Shown here: positions 1 through 64,000 of the stretch, piece by piece
Layout of the letters: each line of letters starts with the position of its first letter
Position numbering within the stretch: position 1 is the first letter of the stretch
Assembly: GCA_029071325.1 (NCBI GenBank)
Contig: JAIEAP010000001.1
Coordinates: forward strand, 105,764 to 169,763
DNA length: 64,000 bases
Source of the DNA: Lachnospiraceae bacterium
GTDB lineage: Bacteria; Bacillota; Clostridia; Lachnospirales; Lachnospiraceae
Direction of reading: 5' to 3'
Position numbers and translations under genes: made by a program
Notes under the pieces: model-generated
The model's input: only the letters and a program-made list of their open reading frames with translations
What the model was told of the DNA's origin: nothing
Database searches by the model: none

Positions 1-2
1 GT

Positions 3-1625
3 ATGGCGAAGGAGGATGAGGACTGCAGAGTATCTCTTGTCTATGCCTGTAAATATGATTTTGGAAACAGGCAGGAGACGGTTCCTATGAAACTGCGCTG
101 TATGGACCGGCTGTATCGGTATTATGAGATTGAGATGGAACTTACGGATGTGAGGCTTGCCTATATTTTTCAGATTGAGGAGCAAGGAAAGAGCTACTAT
201 TTCAGCGAGGACGGACTGACGGAGGAATATTGTTTTGCGGAAGGATTTTATAACTTCTTCCAGATGGCATATATTAATGCCAACGATGTGATGCCGGTGG
301 TAGACTGGATGCGGGATGCAGTGTTTTATCAGATCTTTGTGGAACGCTTTTGCCGGGGAAACATGGAAAAAGACGATTCTTACATCAACATGGCATGGGA
401 TGGCATACCCACTCCGAAGAGCTTTGCGGGGGGAGATCTGCGGGGCATCATAGACAGGATCGGATATCTGAAAGAACTGGGAGTGACAGCCATTTATTTA
501 ACGCCGGTATTTACCTCTGACTCTAACCACAAGTATGATACGAAGGATTACTTTATGGTAGATCCACGGTTTGGCAGTAACGAAGACCTGGTGGAGCTGG
601 TGAGAAAGGCGCATGAGGCAGGGATGAAGGTGCTGCTGGATGCGGTGTTCAATCACTGCAGTATGTATCTGGAACAATTTCAGGATGTCATGCGAAGGGG
701 CACAGATTCTGAGTATTATGACTGGTTTCTGATTGACGGGGATTTTCCGGAACCGGAGAAGATGAATTACGAATGCTTTGCAGGATGCAATTATATGCCC
801 AAGCTGAATACCGCGAACCGGGAGGTACAGAGCTTTCTGCTGGACATTGCGGGTTACTGGATGACGGAGGCGGATATCGACGGCTGGAGGCTGGATGTGT
901 CGGATGAGGTGTCTCATGATTTCTGGCGCAGATTCCGCAAGGCGGTGAAGCAGCAGAAGCCGGATGCTGTTATCATCGGAGAGAATTGGCATGACGCATA
1001 TCCGTACTTAAGAGGGGATCAGTATGACAGTATTATGAACTACGCTTTTACCAAGGCATGTCTGGATTATTTTGCCAGGGGAAAATTTGACGCGGAACAG
1101 ATGGCGGATAAACTGAATGGCAATTATATGCGCAATATGCGCCAGGTCAATGACATGATGCTGAATCTGCTGGATTCCCATGATACCCACCGTTTCTTTA
1201 CGGAGGTCGGCTGTGATAAGGATATCCTGCTTGCGGCGCTGGCACTGGAAATGGTGTATCCAGGAGCCCCCTGTATCTATTACGGCACAGAGGTGTGTAT
1301 GGAAGGGGGATTTGACCCGGATTCCCGAAGAGGATTTCCGTGGGATGAGACGGGATGGGATATCCATGTAGGGCGGCAGTTTAGGCAGATGACAAAAATG
1401 CGGAGCCGTGATACGATTCGCTTGGGAGAGGTTCGTATTACTGCGTGTCATGGACTGCTTACGGTAAGCCGCAGTTATGACAGAAGAATGCTGACGCTTT
1501 ACATCAACATGACAGACAGGAATGTGGTGCTGCCGCTTACGGATATTCTTCTGGCAAATCGTTATGAAGACGGAGCGTTGGAAACACATGGCTATGTGAT
1601 AGCGGAGAGAGAGGTAGAAGCATGA
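3..1625 (+). CDS. GH13 neopullulanase/cyclomaltodextrinase-type alpha-glycosidase (probably 5'-truncated by the window edge)
   Basis: GH13 motifs NHKYDT, DAVFNH, GWRLDVSDE, GENWHD, LLDSHD; no upstream context available. Confidence 0.9.
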   Translation: MAKEDEDCRVSLVYACKYDFGNRQETVPMKLRCMDRLYRYYEIEMELTDVRLAYIFQIEEQGKSYYFSEDGLTEEYCFAEGFYNFFQMAYINANDVMPVVDWMRDAVFYQIFVERFCRGNMEKDDSYINMAWDGIPTPKSFAGGDLRGIIDRIGYLKELGVTAIYLTPVFTSDSNHKYDTKDYFMVDPRFGSNEDLVELVRKAHEAGMKVLLDAVFNHCSMYLEQFQDVMRRGTDSEYYDWFLIDGDFPEPEKMNYECFAGCNYMPKLNTANREVQSFLLDIAGYWMTEADIDGWRLDVSDEVSHDFWRRFRKAVKQQKPDAVIIGENWHDAYPYLRGDQYDSIMNYAFTKACLDYFARGKFDAEQMADKLNGNYMRNMRQVNDMMLNLLDSHDTHRFFTEVGCDKDILLAALALEMVYPGAPCIYYGTEVCMEGGFDPDSRRGFPWDETGWDIHVGRQFRQMTKMRSRDTIRLGEVRITACHGLLTVSRSYDRRMLTLYINMTDRNVVLPLTDILLANRYEDGALETHGYVIAEREVEA

Positions 1626-3085
1626 AAAAACATGTTGCTTTTTTATTGGGTGTAGCGCTGTTGGCAGGCAGTATGACGGCATGTTCGGGCGGCGGGGGAG
1701 AAGATGAGCCGGAACAGAAAGCAGGCAGTACAGGCGGCAGCAGTGTATTTACCGGGGATCTGGAACAGAATGTGACCATTCGTGTTCTGGAAAATGACAC
1801 TGCGATTTCTAAGGGATATTTTGCAGAACTGATCGCAGCTTTTAACGAGGCGTATGCAGATGAAGGGATCGTGGCGGTAGACGCGAATATGGATCAGTAC
1901 CTGGATCTTGCCAATGACGGACCTTATGGGTATGGCCCGGATGTGCTGTATCAGGCCAATGATGTGGTGATGCAGTATGCGGAGGGCAAGCATATCTATC
2001 CTCTGCCCGTAGAAGAACTGGAGTGTTACGATCAGATACCCGAAGCGGCGTGGGCGGCGTATCGTACCGAGGTGGACGGCAATACCTATTATTGCGGCGT
2101 CCCGGTCAATGTGCAGGCGCCAATGCTGTATTACCGGAAGGATCTGCTTCCGGAGAATTGGGAGGAGGAGTGGGACGCCGACGGCAACCAGGTGCCGGAC
2201 ATGATAGAGAACTGGACCGATATGTATCGCTTTTCTATTAAACGGCATGAGCAGGACCCTTCCAAATACGGTTATATGAAATCACTTTATGACACATACT
2301 TTTCCGCAGGATTTCTGTTTACCTATGGGGGATATGTATTCGGAGATCACAATACGAACCCGGAGGATATTGGATTTTCCGCAGGAGAGGCAGAGAAAGG
2401 AGCGCAGGTACTCTCGCAGTTAGCGGGGGTTATGAACGAGGAGTGCATCGATGATACCATCACCAGCAATTGTTACAGCAAGCTGGCGGACGGCACTTAT
2501 TTTGCGACGCTGACAACGCCGGATGTATATTCCACCTTTTACGATGAATTGGTCATGGCTTATGAAGCGGAGGGTATGAGCAGTCAGGAGGCGAAGGCGG
2601 CTGCAGATGAGAATCTCATCATGACCACAGTGCCGGCGCTTCCCGAGAGCGGAGATCTGACGGAGGCTGATCCCGTACAGATTCCATCCAAGACCATGGG
2701 AGGCATTAACGGATATGCAATCAGCGCCTATACCAAATCACCCAATGCATGTCTTGCCTTTGTAGAATTTGCCACCGGATATGATAGGATCATGAAACGG
2801 TATGAGATGCTGGGCATCGCTCCTGCAAGAGAGGATGCGGCGCTTCAGGCGGGGGGTGTTTCTGCGGAGCTGTATGAGCGTCTGGAAAACGAGGATACCG
2901 TGCTGATGCCCTCTATCAAGGAGGTGGCGCAGATCTGGACTCCTGCACAGACCTTCTTTACAGATCTGGCGAAGGATGCTTTCCGCAGTGAAGCAGACAA
3001 GAAGTATCCGAACCTGTCCGCAATGAAGAGCGGGCTGGAACAGGTGGACGGTCAGATACATGATGCGATATTTACCCTGAAATAG
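1622..3085 (+). CDS. Maltose/maltodextrin ABC transporter substrate-binding lipoprotein
   Basis: Lipobox LLAGSMTAC; GPDV and GVP..VQAPMLYY motifs; operon with GH13 and permeases. Confidence 0.85.
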   Translation: MKKHVAFLLGVALLAGSMTACSGGGGEDEPEQKAGSTGGSSVFTGDLEQNVTIRVLENDTAISKGYFAELIAAFNEAYADEGIVAVDANMDQYLDLANDGPYGYGPDVLYQANDVVMQYAEGKHIYPLPVEELECYDQIPEAAWAAYRTEVDGNTYYCGVPVNVQAPMLYYRKDLLPENWEEEWDADGNQVPDMIENWTDMYRFSIKRHEQDPSKYGYMKSLYDTYFSAGFLFTYGGYVFGDHNTNPEDIGFSAGEAEKGAQVLSQLAGVMNEECIDDTITSNCYSKLADGTYFATLTTPDVYSTFYDELVMAYEAEGMSSQEAKAAADENLIMTTVPALPESGDLTEADPVQIPSKTMGGINGYAISAYTKSPNACLAFVEFATGYDRIMKRYEMLGIAPAREDAALQAGGVSAELYERLENEDTVLMPSIKEVAQIWTPAQTFFTDLAKDAFRSEADKKYPNLSAMKSGLEQVDGQIHDAIFTLK

Positions 3086-3101
3086 TCATTCGCAGGAAAG
3101 T

Positions 3102-4448
3102 GTGGTGGAGAAGGTGAAAAAAACGAAAATCAAGAAAAAAGAGGCGGGCTTCGGCACGCTCTTCAAAAAAGGAAGCAGTCAGGTGCACATGTCTATGGTG
3201 ATCATGGGAGCGGGGCAGTTCCGCTATGGGGCATATGCCAAGGGAGTCATGTTCTTCCTACTGGAGGCAGCGTCAATCTGGTATTTTATCAGTCGTGGTT
3301 TTAAGGATCTGCAGGGGTTCTTTACGCTGGGGGAGATTAAGGGGGATGCCTGGTTGGGAGTGGCAGGGGACAACTCCGTGATCATGCTCCTGATGGGTAT
3401 CCTGGCGTGGATCATATTGGCGGCTTTTATTTATCTGTATCGGCTAAATGTCAGGGATGCATGGCTGATGCAGCAGCGCGTGGAGCAGGGGAAAACCGTA
3501 CGCAGCTTCCGGGAAGAGGCATTGCAGCTTCTGGATAAGAAATTCTATATTACGGTGCTGGTGCTTCCGGTAGTGGGGGTATGTGTATTTAATATCCTGC
3601 CGATTGTATTTATGGTGCTGATCGCGTTTACCAATTACGGAGGAAACATCGTGCCGCCGGAGCTGGTGGACTGGGTGGGATTTGCAAACTTTGGAAAGCT
3701 TATGACGCTGGCGCAGTTTGCGCCTACGTTCTTTCGCATACTGGGCTGGAATCTGCTCTGGGCAGTGCTGTCCACAGCGCTCAATTACTTTGCCGGGCTG
3801 GGGCTTGCGCTGCTGCTGGATAAGAAGTGCGTGAAGGGTAAGGTGGTATGGCGTGCCTTTCCGGTGCTTGCATACGCAATTCCGGGCTTTATTACCCTGC
3901 TGGCGTTCAAATTCATGTTCTCCTACGGCGGTCCCATCAATCAGATGATCACCGCTGCGGGAGGAACGGCAGTGGGATTTCTGGATCTGGATGCCAAGTG
4001 GTCGGCGCGACTGATCGGGCTTCTGGTGAACTGTTGGATCAGTACGCCTTCCATTATGCTGCTGGCTACGGGGATTCTGTCTAACAGGGACGAATCTCTC
4101 TACGAGGCGGCAAGGATCGACGGCGCTACGCGGTTTGCACAGTTTCGTAAGCTGACCCTGCCCTTTGTGCTGTTTTCCACGATGCCTGTGCTGATTTCAC
4201 AGTTTGTGGGAAACTTCAATAACTTCGGCATTTTCTATTTCCTGAGAGGCGGACTGTACATGGATGGCTATTTCCTGGCCAGCGATACGGATCTACTGAT
4301 CAATTGGCTGTATAACCTGTCCATTGACAACAACTATTACTCCATCGGTGCAGCCATCAGCCTTGTGATATTCCTGATCACATCCGTGCTGTCCCTTGTG
4401 GTATATATGAGATCCCCATCCTATCGAGAGGAGGACACATTCCAATGA
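3102..4448 (+). CDS. Sugar ABC permease, MalF/MalC type
   Basis: Multiple TM helices; EAA loop LYEAARIDGA. Confidence 0.9.
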   Translation: MVEKVKKTKIKKKEAGFGTLFKKGSSQVHMSMVIMGAGQFRYGAYAKGVMFFLLEAASIWYFISRGFKDLQGFFTLGEIKGDAWLGVAGDNSVIMLLMGILAWIILAAFIYLYRLNVRDAWLMQQRVEQGKTVRSFREEALQLLDKKFYITVLVLPVVGVCVFNILPIVFMVLIAFTNYGGNIVPPELVDWVGFANFGKLMTLAQFAPTFFRILGWNLLWAVLSTALNYFAGLGLALLLDKKCVKGKVVWRAFPVLAYAIPGFITLLAFKFMFSYGGPINQMITAAGGTAVGFLDLDAKWSARLIGLLVNCWISTPSIMLLATGILSNRDESLYEAARIDGATRFAQFRKLTLPFVLFSTMPVLISQFVGNFNNFGIFYFLRGGLYMDGYFLASDTDLLINWLYNLSIDNNYYSIGAAISLVIFLITSVLSLVVYMRSPSYREEDTFQ

Positions 4449-5284
4449 GAAATAAAATCAAATGGTCCAGAGCACTGGATACGGGAATTACTTACCTGTT
4501 GCTGATGGCAGTGGCATTTGTCTTTTTCTTTCCCTGCCTGTGGCTGATCCTTGCATCCTTTTCCAAGTCTGGAACGATCTATTCTTTTCAGGGATTTTTC
4601 CCGCAGGAGTACAGCTTTGCCAGCTTCCAGAAGCTGTTTATGGACACAACCATGTATAATTACCCCAAATGGTTTCTCAACACACTGTTTGTGGCGGTGG
4701 GCAGTTGTCTCTTAGGAACCTTTCTGACCATCCTGACAGCATACACCATGTCCCGATTTCAGTTTAAGATGCGAAAACCAATCATGAAGACTACCATGGT
4801 GCTTGGCATGTTTCCGTCCTTTATGGGGATGATCGCGGTCTATCTGCTGATGACGCAGTTCAATCTCATCAACCATCTGTGGGGGCTGATTTTGATCTAT
4901 GCGGCAGGCGCGCCTATGGGGTATCTGACCCAGAAAGGATTCTTTGATACGATACCAAAGGCCATTGATGAGGCTGCGAGGATTGACGGTGCCACGAATT
5001 TCCAGGTATTCACGAAGATTAATCTGCCCCTGTCCAAGCCCATCATCGTCTACACGGCGCTGACTTCTTTTACCTGGCCCTGGAGCGATTTCATCCTGCC
5101 GAAGCTTCTGCTGAAGGAGAAGAATCTCTATACGGTAGCGGTAGGGCTCATGAGCTTAGATGAGACAGAGTTTGCCCGCTTTGCGGCAGGGAGCGTGTTC
5201 ATTGCGATTCCTATCGTTATCTTGTATTTCTTCCTGGTGAAGTATATGGTAAACGGAATGGCAGCAGGCGCGGTGAAGGGATAG
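4445..5284 (+). CDS. Sugar ABC permease, MalG/MalD type
   Basis: EAA loop IDEAARIDGA; C-terminal GAVKG. Confidence 0.9.
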   Translation: MRNKIKWSRALDTGITYLLLMAVAFVFFFPCLWLILASFSKSGTIYSFQGFFPQEYSFASFQKLFMDTTMYNYPKWFLNTLFVAVGSCLLGTFLTILTAYTMSRFQFKMRKPIMKTTMVLGMFPSFMGMIAVYLLMTQFNLINHLWGLILIYAAGAPMGYLTQKGFFDTIPKAIDEAARIDGATNFQVFTKINLPLSKPIIVYTALTSFTWPWSDFILPKLLLKEKNLYTVAVGLMSLDETEFARFAAGSVFIAIPIVILYFFLVKYMVNGMAAGAVKG

Positions 5285-5301
5285 ACAGGAAAATTTTCGA
5301 C

Positions 5302-5347
5302 AAATTGGGCTGCCTGTATTGCTTGTCACAGGGCAGCCCGATTTTTG
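5302..5347 (+). terminator. Intrinsic terminator of the maltodextrin operon
   Basis: Stem ttgggctgcc/ggcagcccga followed by a T run. Confidence 0.75.
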
Positions 5348-5557
5348 AAATTTTAGGTTGAAAAAACCGACGGGTTGTGATAAAATTTTTACAATTTAGG
5401 GTGCTTGCGGAAAATGGCAGCATTGCGGCGCGCACTTTGGCGCATATTTTATGGAAAAAGAGATTATCTGCCTCTTTTTTTTTGCGCAGGTGCGGGAGAC
5501 AAGCCTTAAAAATACAGGAAACTGGGCATATACAAATGGAAAGGACAGGGTGAATCA

Positions 5558-6628
5558 ATGAAAGCGTTTCTAATACTGGAAGATGGGACGGTCTTTACCG
5601 GACAGAGCATCGGCTCCACGCGGGAGGTCATCAGTGAGATCGTATTTAATACTTCCATGACCGGGTATCTGGAGGTGTTGACCGATCCGTCCTACGCGGG
5701 ACAGGCGGTAGTCATGACATATCCTCTGATCGGAAATTACGGGATCACGCCGGATATGGAGTCATCCCGCCCCTGGGTGGACGGTTATATTGTCCGTGAG
5801 CTTTCCAGGATGCCCAGCAACTTCCGCTGCGAAGGCACCATACAGGATTTCCTGGCAAAATATGATATTCCCGGTATTGCGGGGATTGATACCAGAGCGC
5901 TGACCAAGATCCTTCGGGAGAAGGGCACCATGAACGGCATGATCACCACGGATGAATCGTATGACATGGAGGATGTGATCCGGCGGCTGAAGGAATATAC
6001 CACCGGAAACGTAGTGGACAAGGTGTCCTGTACGGAAAAGCGCGTTCTTCACGGAAAAGGGAAGAAAGTAGCGCTTCTTGATCTGGGAGCGAAAAATAAT
6101 ATTGCCGATTCCCTGCACAAAAGAGGCTGTGAGGTCACGGTCTATCCGGCACACACCACTGCGGAGGAGATACTGGCGTCACATCCCGACGGTATTATGC
6201 TCAGCAACGGACCGGGGGACCCCAAAGAATGTACGGCAATCATCGAAGAGATCCGCAAGTTGTATGAGTCCGACACACCGATTTTTGCCATTTGTCTGGG
6301 ACATCAGCTCATGGCGCTGGCAACCGGAGCGGATACCTACAAGCTCAAATACGGCCACCGCGGGGGCAACCATCCGGTGAAGGATCTGAAGACGAATCAT
6401 GTATATATCTCCAGTCAGAACCACGGCTATGCGGTAAACGGAGATACGTTAGCCCCGAACGTGGCGAAGACGGCTTTTATCAATGTCAACGACGGTACCA
6501 ACGAAGGGCTGGAGTACATCGGCAAGAATATTTTCACGGTGCAGTTTCATCCGGAAGCATGTCCGGGACCGCAGGATTCTGCGTATCTGTTTGACCGGTT
6601 TATAGAGATGATGGGAGGAAATCAGTAA
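5558..6628 (+). CDS. carA: Carbamoyl-phosphate synthase small subunit
   Basis: LSNGPGDP, ICLGHQ, SQNHG and QFHPEA motifs. Confidence 0.97.
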   Translation: MKAFLILEDGTVFTGQSIGSTREVISEIVFNTSMTGYLEVLTDPSYAGQAVVMTYPLIGNYGITPDMESSRPWVDGYIVRELSRMPSNFRCEGTIQDFLAKYDIPGIAGIDTRALTKILREKGTMNGMITTDESYDMEDVIRRLKEYTTGNVVDKVSCTEKRVLHGKGKKVALLDLGAKNNIADSLHKRGCEVTVYPAHTTAEEILASHPDGIMLSNGPGDPKECTAIIEEIRKLYESDTPIFAICLGHQLMALATGADTYKLKYGHRGGNHPVKDLKTNHVYISSQNHGYAVNGDTLAPNVAKTAFINVNDGTNEGLEYIGKNIFTVQFHPEACPGPQDSAYLFDRFIEMMGGNQ

Positions 6629-9600
6629 TGCCAAAGAATCAGGATATCAAAAAAGTATTAGTGATCGGTTCCGGTCCCATTGTGATCGGGCAGGCTGCGG
6701 AATTTGACTATGCCGGGACGCAGGCGTGCCGTTCCTTAAAGGAAGAGGGCGTTGAGGTGGTGCTGGTGAACTCTAATCCGGCCACCATTATGACGGACAA
6801 GGAGATTGCGGACGAGGTATACATAGAGCCTCTCACTGCCAAGGTGTTAGAGCAGATCATCATAAAGGAAAAGCCGGACAGCGTTCTGCCCACTCTGGGC
6901 GGTCAGGCGGGTCTGAACTTAGGGATGGAGCTGGCGGAGTCGGGCTTCTTAAAGGAGCACGGCGTGAAGCTGATCGGAACTACGGTAGAGACCATCTTCA
7001 AGGCAGAGGACCGTCAGGCGTTCAAAGATACCATGGAGAAGATAGGGGAACCCTGTGCGCCGTCCCTTGTAGTTCATAATGTAGAAGACGGAATCAAATT
7101 CACCAATACCATCGGCTATCCGGTGGTGCTGCGCCCTGCGTACACTCTGGGGGGAAGCGGCGGCGGTATCGCGCATAACGAGACAGAGCTTATCGATATC
7201 CTGACCAACGGTCTGCGTTTAAGCCGCGTGGGAGAGGTGCTGGTAGAGCGTTGTATCGCGGGCTGGAAGGAAATCGAGTACGAGGTCATGCGGGATGCAA
7301 ACGGCAACTGCATTACCGTATGTAATATGGAAAATATTGATCCGGTGGGCGTTCATACCGGAGACTCTATCGTGGTGGCTCCCTCTCAGACACTGGGGGA
7401 CAAGGAGTACCAGATGCTGCGTACCTCCGCCCTGAATATCATTTCTGAACTGAATATCACCGGAGGCTGCAACGTGCAGTATGCGTTGCATCCGGAGACC
7501 TTTGAATACTGTGTCATCGAGGTAAATCCCCGTGTGTCCCGTTCTTCCGCCCTGGCATCCAAGGCGACAGGATATCCTATTGCCAAGGTGGCGGCGAAAA
7601 TTGCACTGGGTTATACGCTGGATGAGATCAAAAACGCCATTACCGGCAAGACCTACGCCAGCTTTGAACCTATGCTGGATTACTGTGTGGTAAAAATCCC
7701 CAGACTTCCTTTTGATAAGTTTATCACTGCAAAACGTACTCTGACCACCCAGATGAAGGCGACGGGAGAGGTCATGAGCATCTGTGATAACTTTGAGGGC
7801 GCACTGATGAAGGCGATCCGCTCCTTAGAGCAGCATGTGGACAGCCTTCTGTCCTATGACTTTACGGACCTTACGGATGAGCAGCTCTTAAAGCAGCTTG
7901 CCGTGGTGGATGACCGCCGGATATGGGTGATCGCAGAGGCGCTGCGCAGAGGCATGTCTTATGACAAGATTCATGACATTACCCTGATCGACAAATGGTT
8001 TATTGATAAGCTTGCCATTCTGGTAGAGATGGAGGAGCGCCTTGGCAGGGAGTCTCTGACCGTAGAGCTTTTGAAAGAAGCAAAGCGTATCGAATTCCCC
8101 GACAGTGTGATCGCATCCTTAAGCGGCAGGAGCGAGGCGGAGATTCACGATATGCGTTATGAGCACGGCATCGTGGCTGCGTTTAAGATGGTAGATACCT
8201 GTGCGGCAGAGTTTGCGGCGACTACGCCGTATTACTATTCGGTATTCGGCAGTGAGAACGAGGCGGAACAGACCACACCGAAGAAGAAGGTTCTGGTGTT
8301 GGGCTCCGGTCCGATCCGCATCGGGCAGGGAATCGAGTTCGATTACTGCTCTGTACACAGTACATGGGCATTTTCCAAAGAAGGCTGGGAGACCGTCATT
8401 GTCAATAACAATCCGGAGACCGTGTCCACTGACTTTGATATTGCGGATAAGCTGTATTTCGAGCCGCTGACCCCAGAGGATGTGGAGGCCATCGTAAAGC
8501 TGGAACGTCCGGATGGAGCTGTGGTGCAGTTTGGCGGGCAGACTGCCATTAAATTGACGGAGAGCCTTATGAAAATGGGCGTGAAGATACTGGGAACCAA
8601 AGCGGAGGATGTGGATGCCGCTGAGGACCGGGAGCTATTCGATAAGATACTGGAGCAGACCGGGATTCCCCGCGCGGCAGGCGGAACCGTCTATACTGCA
8701 GAGGAGGCAAAGGAAGTAGCGGCGCGTCTGGGTTATCCGGTGCTGGTGCGTCCGTCCTATGTGCTGGGCGGTCAGGGCATGAAGATTGCCTATAACGATG
8801 AGGAGATCGAAGAATTTATTGGAATCATCAACCGTATCGCCCAGGATCACCCGATCCTGGTAGATAAATACCTGATGGGCAAGGAAATTGAGGTGGATGC
8901 GGTATGCGACGGCACCGATATCCTGATTCCGGGAATCATGGAGCATATTGAGCGCACCGGCGTTCATTCGGGAGACAGTATTTCTGTGTATCCTGCTCCC
9001 ACCATCAGCGATAAGGTGCGGGATATGCTGGTAGAGTACACCAGGCGTCTGGCACAGGCGCTTCATGTAGTGGGACTTATCAATATCCAGTTTATCGTAG
9101 TGGATGATGAGGTGTATGTGATTGAGGTAAATCCGCGCTCCTCCAGAACCGTACCTTATATCAGTAAGGTAACGGGGATTCCGATTGTAGACCTTGCGAC
9201 AAAGGTTATCATCGGAAATACTCTGCGGGATATGGGCTATACGCCGGGGCTGGCTCCAGCGGCAGACTATATCGCAATTAAAATGCCGGTGTTCTCTTTT
9301 GAGAAGCTCCGGGGTGCAGAGATCAGTCTGGGACCGGAGATGAAGTCTACCGGTGAGTGCCTGGGAATTGCAAAGGCCTTTGACGAGGCGCTGTATAAAG
9401 CGTTCCTTGGCGCGGGTGTGACGCTGCCGAAGCATAAACAGATGATCATGACGGTAAAGGATGCGGACAAGCCGGAATCTGTGGATGTGGCAAAGCGTTT
9501 TGCCGCACTGGGCTATAAGATATATGCCACCAGAAGCACAGCCAAATATCTGAAGGAGCATGGTGTGGACGCTCTGCGTGTCAACAAGATATCCCAGGAA

Positions 9601-9834
9601 TCTCCCAATGTGATGGATCTGATTTTAGGACACAAGATTGATTTGGTCATTGACACGCCCACTCAGGGAAACGGCGATAAGAACCGTGACGGATTCCTGA
9701 TCCGGCGGAATGCCATCGAGACCGGTGTGTACTGCATTACGGCTATGGATACGGCTAATGCCCTTGCCACCAGTTTGGAGAACGCACAGGAAGAACTGAC
9801 ACTGGTTGACATCGCAACGGTAAAGAATCTGTAG
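6628..9834 (+). CDS. carB: Carbamoyl-phosphate synthase large subunit
   Basis: GSGPIVIGQAAEFDY; duplicated ATP-grasp halves; MGS C-terminus. Confidence 0.98.
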   Translation: MPKNQDIKKVLVIGSGPIVIGQAAEFDYAGTQACRSLKEEGVEVVLVNSNPATIMTDKEIADEVYIEPLTAKVLEQIIIKEKPDSVLPTLGGQAGLNLGMELAESGFLKEHGVKLIGTTVETIFKAEDRQAFKDTMEKIGEPCAPSLVVHNVEDGIKFTNTIGYPVVLRPAYTLGGSGGGIAHNETELIDILTNGLRLSRVGEVLVERCIAGWKEIEYEVMRDANGNCITVCNMENIDPVGVHTGDSIVVAPSQTLGDKEYQMLRTSALNIISELNITGGCNVQYALHPETFEYCVIEVNPRVSRSSALASKATGYPIAKVAAKIALGYTLDEIKNAITGKTYASFEPMLDYCVVKIPRLPFDKFITAKRTLTTQMKATGEVMSICDNFEGALMKAIRSLEQHVDSLLSYDFTDLTDEQLLKQLAVVDDRRIWVIAEALRRGMSYDKIHDITLIDKWFIDKLAILVEMEERLGRESLTVELLKEAKRIEFPDSVIASLSGRSEAEIHDMRYEHGIVAAFKMVDTCAAEFAATTPYYYSVFGSENEAEQTTPKKKVLVLGSGPIRIGQGIEFDYCSVHSTWAFSKEGWETVIVNNNPETVSTDFDIADKLYFEPLTPEDVEAIVKLERPDGAVVQFGGQTAIKLTESLMKMGVKILGTKAEDVDAAEDRELFDKILEQTGIPRAAGGTVYTAEEAKEVAARLGYPVLVRPSYVLGGQGMKIAYNDEEIEEFIGIINRIAQDHPILVDKYLMGKEIEVDAVCDGTDILIPGIMEHIERTGVHSGDSISVYPAPTISDKVRDMLVEYTRRLAQALHVVGLINIQFIVVDDEVYVIEVNPRSSRTVPYISKVTGIPIVDLATKVIIGNTLRDMGYTPGLAPAADYIAIKMPVFSFEKLRGAEISLGPEMKSTGECLGIAKAFDEALYKAFLGAGVTLPKHKQMIMTVKDADKPESVDVAKRFAALGYKIYATRSTAKYLKEHGVDALRVNKISQESPNVMDLILGHKIDLVIDTPTQGNGDKNRDGFLIRRNAIETGVYCITAMDTANALATSLENAQEELTLVDIATVKNL

Positions 9835-9876
9835 GTGTGGATATACTCACAAAAGATGATCGAATAGAAAGAAAAG

Positions 9877-9906
9877 GAGGTCGGCTTATGCAGCCGGCCT
9901 CTGTTT
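9877..9906 (+). terminator. Terminator after carB
   Basis: gaggtcggct-tatgc-agccggcctc then a T-rich tail. Confidence 0.65.
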
Positions 9907-10161
9907 GTATCTGCCGGTCAGATTTTGTAATATATTCATCTGACCATTGGATTTTATATTTTCGGAGGGCTGGACAGTTCTGTGGCAGCGTGCTATATTG
10001 AAAAGTATCTACTGAATAGTTACTGTTCCTTTCCGGGGGAAATCGACTCCGGTAATCCGAACGAACAAAGGTTCCGGAAGATCATCTTATCATAAAGTTT
10101 GGGATTTTTGATATCGGATGTGTGAATCATTTAAAAGAGGTGTACAATAGGGAGGGTTTCT

Positions 10162-13100
10162 ATGTATACAGTGTTATTGGCATTGCAGTATATCAGCATA
10201 TTGGTACTTGTGCTGGAGATTGTGTTTGTGCTGTATCGGAGAAGTACAAAGCTTCAGAACATATTGTTGGTGGTGCTGGTATCAACATTGATCAATTTTG
10301 TCGGATACCTGTTCGAAATGCAGGCAACGACCCAGGCAGACGCTTTGCAGGCGGTGAAGTTTATTTATCTGGGCAAGCCATTTGTCATACTTTTCATACT
10401 GATCTTTTTTATGGAACGCATGCATATCAAGGCACCAAAGTATTTATATCTGGTTCTTGGAATCATGCATCTGACGGTAAGCGGTCTGGTGCTTACCTGT
10501 GAACATCATTCTCTGTTTTATAGCAGTATTGATTATACACAGGAAGGATTGTTTCCTCATCTTGTATTAGGTCATAGCGCGTTCTATATGGTGTATCATG
10601 TCATTATCTTGGCATATTTTGGATTCATGCTGGTGGTGGGCACAAGGCGACTGCGGCATACAAAAAACAGGAGAGAGAGGATGCAGATCATATATCTGGA
10701 TGCGCTTGCCGCGGTGTCTGTGATTGGACTGCTGGCGTTCTTTGGCGGAGTGAGCGGAGGATATGATACGACCATACCGGCATACTTGATTTCCACGCTG
10801 CTGCTGTTGGTACTGATCACAAGATATGATTTGCTGGATGCCCTTGTTCTTGCAAAAGAAAATGTAATGGACGAGTTTGCAGATGGTCTGATCGTGTTTG
10901 ACCAGGAGAATGATATACTGTATGCCAACGAAAAGGTGCATATGATTTTCGAAGAGCTGGAACGCGCGGATGCAGCAAATGTTGAAGAACGGCTGCACGG
11001 TTATTCTGTTACCAGTCAGAAAATAATGCACGGGAATGATGTCTACGAGGTGCATGAGAAAGAGATCATAAAGGACGGCAGGCGGTATGGTATCATATTT
11101 GTTGTCAGAGATGTGACAGAGAGCTATAACTATGCGCTGGAATTGGAAGAACAGACAGCGATCGCAAGGAAAGCGAATCGTGCAAAATCTGATTTCCTGG
11201 CGAAAATGTCTCATGAGATCAGAACTCCCATCAATGCGGTCATGGGTATGAGTGAGATGATTCTCCGTGAAAGCAGAGAGGAGGGGATCAGACATTATGC
11301 CGTAGATGTCCAGAATTCTGCGAATGCGTTGTTGGGAATTGTCAATGATATTCTGGATACCTCTAAGATCGAATCAGGAAAAATGGAAATCATCCCTGTG
11401 CAGTATGAGCTGGACAGCCTGCTCAATGACGTCATCAGTATGGTATATATAAAAGCACAGGAGAAAAAGCTGGAATTAGAAGTGATCGTTGACGAAAAGC
11501 TGCCCAACGGTCTGGTGGGAGATGATGTCAGAATCCGCCAGATATTGCTGAATCTTCTGAATAATTCTGTTAAATATACGCAGGAAGGCAAGGTTACGAT
11601 TGACGTGCAGGGGCATAAGGATGGAGACGCCATGCTTATGCATTTTGAGGTCCGGGATACCGGTATCGGAATGAAGGAAGAAGACCTGCCCAAGCTGTTT
11701 ACTGCATTTGAGCGGATCGAGGAATCAAAGAACCGGGGAATTGAGGGAACCGGGCTTGGAATGAGTATTGTTTTTGAACTGCTGAAGCTTATGGGCACAG
11801 AGCTGAAGGTGACCAGTACATATGGAAAGGGCTCCTCTTTCTCGTTTGAGTTAAGGCAGGAGGTATACCAGGACGCTGCCATTGGCAATTTTGCTGAGCG
11901 GAGCAAAAAACTGCATCAGGTACATGTATATACATCGTCATTCATTGCACCTCAGGCGAAAATTCTTCTGGTGGATGATAATGATGTGAACCGGAAGGTA
12001 TTCTGTAGTCTGCTCAAGGAGACCGGTGTGCAGATAGATGATGTTGATTCCGGTTTTGCCTGCCTGGACAAGATACAGCGGCAGAGCTATGATATCATTT
12101 TTATGGATCATATGATGCCGGAAATGGACGGCGTAGAGACGTTGCACCGTATGGGAGAATTAGAGCATAAATGTAAAGACACTCCGGTCATCGTTCTTAC
12201 GGCAAATGCAGTTGCCGGGGCAAGGGAGGGGTATCTGAAGGAAGGATTTACAGATTATCTGTCAAAGCCGGTGAATTTCCAGAAGCTGGAGAGCCTGATA
12301 CAGAAATATCTGCCGGAGCGGCTTGTGCAGACTGCCGTGTCAGAGGATTCGGGAAATAACGGTGTTACTCGAATGGAAGATAAAGTAGGATATAGAAGTA
12401 ATATCAGATACAAGATTCTGGTGGTGGATGACAATCCCATCAATCTTCAGATGGCCCGGAAGATACTCAAAGACCGCAGCCAGGTATATACCGCGGACGG
12501 CGGGGAAGCTGCTTTTGCTGTGATGGAAAAGATAAAACCGGATCTTGTGCTCCTGGATATTAATATGCCTGGCTTAAATGGATTCCAGGTGATCGAGCGG
12601 ATGAAGTGCAGCGTTGCATTGCAGAGTATCCCTGTGATATTCCTGACCGCAGAGCGAAGTGGGGCGGTGGAAAGCCAGTGCTTCGCTGCGGGAGCATCGG
12701 ATTATGTGACAAAACCATTTACGCCGGGAGTATTGATATCGCGTGTGGAACGGGTCATTGCTTTAAAAAAATATCATATGCACCTGGAGGACATGGTAGA
12801 GACACAGTCCGAAGAATTACTGAAACGTATGGAAGAAATCAACTTTATCCAGCGGGAAGTGATCAATTCCATGGCGAGTCTTATTGAAAGCAGGGATGAC
12901 AGCACGGGAAACCATATCAAGCGTACCGGTTGGTATGTAGAGCGCATTACCCATATACTGAAAGCAGAAGGTTTATACGGCGATATTCTGACGGAACAGT
13001 ATTTGGAGAATCTTTTGAATGCGGCAGCGATGCATGACATAGGAAAGATCAAGATTCCCGATCAGATTCTCCAGAAGCCGGGGAGGCTGACAGCGGATGA

Positions 13101-14007
13101 GTTTGCGATTATGAAGACTCATGCAGCGGAGGGTGGAAATATCATCCGTGACGTATTGTCCGGCATTGAGACAGAAGACTATATTACTGTGGCATATGAT
13201 GTGGCAGTCTTCCACCATGAAAAGTGGGACGGTACAGGTTATCCTCAGGGAAAGGTCGGTGAGGAAATCCCGCTGGCTGCAAGGATCATGGCGTTGGCGG
13301 ACGTGTATGATGCACTGAGCAGCAAACGCTGCTACAAGGAAGCGATGTCCGATGAGGCATCGTTGGCAATTATCCGGGAATCGGTGGGAACGCATTTTGA
13401 CCCTGCCATTGCAAATGCCGTGCTGAAACATTGGGATTACTTTGTATCCGGCGTGGGGCTTGAAACAGAAAAAGAGACCGAAATACCGGATTCAGCTGAA
13501 ATGCCGGGACAGACTGGGATACAGGAATCTGATCTGCCGGCCTCGTTGGAAGATGCAGAGATAGAAACTGTACAGCAGGAAGAAGCGGTGGAACTGCCGG
13601 AGCTTGCAGAATTTGACTGGGATTTTGCAAGACAGTATTTTCACGATGATCAGATGCTGATACAGACGATACGGGATATCTGTATGTCAATGGATTCAGA
13701 CATGGAAGAACTTCAGAACTGGTATGACGAATTTACTGCGGAAGAACAATCGGAAGAAGCGGCGTCTGCGCTTGAACACTATAGGATACGGGTACACGCG
13801 GTAAAGGGTAATATGGCAATGATCGGCGCAATGCTTATGTCAAAGCTTGCGCGACTTCTGGAACTGGCTGCCATACAGGGCGATATTTCCAGGATCAGGC
13901 AGGTACATTCTGTATTTATGGAAGAAATGTATGCGCATAAGTGCCGGATGGAGCCACTGACTGTGACACATGAGGAAAAGCAGGAGGCAGATTTGAGTGG
14001 TCGGTAA
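10162..14007 (+). CDS. Hybrid sensor: 7TM - PAS-like - HisKA - HATPase - REC - REC - HD-GYP - Hpt
   Basis: H-box MSHEIRTP; GTGLG; FMDHMMP and LLDINMP receivers; HDIGK and HHEKWDGTGYP; Hpt-like HAVKGNM. Confidence 0.9.
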   Translation: MYTVLLALQYISILVLVLEIVFVLYRRSTKLQNILLVVLVSTLINFVGYLFEMQATTQADALQAVKFIYLGKPFVILFILIFFMERMHIKAPKYLYLVLGIMHLTVSGLVLTCEHHSLFYSSIDYTQEGLFPHLVLGHSAFYMVYHVIILAYFGFMLVVGTRRLRHTKNRRERMQIIYLDALAAVSVIGLLAFFGGVSGGYDTTIPAYLISTLLLLVLITRYDLLDALVLAKENVMDEFADGLIVFDQENDILYANEKVHMIFEELERADAANVEERLHGYSVTSQKIMHGNDVYEVHEKEIIKDGRRYGIIFVVRDVTESYNYALELEEQTAIARKANRAKSDFLAKMSHEIRTPINAVMGMSEMILRESREEGIRHYAVDVQNSANALLGIVNDILDTSKIESGKMEIIPVQYELDSLLNDVISMVYIKAQEKKLELEVIVDEKLPNGLVGDDVRIRQILLNLLNNSVKYTQEGKVTIDVQGHKDGDAMLMHFEVRDTGIGMKEEDLPKLFTAFERIEESKNRGIEGTGLGMSIVFELLKLMGTELKVTSTYGKGSSFSFELRQEVYQDAAIGNFAERSKKLHQVHVYTSSFIAPQAKILLVDDNDVNRKVFCSLLKETGVQIDDVDSGFACLDKIQRQSYDIIFMDHMMPEMDGVETLHRMGELEHKCKDTPVIVLTANAVAGAREGYLKEGFTDYLSKPVNFQKLESLIQKYLPERLVQTAVSEDSGNNGVTRMEDKVGYRSNIRYKILVVDDNPINLQMARKILKDRSQVYTADGGEAAFAVMEKIKPDLVLLDINMPGLNGFQVIERMKCSVALQSIPVIFLTAERSGAVESQCFAAGASDYVTKPFTPGVLISRVERVIALKKYHMHLEDMVETQSEELLKRMEEINFIQREVINSMASLIESRDDSTGNHIKRTGWYVERITHILKAEGLYGDILTEQYLENLLNAAAMHDIGKIKIPDQILQKPGRLTADEFAIMKTHAAEGGNIIRDVLSGIETEDYITVAYDVAVFHHEKWDGTGYPQGKVGEEIPLAARIMALADVYDALSSKRCYKEAMSDEASLAIIRESVGTHFDPAIANAVLKHWDYFVSGVGLETEKETEIPDSAEMPGQTGIQESDLPASLEDAEIETVQQEEAVELPELAEFDWDFARQYFHDDQMLIQTIRDICMSMDSDMEELQNWYDEFTAEEQSEEAASALEHYRIRVHAVKGNMAMIGAMLMSKLARLLELAAIQGDISRIRQVHSVFMEEMYAHKCRMEPLTVTHEEKQEADLSGR

Positions 14008-14045
14008 ATGAAATGCCGCAATGAAGGATAAATTGTGATATGAAG

Positions 14046-14073
14046 AGCCGGCGATGTTTATACATCGCCGGCT
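14046..14073. terminator. Hairpin between convergent genes (likely bidirectional terminator)
   Basis: Perfect 12-bp stem agccggcgatgt/acatcgccggct. Confidence 0.65.
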
Positions 14074-14100
14074 GAGAATCTGTTCTGCGCTGTTTAGGCG

Positions 14101-15303
14101 TCAGCCAAGTTTTCTTGGTTTGGCGCCATTTGTTTTTTTGTTCTGGGCGATCCGCGCCTGCTTTTTGCGGAAAGCGTCGGCTACCTGCTTGATATATTCG
14201 TCAGCAATAAAATGCTTCAAAGTATTTTCGTCAATAGCAATCCTGTTGTCCATGGTCTTCATGATATCCGCAATCTGGATCTCTTTGAAGATTTTGGGAT
14301 TCCGCAGATCCAGAATCTGATTATCGGAAAACTGCAGCACAAGAGGTTTGGAATAATCGTAAGGATTATCCTCTAAGATCAGAGCCTTTTCACCGTTGGT
14401 CAGATCCACACATGCGCCTTTTGGCAGGATGTGAATGCATCTGGAGAGTGCCATGACCACTTTGGTATCATACTGTTCTGGGCGTTCCCGTAGATGCTGC
14501 GCTGCCAGTACCTCGGACAGCGGTTCGCTGGTAAGGCTCATGGCAGTCATGCGGTCGAACTGGTCAGCAACCTGAAGGATCTTGGCGCCGGTAGTGCGGT
14601 TGATCCGCTTGGATGCTTCCGGTGTGCCTGCACCGATCAGGTAAATGACCTGGGAGATATCCTTTAGTACTTCCGGTGCGAATTTCACAGACTGATCCGT
14701 GGGATTCAGATAGTCAAAGCCCACTTTGCGGCAATTGCGCACGGTCTTTTTTTCTTCCTCAGTTAATGGGGTGGTCTTCGCTATGATATTTTCCGGTACC
14801 AGAAGAGAACCGAAATCATACAGCAATCCGGCAGTGACGCATCTCTCCATAAATATCGGCGCCATGTGCATGGTATGGCAGAGCATTGCTGCCAGAATAG
14901 CTGTGCTGATGGAATGCTTGTAGACATAATCTGCAGTGCTCCGCAGGTTCTGCGTAAAGTTTAACTTATGGTCCATCTGACCGTATCTTGAAATGATGGA
15001 ACTTACCAGTGCATTCAGTTTATCCGGCTGCTTGCCGTCCCGAATCATGTTCATGCAGTCCCGGAGCTGGAACATGGCAACCGTCTGAAACTGCTCGAAT
15101 GCGATATCCTCATCGGACAGAGGCGGAACCGGTTCTGCCGGCTCCAGTATATAGATGCCGATCAATTCGAAGTTGCGGACACTGTCGATGCCCTGATCTG
15201 TCAATTCCGAATCACGCTCATACAGCATGACTCCACGTTTATTATAGATAGGCTTTGCCAGCCGCATTCCCGGCTTTAAATCATCAGTCCTTACAAAACG
15301 CAT
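14101..15303 (-). CDS. HD-GYP-family protein with degenerate catalytic motifs
   Basis: N-terminal LKPGMRLAKPIY; YKHS..TA; LLYDFG where HD is expected; no HHE/GYP; ADQFD retained. Confidence 0.75.
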   Translation of the reverse strand: MRFVRTDDLKPGMRLAKPIYNKRGVMLYERDSELTDQGIDSVRNFELIGIYILEPAEPVPPLSDEDIAFEQFQTVAMFQLRDCMNMIRDGKQPDKLNALVSSIISRYGQMDHKLNFTQNLRSTADYVYKHSISTAILAAMLCHTMHMAPIFMERCVTAGLLYDFGSLLVPENIIAKTTPLTEEEKKTVRNCRKVGFDYLNPTDQSVKFAPEVLKDISQVIYLIGAGTPEASKRINRTTGAKILQVADQFDRMTAMSLTSEPLSEVLAAQHLRERPEQYDTKVVMALSRCIHILPKGACVDLTNGEKALILEDNPYDYSKPLVLQFSDNQILDLRNPKIFKEIQIADIMKTMDNRIAIDENTLKHFIADEYIKQVADAFRKKQARIAQNKKTNGAKPRKLG

Positions 15304-15463
15304 ATGCATCACCTCCCAATTTTTCACGGAATCCGTTCACAAACGTGCAAACGTGATTAAACATAGTTTAAATATAGCACAATGCAATAGATATTGGAAG
15401 AAAAAATTCGAATAAATCCTGCAAGTGAAACAGTTCAGTCATTGCCTGATATGGTAACGGCGG

Positions 15464-15492
15464 TTGACGGAAGTTTCAATTGGAATTATAAT
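15464..15492 (+). promoter_or_regulatory. SigA-type promoter
   Basis: TTGACG-17 bp-TATAAT upstream of the cell-wall hydrolase. Confidence 0.75.
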
Positions 15493-15561
15493 CGTTTTTA
15501 TATAGTAGGTATAGTTATAGAAGGTATCAAAACGTATCAGAAAGGTACTATGGGAGAATAC

Positions 15562-16734
15562 ATGAAAAGATACAAAAGAGGCGGATCCCTGCTGGCGTTG
15601 CTTCTGCTGGTCTGCTGTACGGCTGGGCTTGCAGTCCATGCATCGGGCAATACGGGGCAGCAGCTTCGGGAGACAGGGAATGCCATTGACAGGCTGGAAG
15701 AAGAACAGCGGGAGCAGCAGCAGACGTTGGATGATCTGGAGCGGTATCAGGGGAATCTTTCGGCGGAACTGGCGGAACTGAATAGAGGTTTGCAGGAAGT
15801 CAGCAATGATATGACAAGGCTGCAGGGGGAGATTGATGAGACAAATGACCAGATCGCGCAGGCCGAGGGGCAGATCGCGGAGCTGACTGAGCAGTCGGAA
15901 GCCCAGTATAAGGCTATGACTGCCCGGATACAGTACATCTATGAGAACGGGGAGATGACGTATATAACGGCGCTGCTGGGTGCGCAGTCCTTTGCAGATT
16001 TTCTGAACAGGACTACTTATATACAGGAAATACATAACTATGACAGGGAACAGCTTACCTTGTATCAGAATACCATAGCGGAGCTTGCAAGGCAGCAGGA
16101 AGGACTGGAGACGGCGAAGGAGGAGCTGGTTGCCGCGCAGGAGGAGTTGGAGGCCAAGAAAGGGGAAATCGATACCCTGATCGCCCGTTACAATACACAG
16201 ATGGCGGAGGCAAACAGCCAGATTGCCTCGGTTCAGGATGCCATGGCGGAGACAGAGGCGGAGCTGGAACGGCAGCGGGCTTATGAGGAGGAACTGGAAC
16301 GCCGGAAAGCGCAGGAGGATGCCCGGCGTCTGGAGGAGATCCGGCAGCAGGAGTCTGAACTGCCCTCGAATTCCGGGACAGCCGCCGCCGTACCGGCCAC
16401 CAGCAGTGATGTGGCGATGCTGGCGGCTTTGATTGAGTGTGAGGCGGGCGGCGAAAGCTACGAGGGCAAGTTGGCGGTGGGCAGCGTGGTCATGAATCGC
16501 GTGGCAAGCAGCCATTTCCCAAACACAATGATAGAGGTCATATACCAGTCGGGGCAATTCTCCCCGGTGGCAAGCGGACGCTTCGCGCAGGTGCTGGCAA
16601 GAGGAGCGAGCAAAGACTGTGTGCAGGCGGCAAATGAAGTGCTTGCCGGGACACGCACGCTCAATTGTCTGTTTTTCAGGAGAAATAACGGAACCATCCA
16701 AGGGATTGTTATCGGAAATCACGTCTTTTATTAG
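15562..16734 (+). CDS. Secreted coiled-coil cell-wall hydrolase with SleB/Hydrolase_2-type C-terminal domain
   Basis: Signal peptide; long coiled coil; ECEAGGE, VMNRV and QFSPV motifs. Confidence 0.85.
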   Translation: MKRYKRGGSLLALLLLVCCTAGLAVHASGNTGQQLRETGNAIDRLEEEQREQQQTLDDLERYQGNLSAELAELNRGLQEVSNDMTRLQGEIDETNDQIAQAEGQIAELTEQSEAQYKAMTARIQYIYENGEMTYITALLGAQSFADFLNRTTYIQEIHNYDREQLTLYQNTIAELARQQEGLETAKEELVAAQEELEAKKGEIDTLIARYNTQMAEANSQIASVQDAMAETEAELERQRAYEEELERRKAQEDARRLEEIRQQESELPSNSGTAAAVPATSSDVAMLAALIECEAGGESYEGKLAVGSVVMNRVASSHFPNTMIEVIYQSGQFSPVASGRFAQVLARGASKDCVQAANEVLAGTRTLNCLFFRRNNGTIQGIVIGNHVFY

Positions 16735-16783
16735 GAACAGACAGGAATTTTTGTTAAGACCGCACAAAAATTCCTGTCTGTTC
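16735..16783. terminator. Hairpin terminator
   Basis: 20-bp stem gaacagacaggaatttttgt/acaaaaattcctgtctgttc. Confidence 0.7.
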
Positions 16784-16888
16784 TTGATAAAGTACAAGTT
16801 TTTTCCTTGCAAATTGCAGGTATATATGGTAACATCAGTTTGTGACAAAAAGAGCCGTATCTGGCATTCTTTTTATTTTTTGCAAAGA

Positions 16889-16906
16889 TTGTTAAAAAAA
16901 TAACAA
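16889..16906. promoter_or_regulatory. Rex operator upstream of the butyryl-CoA genes
   Basis: TTGTTAA-AAAA-ATAACAA matches the clostridial Rex box TTGTTAANNNNTTAACAA at 13/14 positions. Confidence 0.75.
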
Positions 16907-16930
16907 ATAATGAAAAAAGGAGACGAGAAA

Positions 16931-18115
16931 ATGGCACAGAAAGTAGTTTTAGCAGGCGCATGCCGTACCGCAATCGGTAAAATGGGAGGAGCATTAAGCA
17001 ATACTCCGGCAGCTGACCTTGGTGCGATCGTAATCAAGGAGGCCTTGAACAGAGCAGGTGTGAAACCGGAGCAGGTGGATGAGGTGATGATGGGATGCGT
17101 CATCCAGGCTGCACAGGGACAGAACGTTGCTCGTCAGGCAGCTATCAAAGCGGGACTGCCGATCGAAGTACCTGCATTTACGCTGAATGTAGTATGTGGT
17201 TCCGGTCTGAAATGTGTGAATGAAGCAGCAAACATGATTATGGCCGGTCAGGCGGATATCGTAGTTGCAGGCGGTATGGAAAACATGTCCATGGCTCCCT
17301 ACGCTATGACCAAGGCTCGTTTTGGATATCGTATGAACAATGCGACCATCATCGATACCATGGTAAACGATGCATTGACCGATGCATTCAATCATTACCA
17401 TATGATGATCACCGCAGAGAACGTATGTGATAAATATGGCATTACACGTCAGGAACTGGATGAGTTCTCCGCAAACAGCCAGCAGAAATGTGAGAAGGCT
17501 ATCGCAGAGGGCAAGTTCAAGGATGAGATCGTTCCGGTGCCGGTTAAGGTTAAGAAGGATACCGTAATGTTTGACACCGATGAGGGACCCCGTGCAGGCA
17601 CCACAGCAGAGAGCCTGGCAAATCTGAAGTGCTGCTCCGGCAAAGATGGCGGACTGGTTACGGCTGGTAACGCATCTGGAATCAACGACGGCGCTGCAGC
17701 TATCGTTGTTATGAGCGAAGAGAAGGCAAAAGAGCTGGGCGTTACACCTATGGCTACCTGGGTAGCAGGCGCGCTGGGCGGCGTAGAGCCGGAAATCATG
17801 GGCGTAGGTCCTGTGGCATCTACCAGAAAGGTATTTGCAAGAACCGGACTGACCATCGACGATATGGATCTGGTAGAGGCAAACGAGGCATTTGCTGCAC
17901 AGTCTATCGCTGTTGCAAGAGATCTGAACTTCGATATGTCCAAGGTAAATGTAAACGGCGGAGCTATTGCATTGGGACATCCGGTAGGAGCATCTGGCTG
18001 CCGTATCCTCGTAACGCTGCTGCATGAGATGCAGAGAAGAGATGCTAAGAAGGGTCTTGCTACCCTGTGCATCGGCGGTGGAATGGGCTGCTCTACTATT
18101 GTAGAGAGAGCATAG
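16931..18115 (+). CDS. thlA: Acetyl-CoA acetyltransferase (thiolase)
   Basis: [20 protein letters not shown] and LCIGGGMG motifs. Confidence 0.97.
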
Positions 18116-18191
18116 ATCGTGTTCCGTCATAAATGAATATACATACCCGGGAGATGCCATTGGCATCGCTCGGGTCTTGTGTTAAAAAATA

Positions 18192-18384
18192 GTTACTATT
18201 CACAGCCACATAAACAGTGGCAGAAAGTTTCATCAAGCTTGCTTGTAAGAAACTTTCTGATACTGTTTATGTGACTGGAATCAGTCACTCCACATACATA
18301 AGCAAAATGGAATGCTGCGAAGCAGCAACAGACAGCTTGCTGGCTGATTTTGCGCATGTATGTGGAGCGGCTGTGAATAGTAAC
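18192..18384. repeat. Family B palindromic element, copy B1 (193 bp)
   Basis: Perfect 16-bp terminal IR gttactattcacagcc/ggctgtgaatagtaac; two long internal hairpins. Confidence 0.85.
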
Positions 18385-18418
18385 AACAAACACTATACAT
18401 ATTTTAAGGAGGTCTAAC

Positions 18419-19291
18419 ATGAAAGTTGGCGTTATTGGTGCAGGAACCATGGGACAGGGCATTGCAAAAGCATTTGCTCAGGTAGAGGGATATGAAGTGG
18501 CTCTCTGCGATATCAAACAGGAATGGGCTGACGGCGGAAAAGACAAAATTGCAAAAGGCTATGCGAGACTGGTAGAAAAAGGAAAAATGACCCAGGAAGC
18601 CGTAGATGCAATTCTGAATAAGATCACCCCGGGTCTGAAGGAAAATCTGTGTGCGGACTGCGACCTGATCGTAGAAGCAGCATTTGAGGATATGGGCGTT
18701 AAGAAAACCACATTCCAGGAGCTGGATAAGATTGCAAAGCCGGAGTGTATTTTTGCTTCCAATACCTCCAGCCTTTCCATTACAGAGATCGGCAATGGAC
18801 TTACCCGTCCGATGGTAGGAATGCACTTCTTCAATCCGGCAGACCGCATGAAGCTCATCGAGGTGATCGCAGGTGTAAATACTCCGGATGAGACTGTTGA
18901 GGCGATCAAGAAGATTTCCGCAGAAATCGGAAAAACCGCAGTACAGGTAAATGAGGCGGCAGGCTTTGTGGTAAACCGTATCCTGATTCCGATGATCAAC
19001 GAAGCAGCTTTCATTAAGATGGAAGGTGTTTCCGATATCGCAGGCATTGACGCAGCTATGAAGCTCGGTGCAAATCATCCCATGGGTCCCCTGGAGCTGG
19101 GTGATTTCATTGGTCTGGATATCTGCCTTGCAATCATGGATGTGCTTTACAAAGAAACCGGAGACAGCAAATACCGTGCATGTCCTCTGATCCGCAAGAT
19201 GGTTCGCGGCGGCAACTTAGGCGCTAAGAGCGGAAAAGGCTTCTATGTGTACAATGCTGACCGCACAAAGACACCGGTTGATGCTCAGTAA
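18419..19291 (+). CDS. hbd: 3-hydroxybutyryl-CoA dehydrogenase
   Basis: GAGTMG, SNTSS, GMHFFNP and GFVVNR motifs. Confidence 0.97.
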   Translation: MKVGVIGAGTMGQGIAKAFAQVEGYEVALCDIKQEWADGGKDKIAKGYARLVEKGKMTQEAVDAILNKITPGLKENLCADCDLIVEAAFEDMGVKKTTFQELDKIAKPECIFASNTSSLSITEIGNGLTRPMVGMHFFNPADRMKLIEVIAGVNTPDETVEAIKKISAEIGKTAVQVNEAAGFVVNRILIPMINEAAFIKMEGVSDIAGIDAAMKLGANHPMGPLELGDFIGLDICLAIMDVLYKETGDSKYRACPLIRKMVRGGNLGAKSGKGFYVYNADRTKTPVDAQ

Positions 19292-19317
19292 ATAAAATTG
19301 ATGGAGGAATTTAGATC

Positions 19318-20472
19318 ATGGATTTCAGTTTAGACAAAAAACATGAAATGGCGAGAACTCTCTTTAGAGATTTCGCTGAAAATGAAGTAAAACCCCTCGC
19401 CCAGGAAGTGGACGAGACAGAAGAGTTCCCGATGGAGACCGTGAAGAAAATGCAGAAATTCGGTTTCATGGGAATTCCGGTACCCAAGGAGTATGGCGGA
19501 CAGGGCTGTGACCCTCTGACCTATGTTATGTGCGTAGAGGAACTGTCCAAGGTATGTGCTACCACCGGCGTTGTGGTTTCCGCACACACCTCATTGTGTA
19601 TCGATCCGATCATGACTTACGGTACGGAAGAGCAGAAGCAGAAATATGTAAAGGCTCTTGCTACCGGCGAGAAGCTGGGTGCATTTGCACTGACTGAGCC
19701 GGGTGCAGGTACTGACGCTCAGGGTGCACAGACCAAAGCTGTGCTGGACGGAGACGAGTGGGTGTTAAACGGCTCCAAGTGCTTCATCACCAACGGAAAG
19801 GTTGCAGACGTATATATCGTGATTGCCATCACCAGCGTGACAGAAGACAAGAGGGGCAGAAAGAAGAAAAACTTCTCTGCATTTATCGTGGATAAGGGAG
19901 CTCCCGGATTCTCCTTCGGAACCAAGGAGAAGAAGATGGGTATCCGCGGATCTTCTACATATGAATTGATTTTTGAGGACTGCAGAATCCCGAAGGAGAA
20001 CCTCCTGGGTGCAGAAGGCAAGGGCTTCCCCATTGCTATGCATACTCTGGACGGCGGCCGTATCGGTATCGCTGCACAGGCGCTTGGTATCGCAGAGGGC
20101 GCACTGGATCGCGCGATCGCATACACCAAGGAGAGAAAACAGTTCGGCAGAAGCATTGCACAGCAGCAGAACACACAGTTCAAGCTGGCAGATATGGCTG
20201 CAAGAATTGAGGCAGCACAGTTGTTGGTATACAAGGCGGCAATGGCAAAGGCGACTCAGAAGGTATATTCCGTAGAGGCGGCTAAGGCAAAGCTGTTCGC
20301 AGCGGAGACAGCAATGGCAGTTACTACCGAGGTTGTTCAGCTCTTCGGCGGATACGGATACATCAGAGAGTACGATGTGGAGCGCATGATGCGTGACGCT
20401 AAGATCACTGAGATCTACGAGGGAACCTCTGAGGTTCAGCGTATGGTAATTTCCGGAGCATTACTGAAGTAG
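19318..20472 (+). CDS. bcd: Butyryl-CoA dehydrogenase
   Basis: [20 protein letters not shown] and [10 protein letters not shown] motifs. Confidence 0.95.
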
Positions 20473-20561
20473 CAGCGAACGAGCATGAGAAAATGCGAAG
20501 CATTTTCGAATCGTCTGCGATGGCATTTATATTAAAAAAATATATAAGGAGTGAATATACC

Positions 20562-21344
20562 GTGAAAATAGTTGTATGTGTGAAACAGGTGCCGGATACA
20601 AAGGGCGGAGTTAAGTTTAATCCCGACGGTACATTGGACAGAGGCGCAATGCTCACCATCATGAACCCGGATGACAAAGCGGGTCTGGAGGCAGCGCTGA
20701 GATTAAAGGATGAGTACGGTGCAGAGGTTACCGTAGTGACCATGGGACTTCCCAAGGCAGATGAAGTTCTTCGTGAGGCAATGGCAATGGGCGCAGACAA
20801 GGGCGTTCTGGTTACAGACCGTGTGTTGGGCGGTGCAGATACCTGGGCTACATCCACAACTCTTGCAGGCGCATTGAGGAATCTGGAGTATGATCTGATC
20901 ATCACAGGACGTCAGGCAATCGACGGAGATACCGCACAGGTTGGTCCGCAGATTGCAGAGCATCTGGGACTTCCGGTTATTTCCTATGCACAGGACATCA
21001 AGATTGAGGGAGATCATGTGGTAGTTCAGCGTCAGTATGAGGATGGTTATCATGTGCTGAAGGCTCAGATGCCTTGCCTTATCACCGCGTTGTCTGAGCT
21101 GAACGAGCCGCGTTATATGACACCCGGCGGAATTTTCGATGCATATGATGCAGAAGTGACCGTATGGGGCAGAGCAGACTTAAAGGATGTAGATGATGCA
21201 AATCTGGGTCTTAAGGGTTCTCCCACCAAGATTGCCAAGGCATCCGATAAGGTTCGTAAGGGCGCAGGCGAGAAGGTTGTGCTGGATACGGAAGAAGCGG
21301 TTGCTTACCTGATGGGTAAATTCAAAGAGAAACATATTATCTAA
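20562..21344 (+). CDS. etfB: Electron transfer flavoprotein beta subunit
   Basis: GTG start after AGGAG; KQVPDT and GRQAIDGDT motifs. Confidence 0.95.
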   Translation: MKIVVCVKQVPDTKGGVKFNPDGTLDRGAMLTIMNPDDKAGLEAALRLKDEYGAEVTVVTMGLPKADEVLREAMAMGADKGVLVTDRVLGGADTWATSTTLAGALRNLEYDLIITGRQAIDGDTAQVGPQIAEHLGLPVISYAQDIKIEGDHVVVQRQYEDGYHVLKAQMPCLITALSELNEPRYMTPGGIFDAYDAEVTVWGRADLKDVDDANLGLKGSPTKIAKASDKVRKGAGEKVVLDTEEAVAYLMGKFKEKHII

Positions 21345-21372
21345 AATATTAAAAGGAAAAGTGGTGAATATC

Positions 21373-22407
21373 ATGGGTTTAGAGGAATATAAAGGAGTAT
21401 TTGTCTTTGCACAGCAGGTAGATAACGTATTAAACGGCGTAGCATTTGAACTGCTTGGCAAAGGGAAAGAGTTGGCAAAAGATCTTGGCACTGAGGTATC
21501 TGCAGTCCTCATCGGTTCCGATGTGAAGGGACTGGCAGATGAGCTGGCTGTTTACGGTGCCGATAAGGTAATCGTAGTAGACGATCCGGAACTGAAGAAC
21601 TACAGAACAGAGCCTTATGCACATGCACTGGCTTCCGTTATCAATGAATTTAAGCCGGAGATCATGCTGGTAGGCGCTACCGCTATCGGACGTGACTTAG
21701 GTCCTACCGTTTCTGCAAGAGTGGCAACCGGTCTGACCGCAGACTGTACCGTTCTGGAAATCGGCGATTTCCCGCTGAATCCGGTGGCAGGTCAGGAGCA
21801 GAAGCACAATCAGCTGCTGATGACCCGTCCTGCATTCGGCGGCAACACCATTGCGACCATCGCCTGCCCGGACAATCGTCCTCAGATGGCAACGGTACGT
21901 CCTGGTGTTATGCAGAAGATTGCTCCTATTGAGGGTGCAAAAGCAAATATCGTTGAGTTTAACCCCGGCTTCATGCCCAACAACAGATATGTTGAGATCA
22001 TGGATATCGTAAAGGCAGTGAAGACCACCGCAAATATCATGGATGCTAAGATTCTTGTTTCCGGCGGACGTGGTGTTGGTTCAAAGGAGAACTTCAAGCT
22101 TCTGGATGATCTGGCAGAGGTTCTGGGCGGAACCGTTAGCTGCTCTCGTGCAGTAGTTGAGAACGGCTGGCAGCCGGTAGACCTGCAGGTAGGACAGACT
22201 GGCAAGACCGTTCGTCCTCAGATCTACTTTGCAATCGGTATTTCCGGTGCGATCCAGCACGTTGCAGGTATGGAGGATTCCGACCTTATCGTGGCAATCA
22301 ACAAGGATGAGGACGCTCCGATCTTTGATGTGGCTGATTACGGTCTGGTAGGCGATCTGAACAAGATTGTTCCGGCGCTGACCAAAGCCCTGAAGGAGGC
22401 TATGTAG
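21373..22407 (+). CDS. etfA: Electron transfer flavoprotein alpha subunit
   Basis: RPAFGGN, QVGQTG and GISGAIQH motifs. Confidence 0.95.
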   Translation: MGLEEYKGVFVFAQQVDNVLNGVAFELLGKGKELAKDLGTEVSAVLIGSDVKGLADELAVYGADKVIVVDDPELKNYRTEPYAHALASVINEFKPEIMLVGATAIGRDLGPTVSARVATGLTADCTVLEIGDFPLNPVAGQEQKHNQLLMTRPAFGGNTIATIACPDNRPQMATVRPGVMQKIAPIEGAKANIVEFNPGFMPNNRYVEIMDIVKAVKTTANIMDAKILVSGGRGVGSKENFKLLDDLAEVLGGTVSCSRAVVENGWQPVDLQVGQTGKTVRPQIYFAIGISGAIQHVAGMEDSDLIVAINKDEDAPIFDVADYGLVGDLNKIVPALTKALKEAM

Positions 22408-22456
22408 AAAACAGGCTGCTTTTGATGCAGACTGTCAGACAGACAAAACAATAAAG

Positions 22457-22498
22457 AGAGACCGCTGCTTTGCGAGTATATGCAAAAGCAGCGGTCTC
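22457..22498. terminator. Bidirectional terminator between etfA and the ABC permease
   Basis: gagaccgctgctttgc/gcaaaagcagcggtctc stem. Confidence 0.7.
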
Positions 22499-22514
22499 AA
22501 TTTGTTTTCTGCGG

Positions 22515-23300
22515 TCACTGAATATCCTTTTTTCCATATAGGAAGAACGCTGTCACGATTCCGATGACGGACAGAACCAGACCCACCGACAGATACTTGA
22601 TTTCCATGCATCCGTTTACAATGATATCAGCGCCGTCCGTATATCCGAAGGGAGTGATGTATTTTAAGAACTTGGCATCTACCGTCAGATTGGAGATGAT
22701 ATTCAGGAAATAGAACAGTACAGCTGCGCCAAGTCCGATACCGGAACCGCTGCCGTTCATAAAAGCAGAAATTCCAAAGCATATGGAGGCAATCTCGATC
22801 TGCAGGATAAAGTAGGCAAGGAACAGCAGGGCAAATGATTTCACATCCGGTGATTCTCCAACCAGAAGCGTAGATAGTGTCACAATGCCGATGACAGCCG
22901 CATTCAGTATGATGATCTGCGCAAACACTGCACCGAGTTTTTGCGCCGCCACCTTCCCGCGGCTGACCGGATGTGTCAGCAGAAATTCGGCTGTGTGTTC
23001 CTTTTCCTCCTTTGCAAGGGCAGAGATGCCAAGCAGTGCCGCAAAGAAAGCTCCGCCAAGTCCCAGGACATTTCCGCATTCAACGCCGAAGTATCCCGTA
23101 AATTCCCCGAAATTGATCTTATCCATACCAAAAGCGGCAGAGAAGCTGCCCATATCGGAAAACATTCCGCTGATCTCAGTCATCTGGCTTTCCATTTCAG
23201 GATAGATGAGAATGCAGACGGCAAGCATGAAGGCAATGATGACAGTCCATATCAGCAACGCTTTTCTGCCCTGCCGTAATTCATGTCTAAAGAGCGTCAT
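22515..23300 (-). CDS. ABC-2 type exporter permease
   Basis: Six TM segments; KEEKEHTAEFLLTHPVSR motif. Confidence 0.85.
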   Translation of the reverse strand: MTLFRHELRQGRKALLIWTVIIAFMLAVCILIYPEMESQMTEISGMFSDMGSFSAAFGMDKINFGEFTGYFGVECGNVLGLGGAFFAALLGISALAKEEKEHTAEFLLTHPVSRGKVAAQKLGAVFAQIIILNAAVIGIVTLSTLLVGESPDVKSFALLFLAYFILQIEIASICFGISAFMNGSGSGIGLGAAVLFYFLNIISNLTVDAKFLKYITPFGYTDGADIIVNGCMEIKYLSVGLVLSVIGIVTAFFLYGKKDIQ

Positions 23301-23301
23301 A

Positions 23302-24177
23302 TCAAATATCCTCCTTTGCGTAGTAGTGCATAAAGATTTCTTCCAAGTCTGGTTCGGTAATACTCACATCCGTGAGAGGAAGCGCGGCAAGAGCGCCCAA
23401 AAGCACGTCAGGTCTGCCGCCGTATAGGAAACTGATAGTATCGCCGTTTGATGTGATGTCCTTCATGTTCTCAAGTGCAGGCGGAGTGTCAATACCCCGG
23501 ACAGTCACGCGTTTGGTGTCGGTATGTCCGAGATGTTCCATACGGTCCGAGACCAGCAGCCTGCCCTCACGGATAACGGCGGCATGCCTGCAGTAGCGTT
23601 GTACCTCTGAGAGGACATGGGAGGACAGGAAGATAGTAGTCCCTTCTTGGTTGCGCTCCTCTAAAATAGCATAGAACTCCCGCTGCATCAGAGGATCCAG
23701 GCCGCTGGTGGGTTCATCCAGTACACAGAGCTTTGGTTTGTGCTGCAGCGCGCAAATGATGGATACCTTTTTCCGGTTGCCAAGTGATAGTTCTCCGATC
23801 CTCTTTTCTGTGTCCAGTTCCAGCCGTTCACAGAGCTCTGCGGCTTCCTTGCGGCAATCCTGGCTCCTCAGATCGGCGGAGAGACGGATTACCTCCCGCA
23901 CCCTCATATTGTGGTAAAATGCGGCCTCGGAGGGCATATAGCCGATATCCGCCAGAATCTCATCCCGCCGGGACCTGATATTTCTTCCGAAAATCTCTGC
24001 CGTGCCGCTGGTGGGGCAGATCAATCCCAGAAGCGTCCGGATCGTAGTGCTCTTGCCTGCGCCATTGGGACCGATAAAGCCGAAAAAATCTCCTTCTTCC
24101 ACGGTCAGATCAATATCTGTAATGCCTCTCGACTTTCCGTAATATTTCGTGAGAGAGACTGTCTCTATTGCGTTCAT
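23302..24177 (-). CDS. ABC exporter ATP-binding protein
   Basis: GPNGAGKST, LSLGN and LDEPTSGLD motifs. Confidence 0.92.
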   Translation of the reverse strand: MNAIETVSLTKYYGKSRGITDIDLTVEEGDFFGFIGPNGAGKSTTIRTLLGLICPTSGTAEIFGRNIRSRRDEILADIGYMPSEAAFYHNMRVREVIRLSADLRSQDCRKEAAELCERLELDTEKRIGELSLGNRKKVSIICALQHKPKLCVLDEPTSGLDPLMQREFYAILEERNQEGTTIFLSSHVLSEVQRYCRHAAVIREGRLLVSDRMEHLGHTDTKRVTVRGIDTPPALENMKDITSNGDTISFLYGGRPDVLLGALAALPLTDVSITEPDLEEIFMHYYAKEDI

Positions 24178-24182
24178 TTTGT

Positions 24183-24800
24183 TTATTGCTCCTTTCGCAG
24201 ATAAATATGTTTCCAGAATGCCAGCATTTGGGAGAAATCCTGTTCCAGCTTTGCAGTATCAAATACACCGCCGCGCTGAAATACTTCCCATAAATACCCT
24301 TCCGATGCAAGATACATTTCCCGATACATCATGGCAAGATCCAGACCCGGTATAAAGTCCTGGGGGTTTATCCGGGACAGAGCATTCAGCGCCTTTCTGT
24401 TAAAATGCTCCTGATAGCTTTGCTGTATGGCAATATGAATCTCGGCATCCTGTTCATAGAATGCCTTCACTGTGAAAGCTGTCATGCTGGGATATTTTCG
24501 CATCATCTGGATTTTCGCCCGCATACCCCGGTCCATCATCTCGAAAAGGTCAGTCGGCTCATAGCAGCCGTATTCTGTGAGATAATGTATCGTAATATCA
24601 CAGGCGGTCTCCCACAGGAATAAGTACAGCTCTTTCTTGTTTTGAAAATAATGAAAGAGGAGAGATTTGCTGATTTCGGCGTAATCGGCAATCTCCTGCA
24701 TGGGACTTTTCTTATAGGAATTCTGGGAAAACACCCGAAAGCCAGCGTTGATGATCCGCTGCTGCTTTTCTTCCGGAAGAGAATAAAATTTTTCATTCAT
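24183..24800 (-). CDS. TetR/AcrR family regulator
   Basis: HTH IADYAEISKSLLFHYFQNKKELY; GAGG RBS before ATG at 24800. Confidence 0.9.
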   Translation of the reverse strand: MNEKFYSLPEEKQQRIINAGFRVFSQNSYKKSPMQEIADYAEISKSLLFHYFQNKKELYLFLWETACDITIHYLTEYGCYEPTDLFEMMDRGMRAKIQMMRKYPSMTAFTVKAFYEQDAEIHIAIQQSYQEHFNRKALNALSRINPQDFIPGLDLAMMYREMYLASEGYLWEVFQRGGVFDTAKLEQDFSQMLAFWKHIYLRKEQ

Positions 24801-24921
24801 AAAATATACCTCGTTGACCAAAGCAGTCAAATTTTATTATATACCATTGACCATTTTTGAGAAGACCCCGTAAGAAGCATTTGCAGATTATTATGCTGCA
24901 GACAACATACAGGAAACACAG

Positions 24922-24951
24922 GAATAAAAAAACAATTCCATACGCATACTA
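24922..24951 (+). promoter_or_regulatory. SigG-type forespore promoter
   Basis: GAATA-18 bp-CATACTA. Confidence 0.75.
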
Positions 24952-24981
24952 TTTCCCAAGTAGATTACAGGAGGAATTGGT

Positions 24982-25134
24982 ATGAAGTTCAAAACGTATC
25001 GTATCTGTCTTCTGTCACTGGTGATCATCGCCGTGATAGGAGGAATTATATATTATGTAAATAGCGGCATGAATCGGGAACTAGAGCAGTACGCAGGCAC
25101 CTTTGTGGAAAAAATCATTGGGGAGGCGCGTTAA
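24982..25134 (+). CDS. 50-aa single-TM protein (below the ORF track cutoff)
   Basis: AGGAGG RBS; MKFKTYRICLLSLVIIAVIGGIIYYVNSG...GEAR; stop lies 1 nt before the spoVAA ATG. Confidence 0.7.
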   Translation: MKFKTYRICLLSLVIIAVIGGIIYYVNSGMNRELEQYAGTFVEKIIGEAR

Positions 25135-25135
25135 T

Positions 25136-25780
25136 ATGGGAAGTGCACAGGAGAAACTGTACCTGAAGCTTGCCAGGAACAGCATGGTGAAGGACCGTCA
25201 TGTAAAACTGTCGGATGTTGCTACCCTGACCGGAACAGACCCGGCCATGGTGCGCCAGCTAAAGCAGATGAAGATATATTCATTTCCGGAAAAGGGAAAG
25301 AAGTCGGAATACGTTCAGGTGATGTCCAGCCTGAAAATGATCGAGATGATTCAGAAGGAATATCCCAATGCAGATATTTCCAATGAGGGAGAAGCCGATT
25401 TTGTGATAGAATACGAGGCCAAGATGCAGCCGGGAAAGACAGCGGAAATCGTAAAAACCGCATTGTTATGTGTGGGTGTATTTCTTGGGGCAGCGTTCTC
25501 CATTATGGCGTTTAACAATGATATCTCTATCACGGAGCTGTTTGGCAACCTGTATGAACAGGTGACCGGCGCGCAGCCCGCAGGAACGACGGAACTGGAA
25601 ATCTGTTATTGTATCGGGCTTCCCATTGGTGTCATTATTTTCTTTAATCATTTTGGCAATAAGAAGATTACGAATGATCCCACGCCTATTCAGGTAGAAA
25701 TGCGCAAATATGAAAAGGATGTAGACGAGACTTATATTGAGAATGCAGGAAGAGGAGGCGAGGAGCTGGATGTGGGCTGA
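25136..25780 (+). CDS. spoVAA: Stage V sporulation protein AA
   Basis: LYLKL..., FSIMAFNND, DPTPIQVEMRKYE motifs. Confidence 0.88.
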   Translation: MGSAQEKLYLKLARNSMVKDRHVKLSDVATLTGTDPAMVRQLKQMKIYSFPEKGKKSEYVQVMSSLKMIEMIQKEYPNADISNEGEADFVIEYEAKMQPGKTAEIVKTALLCVGVFLGAAFSIMAFNNDISITELFGNLYEQVTGAQPAGTTELEICYCIGLPIGVIIFFNHFGNKKITNDPTPIQVEMRKYEKDVDETYIENAGRGGEELDVG

Positions 25781-26195
25781 GCATTTGCTGTTGGGGCTGT
25801 TCGGATTGTGCGCAGGCGCGGCGCTGTCCGCAGGGGCCTTCGCATTCTTACTCATGCTGAATATCGTGCCCCGTATGGTGGGTAAGACCCGCACGGGAAA
25901 TAAAATTCTGTTATATGAGAATATGATCATTCTGGGCGCTATCCTGGGAAATCTCTACACGGTGTTTTTGGGCTGGCGGCTTCCGTTGGGACATGTGTTT
26001 CTCGGCATATACGGAATAGGCGCAGGCTTTTTCGTGGGCTGTATGGCAGCGGCGCTGGCAGAGATACTCAAGGCATTTCCCATATTGTTCCGAAGAGTGA
26101 ATCTGAATACAGGGTTATGGCTGGTGGTACTTGCCATGGCGCTGGGAAAGTCTGCAGGCTCGCTCTATTATTTTCTGCGGGATATCCAACCGTAA
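25770..26195 (+). CDS. spoVAB: Stage V sporulation protein AB
   Basis: Hydrophobic; IVPRM and GCMAAALAEILKAFPI motifs; overlaps spoVAA. Confidence 0.88.
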   Translation: MWAEHLLLGLFGLCAGAALSAGAFAFLLMLNIVPRMVGKTRTGNKILLYENMIILGAILGNLYTVFLGWRLPLGHVFLGIYGIGAGFFVGCMAAALAEILKAFPILFRRVNLNTGLWLVVLAMALGKSAGSLYYFLRDIQP

Positions 26196-26246
26196 GTTCT
26201 GAGACAATAAATGGATTGCCCCCGGCGGCAGGTTGGTATAAAATTA

Positions 26247-26425
26247 TTGTAACTGTTCAGAACAACCAGGCCGCAGACGTGCCAGCGTTGCTGTCACACG
26301 CCTCTAAAGAGGCTTATGTCTGCGGCTGGCAGGGTTATCACTCTCATGGAAATGGAAATTCAGCCCGTTTCCAATAAATTGGAACTGTCTGACTTCCCAT
26401 TTCCATGGGTTCTGAACAGTTACAA
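26247..26425. repeat. Family B palindromic element, copy B2 (179 bp)
   Basis: 17-bp terminal IR ttgtaactgttcagaac/gttctgaacagttacaa; two internal hairpins. Confidence 0.8.
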
Positions 26426-26461
26426 ATTATTTTGTACAAATCAAGAAAGCGGGTGCATATC

Positions 26462-26779
26462 ATGGTACAGTCTATTGCGAGACAGAGCGTTGTAATCAAA
26501 TGCAATCTCCATGCGTCTATCATGCTGGGTAATTATGAATTTTATTATGCCGCGGGGCTGGTGCATAAGCTGACGGGAACGGATACGGAAGAAATTGCAC
26601 TGCCCCAGGCTATGATCGAGAAGGTACATAAATTGCTGGAAGGCTATGAGCCGAAGGATGAACATGAACAGCATCTGAAACGAATGCTGGCGGACTATGA
26701 GCCGGAAGATACCATGGACGGGCAGATGGAAGCTTTGTTCCGGGAAGGGATGCATGAGAGCCGTATGTGGCAGGAATAG
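26462..26779 (+). CDS. Conserved small clostridial hypothetical protein (recalled as DUF3837-like; unverified)
   Basis: Open frame with typical codon usage; SIARQSVVIK...GNYEFYYAAG. Confidence 0.6.
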   Translation: MVQSIARQSVVIKCNLHASIMLGNYEFYYAAGLVHKLTGTDTEEIALPQAMIEKVHKLLEGYEPKDEHEQHLKRMLADYEPEDTMDGQMEALFREGMHESRMWQE

Positions 26780-26982
26780 CCGTTCGGTCAGCGATGTAGG
26801 AACGGTCGCCTTTACTGTTGTGGAAAATGTATAAAAGTTTCCCTGAAATTGCCAAAAAACAAGTCATATTGCATTTTCATATAGGGTATGGTATGATAAA
26901 TGTAATTTATTATACTTGCCGTAAGGCCGCATAGTCAGTCCTGGCAATATGGTAATCACAGAAGGAAAAATGGGGTAGGAAG

Positions 26983-29532
26983 ATGGATAAGAAAAAAAAT
27001 ATAAGATCGGAACGGAAGGGGGAGCCGCGTCCGAAAAACAAAAAAAAGCCGTCTTTGTTCAAAAAGAAGTCTTTGACAGTAAGCCCGGAAACGATACCGG
27101 AGAATTCCGGAACAGTTGCAGACAATACATATAATCAGGCAGAGCCCGAAAATTCCACAGTTACTATGGAAAGCATATCAGTGGAAAATGCTGCGCCGGC
27201 CGATGATAAGAAGAAGCATGGCAAGGCGGTGAAAGCGAAGTCTGAACGTAAGCAGAAAGTTAAAACAAAGCGGGAGAAGCCGGAGGGCAGCCGGAAAGCA
27301 AAAACAGAGCGTCAGAAGCCGGAGGGCAGCCGGAAAGCGAAAGCAGAGCGTCAGAAGTCGGAGGGCAGCCGGAAAGCGAAAACAGAGCGTCAGAAGCCAG
27401 AGCGTAACCGGAAGGAAAAGACAAAGGGAGCTAAGGCAAGGCGCAGGAAGGAAGGAAAGCCCAATTCTTCTTCTGTAGTGACCATCAAGCGCAAAGCCAA
27501 CGGAGATGTTTCCCTGGGTGTCAAGGGTATCGGCGTGAAGCTGAATGTAGCGTTCATGATTCCGGTGGTTTTGTTCGTTATAGTGGGTCTGTTGATCTAT
27601 AATAAGAGCAGCAGTATCCTGCGCAGTACATACGAAGCTTCTGCGACTACCAGCGTGGGGACGCTGGAACAATACCTGGATCTTGGATTTGAGAACATAA
27701 CTCTGATGGCAACGCGTCTGTCCATTAATTCGGCGATCCAAAGCTATTATACCGGCTCCGGCGATAAGTCGGAAGGTATGCTGATGGATGCCAAGCTTGC
27801 CCTGAGCAATGAGGCAACGGCAGACACGTTTATCGACCATATTATTGTAATCGCAAGAACTGGTACCGCCTGCTATGAGCAGGGAGCTATCAAAGAAGAT
27901 ATCTATAATGCCTTCGTCGAATCTGAAGAGGGGAAATTCGTAGAGGAAAATATCGGAACCGGCTCCATGTGGATCAGCAAGCATCCTTCGATTGATGCGC
28001 TGACCGGTTTTAACAGCGATGAATATGCGCTCTCCATGGTATCGGTGCTGCGCAATAACAGCAATAAAGCGGTGGGCTATATCCTGATTGATGTGAAGAC
28101 CAGTTTTATCCAGAACATTCTGGATGATGCCCAGATCAGTGACGGCAGTATCAAAGGGTTTGTGCTGGAGGACGGCGGTCAGGTGATCAGCGGCCATGAC
28201 AGTATTATATTTTCTGAAAATGAGTTCTATCAGGAAGTAAAGAATGGCGAGGATGCTACCGGCTCACGGGAAGTAACTTATGACGGAGACAAATATCTCT
28301 TTGTGTACAGCAGAGTGTCTGATTCGAATATGATGGTCTGCGCCATGGTGCCCCAGAGTGAGATTACGGCAGGCGCCCGTACGGTTTTGGTTTATACTCT
28401 GGTGGCAGTGGCAATATGTGCCATCATTGCGATTGTGGTAGGTACGGTACTGGCGTCCGGGATTGCCAAGGCAATCCGTAAGGTAAACCGTATATTGAAG
28501 AAAACATCGGACGGAGACCTGACCGGACAGATCAGCATGAAGCGTAAGGACGAATTCCGGGTATTGTCTTCCAGTATTACGGACATGATCGGAAGCATGA
28601 AGGATCTGATCCTTAAGATGACCAATGTCAGCGGACACGTTTCGGATTCAGCGGTACAGGTAAATTCCAATTCTGAGATCCTGTTAGAGGTAACGAAACA
28701 GATCACGGAGGCGGTGCAATATATCAATGACGGTATTTCGCAGCAGGCACAGGATACAGAAGAGTGTCTTGAACAGATGAACGATCTGGCAGGTAAAATT
28801 GCGGAAGTACATAGTAATACCAACAACATCAATGCGATTACCCAGTCAACGCAGGCGGCTATTGATAATGGAATGGTCACTGTAGAAAATCTGGGTCATA
28901 AGGTGAATGACACCAATGTGGTAATCGGCACGGTTATTCGTGAGATTGCCGAACTCAGCAAAGAGTCGGCTGCCATCAGCAGTATTATAGGAACAATCAA
29001 TGAGATTGCAGACCAGACGAATCTGCTGTCCTTGAATGCATCGATTGAAGCGGCCCGTGCCGGTGAAGCAGGCCGGGGGTTTGCAGTGGTATCGGATGAG
29101 ATTCGCAAGCTGGCAGAACAGTCCGGCAAAGCGGGTAACCGTATCAGCCAGATTGTGGAGCAGATTCAAGAGCGGATCGAAGCCACCATAGAGACTGCGG
29201 GAACAGCGGAAGAAAGTGTGGAATTCCAGACGGCTGCGCTGGCAGATACCGTTGAGGTGTTCAAAGAAATCCGCCACCAGGTAGCACTTCTGGGTGATGA
29301 TGTGGAGAAGATTACGGAGAGCGTCAGCGGAATCGAACGGGCGAAGCAGGATACCATGAGCGCCATTGAAAGTATTTCTGCAACCTCCAATGAGACAGAG
29401 TCCTCTGCAGAGGAATTGCAGAAGAGTACAGAGCGCCAGCTTCAGGCGGTAGAGGTGCTGAACGATGCCGTACAGCGGCTGCAGACCGATGCAGAAGATC
29501 TGGATGCTTCCGTAAGTATATTCAAGCTGTAA
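26983..29532 (+). CDS. Methyl-accepting chemotaxis protein with a long basic N-terminal extension
   Basis: Two TM helices, Cache-like sensor, HAMP; signature [26 protein letters not shown]. Confidence 0.93.
27275..27414 (+). repeat. 39-bp coding tandem repeat (about 3.6 units; [13 protein letters not shown])
   Basis: Units start at 27275, 27314, 27353 and 27392 (partial). Confidence 0.9.
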
Positions 29533-29539
29533 AAGAACA

Positions 29540-29569
29540 GTATAAATTCATACGTTTTGTCCCATACTA
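29540..29569 (+). promoter_or_regulatory. SigG-type forespore promoter
   Basis: GTATA-18 bp-CATACTA upstream of spoVAC. Confidence 0.78.
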
Positions 29570-29595
29570 AAGGAAAAAGGAAAGGAAGCATTTGT

Positions 29596-30060
29596 ATGGG
29601 AAACGACAAAACGAAACAACAGGAAGCATACAACGAGTATGTAAAACAGGTAACTCCGACACACAGCCTGCCGGTGCAGATGCTGAAAGCATTTGTGACC
29701 GGTGGGCTTATCTGCGTTCTGGGGCAGGAAATCCTTACCGTTGCAGGTAATTACGGTTTGGACAAGGATACGGCAGGAAGCTGGTGCAGTATGATTCTGA
29801 TTCTGTGCAGCATTGTCCTGACTGGCCTCAATATTTATCCGTCTATCGCCAAATTCGGAGGGGCGGGAGCGCTGGTGCCGATTACGGGATTTGCTAATTC
29901 TGTGGCAGCGCCTGCCATTGAATTCAAGAAGGAAGGACAGGTATTCGGTATCGGCTGCAAGATATTTACCATTGCGGGACCTGTCATCCTCTATGGAATA
30001 TTCACTTCCTGGGTATTGGGGCTGATCTACTGGATCCTGCGAAGCCTGGGAATTGTGTAG
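29596..30060 (+). CDS. spoVAC: Stage V sporulation protein AC
   Basis: KAFVTGGLICVLGQ, VPITGFAN and IAGPVILYG motifs. Confidence 0.93.
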   Translation: MGNDKTKQQEAYNEYVKQVTPTHSLPVQMLKAFVTGGLICVLGQEILTVAGNYGLDKDTAGSWCSMILILCSIVLTGLNIYPSIAKFGGAGALVPITGFANSVAAPAIEFKKEGQVFGIGCKIFTIAGPVILYGIFTSWVLGLIYWILRSLGIV

Positions 30061-30072
30061 AGGAGGTGCCAT

Positions 30073-30267
30073 ATGATAAGAGATGATGGACTTCCTTTGG
30101 GCTTAAGTTTCAGTCTTGCTACCAATGAGGATGCGATGAACAGTTTTGCCGGAATGACAGATCAGGAGAAGAGCCAGGTGATAGAAGCGGCAAGAAGTAC
30201 GCAATCTAAGCAGGAGATGAAAAATCTGGTAGACGACATCGCTAGACTGGGTTCAAAAACAAAATAA
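30073..30267 (+). CDS. 64-aa hypothetical protein
   Basis: Strong GAGGAGGT RBS; directly downstream of spoVAC. Confidence 0.7.
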   Translation: MIRDDGLPLGLSFSLATNEDAMNSFAGMTDQEKSQVIEAARSTQSKQEMKNLVDDIARLGSKTK

Positions 30268-30422
30268 AGAAAAAAGTGTATATTTTGTATGATAGTTCCA
30301 ATATATATACCATATATTGCGTTATTTAAGTGAAAATACTACTTGACAGAAAGCGAAACTTCTGTAAGAATCTATTATGCAGACGATCAGATATGCGTGG
30401 TAGAACAACAGGAGGAATCGAT

Positions 30423-32675
30423 ATGATAGAGAAACAGCAATGGACCGGTTTTCAGGGAAGATTGTGGAAAGAAGAAATTAATGTAAGACAGTTTATCCAG
30501 GACAACTATGAACCTTATGAAGGGGATGAGTCGTTTCTGGCGGAGCCCACGGAGGCTACCGATAGATTATGGGGCAGGCTGCAAGAATTACAGAAGGAAG
30601 AGCGTGCGAAGAACGGTGTTCTGGACATGGATACCGATATCGTGTCCTCACTCACCTCACATGGGGCGGGCTATATCGACGAGTCAATGAAAGACCTGGA
30701 GCAGATTGTAGGACTGCAGACAGACAAGCCCTTAAAACGTGCATTTATGCCCTATGGCGGCATTAAGATGGCGGAGGAATCCTGTATCACTTACGGCTAT
30801 GAGCCAAGCCCCAGGCTTCACAAAATATTTACAGAGTACCACAAGACACACAATACCGCGGTGTTTGATGCGTATACGCCGGAGATGAAGCTGGCGCGTC
30901 ACAATAAGATCATGACCGGACTTCCAGATACCTATGGACGCGGACGAATCGTGGGAGATTACCGTCGTGTGGCATTGTACGGTATTGATTTTCTGATACA
31001 ACAGAAGAAGGCGGATCTGGCAAAGTGCGGCAACGGCACTATGACCGATGATGTGATCCGGCTGCGGGAAGAGCTTGCGGAGCAAATTCGTTCCTTAAAA
31101 GGCATGAAAGACATGGCTGAGATTTACGGCTGTGATATCTCAGAGCCTGCCCGGAATGCAAAGGAAGCCATTCAGTGGCTGTATTTTGGATACCTGGCAG
31201 CAATTAAGACACAGAACGGTGCTGCTATGAGTATCGGAAGGATCTCCACCTTCCTAGATATTTATATAGAGAGAGATTTAAAGAACGGCGTTCTCACCGA
31301 GACAGAGGCACAGGAGCTTATCGATCATCTTACCATGAAGCTGCGTATGGTGAAGTTTGCAAGGATCCCATCCTATAACCAGTTGTTTTCAGGTGATCCT
31401 GTATGGGCGACCCTGGATCTTGCCGGTACAGGAGTGGACGGGCGTTCCATGGTCACCAGGACCGATTATCGTTTCCTGCACACGCTGGAAAATATGGGAC
31501 CTGCACCGGAACCGAATCTGACGGTATTCTATTCTTCCCGGCTGCCGGAGAATTTCAAGAGATATGCATCCAGAATTTCTATTGCTACAAGTTCTGTGCA
31601 GTATGAAAACGATGATGCCATGAAACCGGTATGGGGAGATGATTATGCCATTTGCTGCTGCGTGTCTGCTACGCAGACAGGCAAGGAGATGCAGTTCTTC
31701 GGAGCCAGAGCGAATCTGGCAAAATGCCTGCTGTATGCCATCAATGGCGGTGTGGACGAGAAGACGGGGGATCAGGTGGGTCCCGCATACAGACCGATCA
31801 CCTCAAATGTGCTGGATTACGATGAGGTGATGGAGAAGTACGACGTGATGATGGAATGGCTGGCAGGGTTGTATGTTAATACGCTGAACCTGATTCAGTA
31901 CATGCATGATAAATATTACTATGAGGCGGCAGAGCTGGCGTTGATGGATACCAACCTGAAGCGGACCTTTGCCACCGGTATTGCTGGATTTTCACATGTG
32001 GTAGATTCCTTAAGCGCTATTAAATATGCAAGAGTGAAGGTGATACGGGATAGCAACGGCATTGCCAAGGATTATGAGATCGAGGGTGATTTCCCAAGGT
32101 ACGGTAATGACGATGATCGTGCCGATGAGATTGCAGTGTGGCTGCTGCGCACCTTTATGGATAAGATAGAGAAGCATCACACCTATCGTGATTCCGAGCC
32201 CACGACATCCATTCTGACCATTACCTCTAATGTGGTATATGGCAAGGCCACCGGAGCGATGCCGGATGGACGTAAGGCAGGCGAACCATTGTCACCGGGA
32301 GCTAATCCCAGTTATGGCGCAGAGAAAAACGGGTTGCTGGCATCGTTGAATTCTCTGACCAAGTTGCCCTATGAATGGGCGTTGGACGGGATTTCCAATA
32401 CCCAGACCATCAATCCGGGAGCCCTTGGCAACAGTGAGGAGGATCGGGTGGACAATCTGGTTCAGATTATGGATGGATATTTTGATCAGGGAGCGCATCA
32501 TCTGAATGTCAATGTATTTGGCAAGGAGAAGCTCATAGATGCCATGAAGCACCCGGAAAAGGAAGAATATGCGAACTTTACCATTCGTGTGTCCGGTTAC
32601 GCAGTGAAGTTCATTGATCTGACAAAAGAGCAGCAGCTGGATGTCATTGCCAGAACCTGTCATGAGCGGATGTAA
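30423..32675 (+). CDS. pflB: Pyruvate formate-lyase
   Basis: [11 protein letters not shown]; active-site CC pair (AICCCVS); glycyl loop TIRVSGYAV. Confidence 0.97.
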
Positions 32676-32687
32676 CAGGAGGATGCC

Positions 32688-33467
32688 ATGGGAAAAAGCG
32701 TCGAACAGGAAGCGGTGATGAGCGCAAAGGCCGGGGAGCCCGTCTTAGGCAGGATACATTCCACGGAGAGCTTCGGCTCTGCGGATGGTCCCGGCGTGCG
32801 CTATCTCATATTCCTGCAGGGCTGCAATATGCGCTGCCGATACTGCCACAATCCTGACACATGGTCGAAGGAGGGCGGTACGCTGCAGACTCCAGAGGAA
32901 GTGCTGCGGCAGGCGCTGCGTTACCGCAGGTACTGGGGAAGGAACGGCGGGATCACTGTCAGCGGTGGCGAGGCGCTGCTTCAGATTGATTTTCTGACGG
33001 AGTTATTCCGCCTTGCAAAAGAGCAGAATGTGCATACGACGTTAGATACCTCAGGCAATCCTTTTACCCGGGAAGAGCCGTTTTACGGAAAGTTTGAAGA
33101 ACTTATGAAGTATTCGGATCTGTTTCTTCTGGATATCAAGCATGCTGACAGCGATACCCACCGGGAACTGACCGGGCATTCCAATGACAATATTCTGGAT
33201 ATGGCGCGCTGTCTGTCGGAGCATGGGAAGCCCATGTGGATTCGTCATGTGCTGGTGCCGGGAGTGACAGACAGTGAAGATGCACTCGCAAGGCTGCGTG
33301 AATTTATAGACGAATTATCCACAGTAGAACGTGTGGAAATTCTGCCTTATCATACACTGGGCGTGTTCAAGTGGAAGGAGCTAGGCATACCCTACACTCT
33401 GGAACATACCCTTCCGCCCTCCCATGAGGAAATGGAGCGGGCAAAGCGGCTGCTGGGTATAGACTGA
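32688..33467 (+). CDS. pflA: Pyruvate formate-lyase activating enzyme (radical SAM)
   Basis: DGPGVR, CNMRCRYCHNPD and SGGEAL motifs. Confidence 0.95.
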   Translation: MGKSVEQEAVMSAKAGEPVLGRIHSTESFGSADGPGVRYLIFLQGCNMRCRYCHNPDTWSKEGGTLQTPEEVLRQALRYRRYWGRNGGITVSGGEALLQIDFLTELFRLAKEQNVHTTLDTSGNPFTREEPFYGKFEELMKYSDLFLLDIKHADSDTHRELTGHSNDNILDMARCLSEHGKPMWIRHVLVPGVTDSEDALARLREFIDELSTVERVEILPYHTLGVFKWKELGIPYTLEHTLPPSHEEMERAKRLLGID

Positions 33468-33497
33468 CAGACGGTATGAAGCCATAATATATATGAG

Positions 33498-34038
33498 AGG
33501 GGCTGTCGCGTAATTTCTCTTATCAGAATCACATCCATTTTCCGTGATTTCGCAGGCATAGCCAGGATATCTGCTCGCCTTGTGCTGAAATTCCAACTGC
33601 CACCGACGTATCATTTTCGATGATTTCTGTCTTATTAACGTTCGAACAATCCTTGGCGTCTGTCCGCCTGCTGAGGACATGCAATCTGCAGGTTTTGTGT
33701 TTCTCTTGATGGGCATTCTGATGTGACGTGCGGGCTGCGGACATTGTCTGAGCTCACAACTTATAAACCATCATATGTTTTGAGGCGAGTTATGGAAGCA
33801 GCCCGGTCATATCGACCACAGAAGAATGCCCATCTAGAGAAACTAGAAACCGAAGCCGCATGTCACTCAGCAGGCGGACACACACCATCGGATTGTCGAA
33901 GCATAAAAAGACAGAAAAAATATGATACGTCGGTGACAGCGGAATTTACACGCACCGGCTCAAGGATATCCCGTGTATGCCTGCAAATTCAAGAGAATGG
34001 ATTATGATTTTCATAAGAGTATTTACGCGACAGCCCCT
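33498..34038. repeat. Family A giant imperfect palindrome, copy A1 (541 bp; MITE-like)
   Basis: Termini aggggctgtcgcgtaatttctcttat / ataagagtatttacgcgacagcccct; arms of about 220 bp complementary along their length around a ~100-bp centre. Confidence 0.88.
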
Positions 34039-34040
34039 AT

Positions 34041-34069
34041 GCATATTATATAGGATATCAGACATACTA
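34041..34069 (+). promoter_or_regulatory. SigG-type forespore promoter
   Basis: GCATA-17 bp-CATACTA upstream of spoVAD. Confidence 0.8.
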
Positions 34070-34089
34070 ACACAAAAAGGAGTGATGAT

Positions 34090-35103
34090 ATGTCTGATAT
34101 AACAGGAAAGCAGAGCCTCCGATTTTCGGAGGCTCCTTATATTATCAGTTCAGCAGCGATCGTAGGGAAGAAGGAAGGCGAGGGGCCTCTCGGCGATTAT
34201 TTCGATATGGTGGGCGAGGATGATCTGTTCGGCTGTGAGTCATGGGAGGAGGCGGAGAGCACGCTTCAGAAGCAGGCAGCAACGCTGGCACTGGGCAAAG
34301 CAGACTTAAAACCTCAGGATCTGCGCTATATTTTTGCAGGCGATCTTCTGGGACAGACCATCGCGACATCCTTCGGTCTGATGGATTTTAATGTACCGCT
34401 GTTTGGACTCTATGGCGCCTGCTCCACAGCGGGGGAGTCCATGTCCTTAGGAGCTATGTGCGTGGCGGCAGGATATGCGGATAAAGTGCTGACCGTGACC
34501 TCCAGCCATTTTGCCAGCGCGGAGAAGCAGTTCCGCTTTCCTCTGGAGTACGGCAACCAGCGCCCCATGTCTGCTACATGGACCGTAACGGGAAGCGGCG
34601 CATATGTGGTATCCAGCCAGAAGAGTCATGTCAGGATCAGCGGTATTACCACAGGCAGGATTGTGGACTACGGGATTCATGATGCTCTGAATATGGGGGC
34701 GGCAATGGCGCCTGCCGCCTGTGATACCATAGCCGCACATTTTGCAGATTTCGGGGACCCAATGGATTCCTATGACCGCATTATAACGGGGGATTTGGGG
34801 TATGTAGGGCAGCGGATCCTCATAGACCTTCTGAAAGAGAAAGGAATGGACATCAGCACGATTCATTCGGACTGCGGTATTGAGATATTTGACAAGGACA
34901 CTCAGGATACGGATGCGGGCGGCTCAGGCTGCGGCTGCAGTGCAGTGACACTGTCTGCCTATTTTCTGCCAAAGCTGATCAGCGGGGAATGGAAAAAAGT
35001 ATTATTTCTGCCTACGGGAGCACTGCTGTCCACCGTGAGTTTTAATGAAGGCAAGAATGTTCCCGGAATCGCTCATGCAATTCTGCTGGAGCATGAAGCG
35101 TAA
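34090..35103 (+). CDS. spoVAD: Stage V sporulation protein AD
   Basis: GDLLGQ, GACST, QFRFPLEYG and GGSGCGCS motifs. Confidence 0.95.
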   Translation: MSDITGKQSLRFSEAPYIISSAAIVGKKEGEGPLGDYFDMVGEDDLFGCESWEEAESTLQKQAATLALGKADLKPQDLRYIFAGDLLGQTIATSFGLMDFNVPLFGLYGACSTAGESMSLGAMCVAAGYADKVLTVTSSHFASAEKQFRFPLEYGNQRPMSATWTVTGSGAYVVSSQKSHVRISGITTGRIVDYGIHDALNMGAAMAPAACDTIAAHFADFGDPMDSYDRIITGDLGYVGQRILIDLLKEKGMDISTIHSDCGIEIFDKDTQDTDAGGSGCGCSAVTLSAYFLPKLISGEWKKVLFLPTGALLSTVSFNEGKNVPGIAHAILLEHEA

Positions 35104-35125
35104 GGAGAAGAGAAGGAGATAAGAC

Positions 35126-35482
35126 ATGGAGTATGTGAATGCATTCTGGGTGGGGGGATTGATCTGTGCCCTGGCCCAGATATTAATGGAAAAGACCAAG
35201 ATGCAGCCGGGGCGCATTATGGTGACGTTGGTATGTCTGGGAGCCGTATTGGGAGCTGTGGGTGTGTATCAGCCCTTTGTAGATTTCGCGGGAGCTGGCG
35301 CTACCGTACCGTTGATGGGATTTGGAAATCTTCTGTTTAAGGGCGTGAAGGAAGCCATTGAGACAGACGGATTCATTGGAATCTTTATGGGGGGCTTTAG
35401 CTCCAGTGCAGTAGGGATCAGTGCGGCGCTGGTATTCGGGTATCTGGCATCCCTGATCTTTGAGCCTAAAATGCGTAAATAA
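35126..35482 (+). CDS. spoVAE: Stage V sporulation protein AE (SpoVAEb type)
   Basis: AFWVGGLICALAQ and GAGATVPLMGFG motifs. Confidence 0.92.
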   Translation: MEYVNAFWVGGLICALAQILMEKTKMQPGRIMVTLVCLGAVLGAVGVYQPFVDFAGAGATVPLMGFGNLLFKGVKEAIETDGFIGIFMGGFSSSAVGISAALVFGYLASLIFEPKMRK

Positions 35483-35494
35483 GACTATTTTTGT

Positions 35495-35523
35495 GTATAA
35501 AAGTGACAGAACAGGAGACAATA
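35495..35523 (+). promoter_or_regulatory. SigF/SigG-type promoter candidate
   Basis: GTATA-14 bp-GGAGACAATA fits GYATA...GGNNANANTR (spacer 1 nt short). Confidence 0.55.
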
Positions 35524-35555
35524 GTCTTAGAAGAAATGAAAAGGAGAAAATAGCG

Positions 35556-36005
35556 ATGAAAAAGATGAAAAAGCTTATGGTCACATGTCTGATGGTGTGT
35601 ATGGTTACTGCACTGACGGCTTGTGGGAAGGATACTAACAATGGTCAGAACAATGCTGGAAACGGTACGGAGAACGATCATACTAATAGCGTGACGAACG
35701 GCACCGACAAGGATACCAATAACGGTTCCAATGCCAACAATAATTCTAACAATAACAATAATTCCGACAACAATAACGGTTCTAATAATAATGGCGGAGA
35801 CAACGTAGTGGATGATGTGGTAGACGGTGCGGAAGATCTGGTAGACGGCGTGGATGACGCAGTAAATGATCTGGGTAACGATGTGGAGAACGCGGCGGAC
35901 GGCACTACCGGTACAAACGGAACCAATAATACCGGTGCAAACGGAGCCAACAGCCCCAGCAATAATGCCACCAATACCAATACTACCGGAGTAAATGCCA
36001 GATAG
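35556..36005 (+). CDS. Asn-rich low-complexity lipoprotein
   Basis: AAGGAG RBS; lipobox VTALTAC; Asn/Gly/Thr-rich arms around an acidic amphipathic core. Confidence 0.8.
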   Translation: MKKMKKLMVTCLMVCMVTALTACGKDTNNGQNNAGNGTENDHTNSVTNGTDKDTNNGSNANNNSNNNNNSDNNNGSNNNGGDNVVDDVVDGAEDLVDGVDDAVNDLGNDVENAADGTTGTNGTNNTGANGANSPSNNATNTNTTGVNAR

Positions 36006-36023
36006 TGTTGGCACAATGTACAG

Positions 36024-36049
36024 ATACCCCGCAGTATGCTGCGGGGTAT
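36024..36049. terminator. Bidirectional terminator
   Basis: ataccccgcag-tatg-ctgcggggtat. Confidence 0.7.
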
Positions 36050-36067
36050 TTGAATGTTAAATAATAT

Positions 36068-37531
<1,464 letters not shown>

Positions 37532-37606
37532 TTATCCTCTCTTTCTCAAAAATTGTGTTATTCTCTCAATTTTAGCAAAAATATACGGGAACGTCAATTG
37601 TAAAAA

Positions 37607-38215
37607 CTTGTGTTTTGGCATTTTGCAGAGCAGATGCCGGAGAGACAGACACATCCTTCCTGTCATTGGATTCGTGCAATGTTCTCCGTGAGTTACAGCC
37701 CTGTGACAGATTGCATTGAACCGATGCGTGTAAATTTCGCTGCCGCTGGTATATCATAAGTTTGGTGTTCTTTTTTTGCTTCGACAATCTGCTGGCGTCT
37801 GTCCGTCTGCTGCGGACATGCGGCTTCGGTTTCTAGCTGCTCTAAGCGGGCATTCTTTAGTGGTCGATATGAGCAGACTGCTCCCATAACTCGCCTCTTA
37901 ACAATGACATATTTTAGGGTACGAGCTCAAACAATGTCCGCAGCCTGCACGTCACCTCAGAACGCCCGCTAAGAGCAGCACAAAACCTGCAGATTGCATG
38001 TCCGCATGCAGACGGACACATGCCTAAGATTGTTCGAACATAAAAAAGACAGCAATCATCATAAATGATATACCAGCGGCTGCTGAAATTTCAGCATAAG
38101 GTGAGCAGCAATCTGGTGCAGGGCTGTAACTCACGGAGAGCAGTGAATGAATTTTATAGCAGGAAGGATGTGTGTCTTCTTACGGCATCTATTCTGTAAA
38201 ATGTCGAAACGCAAG
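37607..38215. repeat. Family A giant imperfect palindrome, copy A2 (~609 bp; inverted relative to A1)
   Basis: Core homologous to A1; 20-bp perfect inner IR ctccgtgagttacagccctg (37684)/cagggctgtaactcacggag (ends 38138); outer arms pair out to about 37607/38215. Confidence 0.85.
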
Positions 38216-38332
38216 CTAAAAAATGTTGCACATGTAACTGAAAATGTGTTATTCTTCCAGTAAGGGCAATGGGGTCATATCTAAGGAGGACTCTGCCCTT
38301 TTTGTATTTACACTTTTCGAAGGAGAAACAAA

Positions 38333-39133
38333 ATGGAATTTCGACCGTGTATTGATATTCACAACGGACGGGTGAAGCAGATCGTAGGCGGAAGCCTCCG
38401 GGATGACGGAGACCAGGCGGTGGAAAATTTTGTGTCGGAGCAGGACGGCGCATATTTTGCAGGATTTTATAAGAAGGACGGCATCAGGGGCGGGCATATC
38501 ATTCTGCTGAACCCTGCGGGGAGCGAATACTATGAAGCAACAAAAGCCCAGGCTCTGTCTGCATTACACGCATATCCCCAGGGAATGCAGATCGGCGGCG
38601 GCATTACTGCCCAAAATGCGCCGTATTTCATCGCAGAGGGAGCCAGCCATGTCATTGTAACCTCCTATGTATTCCGGGATGGGGCGGTAGACTATGACAA
38701 TCTGAAGCGTCTCGTGTCTGCGGTGGGGAAGGAACGTGTAGTTCTGGATCTAAGCTGCCGCAGGCAGGGAGAAGATTACTATATTGTGACAGACCGCTGG
38801 CAGCGCTTTACGGAGGAGAGGATAACACCGGAGCTTCTGGAGCGGCTGTCAGCCTACGCCGATGAATTTCTGGTGCATGCGGTGGATGTGGAAGGGAAGG
38901 CGTCTGGTATTGAGAAGCCGTTAGCAAAGCTCCTGGGTGACTGGGGCGGCATTCCCATCACCTATGCCGGAGGTGTGGGCAGCTTTGACGATCTGCGGGA
39001 CTTAAGGGAATATGGAAGCGGCAGGCTCAATGTGACCATAGGAAGCGCGCTGGACTTATTCGGGGGGAATATGTCGTACCGGGATGTTCTGGCATACATA
39101 AATAACAGCGGAACCGTAAACGAAGAATCATGA
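38333..39133 (+). CDS. hisA: ProFAR isomerase, eukaryote-like (His6-type) HisA
   Basis: [32 protein letters not shown] and [11 protein letters not shown] motifs. Confidence 0.88.
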
Positions 39134-39155
39134 ATCAGGAGAGGAGATTGATGGT

Positions 39156-40484
39156 ATGAAGTATACAAAACAGGATATTATCCGTATGGTAGAAGAGGAA
39201 GATGTGGAATTCATCCGTCTGCAGTTCACGGATATGTTCGGCACACTGAAAAATGTGGCAATTACCAAGAGCCAGTTGGAGAAGGCGCTGGATAACCGCT
39301 GTATGTTTGACGGTTCTTCCATCGAGGGTTTTGTGCGGATCGAGGAATCCGACATGTATCTGCATCCGGATTACGACACTTTTGTCATTTTTCCATGGAG
39401 ACCCCAGCAGGGAAAGGTTGCCCGCATCATCTGTGACATTTACTGCGCCGACGGGACCCCTTTTGAGGGAGATCCCCGTTATATCCTGCGCAAGGAAATC
39501 CAGCGTGCCGCCGAGATGGGGTATACCTTCGATGTGGGACCGGAGTGCGAATTTTTCCTGTTTCATACGGACGACAACGGACAGCCTACGACGATTTCCC
39601 ATGAGAAAGCGGGGTATTTTGATCTGGGACCGGTGGATCTGGGAGAAAATGCAAGGCGTGATATGGTGCTGACGCTGGAGGACATGGGATTTGAGATTGA
39701 AGCGTCCCATCATGAAGTGGCACCGGCACAGCACGAGATTGATTTCCGCTATGATGAGGCGCTGAAAACGGCGGACAATATCATGACCTTTAAGCTGGCG
39801 GTGAAAACGATCGCCAAGCGTCACGGGCTGTTTGCAAGCTTTATGCCAAAGCCCAGATCCGGTGTCAACGGTTCCGGTATGCATATCAATATGTCATTGT
39901 CCAGGGATGGGAAAAATATTTTTGCGGACGAGGAGGGGGAGCTGGGCTTAAGCCAGGAAGCGTATTATTTTATCGGCGGCGTTATGAAGCATATGCGGGG
40001 GATGACTGCCATAACGAATCCGCTGGTGAATTCTTATAAGCGTCTGGTGCCAGGATATGAAGCCCCCATCTATATCGCATGGTCGGCTACCAACCGCAGC
40101 CCGTTAATACGTATTCCCGCAACCAGAGGGGAGGGCACCCGGGTGGAGCTGCGCTGCCCAGACCCGGCAGCCAATCCCTATCTTGCCCTGGCAGTATGTC
40201 TTGCCGCCGGGTTGGACGGCATTGCAAATAAGATTATGCCGCCGGAGGCTGTGAAAGAGAATGTGTTTGAGATGCGTCTGTCCCGGAAGGCAAAGCTCGG
40301 CATTAAATCCCTGCCGGAGGATCTTGCAGAAGCGTTGCATGAACTGGAGCAGGATACGTATATTACCTCGGTGCTGGGCAGTCACATTACAGAGAAATAT
40401 GTAGAGGCGAAGCGGGCCGAGTGGAACACATACCGCACGCAGGTGACCGGGTGGGAGATTGATAATTATTTATACAAAATATAG
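39156..40484 (+). CDS. glnA: Glutamine synthetase type I
   Basis: [24 protein letters not shown] and ELRCPD motifs. Confidence 0.97.
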
Positions 40485-40519
40485 TAACAGCATACAAAGA
40501 TACAGGAGAAAAGAATTTG

Positions 40520-41065
40520 ATGAATGTGATCGTAGCATTTCCCAAGCTGGAAAATGCCAGGAGTATTAAGAACATTTTGATCAGAAGCGGATTCCCTGTT
40601 GATGCGGCTGTTACTACGGGAGCACAGGCGTTGCAGTATGCCAATTCCCTGGAAGGAGGCATTCTGGTGTGCGGTCCTCGTTTTGTCGATATGATGTATA
40701 CGGAACTGCATGAATATCTGCCGTCCACTTTTCAGATGCTGTTGATGGCATCCCCGGCTATCTGTCAGGAACGTGAGATACCGGATATGATGTGTCTTGC
40801 CATGCCGCTAAAGGTGCATGAATTGATCACTACTATGGAAACCATGTCCTGCACTATTGCCCGCATGCAGAAAAAGCGAAAGCAGAAGCCGGCTGTGCGT
40901 TCTCCAGAGGAGGAAAAGCTTCTGCGGGATGCCAAGGCGCTTCTGATGGCACGCAATAACATGACGGAAGAAGAGGCGCACCGCTATATCCAGAAGCGCA
41001 GCATGGACAACGGAACCGGGCTGGTGGAGACGGCACAGATGCTCTTAAGCCTGCTTCACAAGTAA
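40520..41065 (+). CDS. ANTAR-domain RNA antiterminator with a pseudo-receiver N-terminus
   Basis: C-terminal AKALLMARNNMTEEEAHRYIQKRSMD. Confidence 0.9.
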   Translation: MNVIVAFPKLENARSIKNILIRSGFPVDAAVTTGAQALQYANSLEGGILVCGPRFVDMMYTELHEYLPSTFQMLLMASPAICQEREIPDMMCLAMPLKVHELITTMETMSCTIARMQKKRKQKPAVRSPEEEKLLRDAKALLMARNNMTEEEAHRYIQKRSMDNGTGLVETAQMLLSLLHK

Positions 41066-41142
41066 GAACTACAGGGAAAGATGCTTTGAATTAATAGATA
41101 AATATGGTATACTGTCACCAATGAATAGAAGGAGAATGAATT

Positions 41143-42357
41143 ATGTATCAGATTAACGACAATTTTCAGAAACTACCGGGCAGCTATCTGTTCAGTACCA
41201 TTGCAAAGAAGGTAAATGCATACACGCAGGCGCATCCTGAGAAAAAGATCATCCGTCTGGGTATCGGCGATGTGACCCAGCCTCTGGCCCCTGCCATCAT
41301 TGAGACACTGCACAAAGCGGTGGATGAAATGGGGCATGCTGAGACCTTCCACGGCTATGCACCGGATCTGGGATACGATTTTCTGCGCAGTGCTATTGTG
41401 AAGAATGATTATCAGGCAAGAGGATGCGGCATTGAAGCGGACGAGATATTTGTATCGGATGGGGCCAAGAGCGATTCTGCCGATATCCAGGAGCTGTTTG
41501 CACAGGATGTGAAAATAGCGGTCTGCGACCCGGTGTATCCGGTGTATGTGGATTCTAATGTGATGGCGGGAAGGACCGGCACTTACAACCCGGATACGCA
41601 GAAATGGAGCAATGTGATCTATATGCCCTGTACCAGTGAGAATGGTTTTGTGCCGGAATTCCCACAGGAGACGCCGGATATCATCTATCTGTGCCTGCCC
41701 AATAATCCCACCGGTACCACGATCACAAAGGATCAGCTTCAGGCATGGGTGGATTATGCCAACAAAGAGGGGGCGCTGATTATCTATGACGGTGCATATG
41801 AGGCATATATCTCTGAGGACAACGTGGCACACTCCATCTATGAGTGCCAGGGGGCGCAGACCTGTGCTATTGAACTTAAGAGCTTTTCCAAAAATGCCGG
41901 ATTTACTGGTATGCGTCTGGGATACACCGTAGTTCCCAAGGACTTAAAGTGCGGCGGGGTGTCGCTGCATGATATGTGGGCGAGAAGACATGGTACCAAG
42001 TTTAACGGTGCTCCCTATATTGTACAGCGTGCCGGTGAGGCGGTCTACTCCGAGGTGGGCAAGGCGCAGTTAAAAGAGCAGGTGGCGTATTATATGAAAA
42101 ATGCCGCAGCCATCAAGAACGGTCTGCAGGATGCGGGATACACGGTGTTCGGCGGTGTGAATGCGCCCTATATATGGCTGAAGACGCCCCAGAACATGAA
42201 TTCCTGGGAGTTCTTTGATTATTTGCTGGAGAATGCCAATGTAGTGGGAACTCCGGGATCGGGCTTCGGACCCAGCGGAGAGGGATACTTCCGGCTGACA
42301 GCGTTTGGAACATACGAGAACACGGTGGCAGCGTTGGAGCGTATCAAGAGTCTGTAG
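41143..42357 (+). CDS. dapL: LL-diaminopimelate aminotransferase
   Basis: RLGIGDVT, PNNPTG, SFSKNAGFTG and GYFRLTAF motifs. Confidence 0.95.
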   Translation: MYQINDNFQKLPGSYLFSTIAKKVNAYTQAHPEKKIIRLGIGDVTQPLAPAIIETLHKAVDEMGHAETFHGYAPDLGYDFLRSAIVKNDYQARGCGIEADEIFVSDGAKSDSADIQELFAQDVKIAVCDPVYPVYVDSNVMAGRTGTYNPDTQKWSNVIYMPCTSENGFVPEFPQETPDIIYLCLPNNPTGTTITKDQLQAWVDYANKEGALIIYDGAYEAYISEDNVAHSIYECQGAQTCAIELKSFSKNAGFTGMRLGYTVVPKDLKCGGVSLHDMWARRHGTKFNGAPYIVQRAGEAVYSEVGKAQLKEQVAYYMKNAAAIKNGLQDAGYTVFGGVNAPYIWLKTPQNMNSWEFFDYLLENANVVGTPGSGFGPSGEGYFRLTAFGTYENTVAALERIKSL

Positions 42358-42467
42358 AGAGATGACAATGATATAGAAGAAAACGAACCGTCGGCAATGG
42401 TGCCGGCGGTTCTTACTATGATGAATATAGTGAAAGACAACAGGAATCTTGATTAGAGGTGAATGCT

Positions 42468-42695
42468 TTGTTAAGACAGATAAAATATTTTCAAGCTGTT
42501 ATAAGACACAATAATTTTTCGCAGGCAGCTTATGAGTGTAATATTTCGCAATCTGCGATATCACAACAGATACAGGCATTGGAAAGAGAACTGGGATTTC
42601 CGTTGCTGGAGCGAAAAAAACGCAGGTTTGAACTGACGCCCGCAGGGGAGTTTTTCTATAAAAAAAGTCTTGTGCTGGTTGCTGAAAAAAATTAG
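42468..42695 (+). pseudogene. Truncated LysR-family regulator (HTH only)
   Basis: LRQIKYF..NFSQAA..ISQSAISQQIQALE; stops after about 75 aa with no effector domain. Confidence 0.8.
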
Positions 42696-42767
42696 AACAG
42701 GGATTGACAGGACAAAAGAAATGGCTTATTATTGGAGATAAGAAATGGGTTTTCACCGTACACCTTG

Positions 42768-43286
42768 CTACGGCTTGCTCGTTTCTTTTTTTATTGCAAG
42801 AATGTCATACAGATATTTCATACCATTTTCAGCGTGGTTGATCAGTAGCCGGGCGTGGAAGATATTGTATCTGACAAGTACATTTCCTTCATAGACCGGA
42901 AGGGCGAAACGAACATCATATCTATACCAGCCGTATTTGGCATTTTTATTGTGTTTATCCTTGCGGTTTTCTTCAAAAGTCGGATTAGATGCTATCTGAA
43001 TCAGTTCCGGTATTGCAGTGGCGGCATTTGCTTTGGCTTTTGCATTTGCCCCCATAAGGCTTTTCCGGCTCTCTGATTCTGTGTATTCTTCAGGCAGTTC
43101 ACTTCCAATAAAAATACGCTCTGCATTTTCTTCAATTTCGTAATAGTCCCCGATATATCCCTCAAGATATCGCTTTACATCATCCCAGTCAATCTGCCGT
43201 TTCCCTTTGAAACGGATATCATTGATTAATACTAGCTTTTTGCCGTCGGCATCGGTTATGATATTTACATTCCTGTTTTCAATCAT
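42768..43286 (-). CDS. Hypothetical mobilome protein (LPD3/MuF-C-like by recalled motif resemblance)
   Basis: AKANAATAIPELI, HNKNAKYGWYRYDVRF and YLYDILAIKKE; AGGGG RBS. Confidence 0.6.
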   Translation of the reverse strand: MIENRNVNIITDADGKKLVLINDIRFKGKRQIDWDDVKRYLEGYIGDYYEIEENAERIFIGSELPEEYTESESRKSLMGANAKAKANAATAIPELIQIASNPTFEENRKDKHNKNAKYGWYRYDVRFALPVYEGNVLVRYNIFHARLLINHAENGMKYLYDILAIKKETSKP

Positions 43287-43440
43287 CTTTATTGTTCCCC
43301 TTTTTCTTTTCTCTTGATTTATAGACGTTATATTGGTTCTTGTACTTCTGGCTGCAAAATTCATTTCCTTCCCGGCTTACGATAAAGGCTTTTTTACAAT
43401 GCTTTCATCAATTGTATCATAATCAAGGTAATGAAGAAAA

Positions 43441-43600
43441 CGCAGAATTATAAAGATTCAGGGTAGTGGTTTTGAGCCCCCATCCTTTTTGACAAGAAGG
43501 AACTCTCTGACATCCTGACATTTGAGAGTTTCTGGAGCCTTGTGCATGTAGTCAAGGAGATATTGCTTCACATGGAACTGCATTGGGACAAACTTACGCA
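43441..43600 (-). pseudogene. Frameshifted N-terminal fragment of a tyrosine integrase (SAM-like domain)
   Basis: PETLKCQDVREFLLVKKD continues in a shifted frame as GLKTTTLNLYNSA; no catalytic domain follows. Confidence 0.7.
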
Positions 43601-43929
43601 CTTTATTTTGGTGATAAGGTGCGGTATTATAAGAGAAAGGACTGAAAGGATTATGAATACAGAACTTATGGCACCCAGAAAGAACAAAAGAAGCAGATGT
43701 CGGAAGAATTTGCAGAGATTTTGCGATGTAAATTTGAACTGTAAACAATCTATAGAAACATACGAAAGAATTTATTGATCAGAACCGTTTTAGTCATTGG
43801 GCTAGCACGGTTCTGGTTTTATATAAGAATAACTTATTATTTATTGCTTAAAATGGAATTGATTGATAAGGACTATCCAGATAAAATATAGATGTAGTAA
43901 AATAAAAAATATCTGATTGGAGGAATACA

Positions 43930-44436
43930 ATGAAAGAACTTATTTTATATTTTTCAAGGGCAGATGAAAATTATTTTGGTGGGAGCTTGAAATACATTGA
44001 CAAAGGCAACACCGAAGTTGTGGCGGAAAAGGTAGCCGCTATGACAGGCGCAGACCTATTCAAGGTTGAGCCTGTAAAGCCATATTCTGCAGATTACAAT
44101 ACCTGTATTGAACAAGCGAAAAAGGATTTACAAAGCGGTGTACGTCCTGAAGTTGTGGCAATGCCGGAAAATATGTCACAGTATGATTTAGTGACAGTCA
44201 TGTACCCGAATTATTGGGGGACAATGCCGATGCATATGTTTACAGTCCTTGAACAGATTAATTTTGAGGGGAAAACAGTCCGTCCGGTATGCACTCATGA
44301 AGGCAGCGGAATGGGCAGAAGTGAGGCAGACTTAAAGAAATGCTGTCAGGGTGCGGTCATCAAGAAGGGGCTGGCGATTCAGGGGAGCAGCGTGGGCAGA
44401 TGTGATGATGTTTTGAAAAAATGGCTGGAAGCGTAA
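43930..44436 (+). CDS. Flavodoxin
   Basis: YFSRADENY, GNTE, YPNYWGTMP and THEGSG motifs. Confidence 0.9.
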   Translation: MKELILYFSRADENYFGGSLKYIDKGNTEVVAEKVAAMTGADLFKVEPVKPYSADYNTCIEQAKKDLQSGVRPEVVAMPENMSQYDLVTVMYPNYWGTMPMHMFTVLEQINFEGKTVRPVCTHEGSGMGRSEADLKKCCQGAVIKKGLAIQGSSVGRCDDVLKKWLEA

Positions 44437-44527
44437 TGATATTATCTGATTGATAAAAGAAGGGCTGCTATTTTTACGGTGCATTGAAACCGGAAAAGTA
44501 ATCATGAATGAAAGGAACAGTGATATT

Positions 44528-45646
44528 ATGGAACAGAGCTTTGTAAAAGACAGCAAAAAATTTGGCTTCGGTTGTATGCGTTTACCGATGCAGGGCGGAA
44601 ACATTGACTTTGAAGAATGCAACCGTATGGTGGACGCTTTCATGGAAGCGGGATTCACTTATTTTGATACTGCAAAGGGGTATCTTGGAGGCTTGAGTGA
44701 AGTCGCGGTCAGGGAGTGCGTGGTAAAGCGTTATCCGAGAGAAAGTTTTACGATTACAGACAAACTGACTATGAATTTTTTTAATGAAGAATCCGATATC
44801 AGGAAGGTCTTTGAGGAACAACTGGAAACCTGCGGGGTAACTTATTTTGATTATTATCTGATGCACGCACAGGGGAAAGTAAATTATGAGAAATACAAAA
44901 AATGCCGTGCCTATGAAGTGGCGCAGGAATTAAAGGCAGAGGGAAAAATCAGACACGTTGGTCTGTCGTTCCATGATAATGCAGAATATTTAGATATGAT
45001 TTTGACAGAACACCCAGAGGTTGAACTTGTACAGATACAGCTCAACTATGTGGATTATGATGATCCCGGGGTGCAGAGCAGGAAATGTCTTGAAGTTTGC
45101 GAAAAGCATAACAAGCCTGTCGTAGTCATGGAGCCTGTCAAGGGTGGAAGCCTTGTAAATCTTCCGCCTGATGCAGACAAAATTTTAAAGGGTCTGAACG
45201 GTGGGAGTAATGCGAGTTACGCAATCCGCTTTGCTGCAAGCTGCAAGCAGGTGTTTATGGTACTTTCGGGAATGAGCAGCTTAGAGCAGATGAAGGATAA
45301 CCTAGGCGCTATGAAAGATTTTCAGCCGCTGAATGCAGCAGAATATGATGCTATAGAAAAGGTATGTGAAATCTTTAAGGCACAGAATTTAATTCCCTGT
45401 ACTGCCTGCCGGTATTGTACCGATGGCTGTCCTAAAAAGATACTGATACCGGATTTGTTTGCAGATATGAATGCCAAGAAGCAGTATCATGATTGGAACA
45501 GCGATTACTATTATAATCAGGTACATACACAAGGGCATGGAAAAGCCAGTGACTGCATCAGGTGCGGAAAATGCGAAAAAGCTTGTCCGCAGCATTTAGA
45601 GATAAGAACGCTTTTAGGGCAGGTTGCAGAGGTTTTTGAAAAATAG
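44528..45646 (+). CDS. Aldo/keto reductase with a C-terminal 4Fe-4S domain
   Basis: GFGCMRLP, YFDTA and MEPVKGG; CTACRYC..C and CIRCGKCEKAC. Confidence 0.92.
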   Translation: MEQSFVKDSKKFGFGCMRLPMQGGNIDFEECNRMVDAFMEAGFTYFDTAKGYLGGLSEVAVRECVVKRYPRESFTITDKLTMNFFNEESDIRKVFEEQLETCGVTYFDYYLMHAQGKVNYEKYKKCRAYEVAQELKAEGKIRHVGLSFHDNAEYLDMILTEHPEVELVQIQLNYVDYDDPGVQSRKCLEVCEKHNKPVVVMEPVKGGSLVNLPPDADKILKGLNGGSNASYAIRFAASCKQVFMVLSGMSSLEQMKDNLGAMKDFQPLNAAEYDAIEKVCEIFKAQNLIPCTACRYCTDGCPKKILIPDLFADMNAKKQYHDWNSDYYYNQVHTQGHGKASDCIRCGKCEKACPQHLEIRTLLGQVAEVFEK

Positions 45647-45708
45647 AAATCGGTCATGTAATTTGTCATGAAATACAAAAAGCCTTGTGTATACAAGGCT
45701 TTTTGCTA

Positions 45709-45782
45709 TGGAAGCAATGGGGCTCGAACCCATGACCTCTCGCGTGTGAGGCGAACGCTCATCCCAGCTGAGCTATGCTTCC
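45709..45782 (-). tRNA. tRNA-Val (anticodon CAC)
   Basis: Minus strand GGAAGCA-TAGCTCAGCTGGGATGAGC-G-TTCGC-CTCACAC-GCGAG-AGGTC-ATGGGTTCGAGCCCCAT-TGCTTCC-A; CCA not encoded. Confidence 0.95.
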
Positions 45783-45822
45783 ATCTCGTCTATTATAACA
45801 CTTCTGCCGGAAAATGCAAAGG

Positions 45823-47652
45823 CTATTTTTTGAAGCTGGCACGTTTCCGCAAGGTGGGATCCAGAATGCGCTTGCGGATGCGCAGGGATTCCGGCGTCAC
45901 CTCCAGCAGCTCGTCCACATCGATAAAGTCTAAGGCCTGCTCTAAAGACAGGACTCTGGGGGGAACCAGGGTAAGCGCTTCGTCGGCGGAGGAGGAGCGC
46001 GTATTGGTCAGATGCTTCTTTTTGCACACGTTCAGCTCAATGTCTTCCGCCTTGGAGGAAGAGCCGATGACCATGCCGGAGTATACTTTGGTGCCAGGTC
46101 CGATGAAGAGCGTACCGCGTTCCTGGGCGGAGAAGAGACCGTAGGTCACGGACTCTCCCGATTCGAAGGCGATCAGGGAACCCTGCTTGCGGTAGGCAAT
46201 ATCGCCCTTGTAGGGGGCGTAACCGTCAAAAATCGTGTTGATGATGCCGTTGCCTTTGGTGTCGGTCAGAAATTCTCCGCGGTATCCGATGAGTCCACGG
46301 GAGGGAATCAGAAATTCCAGTCTGGTATAGCCTCCGCTGATGGGCTTCATGTTCTGCATTTCTCCCTTGCGCTGGCTCAGCTTTTCGATGACCACGCCGG
46401 TAAAATCATCCGGTACGTCCACATAAGCTATTTCCATGGGCTCCGTCTTCTTGCCGTTTTCATCCGTGTGATAGAGAACTTCTGCTTTGCTGACGGCAAA
46501 TTCATAGCCTTCCCGGCGCATATTTTCGATCAGGACGGACAGATGCAGTTCGCCGCGGCCGGAGACCTTCATGCTGTCGGCGCTGTCTGTATCCTCCACC
46601 CGCAGGCTCACGTCTGTGTTCAGCTCCCGAAGCAGACGGTCACGAATGTGGCGGGAGGTGACGAATTTTCCTTCCTGACCGGCAAGTGGGCTGTCATTGA
46701 CAATGAAATTCATGGACAGCGTAGGTTCGGATATTTTCTGAAATGGGATGGCAGCAGGCGCTTCAGGAGCGCAGATGGTGTCTCCGATATGGATATCTGC
46801 AATGCCGGAAATCGCCACGATTGAGCCGATACCGGCTTCTGCAACCTCTACCTTGTTCAGACCGTCGAATTCATAGAGCTTGCTGATCTTGACTTTCTTC
46901 AGCTTATCCGGTTCGTGGTGGTTTACAACAACGGCTTCCTGATTCACCTTTAAGCAGCCATTGTCCACTTTACCCACACCGATGCGTCCCACATATTCAT
47001 TGTAGTCGATGGTGCTGATCAGTACCTGGGTGTTGGCATCCGGATCCCCGGCGGGGGCAGGGATATAGTCCAGGATCGTTTCGAAAAGAGGGGTCATGTC
47101 CTTCCTCTCGTCACTTAATTCCTTCATGGCGTAGCCGTTTCGCGCAGACGCATAGATGAAGGGGCAGTCTAACTGCTCGTCAGAAGCATCCAGATCCATG
47201 AATAACTCCAGCACTTCGTCTATGACATCGTCGGGGCGGGCTTCCGGCCGGTCAATCTTATTGATGCATACAATAACCGGAAGATCCAGTTCCAGCGCCT
47301 TCATCAGCACGAACTTGGTCTGGGGCATGGCGCCCTCAAAGGCATCCACCACCAGGATGACGCCGTTGACCATCTTGAGGACACGTTCCACTTCACCGCC
47401 GAAGTCGGCATGTCCCGGAGTATCAATAATATTTATTTTTACGTCTTTATAGAAAATGGCTGTATTTTTGGACAGGATTGTGATACCTCTTTCCCGTTCA
47501 ATATCATTCGAGTCCATGACGCGTTCCTGAACCTCCTGATTGGCACGGAATACACCGCTTTGCTTTAAAAGCTCATCTACCAGAGTGGTCTTACCGTGGT
47601 CTACATGGGCGATAATTGCAATATTGCGGACATCTTCTCTCGTTGTTTTCAT
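45823..47652 (-). CDS. typA: Translational GTPase TypA/BipA
   Basis: [23 protein letters not shown] and GRGELHL motifs. Confidence 0.97.
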
Positions 47653-47689
47653 ATGATTCCTCTTTCTTTATTTACTGATCCATTAAAAC

Positions 47690-47882
47690 GGTTGCTGTTC
47701 ACAGTCCCTCCCCTCATGCGCAATCGTCGCTCTTACGAGCTCCAGTCCCGCTGCTTACGCAGCTAAGATTGCTTATGCGGGGAGGTTCCTGCTTCGCAGT
47801 ATGAATTGCTTCCTGCCATCAATTTCTTACATGCAAGCATGACGATTCTGATGACAGAAGCAATTCAACTGTGATAGTAACC
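47690..47882. repeat. Family B palindromic element, copy B3 (193 bp; inverted relative to B1)
   Basis: Imperfect terminal IR ggttgctgttcacagt/actgtgatagtaacc; shares catgcgcaa, gctgctt(a)cgcagc, ttgcttatg and tttcttaca.gcaagc.tga with the reverse complement of B1. Confidence 0.8.
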
Positions 47883-48023
47883 TTAAACCAACGTTCTTAT
47901 TCTATCACATATTGGAAAATGCGCAAGCATTATCATAAGTTATCGACAAATTGTGAGGGGATTCTTACGGGTGGGATGGTACTGTTAGAACGTTCTTAAA
48001 ACAGGCAGAAAGGAAGAAAATGC

Positions 48024-48650
48024 ATGGCAGATAAAATTTTAGAAAATAACCAGGCGTCTATTGTAGGAGAGATTGTATCCGAGTTTCAGTATAGCCATGA
48101 GGTATACGGAGAAGGGTTCTATATGGTGGAGGTATCCGTGAACCGGCTGAGTAATTTTGCAGATTATATTCCGCTTATGATCTCGGAGCGCCTCATAGAC
48201 ACCACTAAGAGCTATATTGGACAGAAGGTGTATGTGACAGGACAGTTCCGTTCCTACAATCGCCACGAGGAGGTCAAGAACCGGCTGGTGCTGTCGGTGT
48301 TCGTCCGGGAAATCGAGTTCATTGAGGAAGAGACGGAGGAGATGAAGAGCAACCAGATCATGCTGGACGGGTACATATGCAAGGAACCGATTTACCGTAA
48401 AACTCCGCTGGGAAGGGAGATCGCAGATCTTCTGGTGGCGGTAAACCGTTCTTACGGCAAATCAGATTATATCCCCTGTATCTGCTGGGGAAGAAATGCC
48501 AGGTTCGCATCCCGTTTTCAAGTGGGTACGCATGTACAGATATGGGGCAGGATACAGAGCCGTGAATATGTGAAGAAGATCTCAGAGGACCAGGTGGAAA
48601 AGCGCATTGCCTACGAGGTGTCCGTCAGCAAAATCGAGTTTATGGAATAG
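48024..48650 (+). CDS. Tandem OB-fold single-stranded DNA-binding-like protein (clostridial type)
   Basis: Two repeats: RLSNFADYIP..GQFRSYN and RSYGKSDYIP..GRIQSREY. Confidence 0.8.
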   Translation: MADKILENNQASIVGEIVSEFQYSHEVYGEGFYMVEVSVNRLSNFADYIPLMISERLIDTTKSYIGQKVYVTGQFRSYNRHEEVKNRLVLSVFVREIEFIEEETEEMKSNQIMLDGYICKEPIYRKTPLGREIADLLVAVNRSYGKSDYIPCICWGRNARFASRFQVGTHVQIWGRIQSREYVKKISEDQVEKRIAYEVSVSKIEFME

Positions 48651-48737
48651 AAGCATTGCTTTTTGTGGAAATATATGTTATTTTAAATAAATCTGAACAC
48701 ATAGTCCCTTGTGTATTTGTGGATGGGAGGATTCCGA

Positions 48738-49226
48738 ATGGGAACAGGTGCGATACAGATTTATTATGGAGCAGGACGTGGGAAGACCGACGCGGCATTA
48801 GGCTGTGCGCTGCGGGCGGCCAGTGAGAATAAGACGGTTGTAGTCATCCAGTTTTTTAAAGGCAAGAGGGATGAGCATATGGCATATATGCAGCGTCTGG
48901 AGCCCGAAATCAGGATTTTCCGCTTTGAGAAGCTGGAGGAGAATTATAATGAGATTACCGAAGAGCAGCAGGCAGAGGAGCGGCTGAACATGAAGAACGG
49001 ACTGAACTTTGCCAAGAAAGTGCTGGTGACCGGAGAATGCAGCCTTCTGATCCTGGACGAGGTGCTGGGACTGGTGGATGCCGGGATCATCACTGCAGAG
49101 GATTTGGAAGCAGTGCTGCAGGCAAGGACTGAAGATACGGATATTATCATGACAGGGCGTGTGTTGACGGAGTCTGTAGGCGCCTGTGCAGATGCGATAT
49201 ACAATATCGTATCTGAAAAGGAATAA
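48738..49226 (+). CDS. Cob(I)alamin adenosyltransferase, CobO/BtuR family
   Basis: IQIYYGAGRGKT, VIQFFKG, LILDEV and IMTGR motifs. Confidence 0.85.
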   Translation: MGTGAIQIYYGAGRGKTDAALGCALRAASENKTVVVIQFFKGKRDEHMAYMQRLEPEIRIFRFEKLEENYNEITEEQQAEERLNMKNGLNFAKKVLVTGECSLLILDEVLGLVDAGIITAEDLEAVLQARTEDTDIIMTGRVLTESVGACADAIYNIVSEKE

Positions 49227-49317
49227 GGAATAGAAAAAACAATGTGAGCGGCGGCGTAGACCTTTGATAGGGACTGCGCCGTTTGGTGATTTTAATAAGG
49301 TATGAGGAAAACCAAGG

Positions 49318-49346
49318 TTGACATCATGTTTATATAATGCTATATT
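49318..49346 (+). promoter_or_regulatory. SigA-type promoter
   Basis: TTGACA-17 bp-TATATT. Confidence 0.7.
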
Positions 49347-49362
49347 TGGTTTAGTATCGTAA

Positions 49363-49530
49363 AGATAGAGGTTGCGTGATGCAAGAGTAACAGGTTAGAT
49401 GCGGCAGGAGCAGGTGAAGACCGGTGAAAGGGCAGCACGCCGAAAGAACATTTCTGCTGCGGGAATGTATCTTGGGCATATATTCAATAGGTATATGACT
49501 GTCATCTGAAAGAAGATGGGGCGCTATCAC
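49363..49530 (+). ncRNA. Lysine riboswitch (L-box)
   Basis: AGAGGTTGC..AGTA..GAAAGG..GCCGAAA..TGGG..ACTGTC..GGGCGCT; terminator gccggcttc/gaggtcggc plus T run follows; upstream of dapA. Confidence 0.93.
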
Positions 49531-49653
49531 AAGAAACCAGTAAGTTTATCTGCGTGTTTTTTGCCGGCTTCATCTGAGGTCGGCTTTTTTACGCATAACG
49601 GAATGCGCGCAGTCACATATGATAACAAGGAAGAATGAATTGGAGGTAGCTGT

Positions 49654-50547
49654 ATGGCAGTTTTTAAAGGCTCTGGTGTTGCGATTGTCACACCGATGAA
49701 GGACAACATGGAAGTAAACTATGAGAAGTTGGAGGAACTGATCGAATTTCAGATTGATCAGGGGACAGATTGTATCGTAATTGCGGGAACGACGGGAGAG
49801 AGTTCAACGCTCACGATGGAGGAGCATCATAAGGTCATCGAGGCGGCGGTTCGTTTTGTGCGTCACCGTATTCCGGTGATAGCAGGAACCGGATCTAATT
49901 GCACGGCAACTGCAGTGCAACTGACCCAGGAGGCGGAAGAAGCAGGGGCTGACGGCGCTTTGGTGGTGACGCCCTATTATAATAAGGCAACCCAGAAGGG
50001 ACTGATTGCCCATTACGGGCAGATAGCCAGAGCGACTAAGCTTCCTATCATTATGTACAATGTGCCTGGAAGAACCGGCTGCAATCTGCTTCCAGAGACA
50101 GTGGCAGAGCTGTTCCGGAAGGAGGAAAACATTGTGGGGCTCAAGGAGGCCACCGGCAATCTGGCGCAGGCAAGTAAGACCATGTATCTGACAGACGGCA
50201 AGTTGGATCTGTATTCCGGCGAGGACGGACTCGTGGTTCCGTTAATGGCCATCGGAGGAATCGGTGTGATCTCAGTGTGGGCGAATATTGCTCCGGCAGA
50301 CGTACATACTATGTGCGACAAATTCCTGGCAGGAGATATTGAGGCGGCGCAGCAGATGCAGAGGAAAGCGATTCCCCTGGTTGATGCATTGTTCTGTGAG
50401 GTCAATCCGATACCGGTAAAGGAAGCTCTGAATCAGATGGGCTGGGCGGTGGGAAGCTGCCGCATGCCTTTATGTGAGATGGAAGAAGTCCACAAATCCC
50501 AGCTTCGTCTGGCAATGCGAAATTACGGCTTGTCGCTGGCGCAATAA
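49654..50547 (+). CDS. dapA: 4-hydroxy-tetrahydrodipicolinate synthase
   Basis: GTTGES, PYYNK, YNVPGRTG and GLKEA motifs. Confidence 0.96.
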   Translation: MAVFKGSGVAIVTPMKDNMEVNYEKLEELIEFQIDQGTDCIVIAGTTGESSTLTMEEHHKVIEAAVRFVRHRIPVIAGTGSNCTATAVQLTQEAEEAGADGALVVTPYYNKATQKGLIAHYGQIARATKLPIIMYNVPGRTGCNLLPETVAELFRKEENIVGLKEATGNLAQASKTMYLTDGKLDLYSGEDGLVVPLMAIGGIGVISVWANIAPADVHTMCDKFLAGDIEAAQQMQRKAIPLVDALFCEVNPIPVKEALNQMGWAVGSCRMPLCEMEEVHKSQLRLAMRNYGLSLAQ

Positions 50548-50564
50548 GACAGGAGATGAATCAG

Positions 50565-51335
50565 ATGATAAAAGTGATCATGTATGGATGCAACGGTAAA
50601 ATGGGGCAGGTCATTACAGAAATCATCCAAGGCAGTGAAGATATCGAGATTGTTGCGGGTGTAGATGTATACGATGTGCAGAAGAATGAATATCCTGTAT
50701 ACAAAAGTATATGGGATTGTGATGCGCAGGCAGATGTTGTCATTGATTTCTCCAATGCGGCGGCAGTGGATGAACTGTTGAAATATTGTGAGGAGAAAGC
50801 GATGCCGGTGGTGCTGTGTACGACGGGGCTCTCAGAAGAGCAGTTGAACAGGGTGAGCCGTGTCAGTGAAAAAACAGCAGTGTTAAAATCGGCAAATATG
50901 TCTCTGGGCATCAATACGCTGTTAGACCTCTTGCAGAGTGCGGCAAAAGTCCTGTCCCCGGCAGGTTTTGATATTGAAATTGTAGAGCGGCATCATAACC
51001 AGAAGGTAGATGCTCCCAGCGGCACGGCGTTAGCCATGGCGGATTCTATCAATGAGGCACTGGAGCATTCCTTTGATTATAAGCTGGACCGCAGTGGTGA
51101 GCGCAAGAAGCGTCAGAAGAATGAGATCGGTATTCAAGCGGTCCGGGGCGGCAACATCGTGGGAGAACACGAGGTGATATTTGCCGGAACCGACGAGGTG
51201 ATTGAGTTCAAGCATACGGCGTATTCCAAAGCAGTGTTTGCGAAGGGCGCTGTAGAGGCGGCAAGATTCCTGGCAGGAAAGCCTGCGGGAATGTACGATA
51301 TGCATGATGTGATCCGCAGTTCTAAGGAGTCATAA
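50565..51335 (+). CDS. dapB: 4-hydroxy-tetrahydrodipicolinate reductase
   Basis: GCNGKMG, IDFS and ERHHNQKVDAPSGTA motifs. Confidence 0.96.
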   Translation: MIKVIMYGCNGKMGQVITEIIQGSEDIEIVAGVDVYDVQKNEYPVYKSIWDCDAQADVVIDFSNAAAVDELLKYCEEKAMPVVLCTTGLSEEQLNRVSRVSEKTAVLKSANMSLGINTLLDLLQSAAKVLSPAGFDIEIVERHHNQKVDAPSGTALAMADSINEALEHSFDYKLDRSGERKKRQKNEIGIQAVRGGNIVGEHEVIFAGTDEVIEFKHTAYSKAVFAKGAVEAARFLAGKPAGMYDMHDVIRSSKES

Positions 51336-51428
51336 TCCAGATGTGCGGAATATAAAATGCCCAGGGACGGTTCTGCGGGTATCCACCACAGCCGTTCTTG
51401 GGCATAATTATGAGCATTTGTCCGTGTG

Positions 51429-52439
51429 TTACAAAATCGGGATGCCGCCGGCTGCGGCAGCGTCTACCATTTCCTGAGGCCACAGAGAAGTCTGTACTTC
51501 ACCGATATGTGCTTTGCGTAAGAAGAACATACAGATGCGGGACTGTCCGATTCCTCCTCCTATGGTATAGGGCAGCTTCTCCTCAATGATAGCCTTCTGG
51601 AAGGGCAGTTCGGCGCGTTCCGGGCATCCTGCCTTCTCGAGCTGTGAGAGCAGGGCGTCCTTGTCTACGCGGATTCCCATGGAGGACAGCTCCAATGCAA
51701 TGTCAAGCACCGGGAAATACACCAGAATATCTGCGTTCAGCGCCCAGTCATCGTAGTCTGGCGCTCTGCCGTCATGTTTTTCACCGGAGTTTAAGGTGTC
51801 GCCAATCTGCAGGAGGCATACAGCGCCCTTGCTTTTGGTGATGTAGTACTCACGTTCCTTGGGAGTGGATTCCGGAAACATATCTTCCAGTTCCTGAGTG
51901 GTGATGAAGAAAATGTCTTTGGGAAGGATTTCTTCTATATAATCGTATTGGATTGCCATATACTTCTCTGTCTTGCGCAGACAGCGGTACACGGTGCGCA
52001 CGATTTTCTGTAAGGTATCTATATTCCGTTCTTCCCGGGGGATGATCCGCTCCCAGTCCCATTGATCCACGAAAATAGAGTGTATATTGTCTGTTGTCTC
52101 ATCCCTGCGGATGGCATTCATGTCAGTGTAAAGCCCTTCGCCCACCGCGAAGCCGTATTTCTGCAATGCGAAGCGTTTCCACTTGGCAAGTGAGTGGACC
52201 ACCTCTGCGGTGCGATCCTGCTGATCCCGGATGGTGAAAGATACCGGGCGTTCCACGCCGTTTAAGTTGTCGTTCAGACCTGAGGTGGGGTCTACAAACA
52301 GCGGTGCGGTCACGCGGGTCAGATTCAGCTCCAGCGCCAGAAGATTCTGGAAGAAATCCTTTACGGTTTTGATAGCGATCTGCGTATCGTGCAGATTCAG
52401 GTGGGAATGGTAATCCTGTGGTATGATCAGGTTTTCCAT
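51429..52439 (-). CDS. asnA: Aspartate-ammonia ligase
   Basis: VHSLAKWKR, VDQWDWE, RAPDYDDW and GGGIGQSR motifs. Confidence 0.96.
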   Translation of the reverse strand: MENLIIPQDYHSHLNLHDTQIAIKTVKDFFQNLLALELNLTRVTAPLFVDPTSGLNDNLNGVERPVSFTIRDQQDRTAEVVHSLAKWKRFALQKYGFAVGEGLYTDMNAIRRDETTDNIHSIFVDQWDWERIIPREERNIDTLQKIVRTVYRCLRKTEKYMAIQYDYIEEILPKDIFFITTQELEDMFPESTPKEREYYITKSKGAVCLLQIGDTLNSGEKHDGRAPDYDDWALNADILVYFPVLDIALELSSMGIRVDKDALLSQLEKAGCPERAELPFQKAIIEEKLPYTIGGGIGQSRICMFFLRKAHIGEVQTSLWPQEMVDAAAAGGIPIL

Positions 52440-52491
52440 AATGGTTGTGTGCCTCCTTTTTATAATGGTTTATTATATCTGAATAGTTGAT

Positions 52492-53163
52492 TTATTGTGT
52501 GATGGATTGCAGGAAATCTTTCAACAGGGAATAGAGCTTGACACTATGTACGGCATAGCTGCCGTGATCCTCCCCGGGTACGATCACCAGGGTGGAATCT
52601 GGGATGTTTGCCGCGATCTTCCGGGTCACTTTCTCCCGTATGATATCCTTTTCGCCTGCCAGCACCAGGGTAGGAACGTTAATCTGTGCCAATTGTTCCA
52701 CAGAAATATGGGGTTCCTCAAGCAGCAGCCGTGTAAATTCACATGGATTGTTCTTATGCTCCTTTTTGACCCGGCGAAGGTCGCTGCCCCTTAAATCAGA
52801 AGGCTCCAGGTTGGCGCCGCTGATCATGAGGGCGGCCAGTTTACTGGGATATTGGATTGCCAGCAGCAGTCCCACAATACCGCCGTCGCTAAAACCATAG
52901 AACAGAGGGGACTTCAGGGATAAGGCGTCAATAAAAGCAGCCATGTCCGCCGCCATATCCTCATAGTGGAGTTCCTTGGGAGTGGCAGACTTTCCGTGGC
53001 CTCTGGAATCAATGGCATATACGGTGTAATCCTCTGCCAGCTTGGGAATCAGTTCATCGAAAATCTCGTGACTCTCGCCATTGCCGTGTACCAGAAGAAA
53101 GGGGGTCTCTCCCTCCCCGTGCTTCTCATAGTACAGGATCTGACTGTTCAACTGAATATACAT
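52492..53163 (-). CDS. Alpha/beta hydrolase
   Basis: VHGNGES, DSRGHG and nucleophile elbow GFSDG. Confidence 0.9.
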   Translation of the reverse strand: MYIQLNSQILYYEKHGEGETPFLLVHGNGESHEIFDELIPKLAEDYTVYAIDSRGHGKSATPKELHYEDMAADMAAFIDALSLKSPLFYGFSDGGIVGLLLAIQYPSKLAALMISGANLEPSDLRGSDLRRVKKEHKNNPCEFTRLLLEEPHISVEQLAQINVPTLVLAGEKDIIREKVTRKIAANIPDSTLVIVPGEDHGSYAVHSVKLYSLLKDFLQSITQ

Positions 53164-53295
53164 AGAGATACGCTTCCTTTATGAATGGGTGAAATTTATT
53201 GCTGGTAATTACTACTCATGCAGAGTGTAACATTTTGGAAGGAAAATTGCAATTCTTGAATTTCTGTTTTTGGCAGAGGATATATAACGAAACAA

Positions 53296-53630
53296 AGGCG
53301 CATACCTGCTACTATTATAATTTCATAGTTCTCTCCGCGGGCTTGCAGGCATACGCCATATAGCCTTGAGCCGGTGCGTATAAATCCCGCTGTCGCCAGA
53401 GTATCATAGGTTTTCTGTTTTTTTTGTTTCGACAATCCGATAGTGTATGTCCGCTTGTCACGCGACATGCGGACATACACTAAGGATTGTTCGAACGTTA
53501 AAAAAACAGAAATCATCACAGATGATACTCGGCGACTGCTGGGATTTCAGCACAAGGCTTGCAGCTATATGGTGTATGCCTGCAAGCTGCGGAGAAAAAT
53601 GAATGATTTAAATGGTAGCAGTATGAGCCT
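53296..53630. repeat. Family A palindrome, copy A3 (335 bp; centre deleted)
   Basis: Arms homologous to A1/A2; termini aggcgcatacctgctact/ggtagcagtatgagcct; folds back at gtccgcttgtc-acgc-gacatgcggac. Confidence 0.82.
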
Positions 53631-53736
53631 GGTTAGTTATATATCCTCTGCAGAAAACCGAAATTCTGTCTGCAATGTTATGGTAACGGACAAAAGAAAA
53701 GCTTATAATAAAGTGTATCAGGGAGGTAATGTTTTT

Positions 53737-53829
53737 ATGAGAATTTTTCATTTATCGGATTTACATATCGGATTGCGCCTGCTTCATCAGGATCTGCGGG
53801 AGGATCAGGAGCATATGTTCTAGCAGATT
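53737..53829 (+). pseudogene. 5' fragment of an SbcD-type nuclease gene
   Basis: GGAGG RBS; MRIFHLSDLHIG..DLREDQ; TAG at 53821 followed by QI. Confidence 0.75.
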
Positions 53830-53850
53830 GAGCCGAACAATGGAAAAACA

Positions 53851-54339
53851 TTGCCCTGCGATACAGACAGTCTGAAAAAGGAATATGAGAGCCTTGCACA
53901 ACGCAATCAGGAGATAGATGATACTTTCATCAGTTTATATGTGAATAAGGCAAAGGGAATATTTACGGAAAGGTGTTTCCTAAAGCTGAAGGACGCAATG
54001 GAAAAGGAGCAGGAAAGCAACCAGAACTATATACAGGAAATAGCGGCACTTATCAGTGAGGAGGAACATTCAGAGTGAGATGTGCAAATGTTTATGGGGG
54101 AAATTAGGCGTTATGCTGCCATTACGGAGCTTGACGAAACAGTTTTAAACCGACTGATTAACTGTATACTGATGGGTGAGCCTAAGAAAGTTGACGGGAT
54201 AAGGACACAGGAAGTAAGGATTGTGTATAATTTTGTCGAGGAACTGCAAAATAATAGAGTATTGTGCTATGTAACTGATAATAATAACCATGAGAGCAGA
54301 GATCCGAGAGAGTCCCTGCTTTTATGTGCAAAAAAATAA
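53851..54339 (+). pseudogene. C-terminal remnant of a large serine recombinase (DUF4368-type tail)
   Basis: IDDTFISLY, ITELDETVLNRLI and QEVRIVYNFV; in-frame TGA at 54076; no catalytic N-terminus. Confidence 0.72.
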
Positions 54340-54341
54340 TT
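54292..54341 (+). repeat. Direct repeat, left copy
   Basis: gagagcagagatccgagagagtccctgctttt; 31/32 identical to 58370 with a similar tail. Confidence 0.88.
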
Positions 54342-54529
54342 AGGCAATCAGCTCATTATATGGCAATGTGTGAAGAATCGTGTTATAATTCTGATGCTGA
54401 ACAATTCGGCAAATTAGGACTGTGTGAGGTAGAGAGTGACAAAAAAGAATATTTGTATTGCAACTATAATCTGACATTATAGTTAAAGAGTGATATTCGT
54501 AAATTTTATTATTAAGAGGGGAGATATTG

Positions 54530-55630
54530 ATGAAATTAATACACTGTGCAGATTTACATTTGGATTCTAAAATGGATACTAATTTAGATAAGGAAAGTGC
54601 AAAAGAGAGAAAAGGAGAAATATTGCACACTTTCGAGCGGATGATTATGTACGCTGCTCAAAATGAGATATCAGCTATTCTAATCGCTGGTGATATGTTT
54701 GATGTAAAGAATATTTCTGCAACCACCAGAAATGTAGTTCTACATAATATTGTCGAACATCCAAAGATAACTTTCTATTATTTGAGAGGAAATCATGATA
54801 ATGACAATTTCCTTTCGGGATTGGAAGATGTTCCAGAGAATTTGAAAATGTTTGATTCCAAATGGACTTCTTATGACGAAGCTGAAGGAAGGGTTTCTAT
54901 TTCGGGAATAGAATTGTCAGACGAGAATGCAGAATCAGCTTACATATCGCTTGTATTGGATTCTAAAAAGTTTAATATAGTGATGCTCCATGGACAAGAG
55001 TCAAAAAGTGCCGTAAAAGATAGGGCAGAAATCATTAATCTGAAAGCGCTAAGAAATAAAGGGATAGATTATCTTGCATTAGGTCATATTCATATGCACA
55101 AAATGGAGAAACTTGATGCAAGAGGAACATACTGTTATGCGGGATGTCTTGAAGGAAGAGGCTTTGATGAGTGTGGGGAACATGGTTTTGTTGTGCTTGA
55201 TGTAGATGAGGATACAGGAAAGTATACGCATGAATTTGTCCAATTTGCGCAGAGAAAGCTATATACAGTCAATGTTGATGTAACAGATTGTCGGACAACT
55301 GCTGAGATGGTATCAAAAGCAACAGCGGATTTGGAGAATGCAGGATGTGACGGTGAGGGATTGGTCAAAATCGTACTGGAAGGTATGCTTGATGTTGAGT
55401 GTGAAAAAGATATTGTATATTTTCAATCTCGATTTAGACAATGCTTTTATTATGTGAAAGTATACGATGAAACTAGGCTTAAGATTGATGTCAGCGATTA
55501 CATGTTGGATGAGTCGTTGAAAGGGGAGTATGTGCGCCAAGTAATGGAAGATGAGTCCATTTCTGAAGAAGATAAAAAGATAATAATCCGGTATGGTTTG
55601 CAGGCAATTGCTGGAGAGGAGGTGCAGTAG
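54530..55630 (+). CDS. Mre11/SbcD-family metallophosphoesterase (YhaO-like)
   Basis: HCADLHLD, AGDMFD, GNHD, MLHG, LALGHIH, YAGCLEGRGFDE; AT-rich. Confidence 0.9.
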   Translation: MKLIHCADLHLDSKMDTNLDKESAKERKGEILHTFERMIMYAAQNEISAILIAGDMFDVKNISATTRNVVLHNIVEHPKITFYYLRGNHDNDNFLSGLEDVPENLKMFDSKWTSYDEAEGRVSISGIELSDENAESAYISLVLDSKKFNIVMLHGQESKSAVKDRAEIINLKALRNKGIDYLALGHIHMHKMEKLDARGTYCYAGCLEGRGFDECGEHGFVVLDVDEDTGKYTHEFVQFAQRKLYTVNVDVTDCRTTAEMVSKATADLENAGCDGEGLVKIVLEGMLDVECEKDIVYFQSRFRQCFYYVKVYDETRLKIDVSDYMLDESLKGEYVRQVMEDESISEEDKKIIIRYGLQAIAGEEVQ

Positions 55631-55632
55631 TT

Positions 55633-58251
55633 TTGAAAATTTTATCTTGTCATATAGAAAATTTCGGGAAAATTCATGATTATTCTATGAATTTTTGTGA
55701 TGGAGCAAATATTATTTGTGAAGAGAATGGTTGGGGAAAAAGCACCTTTGTAGCTTTTATCCGGGCTATGTTTTATGGACTTGAAGGAGATCGGAAAAAA
55801 AGTATTGAACAAAATGAGCGTAAGAGATATAAGCCATGGCAGGGCGGGGTTTTTGGTGGACAACTTGTGTTTGAAATTCAAGGAAAAAAGTATTTGATTT
55901 CAAGAGTATTTAAAGATAAAGAAACAAATGACGAATTTGAACTTCGAGATGTCACCACGAATCTTCCTGCTAAAGAATATACCAGTAGAATCGGGGAAGA
56001 AATCTTTAAGATAAACAGAGAGTCTTTTGTAAGGACAGTTTTTATCGAACAAAACCGATGTGAAACTTCACCGACAGATGACATTAACGCAAAGATTGGG
56101 CAGCTTGCGGATAATTCAAATGATTTGAATAATTTTGAAGCAGCAACCGCAAAACTCACAGAAATTGCAAATAAATTGAATCCAAATCGTTCTACTGGCT
56201 CTATATCGAAAAGGAGCGACGAAATTGCCAAGTATGAAAGAAGTGTAAAAGGCGGAGAAGGAATCTCTGACAGTATTAAGCTGTATCAAAAGAAGCTTCA
56301 TGACGAGGAAGTTACTCAAGAGAGACTTAAGGAGCAGATGAAAAAAGTTGGAGAAATACAGAAGAAAGTTTCTGAACAGCAATCTATAATGGCAAAGAAG
56401 TCTGAATGGGATAGACTTAAAAGAACCGTTGATAGGAGAATGAAAGAGAAAGAAACTTACGAGCAGAAATTCCCTGGAAATATTCCGGTTTTGGAGGATG
56501 TGAAAAAGAAGATATTAGAATGTAATGATATGGATAGAACTTATGATAGAGTGGCAATGTATCATATTACGCAAATGGAAAAGGACGAGCTTGCTTCACT
56601 AGCGAATACGTTTGCTCAGGGGACACCCTCAGATGAAGATTTTGATGAGAAGTTTAGTGAGGCTAAAACGTTTAGAGATTTAAGTCAAGAGCATACTTCT
56701 GAACAAATAAGCTCTACTGAAAAGGAAAGACTTGATGAACTGGAACCGTATTTTGTAAATGAATTGGAAAGTGTAACTTTTGTTGTTGGAAAATGGAATA
56801 ATAGAAATACAAGGAAAGCCGCTTTGCCATCGAAGCAGGCCGCGCTTATGGCATTAAAGGCATCTATGGAAAACCAAAGACCACGGCAATCAAAAAAGAT
56901 ATCCCTTCTTTTGATTATTGGGATAGTTCTTGTCATGGCAGGGTTGTTTGTTGCTATTACAGCATCTCCTGTAGTAGGTATAATAATAGTGATTGCGGGA
57001 GCCGGAGTTGCTGTTGCGGGCATATTGGGCAACAAGAAAGTGGCGTCGGCACAGACAGGTGTTTCTCCAGAGCTTGAAAATTTGAGACGAACCATTGAAG
57101 AAGATGAAGATTTTGTTACCAAAATAGATGAAGAGGTAGCTGTCTATCTTATGGCACATGGTAAAAGCTTTAATGAGGATACCGTGTCTGTTGTTTTACA
57201 GGAGATTATTGCAGAATCTGTTGAGTATTCTTCCTTAAAGAAAAAAAGTCAAAAATCTTTGAACAGTACAAAGGCAATGGATTTAGAGAATTTGCGGCAA
57301 TCTCTCGGAACTTTTCTTGGCAAATATGGAATCGCATCCGCTGATTCAAAATTTGTTGATGATTTATATATACTTAAAAGTAGAGCAGCCAGGTACAAGG
57401 AATTAAGAAATAAACAGGAAAATTTAGAAAAGGCCGAAAAGGAATATGAAGCACTTAGAAAAGAGATCATTTCATTTTTGAATGAATATAGTTACGTAGC
57501 ATCCGATAATGTTTCTTTACAACTCAGTGATATCCGGGATTCTGTAGTTGATTATCAAGATTGTATGAAAACCTTAGAAGATGCGAGGAAAGAACTTGAA
57601 CAATTTGAAACAGAAAATACGATTTCTGCATTAAATGAAATCCAAATAGATGAATCTCTTCCAACGCTTGAAAATCTGAATCAGATAATTCAGCAACTCA
57701 CAGAAGATAGAGAAAATGTTCATAATAATATAACCAGTTATAATAAGACGCTTGAAAATTTTCAGGAAGAGTATGATGAGTGGGAACAAAACTGTGCAAA
57801 GTTGAAAGAACTAAAATCCTTACAATTCATGGAGAAGAAAAAGTATGAATATGTCAGTATGGCAAAGAAAAAATTAGAATTGGCAAAAGAAGTTATGACA
57901 GCAAAATATGCCGATCCAATATTTCAGGGCTTTAGCCAATACTATGAGATGATTTCCGGTAATGAAGCGGTTCACTTTCATATTGATGCAAATACAACAG
58001 TTACTGTAGATGAATTGGGCAAACAGCGAGATACAAATACCCTCAGTTCTGGGTATAGAGATCTTATTGGAATTTGTCTCAGGGTAGCGCTTGTTGATGC
58101 TATGTATCAGGAGGAAGAACCGCCTCTCATAATGGATGATCCATTTGCTAACTTTGATGACAAAAAAGTTAATGCGGGTATGGATTTTGTAGAAAAGCTT
58201 GCGGAAAAGTATCAGATTATCTATTTTACCTGTAGCGCTTCAAGAGGATAA
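55633..58251 (+). CDS. SMC/Rad50-like ATPase with central TM hairpin (YhaN/SbcE-like)
   Basis: Walker A NGWGKST; coiled coils; TM segment; LSSG signature; IMDDPF Walker B. Confidence 0.88.
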   Translation: MKILSCHIENFGKIHDYSMNFCDGANIICEENGWGKSTFVAFIRAMFYGLEGDRKKSIEQNERKRYKPWQGGVFGGQLVFEIQGKKYLISRVFKDKETNDEFELRDVTTNLPAKEYTSRIGEEIFKINRESFVRTVFIEQNRCETSPTDDINAKIGQLADNSNDLNNFEAATAKLTEIANKLNPNRSTGSISKRSDEIAKYERSVKGGEGISDSIKLYQKKLHDEEVTQERLKEQMKKVGEIQKKVSEQQSIMAKKSEWDRLKRTVDRRMKEKETYEQKFPGNIPVLEDVKKKILECNDMDRTYDRVAMYHITQMEKDELASLANTFAQGTPSDEDFDEKFSEAKTFRDLSQEHTSEQISSTEKERLDELEPYFVNELESVTFVVGKWNNRNTRKAALPSKQAALMALKASMENQRPRQSKKISLLLIIGIVLVMAGLFVAITASPVVGIIIVIAGAGVAVAGILGNKKVASAQTGVSPELENLRRTIEEDEDFVTKIDEEVAVYLMAHGKSFNEDTVSVVLQEIIAESVEYSSLKKKSQKSLNSTKAMDLENLRQSLGTFLGKYGIASADSKFVDDLYILKSRAARYKELRNKQENLEKAEKEYEALRKEIISFLNEYSYVASDNVSLQLSDIRDSVVDYQDCMKTLEDARKELEQFETENTISALNEIQIDESLPTLENLNQIIQQLTEDRENVHNNITSYNKTLENFQEEYDEWEQNCAKLKELKSLQFMEKKKYEYVSMAKKKLELAKEVMTAKYADPIFQGFSQYYEMISGNEAVHFHIDANTTVTVDELGKQRDTNTLSSGYRDLIGICLRVALVDAMYQEEEPPLIMDDPFANFDDKKVNAGMDFVEKLAEKYQIIYFTCSASRG

Positions 58252-58369
58252 ACACTTTCTGTCATAAAACAGATGTCAAGATAAACATTGGGAATATTTT
58301 TTGAAGAAGGAGTTGGCATATTAAGCATACAAAATAGAGATACTATTGTATAATCCCAAAAGTATCTAA

Positions 58370-58419
58370 GAGAGCAGAGATTCGAGAGAGTCCCTGCTTT
58401 TTTTGCGCAAAAATAATTT
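58370..58419 (+). repeat. Direct repeat, right copy
   Basis: gagagcagagattcgagagagtccctgctttt. Confidence 0.88.
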
Positions 58420-58520
58420 CACCGCTTGACAATATTGCATAGAAGCCATGCAAGATGGAATATTTTCGCTTGATTTGGGGGAAGGTAGTGCTATAATGGG
58501 CTAGGTATGGAGGTGGAACA

Positions 58521-58877
58521 ATGCGGTACTTGAAACAATTTGGCATAATCCTGTTCATTTCCTGTATGGGCGAGCTGATGCACTGGCTGATTCCGCTGCC
58601 CGTCCCTGCAAGTATATACGGAATCGTGTTCCTGTTATTGGCTTTGATTACGGGAATACTGAAATTAAGCGATGTAAAAGAGGTATCGGTATTTCTGATT
58701 GAAATTTTGCCGGTTATATTTATCCCGGCAGCAGTGGGGCTTATGACCTCATGGAAGGCGATCCGTCCGCGGCTGATCCTCTATATTGTCATCACAGTAG
58801 TTTCTCTGGTGGCGGTCATGGCGGTTTCGGGAAGGATTACCCAGGCGGTCATAAGGAAAGGAAGGAAGAAGAAATGA
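58521..58877 (+). CDS. lrgA: CidA/LrgA family membrane protein
   Basis: PLPVPASIYG and FIPAAVG motifs. Confidence 0.88.
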   Translation: MRYLKQFGIILFISCMGELMHWLIPLPVPASIYGIVFLLLALITGILKLSDVKEVSVFLIEILPVIFIPAAVGLMTSWKAIRPRLILYIVITVVSLVAVMAVSGRITQAVIRKGRKKK

Positions 58878-59566
58878 GCGATTTTATCAGGGATTCAGCA
58901 TATTGCGGCATGGTGTTAAGTCTGATCGCCTATGGAATTGGATGGTTGATCAACCGCAAAACAGGTAAAGCGTTCTGCAATCCCCTGTTGATCGCTATTA
59001 TTCTGACCATAGCAGTGCTGGCAGTGGGGCACATTGATTATGATATCTATTATTCCAGTGCCCAATATCTGGGCTGGCTGCTCACCCCGGCAACGGTGTG
59101 TCTTGCAGTTCCGTTATATGAGAAGCTGGAACTGTTAAAATCAGATTGGAAGGCGATCTTTTCGGGTATTCTGTCAGGAGTGCTGACAAGCCTTGTGTGT
59201 GTGCTTGCCATGTCTATAGCATTTGGACTTACTCATGAAGAATATGTGACATTTCTGCCTAAATCCATTACGACAGCCATCGGCATTGGTATTTCGGAGG
59301 AGATGGGGGGATATGTCAATCTGACGGCAGCGGTGATCATTATTACCGGGGTTCTGGGAAATGTTATGGCGCCGTTATTGTGCAGGCTGTTTCGGATCAC
59401 GGAGCCTGTGGCAAAGGGAATTGCCATAGGAACCTCAGCCCATGCCGTGGGGACGGCAAAGGCAATGGAGATGGGGGAAGTGGAAGGCGCTATGAGCAGC
59501 CTGTCCATAGCGGTTGCAGGAATTGTGACCGTTGTCGGCGTATCGGTTTTTGCACAGTTTTATTAG
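58874..59566 (+). CDS. lrgB: LrgB/CidB family membrane protein
   Basis: NPLLIA, ATVCLAVPLY, PKSITT and AHAVGT motifs. Confidence 0.9.
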   Translation: MSDFIRDSAYCGMVLSLIAYGIGWLINRKTGKAFCNPLLIAIILTIAVLAVGHIDYDIYYSSAQYLGWLLTPATVCLAVPLYEKLELLKSDWKAIFSGILSGVLTSLVCVLAMSIAFGLTHEEYVTFLPKSITTAIGIGISEEMGGYVNLTAAVIIITGVLGNVMAPLLCRLFRITEPVAKGIAIGTSAHAVGTAKAMEMGEVEGAMSSLSIAVAGIVTVVGVSVFAQFY

Positions 59567-59768
59567 AGGGCTTCCGGGCATGATACCGGAGGTCTTTTTT
59601 ATGCGAAGGAGGGGTAACGCTGCCAGTGATATGAAAAAATAGCAATACAGAATATAAAATATGTGCAATTTAACATATTTTATGTAGTTGTCTGTGTTGA
59701 TTTTGGTCATTTTTTTCGATATAATATGTATGAATAAATATAATATAGTGGATTGCATATGAGGATGT

Positions 59769-61448
59769 ATGAGGATACAAATAGATTTCAAGAAAAATTA
59801 TAAAATTTATCTGTATTTTGGGATTATATTTATCGTATTTATGTTTACACGGCTGTACTGTATCACATCAATACCCAATGGGATGCATATAGATGAGGTT
59901 TCCATGGGGTATAATGTATGGTCCTTATCAGAATTTGGGACAGATCGCTATAATGTCAGCTATCCGGTATATTTTAGCAATGCCGGGAGCGGGCAGAGCA
60001 GCCTGTATGTCTATACCGCTGTTCTTCTGGCTAAATTGTTCGGTTACAGCCTGCTCACGTTACGTCTGCCTGCCGTATTGTTCGGCATACTATTACTTGT
60101 ATTCGGAACAAAGACAGCATATGAGATTTCCGGTATGCGCTGTGCCGCGTTCACAGCATTTTTCATTACTACACTGCCCTTTTTCATTATGTCAGAGCGC
60201 TGGGCATTTGACTGTAATGCAATGCTTCCGATGTTTGTAATGGCATTCTATTTTTTCATTAAGCTATTGAAAACCAACAAGACGAAGTACGCGTTTTTTG
60301 CGGGTATCGGTTTTGCGCTGACCTTGTATTCTTATATTCTGGCGTTTATTGTAGTCCCCGTTTTTCTGTGTATTGCGGTGATATATTGTCTGGCGTTTCA
60401 TAAGCTGTCTTACAAGAATCTGGGGATTGCTGCCATCAGCGGACTGATCTGTGCACTGCCGATACTGTTATATATTCTTGTCATTATTGGTATTCTGCCG
60501 GAATTTCAGATAGGCCCGGTCAGTGTGACGGCAGCCAGTGCCGAAAGAATGTCTGAACTGGCGTGGGCGGGACAGTCGATATCCGATATCTGGCAGAACC
60601 TAAAACTTCTGACCACCTATGACAATTACAGCTTTACGGCAAACGATAAATACGGTGTGGGATACATGAATGGGATTTATATTTTGGGCTTTAAACTGTA
60701 TGTGTTTCCCATTTTGCTGCTTGCGGCATTTGCCGTTCTGACAGTTGTCCATATATATCGGATCATCAAGCATAAAGCATTTTGTTATGAATTGTTGATG
60801 GTGTGTTATATCATATCCGGTCTGGCGCCGATGCTGTTTCTGGAGCAGTTTGCCATTTACAGATATAATGCCGTGTTTTTTGGTCTTGTTTATGCGTTGG
60901 CATATCTCTTTGATCTGCTGTGGCAGCATAAAGTCCGGGTGGTGTGCTATCTGTTTTTTGCATTATCCGTCTATAATTTCGGCAGTTATACCGTATATGT
61001 GTTCAGTGGAGCTTTTTCTGCGGATTATCAGGCGTTAGCATACTTTGACCAGGATCTGATGGATATCTGCGAGAAGACGGATTTTGGTGCATACGATGCG
61101 GTGTATATTGACGATACAGCCACATACAATACAGGGCTGATCGTTTCTTATGCGATGCGTATCACGCCGGAGGATGCGGCGGATGAGATTCAAAATATAG
61201 ATACCCGGAATATGATCGTTCGGAATGTCCATATGGGTATCCCAGATGAGATCGATCCGGATGAAAATGCATTGTATCTGATCCGGGATATCAATGCGGA
61301 CACTTCATTTTATACAACCACTTATGAGCAGACACGCTTGTGGGAGAGTCTGGTCCATAACAATGAGATCAGGGAGATGCTGATGGAGGCAGGATCTGAT
61401 TATGTAATAGATAACAATTATTATCTGATAGAAAGCACACCAAGATAA
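59769..61448 (+). CDS. GT-C fold membrane glycosyltransferase (ArnT/PMT-like)
   Basis: HIDE motif after TM1; GQSSLY; RLPAVLFG; many TM helices. Confidence 0.78.
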   Translation: MRIQIDFKKNYKIYLYFGIIFIVFMFTRLYCITSIPNGMHIDEVSMGYNVWSLSEFGTDRYNVSYPVYFSNAGSGQSSLYVYTAVLLAKLFGYSLLTLRLPAVLFGILLLVFGTKTAYEISGMRCAAFTAFFITTLPFFIMSERWAFDCNAMLPMFVMAFYFFIKLLKTNKTKYAFFAGIGFALTLYSYILAFIVVPVFLCIAVIYCLAFHKLSYKNLGIAAISGLICALPILLYILVIIGILPEFQIGPVSVTAASAERMSELAWAGQSISDIWQNLKLLTTYDNYSFTANDKYGVGYMNGIYILGFKLYVFPILLLAAFAVLTVVHIYRIIKHKAFCYELLMVCYIISGLAPMLFLEQFAIYRYNAVFFGLVYALAYLFDLLWQHKVRVVCYLFFALSVYNFGSYTVYVFSGAFSADYQALAYFDQDLMDICEKTDFGAYDAVYIDDTATYNTGLIVSYAMRITPEDAADEIQNIDTRNMIVRNVHMGIPDEIDPDENALYLIRDINADTSFYTTTYEQTRLWESLVHNNEIREMLMEAGSDYVIDNNYYLIESTPR

Positions 61449-61539
61449 AGAAATATATTGGATGAAGTATAATGCTTACAGTAGCTGGTCATCGAATATG
61501 ATATCTTTCAGTCAGACAGTAAGAGCATTATGAAAAAAC

Positions 61540-61582
61540 ACCATCTGTCACGGGGGCGTATTCACCCTCCGTGTCAGATGGT
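61540..61582. terminator. Hairpin between convergent genes
   Basis: accatctgtcacggggg/ccctccgtgtcagatggt. Confidence 0.65.
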
Positions 61583-61598
61583 ATTTGATATCTAAGGT

Positions 61599-63608
61599 TT
61601 ATTTATTCGGGGCAGAGCGGATGTATCCGCATATAACATCTGCGCAGGTCTCAAGACCGGCGGAGCTGTCTACCAGAAGTTCATAATTCTGACGTTCTCC
61701 CCAGGTGTTTCCGGAGATATTTCTGTAATATGCAGCTCTTGCTTCGTCGGAACGATGGATGTTCTTCTCCGCAGTTTCCGGATCGTCTCCGTAGACCTCC
61801 ATAACACGCTGTATCTTAAATTCCTTTGGTGCATAGATAAAGATTCGGATCACATCGGGATAATCACGGAGAATAAAGTCTGCGGCTCTTCCGACGATCA
61901 CACAGCTTCCGTTGTCAGCGATCTTGCGTATGACTTTATCCTGTGCGATCACGGCCTGCTGCACTACGTTAGTGCTCAAATACAGATCATGCATCAGCGT
62001 AGGTGAATTGGCGTTAAGATCAGAAATAAATTCTTTGTCTAATCCGCTTTCCTGAGCGGCAAGCGCTGTCATTTCCTTATAATAGAATGGAATCCCCAGC
62101 TTCTCTGCAACAATCTTGCCAATCTGTTTGCCGGAAGAACCATGTTCTCTGGCAATTGTAATAATAACGCCTTTGTGGCTGGTCTTGATCACAGCGTTGC
62201 TTTCTTCGGCTGCCTTATCCGATACAGATTTGCCCGTCAGGGTTTTCATATAGGAAACCGTCAGAGCGGCAGCTACGATCATAGCAATCAAATCGGCAAT
62301 AGGCGCAGCGAACAGGATTCCTTCAATCCCATAGAAGCGAGGGAGTATAAGGATCAGCGGGATAAAGCAGATGATATCCCGGATCATGGAGGAGATCACT
62401 GCCTGGGCCGGCTTTCCTACCGCCTGGAAGAAAATGGAGGTCATTTTTATGGTGCAGGTGAAGGTGACCAGTGCGAGGAAGATACGGAAAGTTTTTTCCG
62501 CAAAAATCCAATAATCTTCGGGATTTGGGATGTTTGTAGGCTGTCCGAATATTCCCACAACTGCCTGAGGAGCCAGCTCGAACAGCAATGTGGAAGCCAA
62601 TCCGATGATGATGGTACACATAAGGATGGATTTGTATAACTGCCGGACCCTGTCATATTTCCTGGCGCCGATATTGTAGCCGATGATTGGCTGGCATCCA
62701 AGCACGATGCCCACTACCAGGTTGATGACAACAGTAAAAACTTTGCTTTCGATTCCGATAATGGCAATGGGGATGTCCACGCCATAGTGGGAAAGACTTC
62801 CGTATTTTGCCAGCATGATGTTGCAGACCAGTGAGATAATAACGATGGTCATCTGCGTAATAAATGAGGAAGTCCCCAGTTTTAATGCGCTGGAAAAGGC
62901 TTTAAAATCCGGCACAAAGCTTTTGAGCGTCAGCTTGAAGGTCTTCGTGTGGAAGAAATAGAGAAAGCTGATCACGAAGGAAACGCATTGTCCGATGATG
63001 GTTGCAAGGGCGGCGCCAGTCATTCCCCAGCGCATACCGAAAATAAATACAGGGTCCAGGATAATGTTGACGATGGCGCCCAACAGCATGGAAGCCATGG
63101 ATATTGCAGGACTTCCGTCTGCACGGATCACGGCGTTCATCATATTGGACAGCATATATACCGGGAAGAACGCTAAAATAATGTTGAAATATTCCACTGC
63201 CATGCCAATGCTGTTTTCCGATGCACCGAACAGCGTCAGAAGCTGTGTTTTCAGCGGGAAAAAGATTGCCATGAGCACAAGGCTTGCGAAAAGAGTTATG
63301 ACAATGCCGGTGCCGATAGCCTTGTGGGCAGATTGCGTATCCTTCCTGCCCTGACAGATGTTGAGGTAAGCGGCACATCCGTCACCGAAGCACCAGGCAA
63401 ATGCCTGGGCAATAATAAAAATTGGAAATACCACGCCGGTGGCTGCATTTCCAAGAGCGCTCAGTTCGCTGTTGCCAATGAAGATCTGGTCTACGATATT
63501 GTAGAGCGCGCTGACCAGAAGCGAGAGCACGCAGGGAATAGAAAACTTCAGCATCAGCTTGGAGATTTTCTCAGTCCCTAAGAATTGGGTGTTTTCTGAC
63601 TGATTCAT
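61599..63608 (-). CDS. MATE efflux transporter fused to a cytidylate-kinase-like domain
   Basis: LYNIVDQIFIG and NIILDPVFI; C-terminal ITIAREHGSSG, VGRAAD, D..RAAYY. Confidence 0.9.
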   Translation of the reverse strand: MNQSENTQFLGTEKISKLMLKFSIPCVLSLLVSALYNIVDQIFIGNSELSALGNAATGVVFPIFIIAQAFAWCFGDGCAAYLNICQGRKDTQSAHKAIGTGIVITLFASLVLMAIFFPLKTQLLTLFGASENSIGMAVEYFNIILAFFPVYMLSNMMNAVIRADGSPAISMASMLLGAIVNIILDPVFIFGMRWGMTGAALATIIGQCVSFVISFLYFFHTKTFKLTLKSFVPDFKAFSSALKLGTSSFITQMTIVIISLVCNIMLAKYGSLSHYGVDIPIAIIGIESKVFTVVINLVVGIVLGCQPIIGYNIGARKYDRVRQLYKSILMCTIIIGLASTLLFELAPQAVVGIFGQPTNIPNPEDYWIFAEKTFRIFLALVTFTCTIKMTSIFFQAVGKPAQAVISSMIRDIICFIPLILILPRFYGIEGILFAAPIADLIAMIVAAALTVSYMKTLTGKSVSDKAAEESNAVIKTSHKGVIITIAREHGSSGKQIGKIVAEKLGIPFYYKEMTALAAQESGLDKEFISDLNANSPTLMHDLYLSTNVVQQAVIAQDKVIRKIADNGSCVIVGRAADFILRDYPDVIRIFIYAPKEFKIQRVMEVYGDDPETAEKNIHRSDEARAAYYRNISGNTWGERQNYELLVDSSAGLETCADVICGYIRSAPNK

Positions 63609-63768
63609 GTTATAAATTCCTCCTGAAAAAAATATTTGGAGTCTTTATCAGAGAGAAAGCTGCCTGAAAACTACGAAGAACTCAAAAAAATAAGAGCGCA
63701 GAATCGTCGTGATTCTACGCTCTTTCAGCTGTTCGACTTGAGTATATTATCGCAAATTGCCTGATTTG

Positions 63769-63999
63769 TCAAGCAGTTTTAAACTGTGAAATGAAACGGT
63801 TGGTCCTCTTCATTAAGAAATACGCAATGATGGAAGTTGCGATTTCTGCCAGGAGAAAGGTGATCCATATGATCCACCCGGTTATCTGGAAGCGTAATGT
63901 GATCTGGGCAAATCCCCACGCAACCGGCAACACAAAGATAAGCTGTCTTCCGAAAGAGACTGTAAGGGATGCCAGGCCTTTGTTTAAAGCCTGAAATAC
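63769..63999 (-). CDS. C-terminus of a second MATE transporter (partial; not in the ORF track)
   Basis: Minus strand VFQALNKGLASLTVSFGRQLIFVLPVAW..WITFLLAEI..KTA*. Confidence 0.8.
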   Translation of the reverse strand, partial: VFQALNKGLASLTVSFGRQLIFVLPVAWGFAQITLRFQITGWIIWITFLLAEIATSIIAYFLMKRTNRFISQFKTA

Positions 64000-64000
64000 G

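Follow-up and report, generated by a model that had tools for sequence, protein, structure and literature searches.

The giant imperfect palindromes dispersed through this Lachnospiraceae genome, here called family A, are in our judgment (at a probability of roughly three in four) non-autonomous fold-back transposons, or MITEs, that were moved in trans by the transposase of an insertion sequence (IS) of the IS4/IS701 superfamily. Family A belongs to a known general kind of element, the fold-back MITEs, among which it is new and unusually large; what had appeared to be a mystery RNA becomes a definable mobile-element system, composed of a trans-acting DDE transposase, terminal repeats and fold-back MITEs. 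Long copies carry 23 bp terminal inverted repeats, CTTGAGTTTCCGCATTTTGCAGA, that enclose a palindrome of ~560 bp with an asymmetric core. Terminal repeats and target duplications, together with the copy number, the missing coding capacity and the existence of internally deleted minis that keep both ends, identify the family as MITEs.

Family A in the window and across the genome

The window, the whole 64,000-nucleotide stretch of DNA analyzed here, corresponds to C1:105764-169763 of a 2.88 Mb assembly of 47 contigs and 47.6% G+C. It harbors three family A copies, A1, A2 and A3, whose palindrome limits were set by chaining self-reverse-complement BLAST hits (Table 1). All three giant imperfect palindromes of the preliminary description are real and lie at or near the places where it had put them, A2 with exactly the limits given; A3 was rightly located but reaches further out than described, to diverged terminal repeats, its left end being CTTGAATTTCTGTTTTTGGCAGA with five mismatches to the consensus (the end at C1 159018). 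A1 and A2 are homologous across ~480 nt at 79% identity. The element has a direction, because its central ~250 nt are not palindromic, and by this measure A1 is oriented opposite to A2 and A3. Within the core of A2, a covarying block, CTAGnnnnTCTA / AGAGnnnnCAC, accompanies a hypervariable apex of ~25 nt.

Table 1 Family A copies and associated features in the window (positions of the window unless noted)
Feature	Position	Strand	Remarks
Copy A1	33487-34051 (= C1:139250-139814)	-	Short subfamily; giant imperfect palindrome with complete conserved core
Promoter-like site TTGACG-17-TAAAAT	37569-37597	-	Directed toward the IMPDH gene; -35 box 9 nt outside the left end of A2
A2 target-site duplication, left copy	37600-37606	.	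GTAAAAA
Copy A2	37607-38215	+	Long form; complete 609 bp fold-back MITE
A2 left terminal inverted repeat	37607-37629	+	CTTGTGTTTTGGCATTTTGCAGA; 3 mismatches to the family consensus
A2 conserved asymmetric core	37780-38040	+	From alignments and identity profile
A2 right terminal inverted repeat	38193-38215	+	TCTGTAAAATGTCGAAACGCAAG; 4 mismatches to the consensus
A2 target-site duplication, right copy	38216-38222		CTAAAAA; 6/7 match to the left copy
Weaker promoter-like site TTGCAC/TGCACA-17-TATTCT	38226-38255	+	Directed toward the His_biosynth-family gene; 10-11 nt outside the right end of A2
Copy A3	~53255-53669	+	Internally deleted derivative without core; diverged terminal repeats kept

A search of the 2.88 Mb genome with nhmmer yielded 41 family A loci of 77-660 bp, all of them intergenic, and the repeat family first described from three copies is thus both real and considerably larger. 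Approximately 23 of the 41 loci are full-length copies (500-660 bp) with 75-86% identity to one another; the full palindrome measures 540-650 bp and contains a conserved asymmetric core of ~250 nt, which alignments define as GACATGCGGCTTCGGTTTCTAG ... CCTGCAGATTGCATGTCC around the hypervariable apex of ~25 nt. The arms vary from copy to copy and are complementary inside each copy. Pairwise identity ranges from 0.5-0.6 in the outer arms, the least conserved zone of the element, through 0.77-0.88 in the mid arms to 0.84-0.98 in the core, with a value of 0.54 at the apex. Departures from perfect symmetry are themselves conserved: GCTTCGACAATC faces GATTGTTCGAAC, there is a 6 nt insertion, and an internal loop of ~14x14 nt opposes CCGgTGCGTGTAAAT to ATTTCAGCAyAAGG. 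The conserved mismatches and the fixed internal loop reported earlier for the window copies are accordingly a property of the family, being kept in 12 of the 13 aligned copies.

Two subfamilies can be distinguished by their ends. The long form is bounded by CTTGAGTTTCCGCATTTTGCAGA / TCTGCAAAATGCGGAAACTCAAG, and the short form stops ~33 nt further in on both sides. Seven copies belong to the short subfamily, A1 among them, a membership that rests on ~80-86% identity over core and arms. They are devoid of the canonical terminal repeat and of a detectable target duplication, neither of which was found at the ends of A1. Because both hallmarks are absent, the spread of the short form is not explained by DDE transposition.

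Terminal repeats and a probable partner insertion sequence

The genome contains 44 ends within five mismatches of TCTGCAAAATGCGGAAACTCAAG, a count that excludes the seven short-form copies. Target duplications of long copies include GTCATACACC (10/10), CTATATCAA (9/9), GCAAATTG (8/8) and several that match at 7/8 positions. Among 18 paired ends, three show perfect duplications of 8-10 bp and nine more show near-perfect direct repeats of 6-8 nt, mostly flush with the element. The internally deleted minis (77-411 bp) retain both ends. An informal look revealed no conserved ORF in family A, and the apex is hypervariable with indels. The core exceeds the termini in conservation, which is unusual for a MITE. 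Other assemblies that contain the flanking genes are 99.9-100% identical and carry the same copies, with no empty site or presence/absence polymorphism among these near-identical assemblies.

In two long copies (C5:6138-6789 and C2:106039-106696) the palindrome runs 19-25 nt past the terminal repeats into copy-specific flanks, and the C5 copy has TTGACG in both flanks, as two divergent boxes. These flanking inverted repeats reflect either insertion into a pre-existing symmetric site, which is the simplest account, or outward growth of the palindrome. For several other copies, palindrome growth was considered as the origin of symmetric flanks and rejected, a direct target duplication being found instead.

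A terminal repeat of the CTTGAGTTTCCGCATTTTGCAGA type also bounds an IS of 1,552-1,572 bp in gut metagenomes, which encodes a transposase of 417 aa. Delimited by CTTGAGTTTCCGCAGTTTT and GCGGAAACTCAAG, the 1,572 bp form was found in metagenomes and in other taxa only. Its transposase matches DDE_Tnp_1 (PF01609) with 48.7 bits (cut-off 23, E=1e-12), and the IS4-type motif YFSRWKIEEYFRCKK, the YREK signature, is visible in the translation. The best NCBIfam score, 48.8 bits for NF033592, compares with a cut-off of 115, and the protein stays below the cut-offs of all NCBIfam IS4, IS701, IS1634 and IS1380 models; it is therefore filed only as a member of the IS4/IS701 superfamily. Related protein clusters number 3,935, mostly located on contigs of ~1.5-2 kb and named only "transposase". 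Judged by these sequence data, the partner of family A is an abundant, unclassified DDE insertion sequence common in gut Lachnospiraceae. A target duplication is visible in one of ten autonomous IS copies, a count to be read with the caveat that contigs across a multicopy 1.6 kb repeat are perhaps chimeric. Beyond the terminal repeat, family A resembles neither the IS nor other MITEs with the same ends, so the descent of family A from the IS is traced through the 18-23 bp ends only.

The partner resembles the IS4 family (IS10, IS50, IS231) in its DDE_Tnp_1 domain with the Y-2-R-3-E-6-K motif and in its organization as a single ORF in ~1.5 kb, and, as for IS231 with MIC231, its non-autonomous derivatives have the same ends as the IS. 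It differs from that family by a duplication of 8 bp in place of 9-13 bp and by scores below the curated models.

No homolog of the 417 aa transposase was detected in the family A genome by tblastn, and the one PF01609 match found there is marginal and apparently unrelated. Terminal repeats are absent from the contig ends of this genome, its small contigs encode no transposase, and between pairs of ends spaced by up to 8 kb there are only host genes (amylase, CotJB, CotJC), so that an autonomous copy was not found among them. The earlier statement that the window contains no coding partner is therefore correct, and extends to the whole assembly. Since the genome lacks a cognate transposase, a Y1/HUH transposase and terminal repeats at contig ends, the copies are best described as orphan MITEs. 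Multicopy segments longer than 600 bp were considered as IS candidates and rejected. The largest of them (C38:83473-85004, C19:6325-7856, C14:53251-54338, C4:47334-48458 and one on C27), ~94% identical and in several cases located at contig ends, encode N-terminal regions of LXG/Rhs-type polymorphic toxins.

In the mechanism that we propose, family A copies would have been mobilized in trans by the DDE transposase of the 1,572 bp IS, which has the same terminal repeat, and each insertion would have duplicated ~8 bp of target. The transposase would since have been lost from this genome, or was never there, leaving ~41 copies stranded. The suggestion made in the preliminary description, that the palindromes are substrates of a trans-acting transposase, comes close to the truth; it named a transposase or an HUH nuclease (REPIN/PATE-like), and the enzyme indicated here is of the DDE type.

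Outside this genome, no counterpart of the family A interior was found. BLAST searches with the core gave no match in 40 relatives, including 13 congeneric species; the exact core pattern returned one chance match among 185k species genomes and no match among metagenome or viral contigs, and plasmid and phage collections contained no match to the interior. Among 401 genomes of the bacterial family, the 23 nt end is essentially confined to the present one. The single exception, in another genus, is a 484 bp fold-back element (L026:1501-1985, genome G396) with the same terminal repeat and an unrelated interior. Its 8 bp duplication, ATTAAGAG, includes the stop codon of the upstream gene, and 13 nt past its right end there is a promoter-like site, TTGACT-17-TAGAAT. 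At least 120 metagenome contigs, mostly from human gut, contain exact matches to the first 18 nt of the 23 nt end. Metagenomic MITEs with these ends measure 83-247 bp, have duplications of 7-8 bp and are likewise whole-length hairpins. Since every MITE with this terminal repeat is a whole-length hairpin, that shape is linked to the way in which the elements arise or move.

Bacterial MITEs that fold as whole-length hairpins are known in ERIC/IRU, Correia/CREE, RUP and Nezha (Delihas review, PMC3184786). Like these, family A is non-coding, multicopy and intergenic, with terminal repeats and target duplications; it can be folded into one long stem-loop and has deletion derivatives. In contrast to them, at ~100-200 bp, family A elements are three to five times longer (540-650 bp), possess an asymmetric core of ~250 nt with higher conservation than the termini, have an interior restricted to one species, and are placed strictly in the proximity of promoters.

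Placement beside promoters

The promoter-proximal placement of the IS/MITE family is probably the most interesting result of this analysis. Promoters were called by consensus only, with fixed criteria for all counts. Many ends are followed by an outward-pointing TTGaca-17-TAtaaT site, the -35 box of which starts 9-13 nt from the end and 1-5 nt past the duplicated target, an A/T-rich stretch of 8 bp. In the family A genome, 12 of the 44 ends (27%) have such a promoter-like site, in every case at +9 to +13, compared with 0.4% of positions drawn at random and 1.3% of those drawn upstream of long ORFs. A -35 box at +8 to +14 was likewise present at 34% of 99 distinct metagenomic ends and at 0.5% of random positions. 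Where ends have TTG at +9 to +13 (n=42), 81% also have TAnnnT at a spacing of 16-18 nt; these sites are therefore whole promoters and not merely a TTGAC motif.

The autonomous IS displays the same arrangement on one side. Of ten independent insertions that were compared, nine have an outward promoter beside IRL, the IS end located upstream of the transposase gene, and there is essentially none at the opposite end. IRL sits 9-15 nt from the -35 box of an outward-pointing host promoter (metagenome contigs L157-L166, L140 and L066). At eight loci a gene was called on the IRL side, and seven of these eight genes read away from the IS.

In the window, A2 lies between two divergent genes, and 9-11 nt outside each of its ends there is a promoter-like site. 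At its outer end, A1 adjoins GCATA-17-CATACTA (34042-34070), a promoter of sigma-G type proposed earlier for spoVAD, and the short form, which has no terminal repeats, may also lie directly upstream of a promoter. Across the genome, the orientation bias of family A relative to neighboring genes is modest (tandem contexts, 14:7; long form, 13:4); in tandem contexts, the stop codon of the upstream gene is located ~0-20 nt from the other end of the element.

We infer from these positions that insertion favors the DNA immediately upstream of -35 boxes. The family would be targeted to A/T-rich 8 bp located 2-5 bp upstream of a sigma-70 type -35 box, with IRL as the promoter-adjacent end of the autonomous IS, and the adjacency may in part also reflect selection of insertions that are harmless or useful. 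The main alternative, which overlaps with the MITE explanation, regards the copies as domesticated cis-regulatory or insulator modules whose position beside promoters results from selection and not from targeting. The hairpin would then terminate or insulate upstream transcription, and the terminal repeat would act as an upstream promoter element or regulator site at approximately -47 to -70. The fixed distance between ends and promoters, the closeness of the upstream stop codon to the other end in tandem contexts, and a near-palindrome, TCTGCA-AAAT-GCrGA, within the terminal repeat are all in line with such a role, as is the age of the copies, which are old enough to differ by 15-25% and are still retained. 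However, the adjacency also holds for the autonomous IS, whose copies at 10 different sites are recent and identical, and does so in an orientation-specific manner, and therefore points to an insertion preference; moreover, selection acting on random insertions would hardly yield a distance spread of only ~5 nt. We thus regard domesticated modules as an unlikely cause of the placement, albeit the strongest of the alternatives. As to targeted MITEs, a more far-reaching proposal is that the IS and its fold-back MITEs home to 8 bp upstream of active sigma-70 -35 boxes in fixed orientation, with the MITE core selected for a function of its own, for instance as a regulator-binding or insulator module serving dozens of promoters. 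We put it forward tentatively, at distinctly less than even odds.

Insertion concentrated at a set distance from a transcription landmark or another harmless site is known from the eukaryotic elements Ty3, Ty1 and Tf1, from Tn7 at attTn7, and from IS1397/IS621 in REP sequences. These systems involve other enzymes and hosts, and by analogy the landmark would here be a sigma-70 type -35 box. A literature search returned no description of -35-proximal targeting by elements of this kind, and we know of no IS4 member that prefers -35-proximal targets. If the targeting is real, it represents a compact natural means of placing DNA beside promoters without disrupting them, by which, in abundant gut bacteria, a mobile element could rewire or insulate numerous promoters simultaneously. 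It also raises the question of how a DDE transposase finds DNA just upstream of a -35 box, and does so in one orientation.

Arm symmetry and the conserved core

Covariation was evaluated in 22 copies, using 160 base pairs predicted by RNAalifold on both strands. Watson-Crick combinations occupy 93.4% of cells; sliding the partner column by 1-3 lowers this value to 22-28%. Of the cells of the 107 variable pairs, 90.1% are paired, whereas column shuffles give 71.2 ± 0.6% (maximum 73%). In 80 pairs at least two Watson-Crick types were present, with 66 different copy partitions and 26 private to one copy. Spread over so many partitions, the compensatory pattern is therefore real and stems from many events, and the covarying arm segments initially noticed in the window copies reflect pervasive compensatory change that holds family-wide. 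Individual copies have 4-24 mismatches in the 160 pairs (mean ~6.5%), and differ from each other by 15-25%; most of the divergence therefore predates the individual insertions.

Could this complementarity be neutral? Arms might be kept alike by arm-to-arm gene conversion only, with core conservation merely a sign of young age; the preliminary description had itself named such conversion as one of the explanations that would refute its reading. Conversion is indeed seen in one copy (C36:240527-241314), where 61 nt of the right arm are the exact reverse complement of the left arm and the T bulge and 6 nt insertion found in all other copies are erased. DNA-level symmetrization by intra-element template switching therefore does occur. 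The strand-symmetric mismatch spectrum points in the same direction, as do the differences between two assemblies of this region, which are patchy variant swaps inside A1 only. Conversion creates no variation, however, and leaves unexplained why stems vary more than loops and core; it should also erase asymmetric loops and bulges, yet these are kept in 12 of 13 aligned copies, and the apex is saturated while the neighboring core is ~95% conserved. As loops and core are more conserved than stems and the asymmetries persist in nearly all copies, conversion alone is insufficient, and a purely neutral palindrome appears rather improbable.

For the complementarity of the arms we favor two DNA-level causes. 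The whole-length hairpin may derive from a fold-back origin, by duplication of one IS end, and/or from selection for a hairpin or cruciform that juxtaposes the ends for the transposase, and intra-element template switching would copy one arm onto the other. Purifying selection would have acted on core and internal loops in lineages that were still transposing. Candidates for the function of the core are a protein-binding or a regulatory module. Why all MITEs of the family are whole-length hairpins (fold-back origin, cruciform-assisted synapsis or template switching), and what the conserved asymmetric core is that was seen only in this species, are questions raised by these results.

The covarying arms had initially suggested that the copies are genes for a large structured ncRNA, with hairpin and core under RNA-level selection and the transposon ends merely a vehicle. 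A core identity of 0.84-0.98 beside a hypervariable apex, stems that vary and still pair, an inward-facing promoter-like site (CTGAAA-18-TATCAT) conserved in A1 and A2, and the modest bias of orientation with respect to the flanking genes (14:7 for tandem contexts) would all suit an RNA. Against it, the transition mismatches are strand-symmetric, with 72 G-U and 73 A-C in stems supported on both strands, whereas RNA-level selection should tolerate G-U on one strand only, and the RNAalifold energies of the two strands are alike (-241 vs -226). This symmetry therefore argues against RNA-level selection and is still compatible with a DNA hairpin. In addition, core-less derivatives such as A3 persist. 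Family A has no Rfam match at gathering or permissive thresholds: in the window, its copies match nothing at gathering score, and A2 at E<=5 gave only a chance match to MAT2A_D. The large-ncRNA reading thus finds no support, and we consider it very improbable.

REPIN/RAYT systems and IS200/IS605 PATEs share with family A the dispersed intergenic location, hairpin formation and mobilization in trans, and differ in having a Y1/HUH enzyme, short hairpins and no target duplication, where the long form of family A has terminal repeats and duplications in a genome without Y1. That family A serves an HUH/Y1 enzyme of this kind as its single-strand DNA hairpin substrate, as proposed at the outset and as the long hairpin with conserved bulges and the short subfamily without terminal repeats or target duplications (a trait of Y1-type elements) might suggest, is exceedingly improbable and largely refuted, since the 99.9% complete genome has no Y1/HUH or RAYT gene (0 matches to Y1_Tnp, PF01797, in a search in which controls respond), the terminal inverted repeats and 8-10 bp duplications of the long copies are not products of Y1 transposition, and the ends match a DDE-type IS.

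On the practical side, family A repeats break short-read assemblies, several contigs of the present one ending within copies, and they may create patchy consensus errors. A second assembly, ERZ14208451, is identical over 13.6 kb save for seven differences, all within a 25 nt stretch inside A1 (33865-33889). There, ACTCAGC is replaced by GCGTGAC and ATC by AAAA; both variants are known from other family copies, and the ERZ14208451 variant breaks the pairing with the opposite arm. These differences are due either to inter-copy gene conversion or to an artifact of read mismapping or polishing. Elsewhere in the window, Rfam matches comprise only a lysine riboswitch (49358-49534, plus strand, 114 bits) and a tRNA gene (45709-45782, minus strand).
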